A stretch of DNA of 64,000 bases from Balanoglossus misakiensis (lineage: Eukaryota > Animalia > Hemichordata). The position numbers and the translations under genes were made by a program. The DNA lies in the NCBI GenBank assembly GCA_040954595.2, contig CM082593.2, forward strand, positions 1,957,830 to 2,021,829, given 5' to 3'. How positions within the stretch are numbered: the stretch's first letter is position 1; each line of letters begins with the position of its first letter. The notes under the pieces were generated by a model, which had not been told where the DNA came from, did no database searches, and saw only the letters and a list, made by a program, of their open reading frames with translations. This document shows positions 1 to 64,000 of the stretch, piece after piece.

Positions 1-150
1 GCTATCTCGATATGTAGCCTGTGACTCGATGAAAAGTTGTAACGTCAGTAACTGTAGATTAATTTCAAGGCATATGTTTGCATTACAGGCTGAAAAATAT
101 GACATAATTACGTGTCAAACACATTGCATCATCTTGTATGGATTGGCAGA

Positions 151-3100
151 ATGAATGCAAAGTCGACGAATTTTTCGAATTTGAATTCGATTCTGAATCC
201 CGAGATCGTGAAGACGACAACGTGTCCAGCGTCTTTTCACGCCGCCAACGTCGACTCGGCAAAAGTTGAGCCACCATCAACCAACACAGGTGTCGCCCGA
301 GTTATTAACTCAAGTTCTGAGGTGACAGATACAATCAATCGCAGCCAACCGACCACCTGTTGTGTGACGTCGACCACGTGTGCCACAACTAATGCCAACC
401 AACCGACAACCAGCAACACCAAAGTTGGCAAATCCAGAAAACCGCTGCCAATACTGGAATGTGACGAGTGTCAGAAAATATTCACAACGCCATCCTCTCT
501 GAAGAAGCATATGATTTCCCACAGTACATTGCGACCATTTGCCTGCGACGAGTGTGAAAAAAGATTCAAACGACCTGATCATTTGTAAGTTTTCTTAGTT
601 GATTATAGAACCTAAGAAATACTAGTAACCTTTATCCGTAATCAGACTACAGTGTAACAAAGTATCAAAAAAGTCTATCTTGATTAGACTTTTTAAAACT
701 ATTTTTCAACTTTTTTCTGATTTAATACCCAACCAACTTTAGGATGAACCACAAGGCCGCCATTCACAAATTATTCAAGTACATGTACGCCTGCTCAGTG
801 GCGGGTTGTCAGGCAGAGTTTAAGAGTCAAACAGCGTGTGAGAGACACGCCAGAATATGTCACAACGATCGAAAAGAATGTGTGGTCAGAGAGACAACAA
901 AAACTGGTGATGACGTCAGCTCATGTTCAGCTGAAAAGGAAGCATCTGCTGAAGAAGTGACATCACAATCGTTTAAGGTGCCTAGTGTGACCAAGCCTGC
1001 CGAGGTGCAAACTTTGGAGAAGAGTCGAGCCAGTCAAGTCTGCCAGGTTGCGGCAAAAGCAGAAACTGACGAGGATAAAAGTATTGGCCGGATAACAAGT
1101 GGAGATCAGTCTGGAAATATAATACCAACGACCGAACAAAGTTGTACATCGACGAGTCAGACATACCGTCAACCCTCGCCAAGATTTCTGCAGGCCGTTT
1201 CCACCGTCATTAGAGAAATACAACGGGTCAACGGCAACGGCACATCACTCCCGCATCAAACAGGAATGATTGGTAGTGGCGTGGATGCCTGTAAAATCTC
1301 GTACCAGTCGCCTTCCGGACGACCGGTTACGTTGGAAATCAAGTACCCGTCTGGTGGGTTCGCTGGACAGGGCCAGTCTCTGGCGTTTGCGAAGGGGGTG
1401 TGTTCCGACCATAGTCACTTGAACAACCCTGCCGCAATGAGCCATGGTCACGTGAAGACTTCTAATATCAATGTTGTAACATCTGAAAGCATGGCAGTGG
1501 ACACTAAGAGACAAGACCCAAACGTGAAAATATTTGTTCCTGTTAAGCCAAATCAAAGCAATATCATGCCAGCAGATGTGGTGAATTCAGTAGTGGCCAG
1601 ACAGCAAAATCTCGCCCCCTTCTTTGTTCCAGTACAAGACAACCATCCGGTCAAGGGCAAGGGTGGTGGTGATTTCGTCCGTTCGGGGATGGTGACCAAG
1701 TACTCAATTATAAAACCAGAAACCCCGCACGAGATGGGAACCGATGTGTGTCCAAAGGCGCTTGGTATCCAACCACCAGTTTCAAGTGTAACCCTAATGA
1801 GCAGCGACAACACAGTGGGTCAATCGATGTGTCTTTCTTCCCCCTACTCGCCAATAAACGAAGCCTTCAAAACGATCACCATGAGGACATTTCAAGGGAT
1901 GGCGGTGACCTGTCCACTCTTGAGTAACCCAGCCACTCCCATGAGGAGTCTTGTCACCAACACACCCAGCAGACTTGTCAGTCTAGCGGCGACCTCGCAC
2001 AACGGCAGGCCACGAGTTCAGAACCCTCCACCCAATCAACAAATGAACAAACAATCAAGAACCAATAGGAAGAAAGCAACCAGGTGTTCAGACCGCAGTG
2101 TTTCGAACAGGGTTGTCAAGGAAACAGCACACCAGCGAGTAAAAAATGGACGACAAACACGGAATGATATCAAAGAAACAAAGGACAGGTATTTCCATAT
2201 TTTATACAGTAGTCTGCTTTTCCCTTATTGAAGACAGCACACATATAGTTAGCGAGATTTATATTGAACTTTAACCATTTTCTCTGTTTTGGCAGTGAAA
2301 TAGACGAGGGTCTGATATGTCAGGAATGTGGCAGAATATTTAAATCCATACGTGCCAGGTGTGGGCATTCCAGGATCCATACCGTGGAAAGAATGGTGGG
2401 TTACAAGAAAACCAAGGAAGTACGCAAGATGTTCCCCAATAAATACCTGAACGTTCAAGGTAATGTAGATATTACTGAATCCAAACATCTCAGCCCGGGC
2501 CTTCGCCAAAGACAATCGACATATAGCAATGCAAAGCCAGACAAGACAAAAAACATGGGGCGAAACAAAAGACGTCAAAATATGTCAGGTGTTTCAAACA
2601 TTATCAGGTGTTTACAACCTTATTGCAATAGGTTAGAAAGTCGTTCTAGTTATCACAGCTTCGCTTTCGGAATTTGATCATTCCGGCAGTTTCTAAAGGA
2701 GCTGATGTTTCAGGAAGCGAAGAATCTGACGAAGAAAGTGTTGATATTGAGCGAGAACTTAGCAAAGTTAACCATAATGATGTCCAAAAGGCAAAGTTAG
2801 CCAGTGGAAGTGTGGATTCCGGTGATGGATGTAGCATAGTTAGACAGACAGGCACGGTAGATGACTGTGAGCCTTCGTGGACGGAGAAGAAAACTAGACG
2901 ACCGTGAGTATTATGGGATGGTGGTTAGGGAATGGATAAAGCCAATGTCCCCAAGAGATGTGGCATGTTCAACATCACTCCGTCATTAAATGTATGGCTT
3001 TCATAATGAACCCTACTAAGAATTTTATACATTACTATCCAACAATAAATTTTAGATCATGATGTGTTTTTCCCTTCAGAAAATATTATGATTTCGAACA

Positions 3101-4998
3101 GCTTAAAGCAAGGGCTGCAGATATACCAGAACTCAGTAAGTAATACAATTTATTCTTCGGGTACTTAATCTGAATAGCCTCAAGTTTGCTTGACGTTGAT
3201 TTTTGTTCTGCGTAGAAATTGTAGTTTACTGGTACTGGTTTAGCATAGGTTAAGAATGCAATAAATTCGGATGTTCGACCGTGTCTTGCAGTATCGTTGG
3301 AAGAGAGAGAGAAAGAAAAGTTAAATCCTCGACATCAGGGACAACCAATTTTGTATCCACGAGAAATCCAGCCGGCTTCTGATGTTTCATCACGTATGTT
3401 TTGCCGTTAAGTCATCTTATTCATTTCAACTTATATTAATTTCGTCTCTAAATGTGAAATAGTTTCATCCAGACTCGACTTGTGTCGCCATTGCAATTAG
3501 ATCTTTTCAATTGAGGCGGCGTTTACTAGTATTCGCGTCTGGCGAATCGTTTTACAAGGGTTGTTACATTTAGACGGATCGGATGAGTCATATTGGTGGC
3601 GCTGTTCGTTCACATTACCGGCACTCTTTATGATGTACACAACAAATCATATTTGTTTGTGTGTAGAAAACGTTTCAAAAATATTTCAGGAAAATTAATT
3701 AAAACAAAACATTTTTACTCTTCTTTTCTGGAAAGTCGAGTGGACAGAAGCGGAGATCCTGTGGTTCAAATATGCACTTCTGGAATTTGGAAAGCGATTT
3801 TCATACATTGAGCGATTTGTAAGTTATCCGCTGTGAACATTTATCAGAACTAGCTCTTGATGGCGCCATATACCACAGAAAGCTTTGCCGTTGAAAAATA
3901 TACCTGCTCTTCTGTGAATCGAAATTAAATGATATTTTCCTCAAATGACACTAACTGATTATTCGAAAGTATTAGTAGATTTTCTCCATTTTGACTGCAC
4001 ATTCATTGTTTACTTTTTTTCAGATGAAAACGAAAACTGCGGCCGAATGTGTAAAATTTTACTATCGCCTTAAGATGATTGATCCAGAGTTTTACTGGGA
4101 AGTGAAGTTAAACAATGATATATGGGTATGTGAAAGTATCTATTAAAATTGCACCTTTCCTCTGTTGAAAACAGCCTAGTTACTTCGTGTATAGGCCTAG
4201 CTGGTGTTATAAGTGAAGTGGGGTTTGAACAGATCTTTTCACGCCAAGCGGTGTCCTGTAGAGGACGCACAGACTTGAAAGAACAGTAGTGAAAATGGTG
4301 TGTCTTTATTATTTTGGTAGCCTTTACTGAGTGAACAAGAAAAGCGCACAAAACGAGACAGATGGAACTTGCTTGGTGATGAAGATTTTCAGAAGGTGAA
4401 GACGGAAATTCTGAGGGAACCCGACAAATTCTTCGCAGAACTCATTCAGAAATTACGCCGTGAGGCAGAGACGGTGGACAGGAGAAAACTTGTCGATATT
4501 CTGTCGAAAATTGACGAGGATCAAGAAGGAACGGAATCCCAATCTGAAGCCTCGCAAGAAACGACGGAGTCCGAAACGAACAAAATTCGCACGAGTGCAC
4601 GAAAGAGAAAACCAAAAGTGTGGGATGATGGGTATATTTTCAAAAAGAAAGCAAAGATTTGGAATACACCAAAGATTTCGGAAACTGAGGAGCACAAACA
4701 ACCACAAGACAATGTAAATATCAGTGAAGAGTCGGGAATATCTTGTAAGGGAAGTAAGAAACGGAGGGCAACATGGAAAGATGGCCGCCATAGCAACGAG
4801 ATGTACAGGCCCAGGAAGCAAATTCAAAATGGCGGCAATCGGACCAGTTCCAAGGCTGGCGTAAGAAAGACGTCGGCTGCAAATACGAATAAAGTTACTT
4901 CACGTGGTGACAGGAGTGGGAAGAGAAACCGATATGAGAAAGAGAAATCTGCAAACAAGAAAACAAAAGGAAACGCACCAAGAAAACCGAAGAAATAG
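151..4998 (+). CDS. ZNF541/TRERF1/MIDEAS-like C2H2 zinc-finger + SANT transcriptional regulator (multi-exon; 5' end uncertain)
   Basis: Phase-consistent exons ~151-584, 743-2188, 2296-2588, 2690-2903, 3080-3135, ~3292-3392, 3736-3818, 4024-4124, 4321-4998. Fingers [35 protein letters not shown]|[37 protein letters not shown] domain split over two exons: [26 protein letters not shown]|[23 protein letters not shown] near 5114. Confidence 0.7.
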
Positions 4999-5885
4999 CT
5001 GGGCCCTAATATCTTCGTACACAGGAATCTGTGTCAGGAAATGGTGAAAAAGATTCATCTGAAGGGAATCAAAGATTGTTTATAATCACATGTGCAACGC
5101 TTTTGTAGAATTCAATAAATCTACAGTCATATTATTGACCAGAGTGTCCTGTTTTTATATATTCCCTGCACTTTCTGTCATTTCAATCGACAGGAAAACA
5201 ACGCAAAGAGGTTTTGGTGACAAAAAAGAGAAATTGCGGTCAATGAACCCTGTCGCGTGATTTATCTGTTTTACATGCGTGAACCATGACGTCATACACG
5301 TGCACTGTCAGCTTGGAAAAAAACACTAAGTCACCGCCCTTTGGCTTAAGAATGCAAACCACGTCTTCATTTCAGTGCTTGGTGAACTGTGACAGGGTAT
5401 CCCTTGATATAACATTGTTTTGTCCTATCTCAAGAATACGGTGACGTCATCTGGCCTGCCCTTCTTTGACCTTTCTACAAAATTAAAAGTGCATACGTGC
5501 ATTTCTGCCTGTTTCCAACTGTAACGACTGCGTTGCATTCGTCAGAACTACTAAAGTATTATTTCACCAGTTCTTAATACAAGTAGCTTGTGCTTGCTAG
5601 TACACAACAAAATAGGACTGTGCCCAAAAGCTCGCGCAGAATAAGATTGGAAATGTCAATTTTGATGGAAATGGTGAAAGAGTAGCTTTACTTCCAGAAA
5701 CATTATATTATGTATTAATATTGGGGAATGTTATATCGGTTGTTTCCATGACATTCAGGGTATCTTAACCCAGATGCAGACACAGATACAAGATGGATAA
5801 AGCGGGCATTGACAGCAACGTACATTGTTTACAAGTGAATCACCTATGATCAGCGCCCTCAAGCGATTTGACAAGGCTGGGGTCA

Positions 5886-6771
5886 ATGATGGCGGACGAT
5901 CCGCTGTCAAAATTACGGATCAAGAGACTAGAGGCCAGTGTAGAGCGTTTATTTTCATGTTATATACCTTGCATCGGTGCTATCAGCTATTCTACCTTTG
6001 GCGTCAACGTTGTACAGCCGAAAATCATTCGCAGGTTGGTATTTTAGACGTCATTTTACATCATTTGAGGACAACATCAGAATCGACCGTGTACGGCCCC
6101 AGGTCAAATCACCGGCCCATGTAAACAATCTCTCTGTCCTTTTAAATGGCCCATTCATTTTTTTCGGGCTTGTGTGGCCCTTCGCGTAAAGTCGCAGTTG
6201 TGAGGTGTAAAGCTATTTATATCGTCAGTTTAAATGAAGAAAGCTTTAAATTTCTACGTACAAATCGATAATTTACATGATGTGTTGGGCAATGGTATGC
6301 CTGGATCGTATCTGAAATAGAAAACGCCCCCCCCCCCCCCCCCCCCCATCTAAGAAGTCTGCACATGGCGTATTGGCACGTACCGCTGAGTTTATTTTGG
6401 ATCGCTCTCCAGATAGACTTGATATGTAACAGTATATATGACCTCTTTTTCTCCTTCTCCACAGCGTTTTCCCAAGACACTATTCAGGGATATCCAGCTG
6501 TCTATTCTTCAATGCACAGCTCGGAATAGGACTTTATATCTACAACAGACCCACTCTCAAGAAAGCTTCCACATCTCAGAGAATCAGATGGACTGTTTAC
6601 CTCACTGTTATGTTTAACTTTGGCTCGGTGCTCTTTTGGGCCGCAACGAAAAATCTGCTGCCAGAGAAGACATTTATTCGAGTCCTCTTTGCAATATCGT
6701 CAAGTATCTGTTGCTTGATTCTAGGGTGGCAGTACTTGGACTTTGTTGATACAGCTTGTGCCGAGTCTTAA
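5886..6771 (+). CDS. Small (151 aa) multi-pass membrane protein of unknown function, 2 coding exons; not in the ORF track
   Basis: Exon 5886-6034 (MMADDPLSKLRIKRLEASVERLFSCYIPCIGAISYSTFGVNVVQPKIIR, donor AG|GTTGGT, phase 2) joins in frame to exon 6465-6771 (polypyrimidine + CAG; VFPRHYSGISSCLFFNAQLGIGLYIYNRP..VMFNFGSVLFWAATKNLLP..QYLDFVDTACAES*). About 4 hydrophobic segments; AT-rich 3'UTR to AATAAA ~8650. Confidence 0.8.
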
Positions 6772-9700
6772 TGAAGAGACCGTAGCCCATCTTTCTGCTT
6801 GATTTTAATCTTTCAACCCCTGCTTTGTCTGTGGAATGGTCCTGAATGACTGTGAAAGCAGTGGGCTGTTCCAAAATGCAGGGTAGTCAAGGGTGTGTTT
6901 GTGAGAACAGAAGGGTTGATATTTTGTAGATTATGCAAATGTTGGAAAAAACTACTGCCAAGCGCATGCATTGTAAATAGCTATGACAAAATTCTGAATT
7001 AGTTAAAGAAACTCAACATAAACAGATAACAGCTCAAGAAACTCATCATGTGAATGTAGACAACTCTAAGAACGTCAACAAAAACAACAACAACAGTGAG
7101 TGGATCTTCAGTGAACATGATGCAAGCAACTCATAGACATTGACCAATCAGCAACCAGTTTCAATATTCATGTTTGTGACCGACCAATCAGCAGCTGCCT
7201 TTTGATGTTCATGAAAAGTTAACCACTACCATTTGGCCTAACACAATTGTAATCAGTGACAACAAGGTTCATTATACAGGGGGAAGGAGGCTAAAGGGAT
7301 CTTTGAACTAAGTCAGTCAGCGTTTTAGCTGTAATGGAGTCACTATGTTTGACCTAAATACAGCATTTACATTGGAACAACCATTAGAGTAAAAAAGTTC
7401 CCATTCTATGGTGTCACATCACAATCACCTAACATTGGAGTGCACTGACAGGAAATCTACACAGTAATGGAGTTTTAGAAAGGGGGGGGGGGGTGTTGAT
7501 GTTTACCTTCAACTCTGAAATAAGGATGTGTTGTCATGTGTATTTACATGTAATTTGTCAGGAGTGATGTTGAGGAATGCTTCCAGACAAAATGCCTCAG
7601 TGTCTTTGAGAGATTTTGTTTAGTTTGTGGTGCAATTTCAAGTGGAAATTTACTCATTGTGACCGGTTTTTGCAATCTAGTTCATTGCAGTTATTTGTCA
7701 ACAGTCTTGTCTATTCTTGGTCAAACACTGTTCATTTCTGGGATTTGGGAAGAGCGCCCCCAACACCCAGTGAGGGAATTCAATTTTTCAAGGAGCTGCT
7801 TGTATTATGTATCTTTGCAGAATTTTCTGCAGAGCGTATTGTAGTTTTTTGTTTTTGAAAAGTTACCTCAAAATATCTCAATTGTAAGTTCAATATCCAT
7901 TACATTTTATTTTCATATTTATCTGTTTTCTGGTAGATCCATTTCCCAACATTGCACGATGTCCAACAAAGTCATTTGGATGATTTGCTTTCAATGCCCA
8001 CCTGACATCAAAACTCTTTCTCTAAGAGTTTCATGAGTAATTTTTAGAGTTTAGTTATATTTATTTCACAGCGGATGTGTTGTACAATCATCTGTTTATG
8101 GCTGAAACAATTCACAAGTCCACGCACATATAAATACTTTTTTTAACTTTTTCTTATTTTTGAACTGAAATATATACTATAGGTTTCATTTTCATATTAT
8201 GGTCTATACCTTTGCAAGTTTAGATGTTTATGTACAGATGTCTTTATCATTTACACTTTCAGCAATACTTAAATAGTGCAAATATATGTATAAGTTTGAA
8301 TTCTAATCCAGCAGCTTATAGCATAAAGCTTGCTTTTTAATAGAGCAGAATTTTTTTTTTCGTAATTTACATAATGTGCAACATCCCTGTAAAGGATTAT
8401 TTATTAGATTTTTATAAGTTTCTTTCTGAGAGATTTTCTTTTTTCTAAGTTTAATTCGTCTACATTGCATGTAGCAGGTAGTTACTGAATGTTAGTTTTC
8501 CCTTTAAAGCATGTATGAGAATATGAATTGATGTTTGCAACAGTAGAGATCAGATATTCTGCATATGAGAATTTTACTATGGTGTATTAAGAATCCAATG
8601 TACTATGTACTGTGGAATATAATCATTTGAAATTCACTTAAATCTACTGAAATAAATTTCAGTGAGAATAATACTTTACATGTACGTCTCTGTGGATATT
8701 ATTTCATGTATATAGACTGTCACAGTCTACTGTTTGTTTCATGGGAGTGTTGAAAACTGAGGAGAGTTGTTTATCTAAACGATGCAGTATTGTGAACAAT
8801 CCCACAATGCATCATTCCGTTCCGCAGGATTACATGCGTGATTGCTTTCTGAATATCTACCTGAAGTTCACAGTGGCCGTTTGTGATAATGACCGATACT
8901 ATTAAATCACAGCCTAGGTTACTTTAATACTTTCTTGGTTAACTCGGGCGATAATATTAATGGGAGCCTCACCGAAATCACGATTATGCCCTCACTCTAT
9001 TATGTGTTACATGTATTTGATTATTATACCAGGTCCTGTATAGTCATGGTGAAAAATAGAGCAACCTGGCTGACACAAGATAATAGTCTTGGATGGAAAC
9101 TCGGAAATTGCTACCACAAAGCGCACACAAGCTGAAATGTAAAAGGCTGACGGTCCATTGAGAACTACCGGCCCCAAGTGAAACGCACGTTTGACTCAAC
9201 CATAGCGGATGCAAGCACCTTACCTTAACACGGTTCCGGACATGAAAAATAACACTCGCAGAAGAAAATATAACAAACTTACCAACGACACTTCGTCTTG
9301 AATTCCATCCGAAAGCACGGGTGCGAGAGTGGAAACACAGTCCTTTAGTCCCGGTCTAAAACTGGCAAATGTAGTCAGATGATGTCCATGGTTGAAACTG
9401 CCATGTTGCTCGAACGTCACGTTGCCCGCGAACAGAGTCACATTTTCGGCCGTCGTATTCCACGTGTTTCAGTCAATATGATGTCCAAAATCCTGGTTTG
9501 AGTCTACACTATATTCATACCAAATATACTCCAATATCGTGAGGATATAAGGGTAACTACTGGGGGAAAAACGGCAGTTTTCGTCATTTTCAAGTCTCCG
9601 CGCATGCATCATGTCCCGGTCAGGTCGTCGAGTGGCAAATTCCACACCTGTTCGACGGGTTTAATATGTAAATTATTCCCCCCCCCCCCCGACTCTTACA

Positions 9701-10085
9701 CATGCAATATGGCGCACAGCACGGACTTCACGGCCCAGTGAAAAGTTACAGATTTGCCTGAAAAGTAATTTACTGCTCGGATTCCCGAAAATCTTGAGAA
9801 TGGTCAATCAGAAACATTCACACTTCGGGGCAACGTGTGTTAGGTGTATGTGGTCACTGAGTGCCCTTTATTTGAAAACAAGTTTCACAAGTATCAAAAT
9901 TAATCGAATTATAGCGAAAACACACGATTTTTACATCTTCGATGATATGAATGGGCTAATGCATTATTCTAACACAGGCCCTAAAGGTTTTTAAAAAAGC
10001 CACTTCGGTGCTGATGTTTCGGTCGGGAACTTCTTCAAGTTCGGATCGAAATTCGATCAGTTTGTTTTACACCAGCAAGTTGCAT

Positions 10086-10886
10086 TCACGCCTTTGGTTT
10101 CTTTGGATTGGCGAGATGTTTAGAATTGTCGTAAATTACCAATAACACGCCACCCAAAAGGCCATGGATGATTGTACAGAGACATCCCTTGTAGAATCCC
10201 CGGATGCCTTCGTGGGTGTACATCTTCTTCCAACAGTCGATGGCGTTTCTGTACGCCATCTTCTGGCGACGCCCGCTCTGTACTATCATGCGGCATCGGA
10301 CAGTGTCAAATGGGTAAGCCATGAGACCAGCGGTCAGCGTTACTGAATGAGCAATCACCATGGTTACTGGCACACTTCTCTGGTACTTCTCCGGCAAGAA
10401 TGACTTGGCTGTGTCGTACAGACCGAAGTAGGCCCCACGGTAGACGATGATACCCAGTACGGACACGTTGAAGCCGCGGTAGAGGCCACGGATTCCGTCT
10501 GACCGGTAGATGTTGGCGATGCAGTTGCCGAAGCCACTGAACTCTCTGTTGATGCCGGCTTTGCCCACATCAACACCAAGTCGCGTACGGGCGAAATAAA
10601 TTGGATAGACGAAAACGAGGGAGGTTGCTCCGGCCGCACCACCAGCCGCCATATTACCCAAGAAAAACCGCCAGGGTGATCTCTTCTTGTCGACTCCTGC
10701 CAAGAATGTATTGAAGTTTTCTTTCAAGGCGAAATTCAGTGCTTGTGTCGGTAAGTGACCGACCACACTCACCAAGTTTCCACGCCAAAGTGAGCGAACT
10801 CCAAGTTCTCGAGTCGATCGGGTGAAACAGTCGACGATACCTTTGTACCGCGTTTCCCTCGTGATCCGAGGATGGGCATCTTGTGT
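10086..10886 (-). CDS. ADP/ATP translocase-like terminal exon E2b (divergent paralog, 266 aa)
   Basis: Acceptor tttcag|ACA CAA GAT (phase 0). Mitochondrial carrier motifs WRGN, PTQALNFA, GLYRGF, YPFDTVR; ANT signature degenerate (RCRMIV). Minus-strand AATAAA at 9867-9872. Confidence 0.85.
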   Translation of the reverse strand, partial: TQDAHPRITRETRYKGIVDCFTRSTRELGVRSLWRGNLVSVVGHLPTQALNFALKENFNTFLAGVDKKRSPWRFFLGNMAAGGAAGATSLVFVYPIYFARTRLGVDVGKAGINREFSGFGNCIANIYRSDGIRGLYRGFNVSVLGIIVYRGAYFGLYDTAKSFLPEKYQRSVPVTMVIAHSVTLTAGLMAYPFDTVRCRMIVQSGRRQKMAYRNAIDCWKKMYTHEGIRGFYKGCLCTIIHGLLGGVLLVIYDNSKHLANPKKPKA

Positions 10887-11352
10887 CTGAAATAAAGAAC
10901 GATAGACACCCTGAAACATCAGTTAAATCACAGACAAGATTTGTCTGTGGTTAAAATGTTGACGTAAAGCCGAAAAGGTACATCGGTAACATACGTTACA
11001 TAAAAAATCACCCAAACGCAATTTTGTACAAATTCTGCCGCTGTTTATTGTAAAACTCGAATTTGTTACAAATCTAGAGATCTACTACCCCTACCTCGTA
11101 CATAATCTCACAACAAATGTTGTTGATATACCCTGTATAAAAACATTCACCGTAAATGCCCTCCTATCACAAGCGCCATTCTCTGTGTAATGAAAAACGA
11201 ACATTACAAAGCTCTTCTTTTGAACTGTTAGCTATAGTGGTGATGTCGACAATGATTTTCTAAGTTTAACTTCTACATGCACGCTTGTGCAAAGTGTGTT
11301 AAACTCGATTAAGGAGCACACGAATTCTTTCCAAAACTACACAGAATCAAAA

Positions 11353-12156
11353 TCAGGTCTTGTGCATCTTCGGCTTGAGAAAATGCTGTATCTCGTCGTA
11401 AAGAACGAGCACTAAGGCGCTGCCAGTACCACGGATCATATTGGAGAACATGCCCTTATAGAGAGCTCTACCGCCCTCGTGAGAAACAATCTTCTTCAGG
11501 CAGTCGAACGAATTCTTATACATCGCTGTCTCCAGTCGTCCGCTCTGCATCATCATACGTCTTCGCACGGTGTCGTGTGGGTAGGCGATGACGCCAGCGA
11601 ACACTTCCACAACTTGGGCGATGAGAAATAAGATGAAGAAATTGTTCCGGTGTTTTTCAGGTATGTAGGACTTGGCCGTGTCATAGCAACCGAAATAGGC
11701 AGCACGGTAGACGAATATACCCTGTACGGAGACGTTGAAGCCACGGTAAAGCCCGCGAAGTCCGTCCGATCGGTAGATTTTGGCGATGCAGTGGCCGAGA
11801 CCGGAGAACTCTCTATCGACGGCGACTTTGCCAATATCAGCACCGAGTCGCGTTCTGGCGAAATCGAGAGGGTAGACGAAAAGGAGAGAGCTCGCCCCTG
11901 CAGCGCCACCAGCGAGCAGGTTACCGGAGAAGAACTTCCAGAAATGATCCTTCTTGTCAATCCCGGCCAAGAAGATCTCCTTGTAGGTATCCTTGAAGGC
12001 GAAACCGAGTGCTTGGGTGGGGAAGTATCTGACGACGTTCACCAGGTTTCCACGCCATAACGACAGAAACCCTTGTTCCCGCGTCACCCTGACAAAACAG
12101 TCGGTGATGCCATTGTACCGCATTTCCTTCGCGATCTGGTGGTGGGCATCTTGCAC
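11353..12156 (-). CDS. ANT: ADP/ATP translocase terminal exon E2a (canonical, 267 aa)
   Basis: Acceptor tttcag|GTG CAA GAT (phase 0). Motifs [19 protein letters not shown] and the ANT signature RRRMMM. Minus-strand AATAAA at 11044-11049. Confidence 0.93.
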
Positions 12157-13367
12157 CTGAAACAAAATGGGAAAGGTTGTCGATTATACTAGCATACATA
12201 CTCAACAGATTGTTTTTGGTTAATTCGACAGAATGAGACGTTTTATTCTGGCCACTAATCCACCAAGACCAAAGCAATGGTGGAGAGAATGAACAAAGGT
12301 ACCTTGTACTCGGGTGATATATATTTGGCCATCAATGACTCACCTTTAGTTGCATTGGTGCCAAAACATCATTTACAGTTCATGCATTTATGCCCCGTGG
12401 TCACCCTCCAAATGAGGCGATTTTCAGACCGACTTTTCGACGCGACTCGCGACAAATGATCATGGTGAACATTACTACAGGGAGTGAGGGTGCTCCTTTT
12501 TGGGATTCAGTGAAATTTGAGGTCTTCCCTACTTATGCGAACTTGCGTTACACTGACCAATCTTGTCGACAACGTACTTGACCAAACTTTCTATTTCTGA
12601 CCTATTTTTTTAAGTGACAAAAACAGCCGGGCACATTTCGTGTTATTTATAGGTCGTACACTGCCACACATTCCCCCAAATCGACTGATTGATTGATTGG
12701 CTTAATCATTGGGACTGAGAGGAAGAACGGTTCGTTTGGGTGTACATTTGGGGTTTTCGCGAATGTTCAGACATCTTGCATGTAATAGAATCGTGGGAAT
12801 GTCGCTTCTTGACCCCTTGGGCCGCCCCATCCCAGGCACCGACCCAGAACGCCTCGCTCCAAAAATGCGAACACAACAACCGAAAGTTTGCATTTACCTC
12901 CAAAAGGTCGACAGAGTTCGAAAGTGAATTCGTCGAGGGTCAAAACCTTTGCAGCGTAGGCTATCAGTAAAATCGGTTTTCTGTCAACCCGAAAAGAAAA
13001 CTGTCAACTTGGCATAATCGATGGCATAACAGCTATGCCTCTTATCAGTTGTCACATAACGGCCGCCACGTGTATATGCTAAGGAAAGTTCACAAATTTA
13101 GGAATCTTCCAAACATGACCCAGCCACGTAGCTGCAATACATTCCTTGTATTGGCGTCTTTACTTGGACAATTGTCCGAGATCTTTGGTATAGAAGATCC
13201 TCGGACCCCAGTCTGACCCCATACTTATCCAGAATACCAATGCGCATACATGCAGTAGGCGAACTCCGGGTCTCTAACAGGGATCCGAAGTCCCTCGCAT
13301 AGTCAAACATTCTCCGGCGCTTTTTTCGCTCCGTACAGTGCTAAAACTTGACAGGCGTACTCCTTAC

Positions 13368-13490
13368 CTGCAGAAGAAGCTTTACTCTCTCAATTGGTGC
13401 AACGACTGTTTTCGATACCGCCGCGGCAGTCCCGCCTGCGCACAGATCCAGGAGGAAACCCTGAACTGCGTCTTTTGTTATCTCCGGCAT
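13368..13490 (-). CDS. ANT: ADP/ATP translocase first coding exon E1b (41 aa)
   Basis: [41 protein letters not shown] followed by donor CAG|GTAAGG, phase 0. Confidence 0.9.
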
Positions 13491-14283
13491 TGTTCTCACT
13501 ACCGCTTCTCCAGTGAACGTAATATGGCGTACTTTGGACTTTTTTAAAACACTGCCATTACATAATAGCATACAGTAAGGTGCGTATGTCCGCAATGTTA
13601 TAATTTTCGCTTTTGTCATCTTACTCATGATCCATTGAATTGTTTTTTTTCGGCATTATGTTTTAGGCCAATCTCATTTTAGTGATGAGATGTATGATGT
13701 AGCTGTTCGTAGTATCATATCTATGGTAGCATCATGACCTACCATCCACAATGACTGCATGAAAAGGGGCGTGGCCGTCGCTTGATGTGATTACATAAGA
13801 ATGCACTGATCGCGGAAGGGGTTGCCATTAGAGGGCGCGCGCACATGGATGGGCGTGTCGTAGCTATAAAGCTTATGGATGTGTCATCATATCTGATAGT
13901 GGGTGTCCCAATATAAAGATATATTGACGGGAAAACATATTTGATTTGCTTGAAAGGGAAACGCCATGGCTTACACAGTGACAGAGCAAACACGATTGTC
14001 GACAATGTCGTGACCCGACGGCTTGCTGTCTGCCAACTGAGTGACACACGTCCCTTTTCAAATGCCACATCTCTATAAAATGTCTTTTGCAAAAGTAAAC
14101 GCTGGATCAGTCTGCAAGCTGTTACACATCACGACAAAAAGACGTCGATTTGTGATGTTTTGAGGTCATGGATGAATGATTTCTATCACATGCATGGTTC
14201 GTGACGGGGCCAGACCATGAGCTTTGGATGGAGTGACCTCGCTCACATCCCAATACGCCTACATTCGATGTACGCTTTCTCAC

Positions 14284-14400
14284 CTGAAGGAGAAGTTTAA
14301 CTCTCTCAATGGGTGCAACAACTGTTTTAGAGATGGCTGCAGCAGTTCCACCAGCTAACAGATCGAAAACGAATTCCTCGACTGTGTCTTTCGTCTTCAT
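14284..14400 (-). CDS. ANT: ADP/ATP translocase first coding exon E1a (39 aa)
   Basis: [39 protein letters not shown] followed by donor CAG|GTGAGA, phase 0. Confidence 0.9.
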
Positions 14401-15749
14401 CGCGTTACTTTGGTCAGAGAGATTCAGAAGAAAGACCTGGCTCTAAGGTCAAGGGTCAAATTACCAGATCTTCGGTGTGGCGACAAACGTTAACAGCGAA
14501 TTCAGCACTGGCGGCGAGGAGGGATTTCGCTTGCTTGGTTCGCTAGTATGACATTACTAAAAGAACAGAACGGTGGCCACTTGTAGTCTTTGTTCACGGG
14601 CTCCCTTCTACCCCTCGCAGCACAGCTAGCTCTGAAAACAGTCAGGTGACTGATATCACGTGACACACTCTTGCTGAAATCGAGCACTGTGATGAAATCA
14701 ACCACAGTCCCTTCATCCGAGGGACTAGTCCCAGGGGCGAGTTATTAAAACATAGACTATCTATAATTCATGAAAATTTTCCTTAACTAAAATATAGATC
14801 GCACAAATGTCCCGAACTCTTCTTCTCAAATTAATTAGGTTATTTGTTCCCAGACAAATTCCCAACTTGATAAGTCCGAAGTTGGCACATACATATCCAT
14901 AATAAAAGTCCCCCCTTATATACAAACATGTTACTTTTCCCGGTGGAAATAGATATTGAGTGGAACAATATTGCGCTTATTGAAATAAATAGTTTTGTTT
15001 TCCACGAACAACGCATTATTACTGAATTTATACTGATGATAACAGAGATTAAGTATAGCTCTCTTTCTGGCAGCGTCCGGTTTAGTTTTTAAACATGTTG
15101 AAGCCAGTTATGGCCATCTTTCACGTCACCAGTCAAAACGTGCGTATGAAATACGTGGGGCCGTCGTCAAAAGTGACGTCCACAACAAGATGACTTGTTG
15201 ACATAGAAACAAAAGTTGTCAACAGATTGAAAAGGGAAAAAAACGCAGGGCCTAGATCAAAAGATAATGTTTGGAGGATACAAATAACTGTGATCAGATC
15301 GGGTAAACGCGGATGATGAGACGTGGATTCTATTCACGCATTTCTTCCAGATGTGTGACGAGAAGGCAATCATTTTTTTGCGCAAATAAGTACACGTGCT
15401 AGTCTCTCCCTCTATCGTTTAAAATTGGAGAATAAATGTACGTGGCACTCCCATCTGCCAAAGCGGTTTCCTGTCTAGGGGTTGGTACATTGCCCTTTCT
15501 AAAGATCCCTCTACGCGCAAATACCGGCGTCGCTGGACGTCATTTTGCGTTATAACAGAATCTATGATTGGTCAATTCTGCTGACCGTAGCGAGAGAGCC
15601 TTATAAGAATAACTTCGCAGAATATTGTTACCAACGTCATGTAGACTTATCGTCAAGATTAAGGATGTGAAAAAAATAAGTTTATGATAAAAGGATGTTG
15701 GTATACAAGCCACAGCAAATAATAATTTTGTAAATATTTGGCACGACAG

Positions 15750-15800
15750 CCAATCAGAACTGACGTTATGACGTACCGGTATTTGTAGCATGACGTCAGA
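15750..15800 (+). promoter_or_regulatory. SAR1 proximal promoter: CCAAT plus three TGACGT (CRE/CREB3/XBP1-type) sites
   Basis: CCAAT at 15750; TGACGT at 15761 and 15769; perfect CRE TGACGTCA at 15791-15798. Lies just upstream of a likely non-coding first exon ending at donor GAG|GTAAGA (~15934). Confidence 0.5.
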
Positions 15801-16764
15801 TAAGGAAGCCATATTGTATAAAGTCTATCATCTGGCCGTGTGAGAACACACGAAATATAAGTTTATCGAAGAAGTTCCTGGATACTGTTTGGATCTTTCG
15901 GACGATTGGCTTCAAAGGAAAGTAGGTTAGTGAGGTAAGAATCAGCTTCACAAAGACGCACTTCCGACGATCATAAGTGCTGTGGATGCCCCAGAAATGC
16001 TATTAGCGTTACTTGGAATCGACACATCGGCATTCGTTTCAATGGAACACGATATTCACTGTTTTCGTATATACGTCTTGCCACAGAAACCTATCCGGTC
16101 CAGTCTTGGAATGGTACGCATATGAGTATAGGTTGAAGGATCTGTAAAACGCCCATGGGTACCTTTAACTAAAGTTGCTCTTTTCTCAAACGCCATGATT
16201 GACACGACACTATAGAATACTGAAATGAACACTGTTAGTGATATACACATAATAGCTTGGTGTAGTTCCACCCAACACACATAACTTTCTTCATCGAAAG
16301 TGATCGAATGTGGAATTCCATTTACAAACAAGCGTTATTCTGACGAAAGGATCCCTTTGGGTGTAATGGAAATGAATTACAGAAAGTATTGATACCACGT
16401 AATACAATTGTCAGTGAAATTGTATTCAAAGCTGTCCCACATACAATCTGTTTCCGTCGACGCAATGAATGGCCTTGGGATTTATCAAATTGGTCAGTGG
16501 TTGAGTTTGTGGTAAACAATTTCCTTGTCTGTATGGGATGTATACGTTATTGGGACATATTTTGTATCTATTTTGTGATTTGATGACCCACAAGCTCAGT
16601 AACTGATCAAAAGGGACGTGGGCTATACTCTAGGTCCATTTCGCCTATGGGTTAGATATAATATGTGTAATTTAATACTTTATACCAGTGAAGTTGAAAG
16701 AAGGTTTCGAGAGTAATCAAAGTATTTCATGTTCAGTTGGAATTAAATTCCCCAAATTTGCTTC

Positions 16765-16860
16765 TGTAAACTATTGAGAGAAAATTTTATTTTGTGGGAT
16801 GAAGTTTGGAATAGGGAAATGAATATCCCACGAGATATAATTTTCTCTCAATAGTTTACA
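16765..16860. repeat. Inverted repeat / MITE-like hairpin in SAR1 intron 1
   Basis: 36-bp arms TGTAAACTATTGAGAGAAAATT..GTGGGAT / ATCCCAC..AATTTTCTCTCAATAGTTTACA with 3 mismatches. Confidence 0.75.
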
Positions 16861-17727
16861 TCAAAGATAACACCACTCTGGACAGATGATGTGCATGTGT
16901 AAACTAAAGTTTATGTCAAGGTAAAGGGTTGTGGCGTACTTAGTGACACACGGTACAGGTGACCGAGCACGTCTGTACGGTGTATACACCCATCTGATCA
17001 GCAGAGGTCATGACCTCTGGGGACAAGGTGTATCATGGTGATAGTTTATGGACCCTTCAGGGTCGATACACAACCTTCCACTAGCAGGTCGCACAGAAAT
17101 CTGAAATCGAACATTAAGAAGTCATTTAGCTTCGTTGCCATGAAACTAACCGTACCTATTCTTGATAAAACACACATTCATGGTTTTACAAGTGATATAA
17201 ACCGTTGCTGTCTTCCGTGTTCAATGTACAGCTGGTCCAATAACATTCCAGAAATAGTAAGATATAAGTTCACGTGAGAGGTGTTTATGTGTGTGGTTGT
17301 ATGGCATGTCATCATCACACGATGGTTTTGAAACAGTGTCACTCTTTAACAACAGGAATGATGGATGCCAATTGATCCTATTAATTATGGTGTTTAGTAA
17401 ATAAATGAGTAACCCAGGATAATGTGGCCTCTGTTCAACCCTGTATCTACATGTCATGGTCTTTTTAACTTCAATATTTACGATGATGATGTGCTTGGCC
17501 TTGTCCATGGGGAGATCTGTGGTCAGATCGACCAATTGGTTGAACATATTCCCTGCCCATAACTTGTAATTTGAGTTGCAAATTAAATTGTAACAGTCTA
17601 CACTGGTCACAGTTTGTGATACATGCCAGACATTTATTGGGTTACTAAACATGCCATTAACATATCTGTTTGTCTTTCATTTTCAGGGTGCAGTATTTAA
17701 AAAAAAGTTTTATTTATATTCATCACA

Positions 17728-19851
17728 ATGTTCCTGTGGGACTGGTTTGCAGGTGTTCTCAGCTTTTTAGGTAAATGAAATTATTGCTTTTGTGAATTAT
17801 TCATGATAATTAAAATATTTGCATCAGTTTTACACTTTGACATCATTACCAGTTCAATTATTAACTGGTCTGTTTCACTGTAAAATGGAGTCGTGCAAAA
17901 GTGTATGAACTCTGAATTTCAAACTGAACATTGAAGTCAAAGTTCAACTCATTCATGGCTGATAGTGTGATACAGCATTCAAGGTAGAAGATTAACTGGC
18001 ATTTCAATGATGTGAAGATTATACTAATTAAATAAGTCGCTCTGGTCAGGTTTTCTATTGTCTCTACCAGCCTGTTACATCTCAACAATGTATCACATTA
18101 GTTCAGATGTTTGACATCACTCTTCTTCCGTTGCAGGTTTATACAAAAAATCTGGCAAATTAGTTTTCCTAGGTTTAGACAATGCTGGTAAAACTACCTT
18201 ATTACACATGTTGAAAGATGACAGAATGGCACAACATGTGCCCACTCTACATCCCAGTAAGTATATAGTTCACATTTCATGCTCAGGTTTTTGAGGACAT
18301 CGCATCGAATCTGAATTTCCAGACAAAAATGATCACTGCCGTGACACTGTAATGAAAATCATTATCTACTCTCTCCTTCAGTAATCATCCGTGTGTATGG
18401 CAGAATAAAAATCACGGATGATTTCTATGGGATTGAAATATGCTGTCCAGCTGTTGCTGGATTTAAAATAAAAAAATGTCAGCTATTTTTTGGTGCTGTG
18501 TAGACACAAGGATGGTTGGAAACATTTCAATTCAACGCTTGCTGTAAACTGTTTCTGACATTGAACTCCAGAAGAATGAACTTTCACCATTATTTCTGTA
18601 TGCTCGATGTGAGAAATATACATGTACATGTCATTTGGCCAGACAATTTGCATACATTATAAATAATCACTTGCTGATCGTTGACTTGTATTTTATATTT
18701 AGCTGGTACTTTTTGCAGCTGGGGTTCAGTGTGAAATCAGCAAGTCATTGCTCTGTGCTTTCACATCGAGGCCAGAGTTCAGTGATGTCAATTACGGTAT
18801 TTGTAAGAGCTTATTTATATTTCTTTTGTTTTCTTTTTCACTCGCAGCGTCAGAAGAATTAGTTATGGGCGGTATGCGCTTCACAACGTTCGATTTAGGC
18901 GGTCACGAACAGGCAAGGCGAGTGTGGAAAGACTATCTACCAGCTATTGAAGGCATTGTATTTCTCATTGATGCAGCCGATAGGGAAAGATTTGTGGAAT
19001 CCAAGGTAGAACTTGATGTAAGTATATTTACTCTTCAAAGAGACAACTTTTGTTGTGCCTACCAAACCATGGTGTTAAAAGGGTTAATTTCTTCCATTTA
19101 TTTGCAGAGCTTAATGACAGATGAACAAGTAGCAAATGCACCAATTCTCTTACTGGGTAATAAAATAGACAAACCAGCGGCTGCAAGTGAAGACGAACTT
19201 AGAACTGTCTTTGGACTCCATGGACAGACTACAGGAAAGGTAATTGTTGGCACAATTTGATGCTTTAAACGCCAAAGACTAAATGAGATTCATACTGGCA
19301 AAATGATATTAGGTATTTTATATTTATCTGAAAAGGTCATTGTCAGTTCTGGGAGTTTCTGTTGGCCTTGTTACTGAAGGTTTCTCTTGTATGGTTGATT
19401 CTGGGTATTAGTGAAGCTATCTCCTTATTTAGAACGTGTTGCAATCAGTGAAAGAAAGATTAATTGTACGGACAGCTGTTGCATTGCATCCAAGGACCCC
19501 AGAACCACAACACGGGGCAAACAGAGGTCATTTCTGTTGTTCAGAAAATAATAGGGTCCATCTTGATCAATTACAGTCTCTTACAGGAATCGAATAAACA
19601 CTGTTGGTTATTAAAGGCAGCCATCTTGGATACTGAAAACCAATATGGCTGCCGTGTGCTCTCACCTCAGGACAGCCTGAATTTTAATGTGCTTCTACAT
19701 CTGTGTTACAAACTATTTTTCTTTTCCTTCGCAGGGTAATGTGAATCTCAAAGATTTACCAGGGCGCCCTCTAGAGTTATTTATGTGCAGCGTTCTCAAG
19801 AGAGAGGGTTACGGCGAGGGATTCCGTTGGTTGGCTCAGTATATCAAATAA
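17728..19851 (+). CDS. SAR1: Small GTPase SAR1 (COPII)
   Basis: Exons 17728-17770, 18137-18256, 18848-19017, 19108-19239, 19735-19851. Motifs [47 protein letters not shown]. Confidence 0.97.
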
Positions 19852-21472
19852 ATTGGAAAAAAAAAACAGAAAATAAGATTTTCAAGTTGTTGTACTGTTT
19901 ACTCTTGTTTTATTCCTGTTGCAATTTTTGAAAATGAAATCACGGAATAAAATAAATGTTGTACGTTCAACAAGTACAGCAACTTCAAAATCACTCATTG
20001 CCAGGTGTTTTGTTTAACAATATTCATGTTCTTTTCATTGGTGGCAAATGTTTTTCTGAACTCAATAGTTTTTTGTCAGAGCGAATCACTTTTTAGGAAA
20101 TTACATTTTGCACAGATTTCATTAATAAGCTTTTCTCCACTTTTGACTCGTGATAAGATGGGAAGTAGACTTTGAAAGAGTACTTTTGGAAGGGACACCT
20201 CACAAAGTTAGAAACAAGGTTTTACTGAGAAAGGCTTAGGGGGATGCTACTTATTACAGTTTTTACCAGATAACATTCTCAGGTATGCTTACCATTGCAG
20301 AAGAGATGTCTTTGTAGCTCTGATATAAACCATGTGCTTGTAGTTGTAGATTTCACAGCTTTGTCTCCAAATGAATCTCCTGGGCTTCTTCTGAAAATCT
20401 TGACAGTGAGAATTGTAGCCAGCTTTCTGAAATCAATTTCTGTGTTTGTCTGGGGAGAAAACATCAACAGCTTTGTGACATGCAGAACTGGAAATGTGAA
20501 AATGGTTTATTAGTTTCATTTTTTGTAGCATTATGGAATGAAAAGCCACTTTTTGGTGCCATACTTTGATTTTTGATGCAGCTCGGAAAGCATTTGCCAC
20601 CTGTGTATTGTCAGAATTCATATGCATTAAGTCCAAACATTGAGGTTTCGAGATTTTTTTACAGCAAATAGGCAAGTGTAATGCTCAAATTAGTGCAGCA
20701 AACCTTCCAAATGTGGGTGGGAAATGTTTAATACTATGATGAAGAAGTTCATACTAATTTGTACAGCATTGCAAGTGAAACTTCATTTGATAAATGTTTG
20801 TAGTGCTTCGCTACATGTGAGTACGTCACTCGTAATGCATTAGTACCGAATAAACATAAACGTTACCACCAAATGCGGTAGTAACAACAGTATGGGCTGT
20901 CGAGCAACAGAGCGGTATATTAACAGTCAACTTTGGTCTCGATAATTTTTAGTCCAAAGAAAAATGGGAATATTGGAATTTATTTTCATACTAGGCTGAA
21001 CGCAACAAATAAGATTCAGTTCAGGGTTTGATTTGGGGAAGTACTCACTTGCGTACCAGTAGAATCGACCGCTCCTGTTTTATATATATATAAAAAGAAA
21101 AAACTATAAATATGTAACGTAATTTAAACCAAGACAAAGTATTTGAACATACATGAATTTTCTCCGCAAAACATTCTGTAATAAGATTTAACAGCTTTGT
21201 ACCGCATGAACTTGATTTTTTTCAGAAGAAAGTTCAGTGTAAAGAAAAATGCCAGTTTATAGAGACGTCATCTGTTTTAGTTTTTTTTTGAGCATAAAAC
21301 TTTGTAAGAATTCTGTTTTACTGTGAGGTGTCTCATGTCACCTTGAATGTTGTCTTATAAGTTCAAATTAAGAGAATATTTTGCTGTTAGGAGTGTAGTG
21401 ATTACTACAATGTCAGTCTTGGTTTATTTTAACCGTGTATAATGTGGTAGAATTCGAAGGGTGGAATAAAAA

Positions 21473-21494
21473 TGTGAATAAAGTTTTATTCACA
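21473..21494. terminator. Palindromic bidirectional poly(A) signal between convergent SAR1 and CCAR1
   Basis: TGTGAATAAA-GT-TTTATTCACA gives AATAAA on + (21477-21482) and on - (21485-21490); a further + AATAAA lies at 21465-21470. Confidence 0.5.
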
Positions 21495-23013
21495 ATTTGA
21501 AATCAGTACGCATGAGTGAGTTTTTTCTAATTGGCTAGCTGCAAAGTGACAACTTTACAGCAGCCAATAGTGGGTGCCAGATGGCGTCTGCTTTATATGC
21601 AAAACCAAGTGGTTCACATCCCAATAAGTATCAGATCTAGGGAAGATGTTATGGATAAAACCATACTGTGAAAATAGTAAACAACTGCTAGATATGAATA
21701 TTGACATCCCATTAAGAAATTGATTGCAAAGCATTTCTTCAATATTTTCACTCATCTTTACTATTGTGACAAACAGAGATGAAATCACTATAGTTCTGAC
21801 ATGATAAAATGTTGGGATAAACAGTAACAATATGCTACATTTTTGAAAATCTGTGGATGAAAAGTGTAACATTAAACACCTCAAAAACTTGAACACTTGT
21901 ACAAATGTTTGGTCGCACACTTTATGAAGACAATTATGAGTTATAATAGAAACAAAATGAGCCACTTGTTACCCTGACATTTATGAATATGAATGACACT
22001 TCAAAAAAGCTGAAAATTGTGCGTGAATTTGCCAAGGGAAAGAAGCTCATTTTCTCAGGGGCGAACTTCATGGTACAATCACTCTAAAATTATACATTTC
22101 ACTTTTGTAAAGGTTTGAAAGAATCACAACATTCTGCTGGTTTTCTAGCTGCTAAATTGAACGTGCAAAGAAAAGGTTTTCTTCAAAAAAAATTAAAATA
22201 AAATGCAACTGAACACAAAATATGTTGAAAACTGGTCAAAAGGGTATTTATTTCAAAACTATCACCAAGCAACAAAGACTGGTCTACCATTTCTGAGTCA
22301 CACGAACAGCGAAGTATTTACACTAGGCAAGCTTATTTGCTGGATGATGCAGACATCTGTAGTGGCATGAAAGTGACAACGCCACTGCCATTCAGATTGA
22401 ACAATAAAAAAAAACTGAGTGACTACAAAATACTTGTACTGTCCTCAGATGAAGGACTACCACGCTATCTTTATCAAAACGCCGTCTCAAAAATTCAGCT
22501 GCTGTTTTTGTGTAGGCAGCAACCATGTCACGCTCGAAAGCTGATTGGCTATCGACACCCTGCTACACAGCCAATCAGAACACATTTTACATCTTAAATG
22601 CACAACTATAACAATTAACATGCAGCTGTTGTGAATACACACATACACACAATACAAAAAGAAAAAAAATTATATACTTCTGCTTAAATCAATATTTATA
22701 ACCTTCATTCCCACAGGACAAATACTAGTACTTCAGACATGGTCAAATTACGTAGCTGGGATGTTTTAAGGAATACAAAATATTGTCTTATTCTTTTCTA
22801 AAGGTTAAAAACATGTGCATGTTTTCACATGTATATAAAAAAATTCTACCACATGCACACACACAGACAACAGAATATTGTGACCAGCACTGCTAGGTCA
22901 TTTTTCTACATTTTTCACTTCAACATCATATTTTTATAATTCGGGCTTGTAGGAGGTCTGTGAGAGTGAACATCATCATCATCATCATCATCTAGAGCTT
23001 CTTCTTGACACAA

Positions 23014-26000
23014 CTACTTCTCAGCGCTTTCCTCCATATCATCTTTATTGCCATCATCCCCTTCCGGCTCATTCTCCTCATCTTCCAAATCTTCTTCTTT
23101 AAGAGCTTCTGAAACACCTTCCATCAACATCTGCAAGGTGCCCTGAGCAGATTGCAAAGCCTGTTGGTAGTGATGTCTCCCCTTTTGAGCCGAGTCTCTC
23201 TGTTTCTGCGCCTGAGAAAGGCTTTTCCTGAGTTCTTGAAGGTTTGATGACAATTCTTTGGCAGTGGTTTCCATCGTGCTGGTTGTGTTACGATAATCCT
23301 CTGTTGGGGTAGAGAAATCATATGAACTTATAAAACCTGTTTTCAAGACATGAATGAGTGATAATATTTCTAGTAGAAAGTATAGTTTGCAGCACTTAAG
23401 TCTCATGCTTGCAATCATTAATAAAGGTTGATTCTAAAAGTCCAAAAAATTACTGTAATTTTGTGTTTTGATCCTAAGCTTACCAAGTGAAACTTCTAAT
23501 TCTTTGACTTTGTCCTCTGCTGCTATCCTAGCCTGATCGCTTTTATCAAGTCTCTGTAATAAGCTGCGGATATCCACGACTGCTCCTTGGTAAGTGACCA
23601 GTCCAGTCTCTGTCTCTTTCTTTTCCTCTGGTTTGACCTCTTCTTTTATGCTTGGTAGAAAGGCAAGATTTCCTGCAAGAAGATGAAAAATCCAATGATT
23701 GTGAACAAGAGAACTCACAGTCCAGAAATAAAAGTGCTGTTGTTCTATACCTGGACTAAACTAGTCCCCCATCCAGGTCCAAATACTGATTGTAGCAGAG
23801 CCTTCAGATCAATCAATTATGCAAATCTTCGGTCTTACTTATTTTGGAAGACCAATCCCAACTCACCAACTGGGAGATCTTCCTCAACCTCTTCTTTGAT
23901 TTCACTCGTACCAGTACTTTCTTTTTCCTCCTTTGATGTTTTATCTTTGCTGAACCGATCTGTAAGTCTTCTGTAGTATACTGTATCTCGCACACTGACT
24001 TTCTGTACCAGCTTTCGAATCTGAAAATAAAAGATTCATTCTTTATTTTCTCTATATTGGCTGCTCCCTTGCTGGTTATGATAATAGTGGTCTCAAATTT
24101 GGTACTGTTGGTACTAGAAGTAAAATGTTTTGATCAACGACACAACATCACAACACAGCCACCCTTGGCCTTAAAGACAGACATTGAGAGTTCCAGGTTT
24201 CTGGTACAATGAACTGATGATGTAAAAACTAAGAATAATAATTTACCTGTGCTCTGGACAAATGAAGACCAACAGTGTGAAGGATTTCCTCCACATCTCT
24301 GTCCAGAAGGTATCCGCAGTGACTTTGATCAAAATACACAAAGGACAACAACAGGTGAGGGTCATTGGTGAAGTCTCGTTCCCGTTCTCGACTACCGCTT
24401 CGATGGCCATGGCTGTGATCACCGTTGTGTCCTTTGGAGCGTTTGCCGCGATGTTCGTGCTTTTTGTCCTCTTGTTTCTTGTCATCTGTGAATAAGTAAA
24501 GATCAAGCATGGATTTGGTCAAAAAATCAAATCTGTATATATCAGTTAACATATAAACTTTGCAGCACTCTTTCCAGTGATGTTTCTGTTTTTAAGGTCA
24601 CAATGGCTATTTTACGCGAGCGATTGTTGAGTGAGGATTCTGAGATGAAGTACAACAAATGTTAACAAGACACAAAAATTTTAATTACCATGATTATTTT
24701 TATTGTCTGAATCATCCCCATCCTCTTCTTCATCATCTTCATTCTCTGCATCATCCTCTTGATCATCTTGTTTATCATCCTAGTTTTGTGGAGAAAAAAT
24801 CAATAAACCTTGATGATTAAGGCAGAATGCATCGTGAAAATCAAATTCTTACAGTTTTTCATATTTTGATAAACTTGCATAAAAAAGATTCAACTTATTT
24901 GAGAATCCGTGAACAAGGACATTACCTTATCATCCTTGCTATCTTTGCTATCTTCATCATCCGTTTTCCTTCGCTTGTGTTTTGGTTCATCTTCTTCCTT
25001 CTCCTTATGTTTGTCTTTTTCTTTTTCTTTCTCTTTACTTTTGTCTTTACTTTTATCTTTTTTATCCTACACAACGAAATTGAAATTCCGAGTTGAACAT
25101 CTTCCTAGAGGGTAACGAAAGGTGTTTGTAATCTGCCCCTGACTTAGTTCACTAGTCTATTGTGTACAAAGACCAGGTTTAACCCTCTCACCCCCAGTTC
25201 CCTCAATAGAGAACCAACTTCACCATAGAAAACAATGGCTTTGGACTGAACCATGGTGGTGAAAGGGTTAATCTCCCCAGTTCAGTAAACTTATTGTACT
25301 CACAGTTGGCAGCAACACTATGGACTGTGAAGACACAAAATAGTTGGAGACACCAACCGTTATCAAGAAACAGAACAGAAAAGTTTCTGATGGATGATCA
25401 TGTATGCTTCAAGATGAATAAAAGTAGAATTTAATATCCCACCTTTTCATCTTTTTTGTCTGGCAGATGATCCAAGGCTTTGAAGATGTTGGCACCAAAA
25501 TCTCTTTGCAGCATTTCATTAAAAAGTTCGGCAAATAACGATACCTGTAAAATTAAAAAAAATTGCCAGACATCAGGACTGGTGCAGCTATAACTTCCAA
25601 AACTTGACAGTCCTGCTAGAAAGTTGCCTGTCTCTGACGGGAGGACAGGTGCTAGTTTCCAACACTGGGTAATAGCTTCGCCTCATATTTTTAAATTCAG
25701 CTTATGTACATTCCAACTCTCTCTACTAACCTCAAACGAGTGTTCTTTGTTGTCTTCTATCCTGTAATCCAACAAGACACTGAGAGAAACCACAGCACAG
25801 TCAAATTTTCCACCCTTGGCTGTCGTGGATGGATGAACAATAATTGCCTGGTTTTCAGGCAGAGTATATTTCTTTTCCAAAGCCAGGCGTTCTTTCTCCT
25901 CTTTCTTCTTCTTTTCCTCTTCCTACAATTGGCAAAATGGAAAGATGTTTTATCTGGTGCCATCAAGATGCTTGTGATAGTACTAGCTTTTTCACTTGAG

Positions 26001-29000
26001 TGCTGGTGGTCAAGCAGTTGTCATAGATCATGTTTTGCATGAACAAACAGAAGTATCCTTCAGTGCAGAAACAGATCATAAACTGATTTCCACATAAGTA
26101 AACCTACCTCTTTCTTGCTATCAGAAACACTATCATCCTCTCTGTCATCTGTTTTGACCTCTTCTTCCTCTTCTTTTTCATCGACACTGTCGCCCTGCTC
26201 TTCCTCAACTTCTGCCTCCGTCTTGAGAGCCTTTGTCAGCCTGGCTATCAGCTGTGATTTCAAACCTTTGGAGTTTATACCCCTGGCTTCCAATTCTTTC
26301 CTGAGATCTCCAACCTGCAACACAACACACAAAGTGTTACTGTACTTTATTGATTAAAGAAACCAGTACATAATCAAGCACAATGGACTAGAATTTAAGC
26401 ATCTATCAATGGTAATAATTTTACTTGATCAACTCGGAAGTTAGAAGACCTCGGCAAATCAGATAATATTATGGTTTGGAGAAAACTAACCTTCATGTTT
26501 CTGGGATCAAGAAGTTTGTGGTTTGTGGGAATATTCTTCTCTTCTGATTCCTCTTCAACCTCAGTCGTAGTGTCTTCCTCCTACAAAAACAAAAAACACG
26601 CCAGTGTCAGTCACGTTCTGCTTGTGGCGGCTGAAGTATCTCCACACGACGTGTTAACCGGCCAGCCAAACAGAGGTCACACCAAACGTAGAAATAGAAA
26701 AAAAAAAGTTTCTGATTGTGTCAGGGAAGATGAAAAAAGTCCAGGTGAAACGAACTACGGTTTCTATGTAGCAAATCTACAAGTTAACCTGCTAAGCAAT
26801 CTGGGAGGATAGGAACCAAACCAACTATGACCTTGCCCTAATTTCATGATTTTAAACTAGTGAAGGTTTTTCTTTCTTGTTTTACAATGGTGTTTGGAAG
26901 GTTAGTATTATTTGCAAGGCGCTGTTGATGATGGTGAAGGAGAATACTATCACACAGTTTGGTCTTTATTTCTTTGCCGTTACAGTTTATGAATTGGAAG
27001 AAGACAACGTTTCGCACGAAATGGTGTGGAACATCAGTGGCAAAATAAGGCTACATCACCTGATGTTGACTCTGAAAACAAAACGTAGAATTTCATTAAG
27101 GAAACACAGTCATGTGTAATTATCAGGGGTACGAAAAGAAAAACAGACTACAACATAGAGTTTAATCTTCGTGTCTTCTGGAATACAGACGGTTTTGTTC
27201 AAGTCTTTACGGGGGAAACCACCTCATCCCCGGCCATCGCTTCTCTGAATTTGTCTAGTTAGAACTAAAATATCCGTGTTAACTGTTTCTTGGGTTGCAC
27301 AAGTCTTTTGTTGCCAAACTCCTACACAGGGGCACTGTGACCACCACATGGTGGTCACATGATAGGCACATGACTTATATATACTCCCCAAATTGCAGCC
27401 ACATGATGATCACATGGTGATCACATGACTTATATAGTCACTAAAATGTTCTGCTATTCTCTGAACATTGATCACATACTTGACTAATTGAAGAATCAAA
27501 TGAAGAAAATGCAAACAAGTAAAATGGAGAAAAAACAGTCGGTATTTGTGAGTGGTGTGAGTGTGTGTGAAGTGTATCAAAAGTGTATTATCAATCAGTG
27601 CCTGTATATCCAGTGTTGCCTCCTTGTGCTCGCTCGAGATCTTGTCTGCTAGTTGCTTTTTATAGTTAGCACTCAAGCCTTCCCATTCTAAACGAGTAGG
27701 TAAACAATGCCAGACATCCGGCAGGAAAATTACTACAGTTTCCACACGCGCTGGAATCAGGCGGCCTTTATACATCTCCTCGGCTCGGTGATATCGCACT
27801 TCGGCGAAACGCCACCTATTTAAAAGGGGTTTAGATGGCATGATAGTTAAAACATTCACGTGTTTGTGTTTCTTTGAATAATTTTTATGAAAAAATAGGG
27901 GTTCAAAATGTAAGTGTTTCCCTGAGTGTGTATATGAATTTTGTTGTTGTGCGTGTTTCTTTGTACATGACACTGTGTCCTCGGTTGGTCATTGTGGCTG
28001 CTGTATTCATTTGTGCTGGGTTGGACTGTGTGTTTGGTTTTATGCATGTGTGTGTATTTCACGGGGTCTATTTGTAAATAAAGGCCTAAATCTTTCACAC
28101 ACGTACTCATCAAAAGCTGCCACAAGAATTGGGGGGCTCAGCATGCACATACAACATACGTCTTGGAACAAGCCAACATAAATCTGTTATGCTGATACGA
28201 TATGGACTGATTATCTTCTCTTCCAAACAGAAAGGCAATGTGATGGAAAGATTCTTGCTGTGATGATCCATGGATATGAAAGAAAGAAATTACATGGAAA
28301 CCAAATATACTGGCTACAAAATCCCATCCCACATGGTACTTTTTGACCAGCTCAGAAAGTTTTGTCTTATCCACAAAGTGATTTAAGTTTATAAAAAAAC
28401 GTGAGCCATAGTAATTAATTAATAGGACAGCAATATCCTTTCCTCATAATGCCTTTTCAAGTTATGAACACATTTAAGAAAACCACATTCAACAACGAGG
28501 AAATGTGAAGAAAAAGAGTGGATGCTATTTCTCTCTGAAAGTTAAAAAGTGGACTGTGCATCTTAATAACATTTTAGTCAGGAAGGAGGGTAGAAGTACA
28601 CATCACACTGCATACCACAAATGTTGACATCAACCTCTTCACACCGTACTGACTCATTGCATACAACGCTGTGTTAAAACTTGCATGAGTTTGAACAGTG
28701 GTGGAGTTTTGGGGCGTGAGTGAGAACAGCGAACTCACCAGTGTGTGCAGCCACTCAGGTCGATACCAGTCAGTGCTTTACAGGTACGGATAGCGGTATT
28801 GATGAGAACTCTGTCGTCGTTGGCTGGGTCCGAGCCATCCAAGGAGGGCGACCAGGGCCCTCCGATTGCTATGGCCTCGTTTTTGCCCTTCATACCTACC
28901 AAGAATTGGATCAGGCGGGTAGGGTGTTGGAAATTGTCGCGGATATCTGACGAGTCTTCTGCCAGGGCACATGAATGACGGTATAGCTCTGACACAACTG

Positions 29001-32000
29001 GGGATGCCATAAGCATAACCTAGAAGAGAGCAAAACATTTACTGAATGACATTGGACAGCTTAAATTAACCCTTTCACCGCCATCGGTCCAAACCCATTG
29101 TTTTCTATGGTAAAGTTGGACCTCTATACATTTGCTGAAGATGTCCTCAATAGATAAAGTTTACAGTATTTACCTTAGCACTAAACAGATGATCTGCATC
29201 TGATGGCTCTAACACTGCTTCATTTGGATCAAGAGGTTCCACTTCTTTGGGCATTATATGGTAGCTACACGGGTTATTGAGGGATAGTGGGCGCTGTAGG
29301 GGAAAGGCGTCCATCCAGGTATAGCTGGCGTTGAAGAAATCACTTGGAATGTACATGTTGGTATATCGTCTCCTTAGCTCGGTCACGTTAGATTGAGAAC
29401 TGTACAGTATCAAAAAAACAGAGGGGTGAATAAATACAAGGTGATTAACAGTGCTACACTGGAAATTCTCGATACTTTGGTTCAACAAAAGTTCCAGGAA
29501 TGGTTAATATGCAGCATAGACTTGACAGAGAACTGTTCACTACAAGCATTTATATTCTAGGTTCAGACTGAATTCAAGAATCACAGAGCAATGCACACAT
29601 GGTCTGTTCAATAAAAATTAAAATTGATTTTATAGCAAGTCAGTCAAGTCAGACATCTACGACCTATACTTACATGTCTAATGAAAATTTAGCAAACTGT
29701 ACGACGTATCTTGGTACCACACGTCTCGGTCTTGGTGAACGACGCCGTGGTGATCGTGATCGTTTCCTGACTGGAGATCTATCCTTTTCGCGATACCTGT
29801 GTTCACGTTCTCTTTCACGTTCCCTCTCCCTGTCTCGCTCTCGTTCCCTCTCTCGTTCGCGGTCTCGTTCTCTCTCTCTCTCCCTGCGATCATCTCGTCT
29901 TTCATCTCTGCGTGGCATCACTGGTGGTTCTCGTCTGCGCACTGGTTGAACTGATGGTCTGCTTGGTGGCGCTTGGAGAAGGCCCCCACCTACAATCAAC
30001 AGGACCATCTTGTATTTTTTGTGCTCTGGTTTAATTTCAATTAACATCACCTTTCCATGTGACTGACTTAATACACGTACTCTTGTGGTTGACTAGCTTT
30101 GTAATAGAATATTTCATACAAATAATATAATAATGCAATCAACAAAAGCTACTGTGCAATTATCATGCTGCTTCATGATCAACCTCACAGTGGCTTCAAT
30201 TAGACATGCTAACAATAGAAGATTATCTATCCATTGAAACCTAACAAATTATCCTTTGCTTGTAATTTTCCTGGAATCACAAGGCACCCTTAATTTGTGG
30301 TTGGTAATTTTAACTGTAAAATGCTGTGATGCGTTTACCTGGCTGTGGTGGCATTGGCTGAGGAGGTTGTGACAACAAGGAGGGTATCGGGGGAGGTTGT
30401 TGTACAACCTGTGGCATGACTCCTTTCCCCATCGCCCCACCAGACATCATCGGTGTGTTCACCACAGCCTGGGAGAACCCTGGTGGCTGTTTCAGTAACG
30501 GCTGATTCTGGTTGGGCAGGACTTGGATCCTGGTTGCATTCCACTTGAAAGGCATGCTTGCATTGAATGTAGCCTCCACTAATACCCTGTCTCTGACCTT
30601 CGGAGGGGGGCCTTTGACGCAACTGTGGAACAGACGAAGACATCACAATGTGCATAAGAATAATACGGTACTAATCTACAAACAGTCACACTCCCTTTGG
30701 CCTCCACTTACTGATAAAAATTTAATGTTCTGTAATAAGCAACTCACCTCATTTGAAAGAACACATCATCATCGACAAATCCAAAATTATCATGCAGCTT
30801 ATTGACACACCCTGTGAAAACCCGCTGTTTAGGTTGATTCTGCGACCCCCTTGGGGTTGGATAGCTAACGGTTAGCTGTGGGGGATTGACACCCGGGGTG
30901 GTAGCAACTGTTGGCACAGGCTAGGAGGGAGAAAGAAACGTATTAATGAGGAACAGAAAGAAAAAATATATTTATAATGGAGATATAAATTTCAATCATT
31001 TCCTGTTGTTTGCAGTTTTACTTCTAGTCTGTCACAAAATGCCAAACCATTTACATTGTTGAACTAGTGTACATCATAAAAGGCATTGGATAATTATCCT
31101 TATCAGTTGCCATGCTACAAGCAGGACAATGAGAACTATGCAAATTGTCTGTAATCTCCTGCCATGAAATAAGACTCTTTTCTCATTCCGTGATTGAAAT
31201 GGCATTTGCTGATTACAAATGGCCAAATAAAATTAGATTTATGTCTGTCAGAACTAATCCGCAGGAAGCCCTTGGGTAATTTTTCTCTCATCTGTACTTA
31301 GTGAGAATAGTGGCTTTAGTATGCATTAATAAAATTACAGTTTCTACTTGCAGGGGCGAGTAATAAAATTTCTGAAATGTATGGGTCTATTCTACACTGA
31401 AAGCAATGCAAGTGGCTGATAATTTTGTCTTTATTTGCACTGCCGTGTTTTAAAATTCCTGAGAGTACTGAGCTTTATTTTGCTTTGAATGCAGAGAAAA
31501 TTCACAATGTTTCAACTGCATGCAAAAAGGCATAATTTTGTAGCTATGGACAGATTCCATGGCTATTTCACTTCAATCCTGTATGCTGATATTCACCTGT
31601 TTTGCTGCAGCCACTGCTACCACTTGCTGAAGTTGCTGCTGTTGTTGCTGGTGTTGCTGTTGAAGCTGCAAGTAAAATAAAACATCAGTTCATCATTTGG
31701 ACATTGATAAACATTTTAAAACTTATTCTGGTATCGTGAGATCTTTACATACCCTGCTGTAAATATTGACATTTTCCCATTGTCACATATATTTCTATAC
31801 CCTTTTTGTGACTTGTCTTTCTGAGTTCCTTACCTGCTGGAGAGCAGCAGTCTGTTGTAAAACTTGCTGCTGCTGTTGAAGAGTAAATGTATTGGCCACT
31901 GCGGCCGCTGCCGGGGTCTGTGTTGCCAGGGCAACATTTTGAGAGTAGAGGGTTGGGCTGGACCCTAGAAGTGCTTGGGCTGTGGCTTGTTGTTGTTGCT

Positions 32001-33473
32001 GCTGTTGTACCAGTGCTTGACCTGAGGTTGGAAGACAATTACAATTACTAATTATAACATTTCTGAAATATTTGTCAAGTAACATCAAATTAGGAGTGTT
32101 ATGTATTCACAATCTGTTTCGGAATTTAAACGAAATATTTTCCTAAATGTTGCACTGAATACATCGATTAATTTTTACTTGGGTGTTCTTCAAAATTCTT
32201 GAAAAATTCCTGATCTGCTTTCACAGTGCACACAGAAGCCACGTCTCAATGTATTCCAGGACATACCTCACCCAGAAATGACCTAACAGTATTCAAAAGA
32301 GACCTTGCCCTGTAAAGCACAGGGTCAACCTTTCTAGGACTATAACTCAGCATGTGATATATTATTGGAGTGCATTCTTTGTTTGAGAGGATTTGAAGCT
32401 TTTTTTTTGAGTAGAGGGATGTCTGGTGGGAAGTGAGATCGAAACATTGTAAACCAGATTAGCTTCATAGTCATATATACTGATACGTGAAGTCCCTGGG
32501 TGGGGATGATGGGCAAAACAAGACTGAAGTATATTCTACGTGGTGTTTATTCTTTGTATAGTTTTAGTTGGTATGGTTACAAAAATTTAACAATGATATG
32601 TCTAGACACAACGCCCATGCAATTTAATGAGCAGTCTGTGTTTTCAGGTCGAGGAATTATGTCAATAGGGGTGACTTGTAGGTTCTGACCACCGACTGAC
32701 GCCTTTCAGGAGATCTCATAATATCAGTGAATGCCTATACACAATATTGATTTATGAACCAACAATCTTAGTCTGGAACCCCTTTGTAATAATCTTTGTG
32801 GCTGAAGTAAAGTTGAATAAGAGGGCACAGTACGTGCTGAGATCAAATAAAATAAACCTGATTACACAACTATGTGATAAAGTGGAGGGCGTAAACTGGA
32901 TTCTGTATAAATGACCTTATGCTAGTACATGTAGTGGCACATAAAACCACAATGAACAATAGCTCTTTATATCGTTCAACAATATTGTTCAAATCTTTGT
33001 GATTTTTTATTTTGTTGAAAAATAGTTAGCTGCGGCAGTCAACCATCAGTATGTGTTGCAACATGTTTTCCATCTGAGTATCAATGCACAAACTAAGTAC
33101 TCATGGGTAATTTGACGATCACAGTTTCTCAGAAAAAAAATCACATTTTCCCCATAACTCCATTTCATCAAAATCTTGCCAATGAAAATATTATCAATAT
33201 TACATCTACTGTCCCTCTACATTTCCAGGATGCTAAATTTCCTGCAGATCCACTCTTTCCCGAGGCTTTTATAGCCTGACCTCGTTTCCAAATGCAACTG
33301 TACAAAGTGAACAAAAATGCGAAATAGAACTTACTCGCTAGAACAGTGGCAGTTCCTCCAGCAGGAGCAACAGTGGATGGAACACCAGCTTGGACACCAG
33401 CTTGCAAAGCTGCCCATGGTGGGTCCTTCCTAGGTGGACCCGGGCCACCCCCAGCCACACTAAATTGAGACAT
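23014..33473 (-). CDS. CCAR1: Cell division cycle and apoptosis regulator 1 (CCAR1/CCAR2 family), multi-exon
   Basis: MSQFS..KDPPWA start; Q-rich region; S1-like region (PFKWNATRIQ); RE/RS-rich exon; DBC1 domain (IGGPWSPSLDG, WRFAEVRYHR); SAP domain (VGDLRKELEARGINSKGLKSQLIARL); EF-hand-like FVYFDQSHCGYL; C-terminal coiled coil. Likely non-coding exon 1 at ~36982-37070. Confidence 0.93.
25179..25271. mobile_element. piggyBac-type MITE (85 bp, TTAA TSD) in a CCAR1 intron
   Basis: TTAA-CCCTCTCACC...GGTGAAAGGG-TTAA: CCC/GGG termini with TTAA flanks; a related copy lies at 29066-29130. Confidence 0.7.
29066..29130. mobile_element. Truncated second copy of the same MITE, opposite orientation
   Basis: TTAACCCTTTCACCGCCAT..CCATTGTTTTCTATGGTAAAGTTGG aligns to the reverse complement of ~25207-25271. 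Confidence 0.7.
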
Positions 33474-35490
33474 GCTTCGTCTTCTCTTGAACAATTAACC
33501 TGCAAAATCAGCACATAAGTCTCTGTGTTATTATACAAAGTAAAAACTGTATACAGTATCTTAGAAGAACATTTCTACTCCAACCTATCAAAGCAATGTG
33601 CCTCGATCACAATACTTATCATTTATGCAGCATAAAAAAAACACGTCGCCGTTCCCTACATCTGATTTTAATCAGACTGACCGTAAATCACCATCATCCA
33701 TAGGCTGCTGTTTATATTGTATGCTTGAGATGGGACAAGTGTTAAAATTTTGAGTGGTCCAGATCCCGTAACAATTTAAAACCTGCCAGCTTTTAACTTT
33801 CAGTTCCTAGACCAAAGTGACAGCAATAGACAAGTGAAAGAGACACAGCTTACAGGCAGACATCAGGATATTAGTCACTTTAATGACGTGGCAGCGAGTT
33901 GAAATTATGCCTTCTGGGGATTTACAACTCAATGGAGAAGACACTGGCTTATCTGGCTGTGAGACAAGCTCAGGTGTTTATAATTATAGTGACTGTAATT
34001 TTAGTGCCGCGTACACACAGATGCACAGTGCCCTTGTAGGTTCACATCACTCAATTTTTGTAGGACTCGATTCATCCTGTTGTAGCTCACGATTTTATGA
34101 GAACTGACAGTTGCTGTGTCTGTGGACGCATCCTCCGCCTATATTTGGAACAATGTGACGCTGAAGTCTGGTGCACACTACGGATAGCTATACTGTCTAA
34201 CCTTTACGGTACAATGCAGTCTGATGGGGGACGAGGTTGATCCAGTGTTAGGGATATACACTGGTCATCGTCACAATACTGAATAGAATAGGAAGAAACG
34301 ACCAATACTTGTCTGACTTCTGTAGAGACAAAATCATGCAAAAGTTCTTTTTTTCTCTCAGTTCTCTTTTTGTATGGATTATATGACGTACCCGGAATGG
34401 AAATTTCCACGCAAGTAGCTACAAACACGCCCCTTGGTTGCAATATTTGGCAGGTACAATAGTCCAAATAAAATCTGACGAACAGAGAATGAATAGCCCA
34501 AAAGGTTGCATTTGATTGGGTGAAGGTCAAATACATAAATATGTAGGACACTGAAGAAATCAAGGTCAAAGCAGTGGAATCAGATCTGCTGTTGCCATGG
34601 AGAATTTTTTAATCTACTGAGTATTGAGGGGGAAGCGAATTATCTGTCTCATTCTGCTTTTCAATTATTAATTACAATTGGAGGCTATATTTGCTGAATT
34701 TTAAATTTAATTTTCTACGTTCTTTGTATCACAGCCCCAGGAAAAAAACTGTCTGATAAGATTGCATTACATTGTGAGAAGCAAAATGTAGGTTGGGTCA
34801 CCACACTTTTTATATGACCCTTAGAATCAAACAAGGGCATGTCATGTGCAAATGAGGACATATGCATAATAAGTAGCACAACTGGTAACACATCTGGTGT
34901 GATTTATCAAGTGTTCATTTCATAGACGCACACTATTAACAAACATCATGTTCCATCTGTGGCATGTAGTTAATAAAAGTGAAAGAAAAAACCCACATAT
35001 TTTTACTTCCATGTGAATTAACTATTTTAATGTGATCCTTTCATGTAAATGTTTCAGCGTAATGTAGACACACTAGCCTGTGAGGGGGGTAACCCCACTC
35101 CCTTGGATATGAAAACCTACCATTCAAATTATGTCTCACAAAACTAAGCACATAGAATAAGAATACTGTGTAGTCCATGTCATTCCTTCATGTGTTTCTA
35201 TATAAAGGAACAGACGTCATCATCACGCATCATGTCATGTCATGTGCCAGAGCTTTTGGATTGTACTTTGGTATTATTATTAACTCTGGCTAACAGTGTC
35301 AGGTTCCTCTCTCAGTATGCATTTGGCATGGCATTTCCTCCACAGACTTAGACACGTCATCAAAACATTGTCTTTACATCAATGCTACCGTGATGCTAGC
35401 TGATTGAAATAGCTGCATGCACAAATAACAGTGCACATCAAGTGTCCTTTTCCGATTAACCAATGCTGGGCTAACAATTAGGATAGCCCA

Positions 35491-35648
35491 TAGCCCTGTG
35501 TACAGGTTTGTGTGTTCGCGGCGTTACACGGCCTCCACCGTGGTAATGCCGCGAACACACAGACCTGCACGCAGGTTTGTGTGTTCGCGGCGTTACACGG
35601 CCTCCACCGTGGTAATGCCGCGAACACACAGACCTGCACGCAGGGCTA
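35491..35648. mobile_element. Foldback MITE with TAGCCCTG/CAGGGCTA termini, 9-bp TSD and an internal 69-bp tandem duplication
   Basis: TSD GATAGCCCA at 35482-35490 and 35649-35657. Units start at 35503 and 35572, each a hairpin with 25-bp arms. Confidence 0.8.
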
Positions 35649-37556
35649 GATAGCCCAGTGTTTGAAATAGACATATGCTTAATCTAGAATAACTGAAGTG
35701 GAGAAATTTCAACCGCATTCAGGTAGTCTGATCAATAGTTCTGATTGAATGAACAGCTATGTTGGATTTGATTCAAACTCAACTGATAAACCCCACTGCC
35801 TATTTGCTCTATAGGTTTGACCCTTGGCAACTCAAACAGGAAAAATGCTATTGTAATAAGACTGAAATTTGAAGAGTCAATGGGACTACGTATGCACTCC
35901 CCATAGCAACACAGTCAATTAAATCAGGATCCAACAGAAAAGAACTAATATGTATAATGCATCTCTTAAAATCAATATTGCGATCGGAAGGTACTCTGAA
36001 AGTTTCATATTACATGAATCAATTGAATTTCCATAGATAACACGTCCCATTTCAAAGCAACGGAAATGAAACTGACGATGATATGGTTTTCATCAGTTTG
36101 CAAACATTGAAATGGAGTTTATAGGAAGTGTGGTGAATATAAAAAGTTTTGGCTGTGCCACTTGTAATACTTAAGTGTAATTGCCAGGTGTACTTTGTAA
36201 ATGTAAACAAAATACCTACATATCTCTCTCTCTCAATGAATTAGTTTTATTTATAAATGCACAGAACACAATACAATGGACTTAGTGTAATATAACTTGT
36301 AAGACACAAACCACAAGTCAAATTGGAGTTATAGTTATACATATCCGTTGAGTTTTGCCAGGTTTGTCTATGTAGCTTTGCAGGGAGGGCTGTGGTTGGA
36401 GGCACTGTAGCCATTATCAACACACATCCCTGCCACGCAGAGCTACCTCGACCTGACAGTTCACGTCCGGGGGTTCAAGGCTCGGTCAGCGTGGAATTGG
36501 TTTCAATGTCATAATATTTGAAAGTACACATCCCCACTTTACCGCTACGCATTTATTTTATCTATTTGGATACCCCACAACCCTGTGTTCATTCAACAGA
36601 CCACAGAACTAGAGAGGTCTACTAGCCTCCTGGTCATGTACATTGCATGTTACATTGCATATGTACGACAGACCGGAGATGTGGGCGATTCCCTAAAAAT
36701 GTCAGCTGTAAAATACAATGTGCTAGATTATCATGCAAGACCAGATAATAGGTCTTACGATAAGAGCATTTCCCTTAGAACTCGGTAAACGAATTATTGA
36801 GCCAAGCCACGACTATGCTGTATGTATCAAGCGCATGCCCTATGCAACTGAGCTGACTGACCAAAATGCATTCAATTTCTACGACTTGGGACGAGGTTTC
36901 AAGGCTCTCTCCTCGTGCGAGATCTCACTATGAACTAACGTCTGCGTTTTTTCAACAACAACAAAACCGTCTTAACGTTTACCTCAAGAAAATTCCATGC
37001 GGCAGGGATTTCTTTCGTCTTCACCTCAAACACATGCTTCTCTGTAATACACACAGACGTTTTCTTGAAAATGGCTCCTATGAACAAAAGCCGAATATCG
37101 CCGAGATATACCGAATGTTAATGACATGCAAATTGGGTGACAGACGCGTTGATTGACTGAGATGCCAGACGTGATGATTGGAAATACGGAATGTACGTCT
37201 AGCACAAAATGTCCAGATGCTTGTTGACACTTGGAGAAAACAAAAGAATCAAAATACTAAAAAGACAATGATATGCGAAAGTGTGAATGATGAATTACAC
37301 CTGTTTTTTACTTGGAAGTGAGAGATTCGTGTGATCCGTGTGAGGGCAGCAGACATCGTTCGAACTGGTACATTTGTGTGGTCATAACATGTATAATGCG
37401 GGTCAAATTTCATTGAAAGTTGAAAAATAAAATACTTTGGTTATCAGTTTATTGTGCATGGCTGAACTTGACGAATGACGGTGCATATTTGGCGATGTTT
37501 TTGACTATTTACAGGGCCTACACTTCCCGCGAACATGGCGTGTGACCCAACTGGCG

Positions 37557-37591
37557 GTCACCAAGGCGACGGCTATTGTTGCATACACAAC
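37557..37591 (+). promoter_or_regulatory. Two RFX X-box-like motifs in the CCAR1/CFAP96 divergent promoter
   Basis: GTCACCAAGGCGAC (37557-37570) and GTTGCATACACAAC (37578-37591), just upstream of the likely non-coding first exon of a ciliary gene (donor ~37757). Confidence 0.5.
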
Positions 37592-38252
37592 GCAGGCGCT
37601 GTTGTGATTACCAACAAACCTATGGCCGCTTGAGTGATCGTAGATTTCGCGTTGTCAAAATTATCCATCTGTAGCCTTGTCGAAGGAGATTTTGAAACCT
37701 GAACACCGGTGTCGGTTTGTTGACATGTCATAGACTGTTCCGAAGAACAGTTTCAGGTAGGAAATTGTCCGATTCATTGAAATTATTGTATGCGAAAATA
37801 ATTTATCGAATCCGGAAGCTGTAGTGTTCGTTTCATAACTTTATTAAGAAGTTAAACTTACGAAGTAATGTTCATTCGTACATCGCATTTGGTGGATTGT
37901 CTATGTTTCAGAATTGTTGACTCACAACTTATGGCCTGTTTTTGAAATTGGCCATACATTCCCCCCTATAAGTGTAATATGGGAAAATTTAATATACATG
38001 CTTGCAATGTTAGATTTCATCTCAGATTGACCTAGATTGAACTGCGAGGCACTTAAGAAATACCGACAAGTGTTTGTAAGCACGTAACTATAGTGTCAAA
38101 TATTTTCTCTTTCAGTCCTGTCTTTCATAATCGTGACATATTATTTGTCAATTTGTCATAATCGACGGGAGTTCAACTAAAAGACTTGACTCTATCGGCC
38201 AAAACGAAATCCAATCTTCGTGTTCTGTAGTGGTGAGACTAAAAATTCCAAG

Positions 38253-40023
38253 ATGTCTAAGGATCAAGGTGGAAAGACTGATATGGAAAGGGTGGGCCTG
38301 TTCAAGGAGATGGAATACACAACAATAAATGATAGATACGTACCTCGAACAGGCAGTAAGTTACTGTGTTTTTTTTGTCCTGTATTTTACTGTTCTTGTC
38401 TTTGTTACAATATAAGACCATGGATTTTGGTCTTCCTGCAATAAATTTATGGATCTGCATCTTTATTAGCAAGAAAATAATAATATTTGAACTGATCTGT
38501 GTTTGAATTTGTTTGCAACCCTACAGAAGCATTCAATGAAGTGGCACACAAAGGCAAACAGATGCTTCCAGGTGGAAGCAAAAGCAAGTCAGCTCTCCAA
38601 GCGGGATATTTCGATGGAAATTTCACCAGGGTGTTTACGGGAGAAGGTTACAGCGACCCAGTCAAAATGAGGAGGCAGCTCAGGCTTAAAGAATCACAGA
38701 AGAATATTGGAAAGTCCTTCTTACCTAGCAATGGAGACAAAAAACCGTAAGTGGTGACTACCGTGATTGCATCTGTCAACAGTGCTTATTATATTAGTCT
38801 AAGAATTATCATCAGTTGTTCATTTGACCATTTTAATTTTGTCAACATTTTTACCCTTTTTCTTCCTTTGCCTAATATAACGTGCAGATCAGGCTATGGA
38901 AACCATTATGGCACATTTTCCGGACCAGTCGGAGCATTCAGCCCTGTCAAGAAAGGGGGAAAGGCATACTCAGCACCTGGGAAAAATATATTAACCAATC
39001 CCGGAAAGAGAGGCACAGGATATGGGTATACTGGAATTACGATAGGAGGCGGTTTCAAACATTCACCAGATCCATATGACAGGCCCAAGGAACTTAGAAG
39101 GGTGAGATACTGTTATCACAGACATCATATCTTCTACTGTCTATGGTTGTATGTGCTGTGTGATATAACGTCATATTTAGCAGCAATTTCTCGACTGTGA
39201 AATAGTGACTTTATATTTTGACTGTTTCACCAACAGAAAGAACTAATGGGACACAAGACCCAATTGAAAGGCGGTTCATTTAAGCTGAACATGCATCCAA
39301 AGGAATATTTTGATGGTAACCCGTACCGCACAGATAAACCACTTCCTCCACTCAAGAAAACTGGGTCTGATAAGAGAGATGTCAAGCCATTTAAACCTAG
39401 TTCACCTGCCAAGCATGTAAGTACTTTCACTCAGTTAGCATGCAGTGCTGAGACAGCAAAGTATTGAGTCTGTCACCCATATGTCTACCGACCTTAAAGG
39501 TAGAATCTCAAAATGTCTTATAATACACATCATCATATACCTGTACCATGTACTCTATCACCAGGATTACTAACACTAAGAGCAACATTGTTCATGCCAT
39601 GAAAAAAACCCTCATATGTTGATTCTTTGTCCTTGCCTTCAGATTGCGGGCATGAAAGCCGGAACATTCGATCCATATCCCTCGCATTCCAACGATCCGT
39701 ACAAACCAAAAGGAAAGAAGCCAGAGCCACCTGTCAACAAAACCGGCAAGATTTTCATGCCATCACCAGGTCCAAAGAGTGCACCAATGAACTCTGTCGT
39801 CAATCAAAATGTAACAAGGTATGTCATTGGTCACCTTTTGAATGTCTGCAGGAGTCCTGTGTTGTGATTGGGCAATTTTTTTAACTTAAGTAGCTTTTCT
39901 GCTTACTCAAATTTCACCATGTTAAAAATCTCTGAAATACAATGTTTTAAAATTGTTTTCATTCCCAACAGGTCCATCAACGGCTCGAACTTCAAGTTGG
40001 TCAATTCAGTCATGGCGTATTAA
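38253..40023 (+). CDS. CFAP96: Cilia- and flagella-associated protein 96 (C4orf47/UPF0602)
   Basis: N-terminus GGKTDMERVGLFKEMEY; motifs EGYSDP, TNPGKRGTGYGY, PFKPSSPAK, GMKAGTFDPYPSHS, PSPGPKS. Exons ~38253-38355, 38527-38746, 38888-39101, 39236-39416, 39643-39818, 39972-40023. Confidence 0.9.
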
Positions 40024-41932
40024 GTGACCTTTCAACTTTGGCACTGTATCTTCTGTTGGAGACTACACAGTTTGTATTCCAAGAAAAACTCATGTTTCTC
40101 AAAAAATAATATATTTTGTAAGAAAATGATAATTATGCAAAGGCTGAGATGGAACACACCGGTTGTATTATTGGAAAGTGTAAATAAAACTACCTGGTGA
40201 TCAAATCCCTCGAGGATTTTTGAGAGAATGTGGGCATCGTTGAATCAGCCGTGTACACTGATAACATGAGCTTTTGGTTGAATGGCTGCTTTGTTGTTTT
40301 ATTAGAAACTTTTTGTGGTTATAGCTGGGGAGGTTTTCTGACTATATACAGGAAATATCTAGTCAGGCTTACTTCATAAAACTGGAGAGAAATACCGAAA
40401 TATGTCTTCTATCTTTCAAGTCGTAACCTGTAAAAGAGAATTTCTCAGAGGCAATTGGTACCAATATGGTGCATTTGTATATATCTATGTATGATAAATA
40501 ATGCCAAATTTTAAATGATTTCCATCAGTTTTTTTGTGAGATTTCACATGGTTGTGTTACAACTGTTTATGCATTTTTGATAATTCTGAATTACTAATTA
40601 TCCCATTTTTAGTTACGACAACTAATACCCCAAGATTGTGTGTGACCGTTACCTAAATATCATTTACAAGATCAGCATTTATGACATCATATGACTGACA
40701 ACCTAGTTCTGATAGATAGTTACCTATAATCCTTGAATCGTGTAGACACGAGATAGAAGTCAAAAAATGCATATCTACAATATTGAATGTCAGTTATCAG
40801 CAACAATGTTTTCCAGAACAGGCTCATGGGAAATGATAAGTTTTAGAAAAGAGATACCTTGTGATCTAATTCACCCTAGAAATACTATTATTTTCTTCAA
40901 ATTGGCAAAAATTGCTTTCACTACGGTTGTTGTTGACTTCTGACGAGAGTCCATGTGTGACCAGGTATTTTGTAAATAAATATTGTTTACTTGTACATTT
41001 TCAGTGTTGTGTCCATCCAGTTCTTTAGTCACACAACATAGCTACACACTCAGCTTCATAAGATAAGCACACACGTGCCACGACCATATTCAGAGTACCA
41101 GCGCATGGACCACTAGAGAGGTCACTAGACATATGAAAAATGTTGACTCAAAGACAATACAAGACTATTACAAAACATATAAGAAATGGATATTTTTTAA
41201 CACTAAAAAAAAATTATTGAAAGACAGAAAACAATAAAACAAAAATTTTTAACAACCAAAATTTTATTAAATTCTACAGTTACTAAGATAGGTAAAGTCC
41301 TCTTGAAATATTCCTTACCTAAAATGCAGAAATTATTCATAAAATTCTAGTATTTACATCATCCATCTGATCTCTGGTATTGGGAATGATCTGTGAACCA
41401 TAGTGTTCATCCACTCCATACCCCGAAATAAAATCTGATAAGATAACACACAAAGTATAAGAACTGGACAAATGTTTTGTTTTGTTTTCACAAAAGAGCA
41501 CACATTGTGTTTTCATAAATAGAAATCGTATTGTAGGAGGGTGGGTGGTGGGGGTAATTTCTGCCCAATTTCAAAAACTGAAACAAAGCAATGCAATAGC
41601 TGGCCATTTTTATAAATCCATTCAACTCCACAATACAGGGTTGGGGTGTACAATATGACTTATCAAAATAAGAACTACAATTCAATTACCTCACGGAAAA
41701 TCCTACCTGTAAATTGTATCAGATCAAAATAATTTATTAATAGTAAAAACTTCTATGGATGTATATCTGTACAAGTTTGCACATCAAATTTCCCATCATG
41801 CTCCACCAGTGAAAAGAACACCAGATTACTGTGATTACGACCTTTGACCCATACTGACCCGTGTGAATCCATCATAAGAAAAAAAAAAGCGGGACATTCC
41901 ATAGTGGTGGCTCAAATGAGAGATTATTCTCA

Positions 41933-44900
41933 TTATCTGTCCGCCTCTGACTCGGCAAGGAGTTCCCTGGATCCAGTCTTTGGAGGGACCGGATCTAAAT
42001 CATCATCATCAAAAGTCAAATCCCTATCCACAGTCTCAATCTGGACCTCTGTGACAAACTCGTTAGGGTTCCCAGAGTGCACTGCAGTCTTCCCAGCGGT
42101 TGCTGGGTTCGTTAAGGGATTGCCGTTGCTGTTAGCAACGGTGTCACCTGATGCTGGTTCTCCTGCAAGGTCCTGGTCCCATTCCCATTCAATGTCGGAA
42201 TCAACACCGGCGTTTATCATTCCTTGATTCCTGCTGGCAACCACAAGTTCAGCTTCCGTAAGTTCCTGGTCATCAAATTCCAGCGGGTTGCCATCCATAC
42301 CTGGATAACAGGACAGACAACCAGTGTTAAATTTCAGAACTGCAACATGATTTCAACTTTGTTAAAAATAACACAACGTGTAACTGCAGCTTATTGGGAA
42401 TGACATATATACAGAGGATGGAATGGAGCTTTCCCAGTATCTTAGTCCACCAGATGTTCATACCATGGCATGATCGACATGTCGTGTTCATGGCAACATG
42501 TGATTGACATGTCGTGTTCATGGCAACATGTGACTGACATGTGTTCATGGCAACATGTGATTGACATGTCATGTTCATGGCAACATGTGATGGACATGTC
42601 GTGTTCATGGCAACATGTGATTGACATGTCATGTTCATGGCAACATATGATTGACATATCATGTTCATGGCAACGTGATTGACATGTCATGTCCATGGCA
42701 ACGTGTGATTGACATGTCGTTTTCATGGCAACGTGTGATTGACACACGGCTCATTTTACCTTGCTCATGGTCCCATTCCAAGTCAATAGTAGAGAGGGGA
42801 CTTGTTCGTCCACTAATATCGCTATAGGCACTGGTCGTCCCCACGCTAACAGATTTATAGTAATTATCGGTGTAGTTATTGTTACTACCGTTGGTATGTG
42901 AGGGGACTGTGCATGCAAAAAGGAATAGTTGTTAAAGAAATAAAGACAGGTTTTCCAGCAAGCATTATCATAAGAACAAAAATATCACATACAGGTAAGT
43001 GCTATTGTTAGTGGAAATTAAACACAGCAAGACACTAACAACTACAGGTCAAATAATTGCTGTTAATAAGGTTTTTATTACTTCATGCCATCAGCAAGAA
43101 AAGCCTTAACACTGAAACAAACACTATTCTACTTGTCACCATACTTACTGTTTGCTTGTGTATTCAGCGACCTTGCCTTGACTGATTCTAGAAACATCTC
43201 AAAATCATCCTCGCCCCCAGCACTGAAAAAAAGACATTTCAAGAATATCAATCACTGTGTGCTTGCTTTGTGTGTGCTATTTTCTAAGCACACGCATGAT
43301 TCGTCCAAATTTCCCTCTGTTGTGATAATATCCTATAAATTTATCTTTTCTGATTCAAATTTACTCACACATCCCATTCACTCTCGTTTCCACCAAGCCA
43401 TCCACTCGGATGTCCGTTTGCTTTTTTCTTTTTCTTCTCTTCTTCAAGTTTCTTCTGCCTGGCAACTCTGGCAGATTCTTTCTTGGCAGCGATGTATGCC
43501 TCTTCCTCAACCTTCAGATCATCCTCTCGTTGAGCCAGCTGCAAAAAACATGACAGTGGAACTTGTTTAACCTCTGCTGTTATGTCCCAAACAATCTGGC
43601 ACTTTTCATATCTTCTCAGGAATGTAAACAGAAGTCATGGTGTTGGACATAAACCTCATCAAGTTATGGCAACCCAGTTCCTTTGTGTTGGTCAAAGGTT
43701 ACAGTATACAGCTGAAGTTTTTACAATTGTTCTTTTTTACAATAGTTCAATTCAGATAGTATATTCACTGATTAAACAAATTGACATGATATTATCTTGA
43801 CAATTTCCTTCCTGACAGCTGAATTATCACTGCTATGATCACATCACAACGATATGTGAACAGATTTCTTGCACAGGGAGTGATGTCAGAATGGTAAGGC
43901 AGAGTAAACACTCCTCAACAATATCAGGTCACGTTTTTCGGCCAACATAACACAGTTACCAGCCTGTTTAATGAGTTCAATCTAGAACAGGCTGTCCTCG
44001 CATAACATCAACACTGTGCTATCTTGTCAATGTGTCCTATTTACACAGTGGCCTAGTGCTAACCCGTTATCATCCATGCCTGCATCTCTGTTGGTCCAAG
44101 GTCAGGTTAATTGAAAAGGAATATCACATGGTATGATTGGTTCATATTACTAGTAATTGATCAAATGTCAGCCACTTGAATTGTAAAATTAATCAGCAAT
44201 ATAGCTCATATCATTTGCGCAACTATTATTTAAAGCAGCATTTTACAAAACCTTATACTGGAATACCAGCACATGTATGTTCATTTGGGTGTATATATAA
44301 TGTTGGAGTACACAACAATTATTTTTAAGGTGAGTGAGAAAAATGAAAGACTGTGAGCCGACTTAAATGACAATGCAAGGATTGGCTGTGAAAATGAAAA
44401 TTGACATGTTGCTTACCTCAGAATCTATTTCATCATCTAGTTTTCTCTGATCTTCAACTATTTTCTCATAGTTTTTACTTATTAAGTATTGTCTCTCTGA
44501 ATCGGTGATAAATGGTGGATTTGCGTCTCCACTTTCCTGCAATAATCGACCGAAAATGGACAATTTTAGTATTTTTGCAGTCTCCATTTAGAGCCAATAA
44601 TTTTTTTTTATTTTGTCGAGGTGTGATCAGTGTCAAAATTATCTTACAAAAATATGAGTAGAATCATATTTTTACTGCACTCCTATAAATATTCAAATAA
44701 AGATGTCTTCTTCAGAACTTAAATATCAATTTGCACTTTACTTTTTAGTCTCACTGATATTGAAATTACTTCCAAACAGGAAACATAACTTGTGTTGTTT
44801 CAACTACTATTTTTTCACTTGAAATTTGACATGGTGTACATGAGATGATTGTGAAAATTTATCACTTATATTCCAAATTACAGTTGCATTTTTTCTAACA

Positions 44901-45717
44901 TATAGGGAAAATATGCAATGTTGAAAATGACATGGTATTTTTTTTATAATGAATGACTCTGATATGTCCTGCAATGAAAAAATGATCATCATGTAAATTA
45001 TTCTCATATGAACCAGGTGTTACTAAAACAACATTCACGTCACACACCAGCTAACTCTTTAATCACGATGCTCACATAAAACTGTTGTGTGAATCTAGAT
45101 CCTACAAAATAAAATAAATTCAGTAAAAAAAATGGATACTTACACCCTCATCAACTAAGTTCTCAAATTCTATTTGCAAGGCTTCATTCTCATGCTCTTC
45201 CCTGAAGTATGTATTTGATGTGGTGCCCCTGAAATGAGACAGCAGAGTTGCAGTTCAGTGCAGTTAAACATAACATACAACGGTAAAGGTTGTGTAATAT
45301 TTCTGTGAACCCACAGCATAACTGAATTTTATGCTCAGTGTGCTACTGTTATTCACAAGTGATTAAACTATTTGGACAGTGTGGTACCACTGTAAGTATA
45401 ACGGTCACCAAATAATGTTAATCACGAAAGTAAACAACACGTTGAACACCAAAGTTCATATCAAACTTCATGCGGCCCCGTTCCTCGATAACTTTCAGCG
45501 TGTTTTAGGCAAGTTGACATTCCGTTGGACCTTTAATCTGCACATAAGCTGTCGTAGATCAAGGAAACAGAGATGGGAAATGTACAACAGGGGATCCCCG
45601 GCTGATCAGCTGAGAGATATAGATCGATTCATCATGACGATTTCGGAATCTCGCTTCAAGAAAACATACGTACCCCTCTTTCCATGAGCTGAAACAAGAG
45701 CCACAAAGATTCCCCAT
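41933..45717 (-). CDS. AP1AR: AP-1 complex-associated regulatory protein (gadkin)
   Basis: MGNLCGSC lipidation-type N-terminus (ATG 45717); IEFENLV motif; coiled coil YEKIVEDQRKLD..LKVEEEAYIAAKKESARVARQ; EDDFE; DLEWD and DIEWE acidic-Trp motifs. Confidence 0.85.
42476..42744. repeat. ~30-bp minisatellite, ~9 copies, in the last AP1AR intron
   Basis: Unit GACATGTCRTGTTCATGGCAACATGTGATT with minor indels; it explains the repetitive spurious ORFs at 42327-42747. Confidence 0.95.
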
Positions 45718-46310
45718 TGTCGTAAGTAACGATTATATTATTAAAATCTGCTAAAATGCGGCGTTTTCGGCAATATCATCATTTTCCCTTCCCTATGTGA
45801 CATGTCATAAGTGCGCATTACATCTTTGCGCAAGAGGGCGTCATCGTTGGGATCAAAGGTCAACGTCGGCAAACAAAATTGTGTTTTATGTTTCGGTGCA
45901 GACTGTTCCCGAAAAAGGGGAGCTATTATACGCCCAATAAACAATAACATTCGTATGTCGAATGTTAACGCTAGTTTCCTTAGCATAATGTCAGTATTCG
46001 GTTAAAATATTTAGCTTGTTATTCTCCTCGGACCAAATATAACTGTTGTTATGGAGCGGAAACATAATGTTACTTGAATATGGCTTGCCTGGCTGAGATA
46101 CAGATGAATGCTGGGAAATAAACAAAATGGCTGCTCCCATGATCGAAGTGGATTCTGTTTAGGCTGCAGAGTCCCCCAAGTTTATATCCGAAATTAAGAG
46201 ATGTTTAATAGGCGATGTCATAAATTCACATTCAGTTTGATGATAACGTTAAATCTGATCACACAGGTTAATTGTCAGCTGTGACTAAGTTGCGTAAATG
46301 AACAATTTCG

Positions 46311-48306
46311 ATGTCTAGCGCCTTGCCTTCGGAATCAAAACAAGACATGAGTCGGGTGTTAATCGTTGGTGCGGGTTTGACGGGCGCAGTAACTGCTGCT
46401 CTTTTGCGCCGGGAACTTCAAAGCAAAGTACAGATCGTTATCTTGGATAAAGGTCGAGGTGCAGGTACGTCATTCATGGTTAAGTTCATTGATCTAGCCA
46501 GATTGGGGAAGGGGGCGTGTCAGGGCGTTGTCTGTTACCATGGAGCTACCCGGCTGCTCCTAAATCACTAATTGGGTTCTTTCAATACTCTTAACAAATA
46601 CATGGAATAAATAGATGAAAGTGAGAATGATCAGTCTGGTCACAACTCCACTCTATAATTTCACGTTCATCATCTGTAATACTTTATAGGAGGTCGAATG
46701 AGTACAAGCCGTTACCAGGGAGACGCAAAGTGTACAGTTGATCTTGGTGCTCAGTACATCACACAGACATCAACTTACAAAGTCAAACATGCCAGGTATG
46801 TGTAATTGTAAATTTAAGCCTTTTATTGAAATTTTAAGGATCTGATAAAAATAGAAACTACTACATGTAAAACATGATACATTGTATAGGTATACTTTCT
46901 ACCCTGAGATTGGAGGTTTGTACCTGAAATCAAACATCCATTTCTTCTTTCCATTGCAGCTTCTATGAAGAGCTAATATCAAACAACGTCATCACACCTC
47001 TGAAAGGAACCATTGAAAATGAACGTCCCTTTAAGGAGAAATCTGTCAATTTTGTGACACCGCAAGGAATAAGTTCTGTTGTCAAATATTTCTTAAATCA
47101 AGCAGGTAAGGAAGAGAACGAGCACTTTTTCCTGTTTGACATACAAGAGAGTAATTCGGTTGACAGAGGGCATTATGGTCCCTGGCACGGCTCAATATCG
47201 GAGGATGGTGACATCAAGTTTCTCTATGCTTTCAGATGCAGATGTCAGGTTTAATCAGAGAGTGAGCAGAATAAATGTGAAAGAAGAGAATGGTCGAAGT
47301 TATCTTACAGCAGAGACAGAGGGCAGTGGTAGTGAAGGGGACAGTGCTGAGAAGCTGTTGTATGATGCTGTGGTTGTCACTGCGCCTGTGCCACAGGCAA
47401 TGCAATTGGATGGAGTTGTCAAAGAAAACCTTAGTAAGTAACAAGTGCTGTGATTGGGTAGAGTTGTCAAAGAAAAGATCACTAGAGGAATTGGTTAGAA
47501 ACTTCTCAAAGAAAATTTCAGTAGAACTGCCAGTAATGACGAATTTTGTATCCATGTCCTTCAGATGCAGACAGTGAGATGCGGTCATTACTGGAAGGTG
47601 TGAATTACTCGTCCCGATATGCACTGGGTCTGTATTTCAAACCCGGTACTCAACTGAATGTTCCCTGGGTTGGTAAATATGAATACACAAATACATGCAT
47701 ACGATGGATATCTGTAGATGCCAGCAAACGAGGAGTAGGTAAGTCAAAGATGTCCAGATTGCTTCGATTGAAATTGTGTAGTAAAGTTTTACATATTTTG
47801 AATGGTTACCATTATTATCGCTTTTTACAGACTCTGAGACAGTGGGACCATCATTAGCTGTGCATACAAGCGTGCCGTTTGGATTAGAGTATCTGGAAAC
47901 AGATAAAGACAAAGTCCAAGTGTTGGTGATGGAACAATTAAAAGAGGTTTTTCCAGATATTCCAGAACCTGTAAACATCAAATGCCAACGATGGAGATAT
48001 TCTCAGGTATGCATATTTCATTTCATGAAAGATTACTGAAAGCGACAGAGTTGTTAGTAGTAGCATGCATACTTCTTGAATTTATTTTGACATTATTAAT
48101 CACAAATTCATTTTCCTCCCAATTTTTAGGTATTCAAAGGGGTTAAAGATGAACCTGGAGCCATGGTCGTCAAGGAGACGCCATCATACATGGTCATATT
48201 AGGCGGTGATGCTTTTACACACTCCAACTTTGATGGATGTATTACATCAGCAACGACTTTGACAGAAAAACTTGTAAATTTCCTCCGATCAACAAGCAAA
48301 TTGTAA
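46311..48306 (+). CDS. RNLS: Renalase (FAD-dependent NAD(P)H isomer oxidase)
   Basis: VLIVGAGLTG Rossmann motif; DKGRGAGGRMSTSR; DLGAQYIT; YSSRYALGLYF; WRYSQV; GDAFTHSNFDGCI. 7 exons; ends ..RSTSKL*. A second in-frame ATG lies at 46347. Confidence 0.92.
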
Positions 48307-48538
48307 ATGAATAGATTATTGTAATGCAAGATAAAATATTGATTGCATAATTTTAACATATTAAGCAGGTGATTTTCATGTGAATTTTCAATATACATCT
48401 ATAGATACAGAGTACACCGTTTTGCATGACTAACTTTGTGAATAAATATGCTTGAAAATACCCGACTCTTCATTCATTACGCAACCCAATGTTACACATT
48501 ACAAATCTAATTGAATTGACAATGTTCCATTGGCTCTT

Positions 48539-50078
48539 TCAAGTGTATGTAAAATATAGATCATAAAGGAGCAGATCAGCTGAACCAGTTTTACATACAG
48601 TGACAAACTGACCTGTTACAGTTGGATTAGAAAGAGAGAGTGAGACTTTGGCATGACTGTTAGTGTTTAGGCCATCAGACTTGTCAAAGTCTACATCCAA
48701 GTGCACAAGCGAGTTTGAAATGTTGCATTTAATCTTGAATTTAAATTTGCCATCGAGTGGCATGCTGCCTGATATGTCACTTGATGAGTGATCAGATAGC
48801 CTGCAATTACCATGGTTACTGATGCTCACCCTGACACCATCTTGGAGTTGCATGTTTCTCAAGCCTGCAGAACAGATCTGTATAATCATGTGCGAACTCT
48901 CACTTGATTCCTGTTCAGAAGATAAAAACTTTCCTTCACCGCAAAGGGTGAAAGTCTGACAACTTTCGACCTTTGTTTGCAAGAAGCAAGCAAAACTTTC
49001 ACCGGTGAATGCTACTCCTTCAGAACTGAAATAAATATGACCTTCACACTTTTCTGAAATAAATTCTTCCCACAGTGCTTTGTCAAAGTTTCTGGACTTC
49101 TGTGGGAAGTGAACTCTAGAGGGTGCTGTACTTTCAAGGGCCTGTTTGAATTCCTGCATATGTGTTTCAGGCAGATCATAAAACATTCTTGACTTGTCGA
49201 CATGGCGACGTAGATGCACAAGCGTTTGCATGTCAACCTGGTAGTGTGGATGAGACCAAACAGTCAGAGAAAAAGTCTCTTTGATCCCTAGCAACCACAG
49301 AAACTGTTCAAGAGAAGATTTTAGCCATCCAGCACCAACTGCAAAAGTGACCTGTTGTGGAAGCTGGTCAACATATTGTAACATCTCAAAGATCATTTGC
49401 CATGAAAATGGTTTGTGTTGGTTTACATCCCATTTACACTGCCAACCAACTGAAAGTGTTGCTGCTGGAAAATTATCTGTACATGTGGAAATAAATTTAG
49501 CAGCATTCACTGGCTCACCCTGGGCATTCGGGCCTTTCAGAACATCAGCATTCAGCCATAGAGGGCGCTTGTCAGCGAGTAGCTTCCCCTTGTAGATTTC
49601 CAGGACTTGGAAGGAGGGTTCCAGGGCTGCAGTTTCCTTGAAGTCAAGTTTGATTCCCTTGTCTGTCTTCAGGGTTTTCTCCATCCATGCGTCCAGGGTT
49701 ATGTCACTGTCTCTTGCGGGTGGATGGGCCATGATGGGTACACCTGACTTGTTGAGCAAAACATCTGCTTCAAGCATACAGCAGCCACCTACAAAAAAGT
49801 TATTTGATTTGATTAAAATGCAATGTCTCTACATGACATGTGATATTTCCTTGTTAACAATCAAGTGCTACTTTCATATTCCCATCAGCATAAAATAAAT
49901 CATAAATACATGTACATGTACTTGCACAAATATGCAAACTTATTGTCAAATAAGTATTAAAATGAGACAAGTGCTTACTTTCAAAGGTTTTATTCAACTT
50001 GTCTTGGCTGTTAACTGCATGGGCCCAGGTTATATCTAATCCGTCCATTCCAGTCTGCAATTCACACACTTCTGCCAT
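48539..50078 (-). CDS. FAM151B: FAM151B/menorin-family (GDPD-like TIM barrel) protein with a C-terminal extension
   Basis: Exon 50078-49979 (DGLDITWAHAVNS) plus exon 49788-48539 (MLEADVLL, PIMAHPP, KGIKLDFK, LWLNADVLKGPN, TLSVGW, SLTVW, FYDLP). Confidence 0.88.
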
Positions 50079-53000
50079 GTTGTGTACAGCAACTGAAAAT
50101 GGCTAACAGAAGTCAAAGTCATGGTGCATCCCAGATATTCCAGAAAGAGCCAGAAACATGACCAGCCCGTGACAGGATAAAAATACCTACTGGATACTCC
50201 AAACTCATAATTAAAGTTCTCCCGGTCCACACTGTATTTGAGCTCTCTGTCGAGTGCCCCCAAACAAGGTGAAGCCTGAAGTGAAGGCGTTCAAAATGCT
50301 TCATGGTACCTGTCGTAAATTCCCTGCTAATGCAACGACGATAGCATTTATCCGCTAGTTAGCTGTCAGAACTGGTTAATGGAGATGGTTACCATAATTA
50401 CCGAGTGTCGTAGTTTACGGCGTTGCTAGTGTTACCATGGTATTGGCAGCTAATTCGAGGACTTCCGGGATGCATCCGAGCACGGTACCAAAAACAGTCA
50501 ATTTGGGCTAGCATCAGATTCAGAATGAGGCTAAATGCCACGACATTGACACTAGCATCAGAATCGGCATCATATTCATCGGATACATAACTCGATCGGC
50601 AAATTACGTGTAATGAGAGTTTTTATGGCTTTACCTCTATATAAAAAGTACTTTTTTACTTAATTTGTATATTATTTATGCTAATGATATAATTTTTGAG
50701 CGTATAACTTTGTTAAATGATAAATGATCAGACGGCATATTGATAATTTCAACTTGGTATGATTGGTACGGTCAAAAATCAAACTCCAATTTTCCAGGAC
50801 TTAACATTTCCAGGAGAAAATTCCTCATTTCCTGGATTTCTGGTTGTTCTTACTGGTCTAAACTGCGACATTTCTCTTTGTTGACACACTCAACTTGCAA
50901 CCAAATCATTTTTTGTTCAAAGTAAAAATTTATTCAACTGCATAAAAGCTGAGCCACAGAGTTTCCAAGTTTTCTCAGAGACAGTACAAATAAAAAAAAA
51001 ATGCTATATAACAATCAACAAATTAAAAAAAAATTAAATTCATTAAATTGAAAAGGACATGATGATACTAATATACTGAATCCAGAATTTGACAGTTAAC
51101 AATTTTTTTATCTCCCCTCGAAATGGGACAGTTGGATTGAAATAGTTCATTTTGGAACACAGTGACCAAACAAACATTATTTAAGAACGTGTATATAATG
51201 AATCACAGTCTCTCCACACAGACTGTGAGTGAATGGAGTCTAAAAAAACATTTAATACATATTTGCATTTGACAAAACTTCCTTTGGACGTTGCTGGTAT
51301 TTGTCACACAAAATTAAGTAGTATCAGAAAGAAACATTCTTTTCTTCATTAAAACTGGTAAGTTGATCAAAGACATATTTGAGTTTGACTCTAATTTTAT
51401 AAATGGTTCATTTTATTATGGCCTTCTTGAAGAATGTTACAAGTTAAGATATATATTGATTTGGCATAATCAGAAAATGAAATTCTTTTTCATTAATCTA
51501 TTTCTGAGAGAGTGAAAGCTTGTTTCGTAAGGTGTTTTCCAAGTAAAAAAGAGCACAGAATTTGACAGACCATGATAACACTGCCAATAACAAGTATTGT
51601 TAAATTTTGCAAGTTGTATATGGAAGATGCAAGCACCTTATGCCTCTGCTTTCAGGGGGAACTAACATAAGGCGTTTCCACACACAAAGTTACCACAAGA
51701 TAAACTTTGAAGAAAACAACAACAGCTTTAAGTATTGGTTGTATGGCTCTGGTGTGACTTTTAACACAGCGATGACAGTCAGCGGTCTCCCATCAAGGTG
51801 GTTGACATTTTCCTCTTTATATGTCTTCATATAATTATGTGCATTTTATTCTGTGAATTTTTAATTTAACAACACAATGTTGACAGCCACTATGGAAGTT
51901 AATAATTGTGGCACTTTTGAGGCTCGATGACAACACAAACACAAAAATTACAATGTCAACCTTGTTGACTGAACTGCTGTTAAACTATTAAACAGTACAT
52001 TTTTAAGCACGATTTCAGGTTATACAATCTCAGCTTGAAAAACCACAAGGCTACGCGAGAGTGCATCAGTTTTGATGGGGCGGCCATCTTGGATCACTGT
52101 GACCCTTCAACCTTGAAATTTGCATACATTATCAGTTTCTGAACATTCACATCGAAGTGCTCGACACCCATCACTTGATTGGAAGACAGTCTGTCTACTG
52201 AAGAGACAATAATATTATCTTTTGCGGAACAGTAACACAGAAATCAAAGAGTAGAAAACTTGCCTCAAACATGGAATCGGTTTTCATTTGGAATATAACA
52301 CATCAAATACAATAACTTTGCGATAATTTTTTAACTTATAATAAGTCTTTAGAGAAAAATTTCAGATCACTCAATGCATGATTTGTGGTTGAATAACGAG
52401 GTTAAATTTGTCAACTGCCCTGGACCTGCTGTTTAGTGCTAGAGAATGTACCCCTAATCTGTAGGTCATTACCACAACAAGCAAGTCAAAGTGGTGTCAA
52501 AGCATGTGGTTACCACTAGAGGATCTAGTACCAGTAGGGTTGCATTGAATATTAAGTCTCATGGCAGAATTCGACCTTAACTAAACACTCTTCATAAATC
52601 AATTTATAAAACAAATATTTCATTACTTAGGCAATGCTTTTAAGCTTTCTGGCTGGCTAATGTAAGGGACAAAAATTGATAATCAACTAGTGAGACCAAT
52701 TATCTGATCGGTAACTTCTGAATACTATAGCCAAAATCTGCTCTTTGGTCACTTCTCTCATAAATTACACTCTCCATTTTGATTGGCTGAATCAAGCATA
52801 TCTACTGATCCCACCATGAACACTGATTGGTCAAAATCATTTTAATCACCGGCCACATAACTGACCTGAATTTTAACTCTGATTGGTTGATTTTCACGAT
52901 TTGAATTTGGAACTTGAACTCTGATCAGTCAGTTTGAATACCACTCAATAACGTCAGCAAAGAGCTGTTAAAAACTTGGATGAATTTTAGATCTCTAAAC

Positions 53001-54041
53001 ATGTCATGGACGCAAAATCCAAAAAAGGGGAATCTCGAAAATAGACCACCTCCTCGATGATCAACTAACTCCTGAAAGGGTCTGAAATACCTCTCGCTAG
53101 TAAATACAAAATTATCGGGCGTCAAATAACAAATTTTAAAGAAACCGTTCTTGAGAATACTGAAACAAAATATTTAAACTTATAATAATAATAATGTACT
53201 CAATTATGTTTCATATATACTAGGTAAAATTGAGACATCAGAAAGTTTTTATACTTCATCCTATTTACAGAAATGCAACGAAACATAATTTTTCATCATT
53301 TTTTTATAAAAAGAAAAGAAAAATAGAAAGTAGCATTCCACATTAATGTCACATAATTTCAGGTACAAGTTAGGGGGCGCTCTTTATAGCTCCCTAAGTA
53401 CATTGTCTTGTGTGTTCTTCTCTCAGCTGACCTCGTGTTGGCATGGCAACAGGAGGCAGGAGTTATTGCAAATCGTAAAGAGTCTGCATCGTAACAGTTC
53501 GCAGAAATCCAGTTTCCAGCTTGTCATTGATTCTGCTTTGCAAACAAACAAAAAAAATAAAGGATTTCAAATCCTCCTCACTTCCAAGCATTTATAAAAT
53601 GACCAAAATTATATAAAAATTCAACTTCAATAAGTATTGGTCACATAGAAACATCTGATTCTGTATGACATCCAAGAATAAATATACTTTCCCAACACCT
53701 AGTAAGTTCCCTGTATTTTTATGATACATCTATACTTTTTTATCTTCATTCTAAAACCCTGTTTGTATACATTTTCACAGGCATGATGTAAATATATCTT
53801 GGTCTGGAATTTTAAAGCACTCTGCAATCAGAAATATTTCTTTGCTGAAGAGTTCCAACCTGTAAACTGGTTTACATTCACTCAATCAACATTTCTATCA
53901 TTCCGTGAGAGACAACTTTCTTACAGATTTTTTTTTCACAAAAAATATATCTCTCTCTTCAATAACATCATAGTCCTTCTCACTCCCCTCCCTCCTCAAA
54001 CTTGTCTTTCACCATGGCAATGGATTTCCATGGTAATCATG

Positions 54042-57000
54042 CTACCAACAAGATCCGTGATAATTTGTGGCATTGCTGTGATGCTGGTTCTGTTCAAGAT
54101 TTGACGGGGTGTCCACAATGAATGGTTTCTTCTGATTCTTGGTCAGATCTGAAAAATTGCAAGAAAAAGACGGTTATACTTTTCAGTCCACAACAACCAG
54201 GACCTAGACACAGTATGATGATGATGATTTCCTTGTGATCTGATTGGTCAATACATACCTGAAATGGCCAATAGCATTTTCCGCCTGGCACCAAATGTTG
54301 TGATGCCCAGTTCTTTCAAATCTTGATCGCTTAACGTGAGGAAAGTTTGCAGGTCAATCTGGAAAGGAAAATATGGAGTGAAGTCTTGAGTTTCTTCATA
54401 AGGGCTATAGAAAAACTTATCACTACCAGTCTACAGGAATAAAAATTGATAAGCTGAACACCGATTTCTGAGAAGTTCTGCATTTACCTCCTGTTGCTGG
54501 AATACATCTGTGTATTTTCCTAACCCCAATTTACTGAACAAATCTGGCAGGTCAGGTTTGGTGCTTGTTGATGTCGACCACAGCCCCTTGGTTGCTGACG
54601 GTAACGACGTTCCATCAATGTAACTACTGGCACTGAGTTCAGCTGTAAGAGAACACGAAGTTAATAAAACTGAAAATCAAATTGAATTTGAGTAACAAGA
54701 AATCCCTCTGACTTTCCCGAGATATACTTACATCGTCGCCGCCTGGCTGGGTATTCTCCAGGAGCTGCTGATGTTGGCATTTTGGAGGATTTATCAGGAG
54801 GCCAGCAACTACTACTTGTGCCATTGTGTGGTGTGTCACTATTGTGCATTGTCGTTGAGTCTTCCTCTGGTAAACACTAGAAGGGTAAAGAGTGCCAAAA
54901 TACGGGTACAACGTTATTGCTCAAACTAGATTGTCATAGAACCAGAAGCAATGGTTTATATTATATTCAGTTCAGAGTCATTTGAATGAAGAACAACTTA
55001 TCAACAGCCTCAGTAAAGAAATATTTTACACAACTGTATGATAACTCACAGTTCGATCCAGTCCTGTTCCGGTACCATAGGGAAGGATATTGTTATTCCT
55101 TTTCCTGGCTTCCCTGATGACAGCTTCAGGCATGGATCTGGAGAAGCCAAGACCACTCCACATATCGGTCGGCGTTCTCACTTCGGATCCAAGCGGTCTC
55201 TTTTGCATAGCTGCGGGAGGTGCAAAAAGTAGCCACCATTAATGTCAATATCGTGGTAACTATGACAGAAGATTCATTTTTCAGGAAATGAATTTGGAAA
55301 CTTGCATGATGAAGCAAGGAGTACAAAGTTCTTAAGTTTAGACTTTAATACTAACCTTTTGTGGCCATCAGTTTTTTCAATTCGTAGTCAATAGCAAACG
55401 GTGACTGCCCCGAGAGGGACATATAGTGATGTTGTTGTTCCATCTGTTGCTCCATCTGTTGTCGTTGCTCTCTTTCACGTTCACTTCTCTCAGCACCTGG
55501 TGCCCTCTTGTCTGAGCAATCACTGTCGCCAGATTCCGACGACCTTCGGTCATTAGTACTGAAAGTATAAAGGTCAGATCAGTTTGTATACATCATGCAA
55601 TGAGTGAAAGAAAGATACCATATTTGTTAACAGTTTTGCTTTAGAGAGATTTTACTCAACATGTTCCCATTCAACATCCAATGCTGACAGTTACTCAACT
55701 GTAGAAGTGTAGGTGATCACACAACATTAAGTTACTCACTGGAATGGAATATTCCTGATCCCCGACAGCAATGTCACAGTCTGTTTCTTGGAAGATGGCG
55801 GTGTAGAGTTGACCGCCAGGACGGAGTTCATGTGATCTGTGATTGAGTTTGTAGTACTGCTGCCGGTCGTGGTTTGCAGGGATTGCCGGGGCAAGAGAAC
55901 ATCCACAAAGCCTCTGCCAGACTTCAACGTGCATATATCAACTGAAACACAGAAGCATTTGTCACGATAAATTGAACAGGATGCAAATGACAACCTTCCA
56001 AACCAACATCCAAAACAATACCTGTACATGGAGCAGAACAACATCTAGATTTCATCAAATGAAAATGTCAAAAGATTCTGTAATGTATAATTGAACCTAC
56101 TATCATTATTATTCATTGGAGAAGTTAAGAGAAAATTGGTTGGACTTGTTGATGGACTTCCACTGCTGCTGCTCTGGTTACTGCTCATACCTGTCAAAAA
56201 TGAAAAAAGGTTTCTTGTCAATATGAAATAAAACAAATATGTCTCACAATCTCAACATTATCACCAAGTTTGCATCCATTTTCTTTATTATAAAAAGAAC
56301 TGAGGGAAATATTCAGGAAATTCTGGTACCTTTCTCAATTTTTTCCTGTGAGGGCGTAGGCACACGAACAAAGGCACTCTGTGAGTTGTAGAAGGACGAA
56401 TCAACTGTCGACGGACTGGAATGTTTTGCAAAATCTGTTAGATGGCTCAGCTGGTTAGCATGGGTGTCGAGTGGCGTGAGTCCAGGGGGTGGGGAGGGGG
56501 TTGTGTAAGGGGTGGGGCCAGGTGCTAACAGTACTGTGTTCAGTGGTTGTGTTACAAAGATTGGAGTCACTGGGTAACCTGAAAAAGAAATGTTATGATA
56601 AGTTAAATGAAATGTCGAGGCAGCCAAAATATGGGCTGCAATCATATAGAACTAACAGATTACTACAGGTTATATTGCATCATGAAATTCGACCAATTAT
56701 TGGCCATTCTGAATAACACAATAAATGACATGGAATCGACCATTCAGGACAAGGGAAGTTCTCTCACCTGTGGGTCCCGTTGGTGATGACGGAGTCCAGT
56801 GATTTGGACTAGTTGTACCTGAGTTTTGTGGACTTTGTAGAGGACTTATGTGTCCATTGACGGAGAGGATATTTGGTGTCGTGCTCACACTCAGTGCACT
56901 TCCCCCAAACAAACCTTGGAAAGGCAAAAATAAATAAAAAAGTTAGATTTTCATGTAATCAGGCATCTTCAGCAGAGCCAGCAGAAATGAAATGTCGGCC

Positions 57001-60000
57001 ATATTGAATGGAGTTGAGAATCGTCAAAGATAGACCTGAAAGTACTAGACTGATTTGCATATGCACTTACCAAGACTGTTGAGACTATTTAGTCCAAGTC
57101 CATGTGATATTAGAGTGTCACCTATACTAATGGCTGGTGTTGATGAAGATGATGATGATGTCAGTGAAGTCAGGGATGTGAGATTTTCTGGATCCATGCC
57201 GAGAAGGATCTGCCTTGCTCTGTACATATTACCTGCATTCCGTTCCACACTTTTCACAATGACAGACTAGAAAAGAAATTGTATACATGTATTGCAAAGC
57301 TGCTTTTCAACCAATATAAAAGCATCAAAGATTACTCAAGTTTGTGATGATAGTTGTATGTCTTACCTTGCTAGGTTGCTTTGGTTTGGGTTTGATGCTG
57401 ATAAAGACATCAAGTTGTTCCATGAGGTGTGTAGTCTTTGGCTGGTCCACCTCAATATCCTCCTTCATGTCGAACATCAACACCAGCGGTAAACAGCCCT
57501 GTAATTTTGTGGACAGGTTAAATGAATGTCAAAATATGCAGATGTCAGTTAGCTTTTCAGACTTTTCCTGTAGTTGGTATATATACAGGCTTGTTACTGG
57601 TAAATACTCGGAATACCCACTGTTAATAAGCTCTTTCCCCTGACAATACATTGCATCATTCTACCCCCTTACTTACTATGAGAAAATCTCTGGCCAATAT
57701 GACTGAATCTATGCTCCCGGAAATGAAGACGGTACTCTTTCTCGGCGAGGAGTTCGGATCGGGAAAATGGACACTAGCTCCTGTCTGTTGCATCAACTGT
57801 TTTATATTCATGCCACTTCGACCAATCATGAAGAGATGGTGCTGGGGGGCTATTTCAAGCTGCATACTAACAGGTACTGTTGTCTGTCATACAAAAAAAA
57901 ATTATATTGGTTACCAGGGTTTTCTTGTTTGATTCTTCTGGGTATACCATTACAAGACTATGGTACCATTAATTACAAAACACGACACAATGTTCCTCAG
58001 ATGTACTGTTATGTCATTTGCACATATTATGATGTCAAATGTGTATACTGTGGTATCATTTGCAGTCTGTGATGTCATTTCTGTATACTGTGGTGTCAAT
58101 CAACAGCACTGCAACTGCTTCTCTTACCCCGACTGTTCCAGTGAGATGTTCAATCAGACGAGCTGTGGCCTCCTTCAGTGCCGGCACATTATTGACGCAT
58201 CCTCGGACAATGGCAGTTGTGATGTACATGCGCGGACGTTGCTTGAACGAGACAGAGACGTTGTACGTCTGCACGATCTGCTGAATCGTCGGTGAGTTGA
58301 TGTCAGGAACTGGTTGTAGGGCACCCGTAATAGGCAGTTCAAACATGATGGTTAATGGCAGCAATTCCTGCATAGGTAATGAAAAAGCCACAATGATATC
58401 AGCAATTTTCAATTTGATTAAAAAATAATCATTTCATAAACAGCACCCAGCTATTTATTAATGTTTGAAAATTTGTCAGGTTCTGAGTGAATACAATATG
58501 TATGTTCAAGACAAAAGCAAGTCCTGAAAGACTTATTGAAAAATCCTGATCAATATTCTCACCCTAATTTTCCTTCTGGCTTGTTCAACTCCATCTGGTT
58601 GTCCAGCTATTGAAACCTGTAAAGCACATAATAATCTTCCCATAAATATTTTATGAAATACAATTTCCACTGCATTGTATTTTTTCACCAGCTAGTTGCA
58701 GAACTTTCTTCAATATATTAAAACACTTATTACCAAGACACCAGTGGATAAAACACTGACCTGATTGCTTTTTTCTGCCTGGGTTCCTCTGTTGGAATCT
58801 GGGAAATGTATATGGCATCCAGTGTCTTGCATCACTTTTTTAATATTATTGCCACCTTTACCGATCACATGTGAGTGATCTGTGTACGACACGTCCATTT
58901 TGAGAGTTAGTCTGTTACTCTAGAGAGAGAAAGAAAAAACAAAGAATCCATATGAAACTGATTTTGAAAACTTATGGAAACTTACAGATGAGTATATACA
59001 CAGAACATAAGACAAACTGCTGAACTTTAACAACCACGGTTACACTTAGTAAAAATAAACGAACTATTTTTAAAACTTGTTGCATGATGGCGCTGTTGAG
59101 AACCAGTCTTGCATTCTTGAATGTAACTTCGCAGAAGACAAATACCCTTCTGTGTCTTTAAGCCTCTTTTGTCCTCCGAGCGATGACCAAATTATTTTTA
59201 CCCAGAGCTAATTTAAACATCGTGATTGAGTTTTCTTCCCTCAAAAGATTTGCCATGTCTTTGAATCTTACGCTATTCACAACTAATTCCTTCTTAACAT
59301 CGGCTTATCGCTAATTTTGCAGCCCAGTGCACCGATAAGACTTGTTGTGCTCGAACATTTTACAGAAGCCATTCAAACAGGACTTTGTTTACATTTGAGT
59401 ATGTCATTCTACAAACAGTAACTTTCTGTTCATCACTGGACAGGCAACAATTAGTTATTCTTCGTCGGTCTCTCCTTGCTTTTCTACAGAATTCTTTCAG
59501 CTAGATTTTTTTATCATTTTCATGGCTGCTTTCCAACATAACTCATTGTTGACGCTCTGCTCTTCAAGGAGAGTAAAGTGGATATCAGCCAAACAACATT
59601 ACACAGTGCCTCTCTTCCGCTGTCACCTGTTTTTACTGATCACTCAAGAACAACGCAGTTTGGGAAACCTTGGATATTTCAACACTTCACTTAATCGACT
59701 TAATTTGTTTTTTCGGACTTAAATAACACGAACTGCTTATAAGATATCGTATTTCAAATTGGTTGTCTTAAACATTTAAATGTGTACTTCATAGCAGCTT
59801 TTGCAGCATATTGAAGGTTTTAGATGTCATCCACACTCGATGAGATACTGTTACCAATTTGTAATGCTTCCACTGGATCACTCTACATTGGTAAAACCCT
59901 TCACTGAGTGAAACCTCCCGAGCACTATGTTTTCAATCTGTCACACCCCCCCCCCCACACACGCACACTAAAGTACATGGGTCTTCACTCTTGATTTACC

Positions 60001-60097
60001 CATTCCAACTTTCTTACCTTTGTGTCTAAGACCGCCATAATTTTTTCTTTGGCTGCACTGACGTTCGGTGCTTTTCCAATAACTTTGATATGTGGAT
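54042..60097 (-). CDS. BICC1: Bicaudal-C RNA-binding protein (KH + SAM); 5'-partial, upstream exons not found in this window
   Basis: DPHIKVIG; KH motifs DHSHVIGKGGNNIK and HHLFMIGRSG; KSVERNA; EVRTPTDMWSGLGFSRSMP; SAM domain LFSKLGLGKYTDVFQQQEIDLQTFLTLSDQDLKELGITTFGARRKMLLAI; stop at 54042. Long AT-rich 3'UTR, possibly to ~50930. Confidence 0.93.
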
Positions 60098-63000
60098 CTG
60101 AAACAAAAATGGATTTATCAGTATGGAAAATCCATCGCAATGTCAACTTGTATGTGACAAACAATTTGAGAAATGTCTTAGTTTCACCCTCTTATCTACA
60201 CACATGAATAATTTTCTTTGTGTATTAATGGTGAAATCTTACGGGCTGTAATGTGAGGGCATAAAGAAGAGAGCTGATCTCTGTGCTTGGATGGGTTTTG
60301 AGTCACCCACAAAGTGACATCAAGATGTTTGCTTGGTGAGTTTATTTTCGCTCTACTTGCTTCGGACATAACCATGCAATATGTTTAGTGACTGGAACGC
60401 CCCTGTTGGTTGCTTGAAGGGGCCTCTCTCCTCTGAAGAGCCTTGTCTGAGTTTCTCTTGTGACTTTTTTGAGGTCAGGTGAGTGGATACAATGCAAACT
60501 TTACTCAAATGGAAGGTTTTTTTTCGGGGGACTGTGGACCAGGGAACTGTGACATGGTACACATTGCATTTGTTCGGTACAAGAAAAACTGCATTATGGG
60601 TAACAAGAGTTGTTGCACGATACTGGAATATAACAAGCATTAAACATGAAACTGGTTTTCTTGAGTACAGACAAAGCTACCAAAACACTGAGCCAAGTAA
60701 ACCACACTTAATAATTTTGACACAATGACATTTAGATCAGGCGATTCAACTGTTTCATTTGGAACTAGCTAACATCTCTAGTAATCTCTAGGATTTTTAT
60801 GTGCATCCATGAAAATCCCAAACCCCTGTAAACTTTCATGGGCTACGAAGAATAATCTCCCCAACATCGGTTTCCGTAATAATTTTTTTCTGAACAATTT
60901 GAAGAGCAAAACCATAAACCACCCAAGAGAATCCAATGCATCCATTAAAATCATAACTTGGATATCAAAACACACATCCAATGATTCTATTACATATTTC
61001 CTGTGGAAAGGGGTGCTTATTGTCTGTCATCAACTATGATGCTCCATTTTCGAGATTCACATTCATTAAAATATGGATTTATTTATCTCTTTAGTGTGAC
61101 ACACACATGGGAGTTCATTTCGACAGCTATTATGAAAAAAAAATGTTCAAAATATTTTTGTTGGAAGATAGTATATAAAGACTCCGGTACTAAGAGCCTA
61201 ATCTTTTTTGACTCAACAAGAAATCATATCTGCAGTCATGGCGCCAGGTTTTACGGCCAATTTATCGTAAAATATCAAATCCCTGTCTCGTGTTTAGAAG
61301 AGCATTTGACATGCTTGGGTCAAAGGTCAGTCATGGTTTCATCGTGGGCGCGAGATCAGACCGATGCTGGTGGCAAACATGTAAACCCTTCAAGAGATCG
61401 AATGTTATAAATATTTGTCGGGAAGATTAGTGACTTCTGTAACAGAGCACAGGCTTCCCCTCTACCACACGCTGAGTCCTCGCTAACTGCTTGACACTTA
61501 TTTCAGTGATTTTTTCAAACAAATCATCTCAGGATGGACAGAGGTCACGACGGACTGATAATCTTTGGTCAAAGTTCACAAGTGTTATGTTGTCCACAAG
61601 ATTAAAACTAGCAAAAAAGAATTTTGCATTCGTATCATCTTTGGAGGTTCTCTCTTTCTCATGTTCTCTCTTTCTCATCCAGTAGTTCAAAAGACTTCAA
61701 CTGGACATCATGTGGGTTTCTGAGAAAAACCCTAACAACTTGCCAGCCAATGATAAGCTATCATCTTTCCAAGGATTTCAAAACAGTCACAATGGATAAC
61801 TTTAGAATAAACAGAAACTACACAAATCATTTTTAAACTTACACTGATATCCACAGGAAATATTATATCAAACCAGCTCAAATTGAATCCGACAGCCGAT
61901 ATAAAATCAACGTTTCGTAAAGTTTCAACTTTTGATGTTTTCTTTCGGAACCTGCTTGTTTATTTTCAGAATAAACTAACATAGCTATTAGTAGTTTTTT
62001 GCTAAGTTAACAGTAACAATTCCCTTGGGTAATATTGACACTGACACCTATAATGTTACATATGACAACATCTGGATGGCATTGTGGGCCAATCTGTGCC
62101 CTACAGCCAAAGAGAGCGAACATTCTTATTCTGAACTTCACGTTTCTCTGATATCATCCAGTTGGTACTAATAGCCTTGCCACTGGACATTCCGGGCTAT
62201 AGGGACAAATTTGGCCCGGAATCTGAGACACGCTGGGAAAAAATCCACATGAACAATCAGAAACAAGGACCTTCTCTCAGCTCAAAGGAAATACTGGTGA
62301 TTTTTGAAGTGCATACATTTTTCCCCCCGAAGCAGTTTGTAGACGTAACTTGATTGTGAACAACAATGCCATAACTTTATACAAGGTGGCGGGGAAATTC
62401 TCATAAAAACGAGAATTTTATATTCAACTGTTGACTTCTTGCGAGACAACTGTGAAATCTGGGTCAAATATCCTCAACACTGAACCTGAGCGCAATGCAT
62501 GATGGGTAAACATGTCCCATTTTCCAACAAGAACGGGGAAAAATATTGTCACTGCCAGTTACACTGAAACCTGAAAACAAAAAAAAGACAGTTCCCTAGG
62601 GTACACATTTTCTGAAGAATGGTTATCGCTTTATTTTTGATACAATAATAGTATTACCTACGATAATTTAAAACAAAAGATAAACACTGGCACAGCGGAG
62701 ACAGTTTTACAGTACAATTTAAAACTAAGATGAACAGCCACTGTCTAATATTTCATCCTTGCTATTTATAAACACTTGGTCTGTGAAAGGGTTAAAGAAA
62801 GAATTTGCCATACAGCACCGTTTTGTTGCTTTGAAAGACAACTTTAGCAGTATGCCACTTTGGGTGGATTTCAAGTGGCCTCACTCAATAGTTTGGCAAC
62901 CTGTTGAGTAAAACTTCTGAGAACAGCAGACCACAATTCTCCCCAGTTTCCATTATCCAGTCCTTAATTGCCAATTGTCACATTTTGTCAATCTCCAATC

Positions 63001-64000
63001 AGTCTTATATGCTCCCAGTGGTTTCCATGAATACAACCTCGTGGAGGGGAAACTTCTTCAAAGAGATAAGCTGGCAACAATGCTGTCATTTCTCTTTGTT
63101 TCATTTCTTTCTTCTGCCTGCGAGTTTCAGCCTCGATGTCTATTGTGAAGGGAACAGCCCAAAAGCCCTTCTCCTCTCATCACCGCTCTGTATAACTTTT
63201 TCAACCAGTAATCCCCCTGGTAGCATCATGATAGCTTTTTCTGCCGAGGGGCAGGCTTTTCGGGGGAGGTGCGATTTTCTACAATCCTAGTCACCAGTTT
63301 TTTGTGTCATTATTTTACTTTACAGAGGAATTCAAGATGGCTACACCTAACAAATTAGTGCTTTTCAACTTCAAGAATTCTAATTACTGGTTGCGAACAA
63401 TTTACAACTGCAAAAGAAGTTGGCACAATGCATTGATACAAATTTCACCAGGAAAGTCAGAAGATTCCAATGTTCTTTCTTCAAACTGAGATTTTACATG
63501 TACAATGCTTCATTTGAAATGTTACATCCATAACTTCTAAAACTGTTTAAAATTGTTTGTTTTTTGCATCTGTTGCATTTTCTCTCGTTTCTTTAAGGTG
63601 TTTTGGGTCTAATCTTTCAACGATGACCAGAATAAGCTAACCATTGGGCTTAAATTGTGAAGAGTTTTGAAACAATGGATGAGAGCGGAGCAGCAGTGAA
63701 AAGCTGAACCAGCTTGTTGATCCAGGTGTTTGCAATAGAGATGGACACAGTAGCAATGGTCAAACAGAAAGAAAGAGAGAAATTCTTAGAATTCAACAGC
63801 AAACACTAACTTAAGGTTCTTTTTTCTAAATCTACTCAGTTAATTCAAAACAAATAGTACCCACTCAACCCAAGCTGAAGCATCTTATTTTGACAATGAA
63901 ATATGCACCGAACAAAACAGCGAAATCCTCTGCACTTTCAAAATACGCTGTTGACCAGTTTACATGTTCTCGTTTTGCACAAGGAATGCAGATAATTGGT

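Follow-up and report, generated by a model that had tools for sequence, protein, structure and literature searches.

An ADP/ATP carrier locus with two first exons followed by two last exons in the acorn worm Balanoglossus misakiensis

Introduction

Duplicated homologous first exons are found in UGT1A, and Anopheles GSTd1 has duplicated homologous terminal exons, each with a poly(A) site of its own. In the Drosophila ANT pair sesB/Ant2, the shared part includes a 5′ UTR exon. These two genes are described as tandem paralogues in one transcription unit with a common promoter, sorted by alternative splicing, Ant2 being expressed mainly in testis (PMC7504413, PMC4351007). Homologous same-phase first exons chosen by promoter are described for Drosophila silver, the chelicerate sDscam 5′ cassettes and the clustered protocadherins (PMC3228551; PMC4835542), and the homologous last exons of human capping protein beta each have an acceptor, a stop and a poly(A) signal (PMC3228551). 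As for the carrier itself, the RRRMMM signature is called critical (PMC4351007), substrate phosphates are reported to be bound by K22, R79 and R279 (PMC7458400), and transport is abolished by R79A and by the R235-equivalent mutation, but not by R279A alone (PMC8839422). Here we analyse a stretch of 64,000 nucleotides from Balanoglossus misakiensis (the window) with an ANT locus whose layout is unusual and well supported, and from which we infer a mechanism.

Results

Organization of the locus

A sequence-only reading had placed four coding exons on the minus strand in the 5′ to 3′ order E1a, E1b, E2a, E2b, and its coordinates, strand and order were exact on re-check (Table 1), every exon being in phase 0. 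The features it had listed for each exon were also recovered. Both members of the homologous first-exon pair start with ATG and end in ...KLLLQ followed by a same-phase donor (GTGAGA in E1a and GTAAGG in E1b, each matching 8/9 of the consensus), and both last exons begin in phase 0 at the homologous codon right after a TTTCAG acceptor and carry their own stop and their own AATAAA (11049 and 9872). All four E1-E2 joins translate into 305-308 aa with a single terminal stop. An acceptor at 14556 makes a shared leader exon upstream of E1a possible.

Table 1. Features of the ANT locus, in positions of the window
Feature	Position	Strand	Description
E1a	14284..14400	-	First coding exon, 39 aa: helix 1, K22, first Px[DE]xx[KR] motif; phase-0 donor
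E1b	13368..13490	-	Second first coding exon, 41 aa; content as E1a; phase-0 donor
CCAAT boxes (two) and TATAAAT	12645..12712	-	Promoter-like set upstream of E1c, by motif match only
E1c	12344..12472	-	Candidate decayed first exon: ATG, 43 codons, two in-frame TGA, broken signature motif, phase-0 donor
E2a	11353..12156	-	Terminal exon, helices 2-6; RRRMMM and R79/D134/R235/R279 intact
8-codon match	11311..11334	-	Weak likeness to end of exon 1, 18 nt past E2a stop, without good donor
E2a AATAAA	11044..11049	-	158 nt upstream of E2b acceptor
Hairpin	10915..10960	-	Spans likely E2b branch-point region and in-frame ATG 10919
E2b	10086..10886	-	Open terminal exon, helices 2-6, degenerate
E2b AATAAA	9867..9872	-	Beyond the range covered by the sequence-only reading (10086..14400)

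By tblastn we found no further intact ANT exon in the whole window, and no other E1 candidate was present among the 12,456 GT/GC sites scanned; a match at 52761 resembling the degenerate N-terminus runs into a stop after 24 codons and was rejected as an E1. No E2 lies between E1a and E1b, and no intact E1 between E2a and E2b. The exon search thus agrees with the claim that the locus departs from the E1-E2-E1-E2 order of an ordinary tandem gene array, and also with the claim that a six-helix E2b product would require a splice across E2a. It had further been stated that the gap between E2a and E2b holds no E1-like sequence, which is true for an intact exon but overlooks the weak 8-codon match of Table 1; 9 of 252 control tiles score equally high, and the match is possibly due to chance.

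Working and degenerate terminal exons

The proteins closest to the locus products belong to the acorn worm Ptychodera flava, in which one chromosome (35.9-Mb sequence) encodes three carriers of this kind. Joined to E1a or E1b, E2a gives a protein with three Mito_carr repeats (PF00153 is found in all four exons) and three Px[DE]xx[KR] motifs with residues E29/K32, D134/R137 and D231/R234, numbered after bovine AAC1 (PDB 1okc), and it has RRRMMM and the cavity residues K22, R79, R235 and R279. The match to bovine AAC1 is at E 9e-112 for E2a and 3e-93 for E2b. N87G is the sole key-site change in E2a and is common to its orthologue, P. flava XP_070544422 (99/98; 100/98; 11 shared derived residues).

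E2b carries R79G, D134Y, R235C, N276T and R279H, has lost K95, and reads RCRMIV in place of RRRMMM. Bovine AAC1, unlike E2b, has R79, D134, R235, N276 and R279, each of which is at least 99% conserved in 171 homologues. With either E1, the E2b product is without RRRMMM, without three of the four cavity charges and without a complete matrix salt-bridge network. The suggestion that the locus gives up to four carriers is thereby not supported and too strong, ADP/ATP exchange by the two E2b products appearing unlikely from these residues. The likely orthologue of E2b is P. flava XP_070544429 (94/93, with long branches; 92/92), with which it shares 14 derived residues as against one with E2a only, and E2a and E2b as recent sisters were disfavoured (clade p-AU 0.04). 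It may be noted that E2a and E2b have a one-residue insertion in common, and that 8 residues are common to E2a, E2b and XP_070544422, with gene conversion as a possible cause. Of the 43 conserved columns that are changed in E2b, 26 are changed in the degenerate P. flava gene too. The most altered parts of E2b are helices 2 (10/23) and 6 (8/15), the two that flank helix 1.

The E2b frame runs for 266 codons without a premature stop, and 4 CGA codons within it are intact. Under simulated neutral decay the frame was left open in 25% of runs at 0.05 substitutions per site and in less than 1% at 0.2. The E2a-E2b dN/dS is 0.31 (dS about 1.0), a value that averages both branches and gives no date for selection on E2b; E2b may have died during the final few percent of neutral divergence. 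An in-frame ATG lies 33 nt upstream of E2b (10919), with a second in-frame AG at 10910, and therefore a helix-1-less E2b product is possible without splicing. The 131-nt hairpin region gave z = -3.5, with 1 of 200 shuffles equally stable, the region having been picked after a repeat was seen.

Selection on the first exons

None of the 20 exon-1 columns that are conserved in at least 95% of the 171 homologues is changed in E1a or in E1b, whereas 8 of 20 (2 being gaps) are changed in exon 1 of XP_070544429, which has also lost K22 (Fisher p 0.002). Between E1a and E1b there are 20 differences at third-codon positions and 9 at first/second positions, with dN/dS about 0.11 and dS about 1.2; purifying selection has acted between them, and both have therefore been kept by selection for long. 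Because both are pristine, in contrast to the dedicated exon 1 of the XP_070544429 gene, neither has the look of an exon reserved for E2b; this favours common use of the first exons over pairs fixed long ago. An E1 re-paired only recently would look pristine too. Helix 1 is also better conserved than the remainder in a normal gene (0/20 columns changed in exon 1 and 14/150 in exon 2 of P. flava XP_070544422).

A candidate third first exon

Overlooked in the sequence-only reading was E1c, which is likely a decayed third first exon and whose donor alone, of those on the minus strand of the window, matches the consensus at 9/9 positions. Scored for likeness to exon 1 of XP_070544429, E1c comes first among 295 donor-anchored sites, and first or second under each of 16 scoring schemes (shuffle p 0.0006-0.0014), E1c having been first noticed after inspection of the very exon that served as the scoring reference. 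At the DNA level the likeness is not significant (108/295), and no nhmmer match to E1c was found among the matches listed. Given an acceptor at 12474, E1c may alternatively be a stop-bearing cassette exon. As a first exon, E1c would indicate a three-paralogue history. In a neutral simulation with one shared period, two stops in an E1 together with an open E2b arose in at most about 0.2% of runs, and because this outcome is so rare, E2b would have outlived E1c if E1c was its old partner. We also tried E1c plus the 8-codon gap match as an exon 1 split in two by E2a; this gave p 0.046, which is weaker than the donor-anchored reading, and is kept as a lead only.

Searches for related forms

No cross-joined form was found in the clusters of the three P. 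flava proteins, and both an XP_070544420-type exon 2 and an intact degenerate exon 1 are absent from the window. A metagenome scan for close relatives returned 80 loci, the best at 55% identity. The best 150 matches to a profile of E2b and XP_070544429 in a 50%-representative set included no closer degenerate orthologue, and of 5 candidates in a short-fragment search with residues 1-110 of XP_070544429, 1 was a match, an unrelated one. ANT terms are absent from the supplements of PMC12768270 (2 files) and PMC11175523 (8 files).

Discussion

The reading that we favour, at about even chances of being correct, is that E1a and E1b both feed E2a, and that the degenerate E2b, its own first exon likely decayed, borrows E1a and/or E1b. 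Splices from E1a and from E1b to E2a would give working exchangers differing at the N-terminus, and E2b would be joined to one or both first exons when E2a is skipped together with its poly(A) site. Each E1 would have a separate promoter, or both a common upstream leader exon. The choice between E2a and E2b would be one of alternative last-exon processing with E2a as the default, possibly controlled by the hairpin before E2b, and at least three of the four junctions would be in use. The E2b products would be folded carriers, either transport-dead or re-specified, with a structural or regulatory role, and expression may be tissue-restricted, possibly to the germline, by analogy with Ant2 and ANT4 only. 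The E2b acceptor is kept at the ancestral codon, and the open frame suggests that E2b has been kept, since neutral decay rarely spares such a frame for long. Against shared exons, the proteins of P. flava look like fixed pairs, and the strongly altered helices 2 and 6 of E2b seem ill matched to a canonical helix 1. Long-range RNA pairing of the gap with the two upstream introns, which might loop out E2a, was not above controls (3/22 and 10/22 as strong). We rejected a palindromic 8-mer that has four copies in the window, three of them placed singly in the three intervals, as 16 of 94 control tiles hold some palindromic 8-mer thrice.

The order of exons could in principle be an assembly error, the true one being E1-E2-E1-E2, which had been named as a possible refutation. 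The locus was read from one assembly, but we consider such an error very improbable: there is no N, a 1-kb block swap within 5 kb would be needed, the exons are 25-32% different in DNA, and among the repeats listed for 2-19 kb, the exon pairs alone exceed 40 nt. Nor are the exon pairs haplotypes, because their divergence is far too high (identity of 79.5% aa and 75% nt for E1a and E1b, 58.6% aa and 68% nt for E2a and E2b). Two fixed overlapping same-strand genes, either interleaved (E1a-E2a, E1b-E2b) or nested (E1a-E2b around E1b-E2a) with the promoter dictating the last exon, are an unlikely arrangement in our estimate. The P. flava gene models are fixed pairs, the two E1s and the two E2s have similar dS (about 1.2 and about 1.0, respectively), and mammalian upstream starts are reported to tend to go with upstream ends, mainly in long genes (bioRxiv 10.1101/2024.01.05.574404). 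Yet drift as in exon 1 of XP_070544429 would be expected of a partner long dedicated to E2b, and neither E1 shows it, and the exon-1 tree resolves no E1-E2 pairing.

E2b may also be an orphan, recently silenced or made only as a helix-1-less protein from ATG 12355 (the last of E1c) or 10919, so that the working gene would consist of two first exons and E2a; this we regard as improbable, though to be taken seriously. Such a fate would fit the loss of the transport residues, the position of E2b behind a hairpin and the poly(A) signal of E2a, and a perfect E1c donor with CCAAT/TATA motifs, as though E1c were in use; an open frame can also persist to about 0.02-0.05 substitutions per site. The degenerate state is, however, old and common with P. 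flava, which speaks for a kept function rather than decay, and to catch a gene so soon after its death is improbable. Moreover, seven ATGs lie between the TATA motif and 12355, and the 11 residues from 10919 are unable to form helix 1. We find doubtful, but worth stating, a wider form of the shared-exon reading, in which acorn worms have a first-exon cluster followed by a last-exon cluster and lack any constant exon, the ancestor and hence P. flava having three exons in each cluster. Here all four remaining junctions would be made, and the 4-kb locus would switch between working exchangers and transport-dead carriers with the same helix 1.

If the junctions are real, this would be a gene of two exons with no constant exon at either position and none common to all products, a compact natural test of the coupling of promoter choice, splicing and poly(A) choice, and a paralogue saved by capture of its neighbour's exon once its own was lost. 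A conserved acorn-worm ANT-like protein that is kept with its transport residues gone bears on transport-independent roles of ANT.

Comparison with known systems

XP_070544420, XP_070544422 and XP_070544429 of P. flava belong to the same acorn-worm-only ANT clade as the locus (99/100), and XP_070544429 is like E2b in having RCRM and in the loss of R79 and D134. Unlike the locus, the P. flava paralogues have their own exon 1 each, and that of the degenerate gene is itself degenerate. In sesB/Ant2 the promoter is shared and two whole coding regions stand in series, whereas here the coding halves are interleaved and would themselves be shared. The first-exon clusters of silver, sDscam, the protocadherins and UGT1A splice to constant downstream exons, of which this locus would have none. 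In capping protein beta and GSTd1, a constant upstream exon is shared, whereas here the upstream exon is duplicated too, and one terminal exon encodes five of the six helices of a likely transport-dead protein.

Arrangement of the locus

The sequence-only reading placed four coding exons of an ADP/ATP carrier (ANT) on the minus strand, two first exons (E1a, E1b) followed by two terminal exons (E2a, E2b), and their positions were confirmed exactly; E2a and E2b do have separate AATAAA signals, at 11049 and 9872. All four E1-E2 joins give 305-308 aa with a single stop each, and each of the four exons has a PF00153 match; no further intact ANT exon was found elsewhere in the 64-kb window. Because the pairs are only 75% (E1a vs E1b) and 68% (E2a vs E2b) identical in DNA, and the repeat list for 2-19 kb has nothing above 40 nt except these exon pairs, haplotype mixing or repeat collapse is an unlikely source of the layout, and misassembly is very improbable.

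Features of the ANT locus and its surroundings (window positions)
Feature	Position	Strand	Description
E1a	14400-14284	minus	ATG to ...KLLLQ, then GT donor; phase 0
E1b	13490-13368	minus	ATG to ...KLLLQ, then GT donor; phase 0
E1c (putative decayed first exon)	12472-12344	minus	ATG, 43 codons, phase 0, sole 9/9 donor on minus strand
E2a	12156-11353	minus	begins at homologous codon after TTTCAG; phase 0
E2b	10886-10086	minus	begins at homologous codon after TTTCAG; phase 0
Sar1-like gene		plus	Arf family; presumably Sar1, from its sequence
DBC1, CFAP96, Menorin, BICC1, C2H2 zinc finger			other neighbours
ORF group	103-2674, 4321-4998, 6442-6771	plus	C2H2 zinc-finger, 501-aa low-complexity, lysine-rich 225-aa and short hydrophobic (no clear Pfam match) ORFs
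1-6 kb region	1-6 kb		CpG near 0.9
Possible bidirectional promoter	15400-15950		CpG-rich, CRE- and CCAAT-like motifs; between ANT locus and Sar1-like gene, head to head
Inverted repeat	16765-16860		36 nt, 92% complementary, spacer 24 nt; possible small mobile-element remnant

Degeneration and relationships of E2b

A background of 171 full-length homologues (173 of 194 matches were 285-315 aa, and Ptychodera flava XP_070544422 and XP_070544429 were left out) defines 150 exon-2 columns with conservation of 95% or more; at these, E2b carries 43 changes and XP_070544429 38, E2a 21 and XP_070544422 14. In bovine numbering (1okc alignment) E2b has R79G, D134Y, R235C, N276T and R279H, lacks K95 and reads RCRMIV at the signature; the key transport residues altered in it are all retained in E2a, which shares N87G with XP_070544422. 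Of two papers, one proposes K22, R79 and R279 as phosphate contacts (PMC7458400) and the other reports transport abolished by R79A and by the yeast equivalent of R235, not by R279A (PMC8839422). Because of these altered residues and the signature, products containing E2b are likely not ADP/ATP exchangers, so that the claim of up to four carriers holds for the open frames but probably not for exchange. Since 26 of the 43 changed columns are also altered in XP_070544429, the degeneration is old. That protein is named ADP/ATP translocase in RefSeq although it lacks R79, D134 and R235; together with E2b it represents a conserved acorn-worm ANT-like protein, a candidate pseudo-carrier or re-specified carrier.

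With internally duplicated vertebrate models set aside, the closest matches are acorn-worm proteins, E2a being 77% identical to XP_070544422. P. flava has three ANTs (XP_070544420, XP_070544422, XP_070544429) on a single 35.9-Mb sequence and a fourth close one elsewhere. An exon-2 tree of 23 parts (21 picked from the 194 matches, plus E2a and E2b) places E2a, E2b and the close P. flava ANTs in a clade of acorn worms only (99/100); another acorn-worm ANT sits apart with echinoderms. E2a pairs with XP_070544422 (99/98; 100/98 in a 10-row tree) and E2b with XP_070544429 (94/93; 92/92), the latter joining two long branches. E2b shares 14 derived residues with XP_070544429, spread over the whole exon, and one only with E2a; an E2a+E2b clade was disfavoured (p-AU 0.04). 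From these groupings the source organism is likely an acorn worm close to Ptychodera. No branch of the exon-1 tree was supported. A one-residue insertion after QSGR, common to E2a and E2b and absent from their P. flava orthologues, hints at gene conversion.

The first exons

E1a and E1b differ with dS about 1.2 and dN/dS about 0.11 (Nei-Gojobori, 39 codons, wide interval), 20 of 29 differences lie at third positions, and each is unchanged at all 20 highly conserved columns; both have been kept as genuine helix-1 exons. Exon 1 of XP_070544429, dedicated to a degenerate exon 2, is changed at 8 of 20 (two gaps, K22Q included; Fisher p 0.002).

When 12,456 GT/GC sites were screened for an intact exon of the XP_070544429 type, only E1a and E1b emerged. 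E1c, the candidate for a lost first exon, is preceded by CCAAT and TATA motifs; two TGA codons interrupt its frame, and its signature motif is broken. Anchored at its donor, it comes top among 295 donor-like sites by resemblance to the first exon of XP_070544429, first or second in 16 of 16 scoring schemes, and 2-8 of 1185 once weaker donors are admitted; its shuffle p of 0.0006-0.0014 is optimistic, since E1c came to notice once this reference had already been tried, in an unanchored comparison that gave an unremarkable score (p 0.34). Its median rank against 168 other exon-1 references is 18, and likeness at the DNA level is not significant (108/295). We regard it as probably a true relic. 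That E2a and E2b have no E1-like sequence between them stands for intact exons, but a weak match lies just past the E2a stop (9 of 252 tiles as high) and covers the exon-1 part missing from E1c (split test p 0.046). Whichever of the two holds, E2b's own first exon appears gone or broken.

At 12474-12344 (minus) an acceptor and a perfect donor delimit a putative exon of 131 nt; joined to an E1, it would open with TAA and could act as a poison cassette. The same 9-mer spans acceptor-like sites upstream of E1a (14559) and E1c (12477) on the minus strand (two of three window copies), likely by chance; it would fit a shared leader exon.

Proposed expression and persistence of E2b

Transcription would begin at E1a or E1b, or a shared leader would splice into them (candidates: acceptor 14556 and donor-like site 15777 near the neighbouring promoter). 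Default splicing to E2a, with cleavage after 11049, would yield two working exchangers differing in about 8 N-terminal residues; skipping the E2a acceptor and poly(A) site would reach E2b, 158 nt beyond the 11049 signal, and a hairpin over the region before its acceptor (z -3.5) could gate its use. Long-range RNA pairing above controls was not found. An AATAAA at 12247 (minus), 90 nt before the E2a acceptor, might be a poly(A) signal within the intron or simply a chance match. CpG observed/expected is near 1.0 at the locus vs 0.62 in the window, in line with the unmethylated genes of invertebrates, whose expression is often tissue-restricted; germline expression is suggested only by analogy with Ant2 and ANT4. 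We give even chances to at least three of the four junctions being used, and use of all four is doubtful.

Each E1 may instead be fixed to one E2, which we consider improbable. The P. flava clusters hold no cross-joined protein, which counts against E2b borrowing a first exon, and ordinal coupling of starts and ends, as described in bioRxiv 10.1101/2024.01.05.574404, would favour E1a-E2a and E1b-E2b. Against this, a long-dedicated partner of E2b should resemble exon 1 of XP_070544429 and neither E1 does. The argument is weakened in that normal genes, too, show their strongest conservation in exon 1; a recent re-pairing would leave no trace.

That E2b is orphaned or truncated is rather unlikely. 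The perfect donor of E1c hints that this exon could still take part in splicing, either as a first exon with a short ORF or as a cassette carrying stops, and helices 2 and 6, the most changed parts of E2b, might be a poor match for a canonical helix 1; both points count against borrowing.

Under simulated neutral decay E2b stays open in 56%, 25%, 8% and <1% of runs at 0.02, 0.05, 0.1 and 0.2 substitutions/site (lower with indels), and no shared age tried gave the combination of two stops in an exon 1 and an intact E2b frame in more than about 0.2% of runs, with E1b standing in for the ancestor of E1c. E2b also retains four CGA codons, its acceptor and its poly(A) signal. As the E2a/E2b dN/dS (0.31) averages over both branches, a very recent death is possible. 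E2b appears to have outlived its own first exon, and the sequence gives good grounds for a degenerate paralogue that stayed intact after losing this exon.

Comparison with known systems

The layout is real and unusual, combining two known mechanisms. Anopheles GSTd1 is a case of homologous last exons, for which no primary source was among the literature listed. Genes with homologous first exons and genes with homologous last exons have both been described (PMC3228551, PMC9013439). Among the mostly open-access papers listed, none concerned acorn-worm ANTs or a two-exon gene in which both exons are duplicated and neither is constant; the supplements of the hemichordate-related PMC12768270 and PMC11175523 held no ANT term. 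Drosophila sesB and Ant2, according to PMC7504413 and PMC4351007, have one common promoter and alternative splicing, and the contrast already drawn with them, that their coding halves are not swappable, is borne out: both coding regions are whole there, whereas coding halves are interleaved at the acorn-worm locus.
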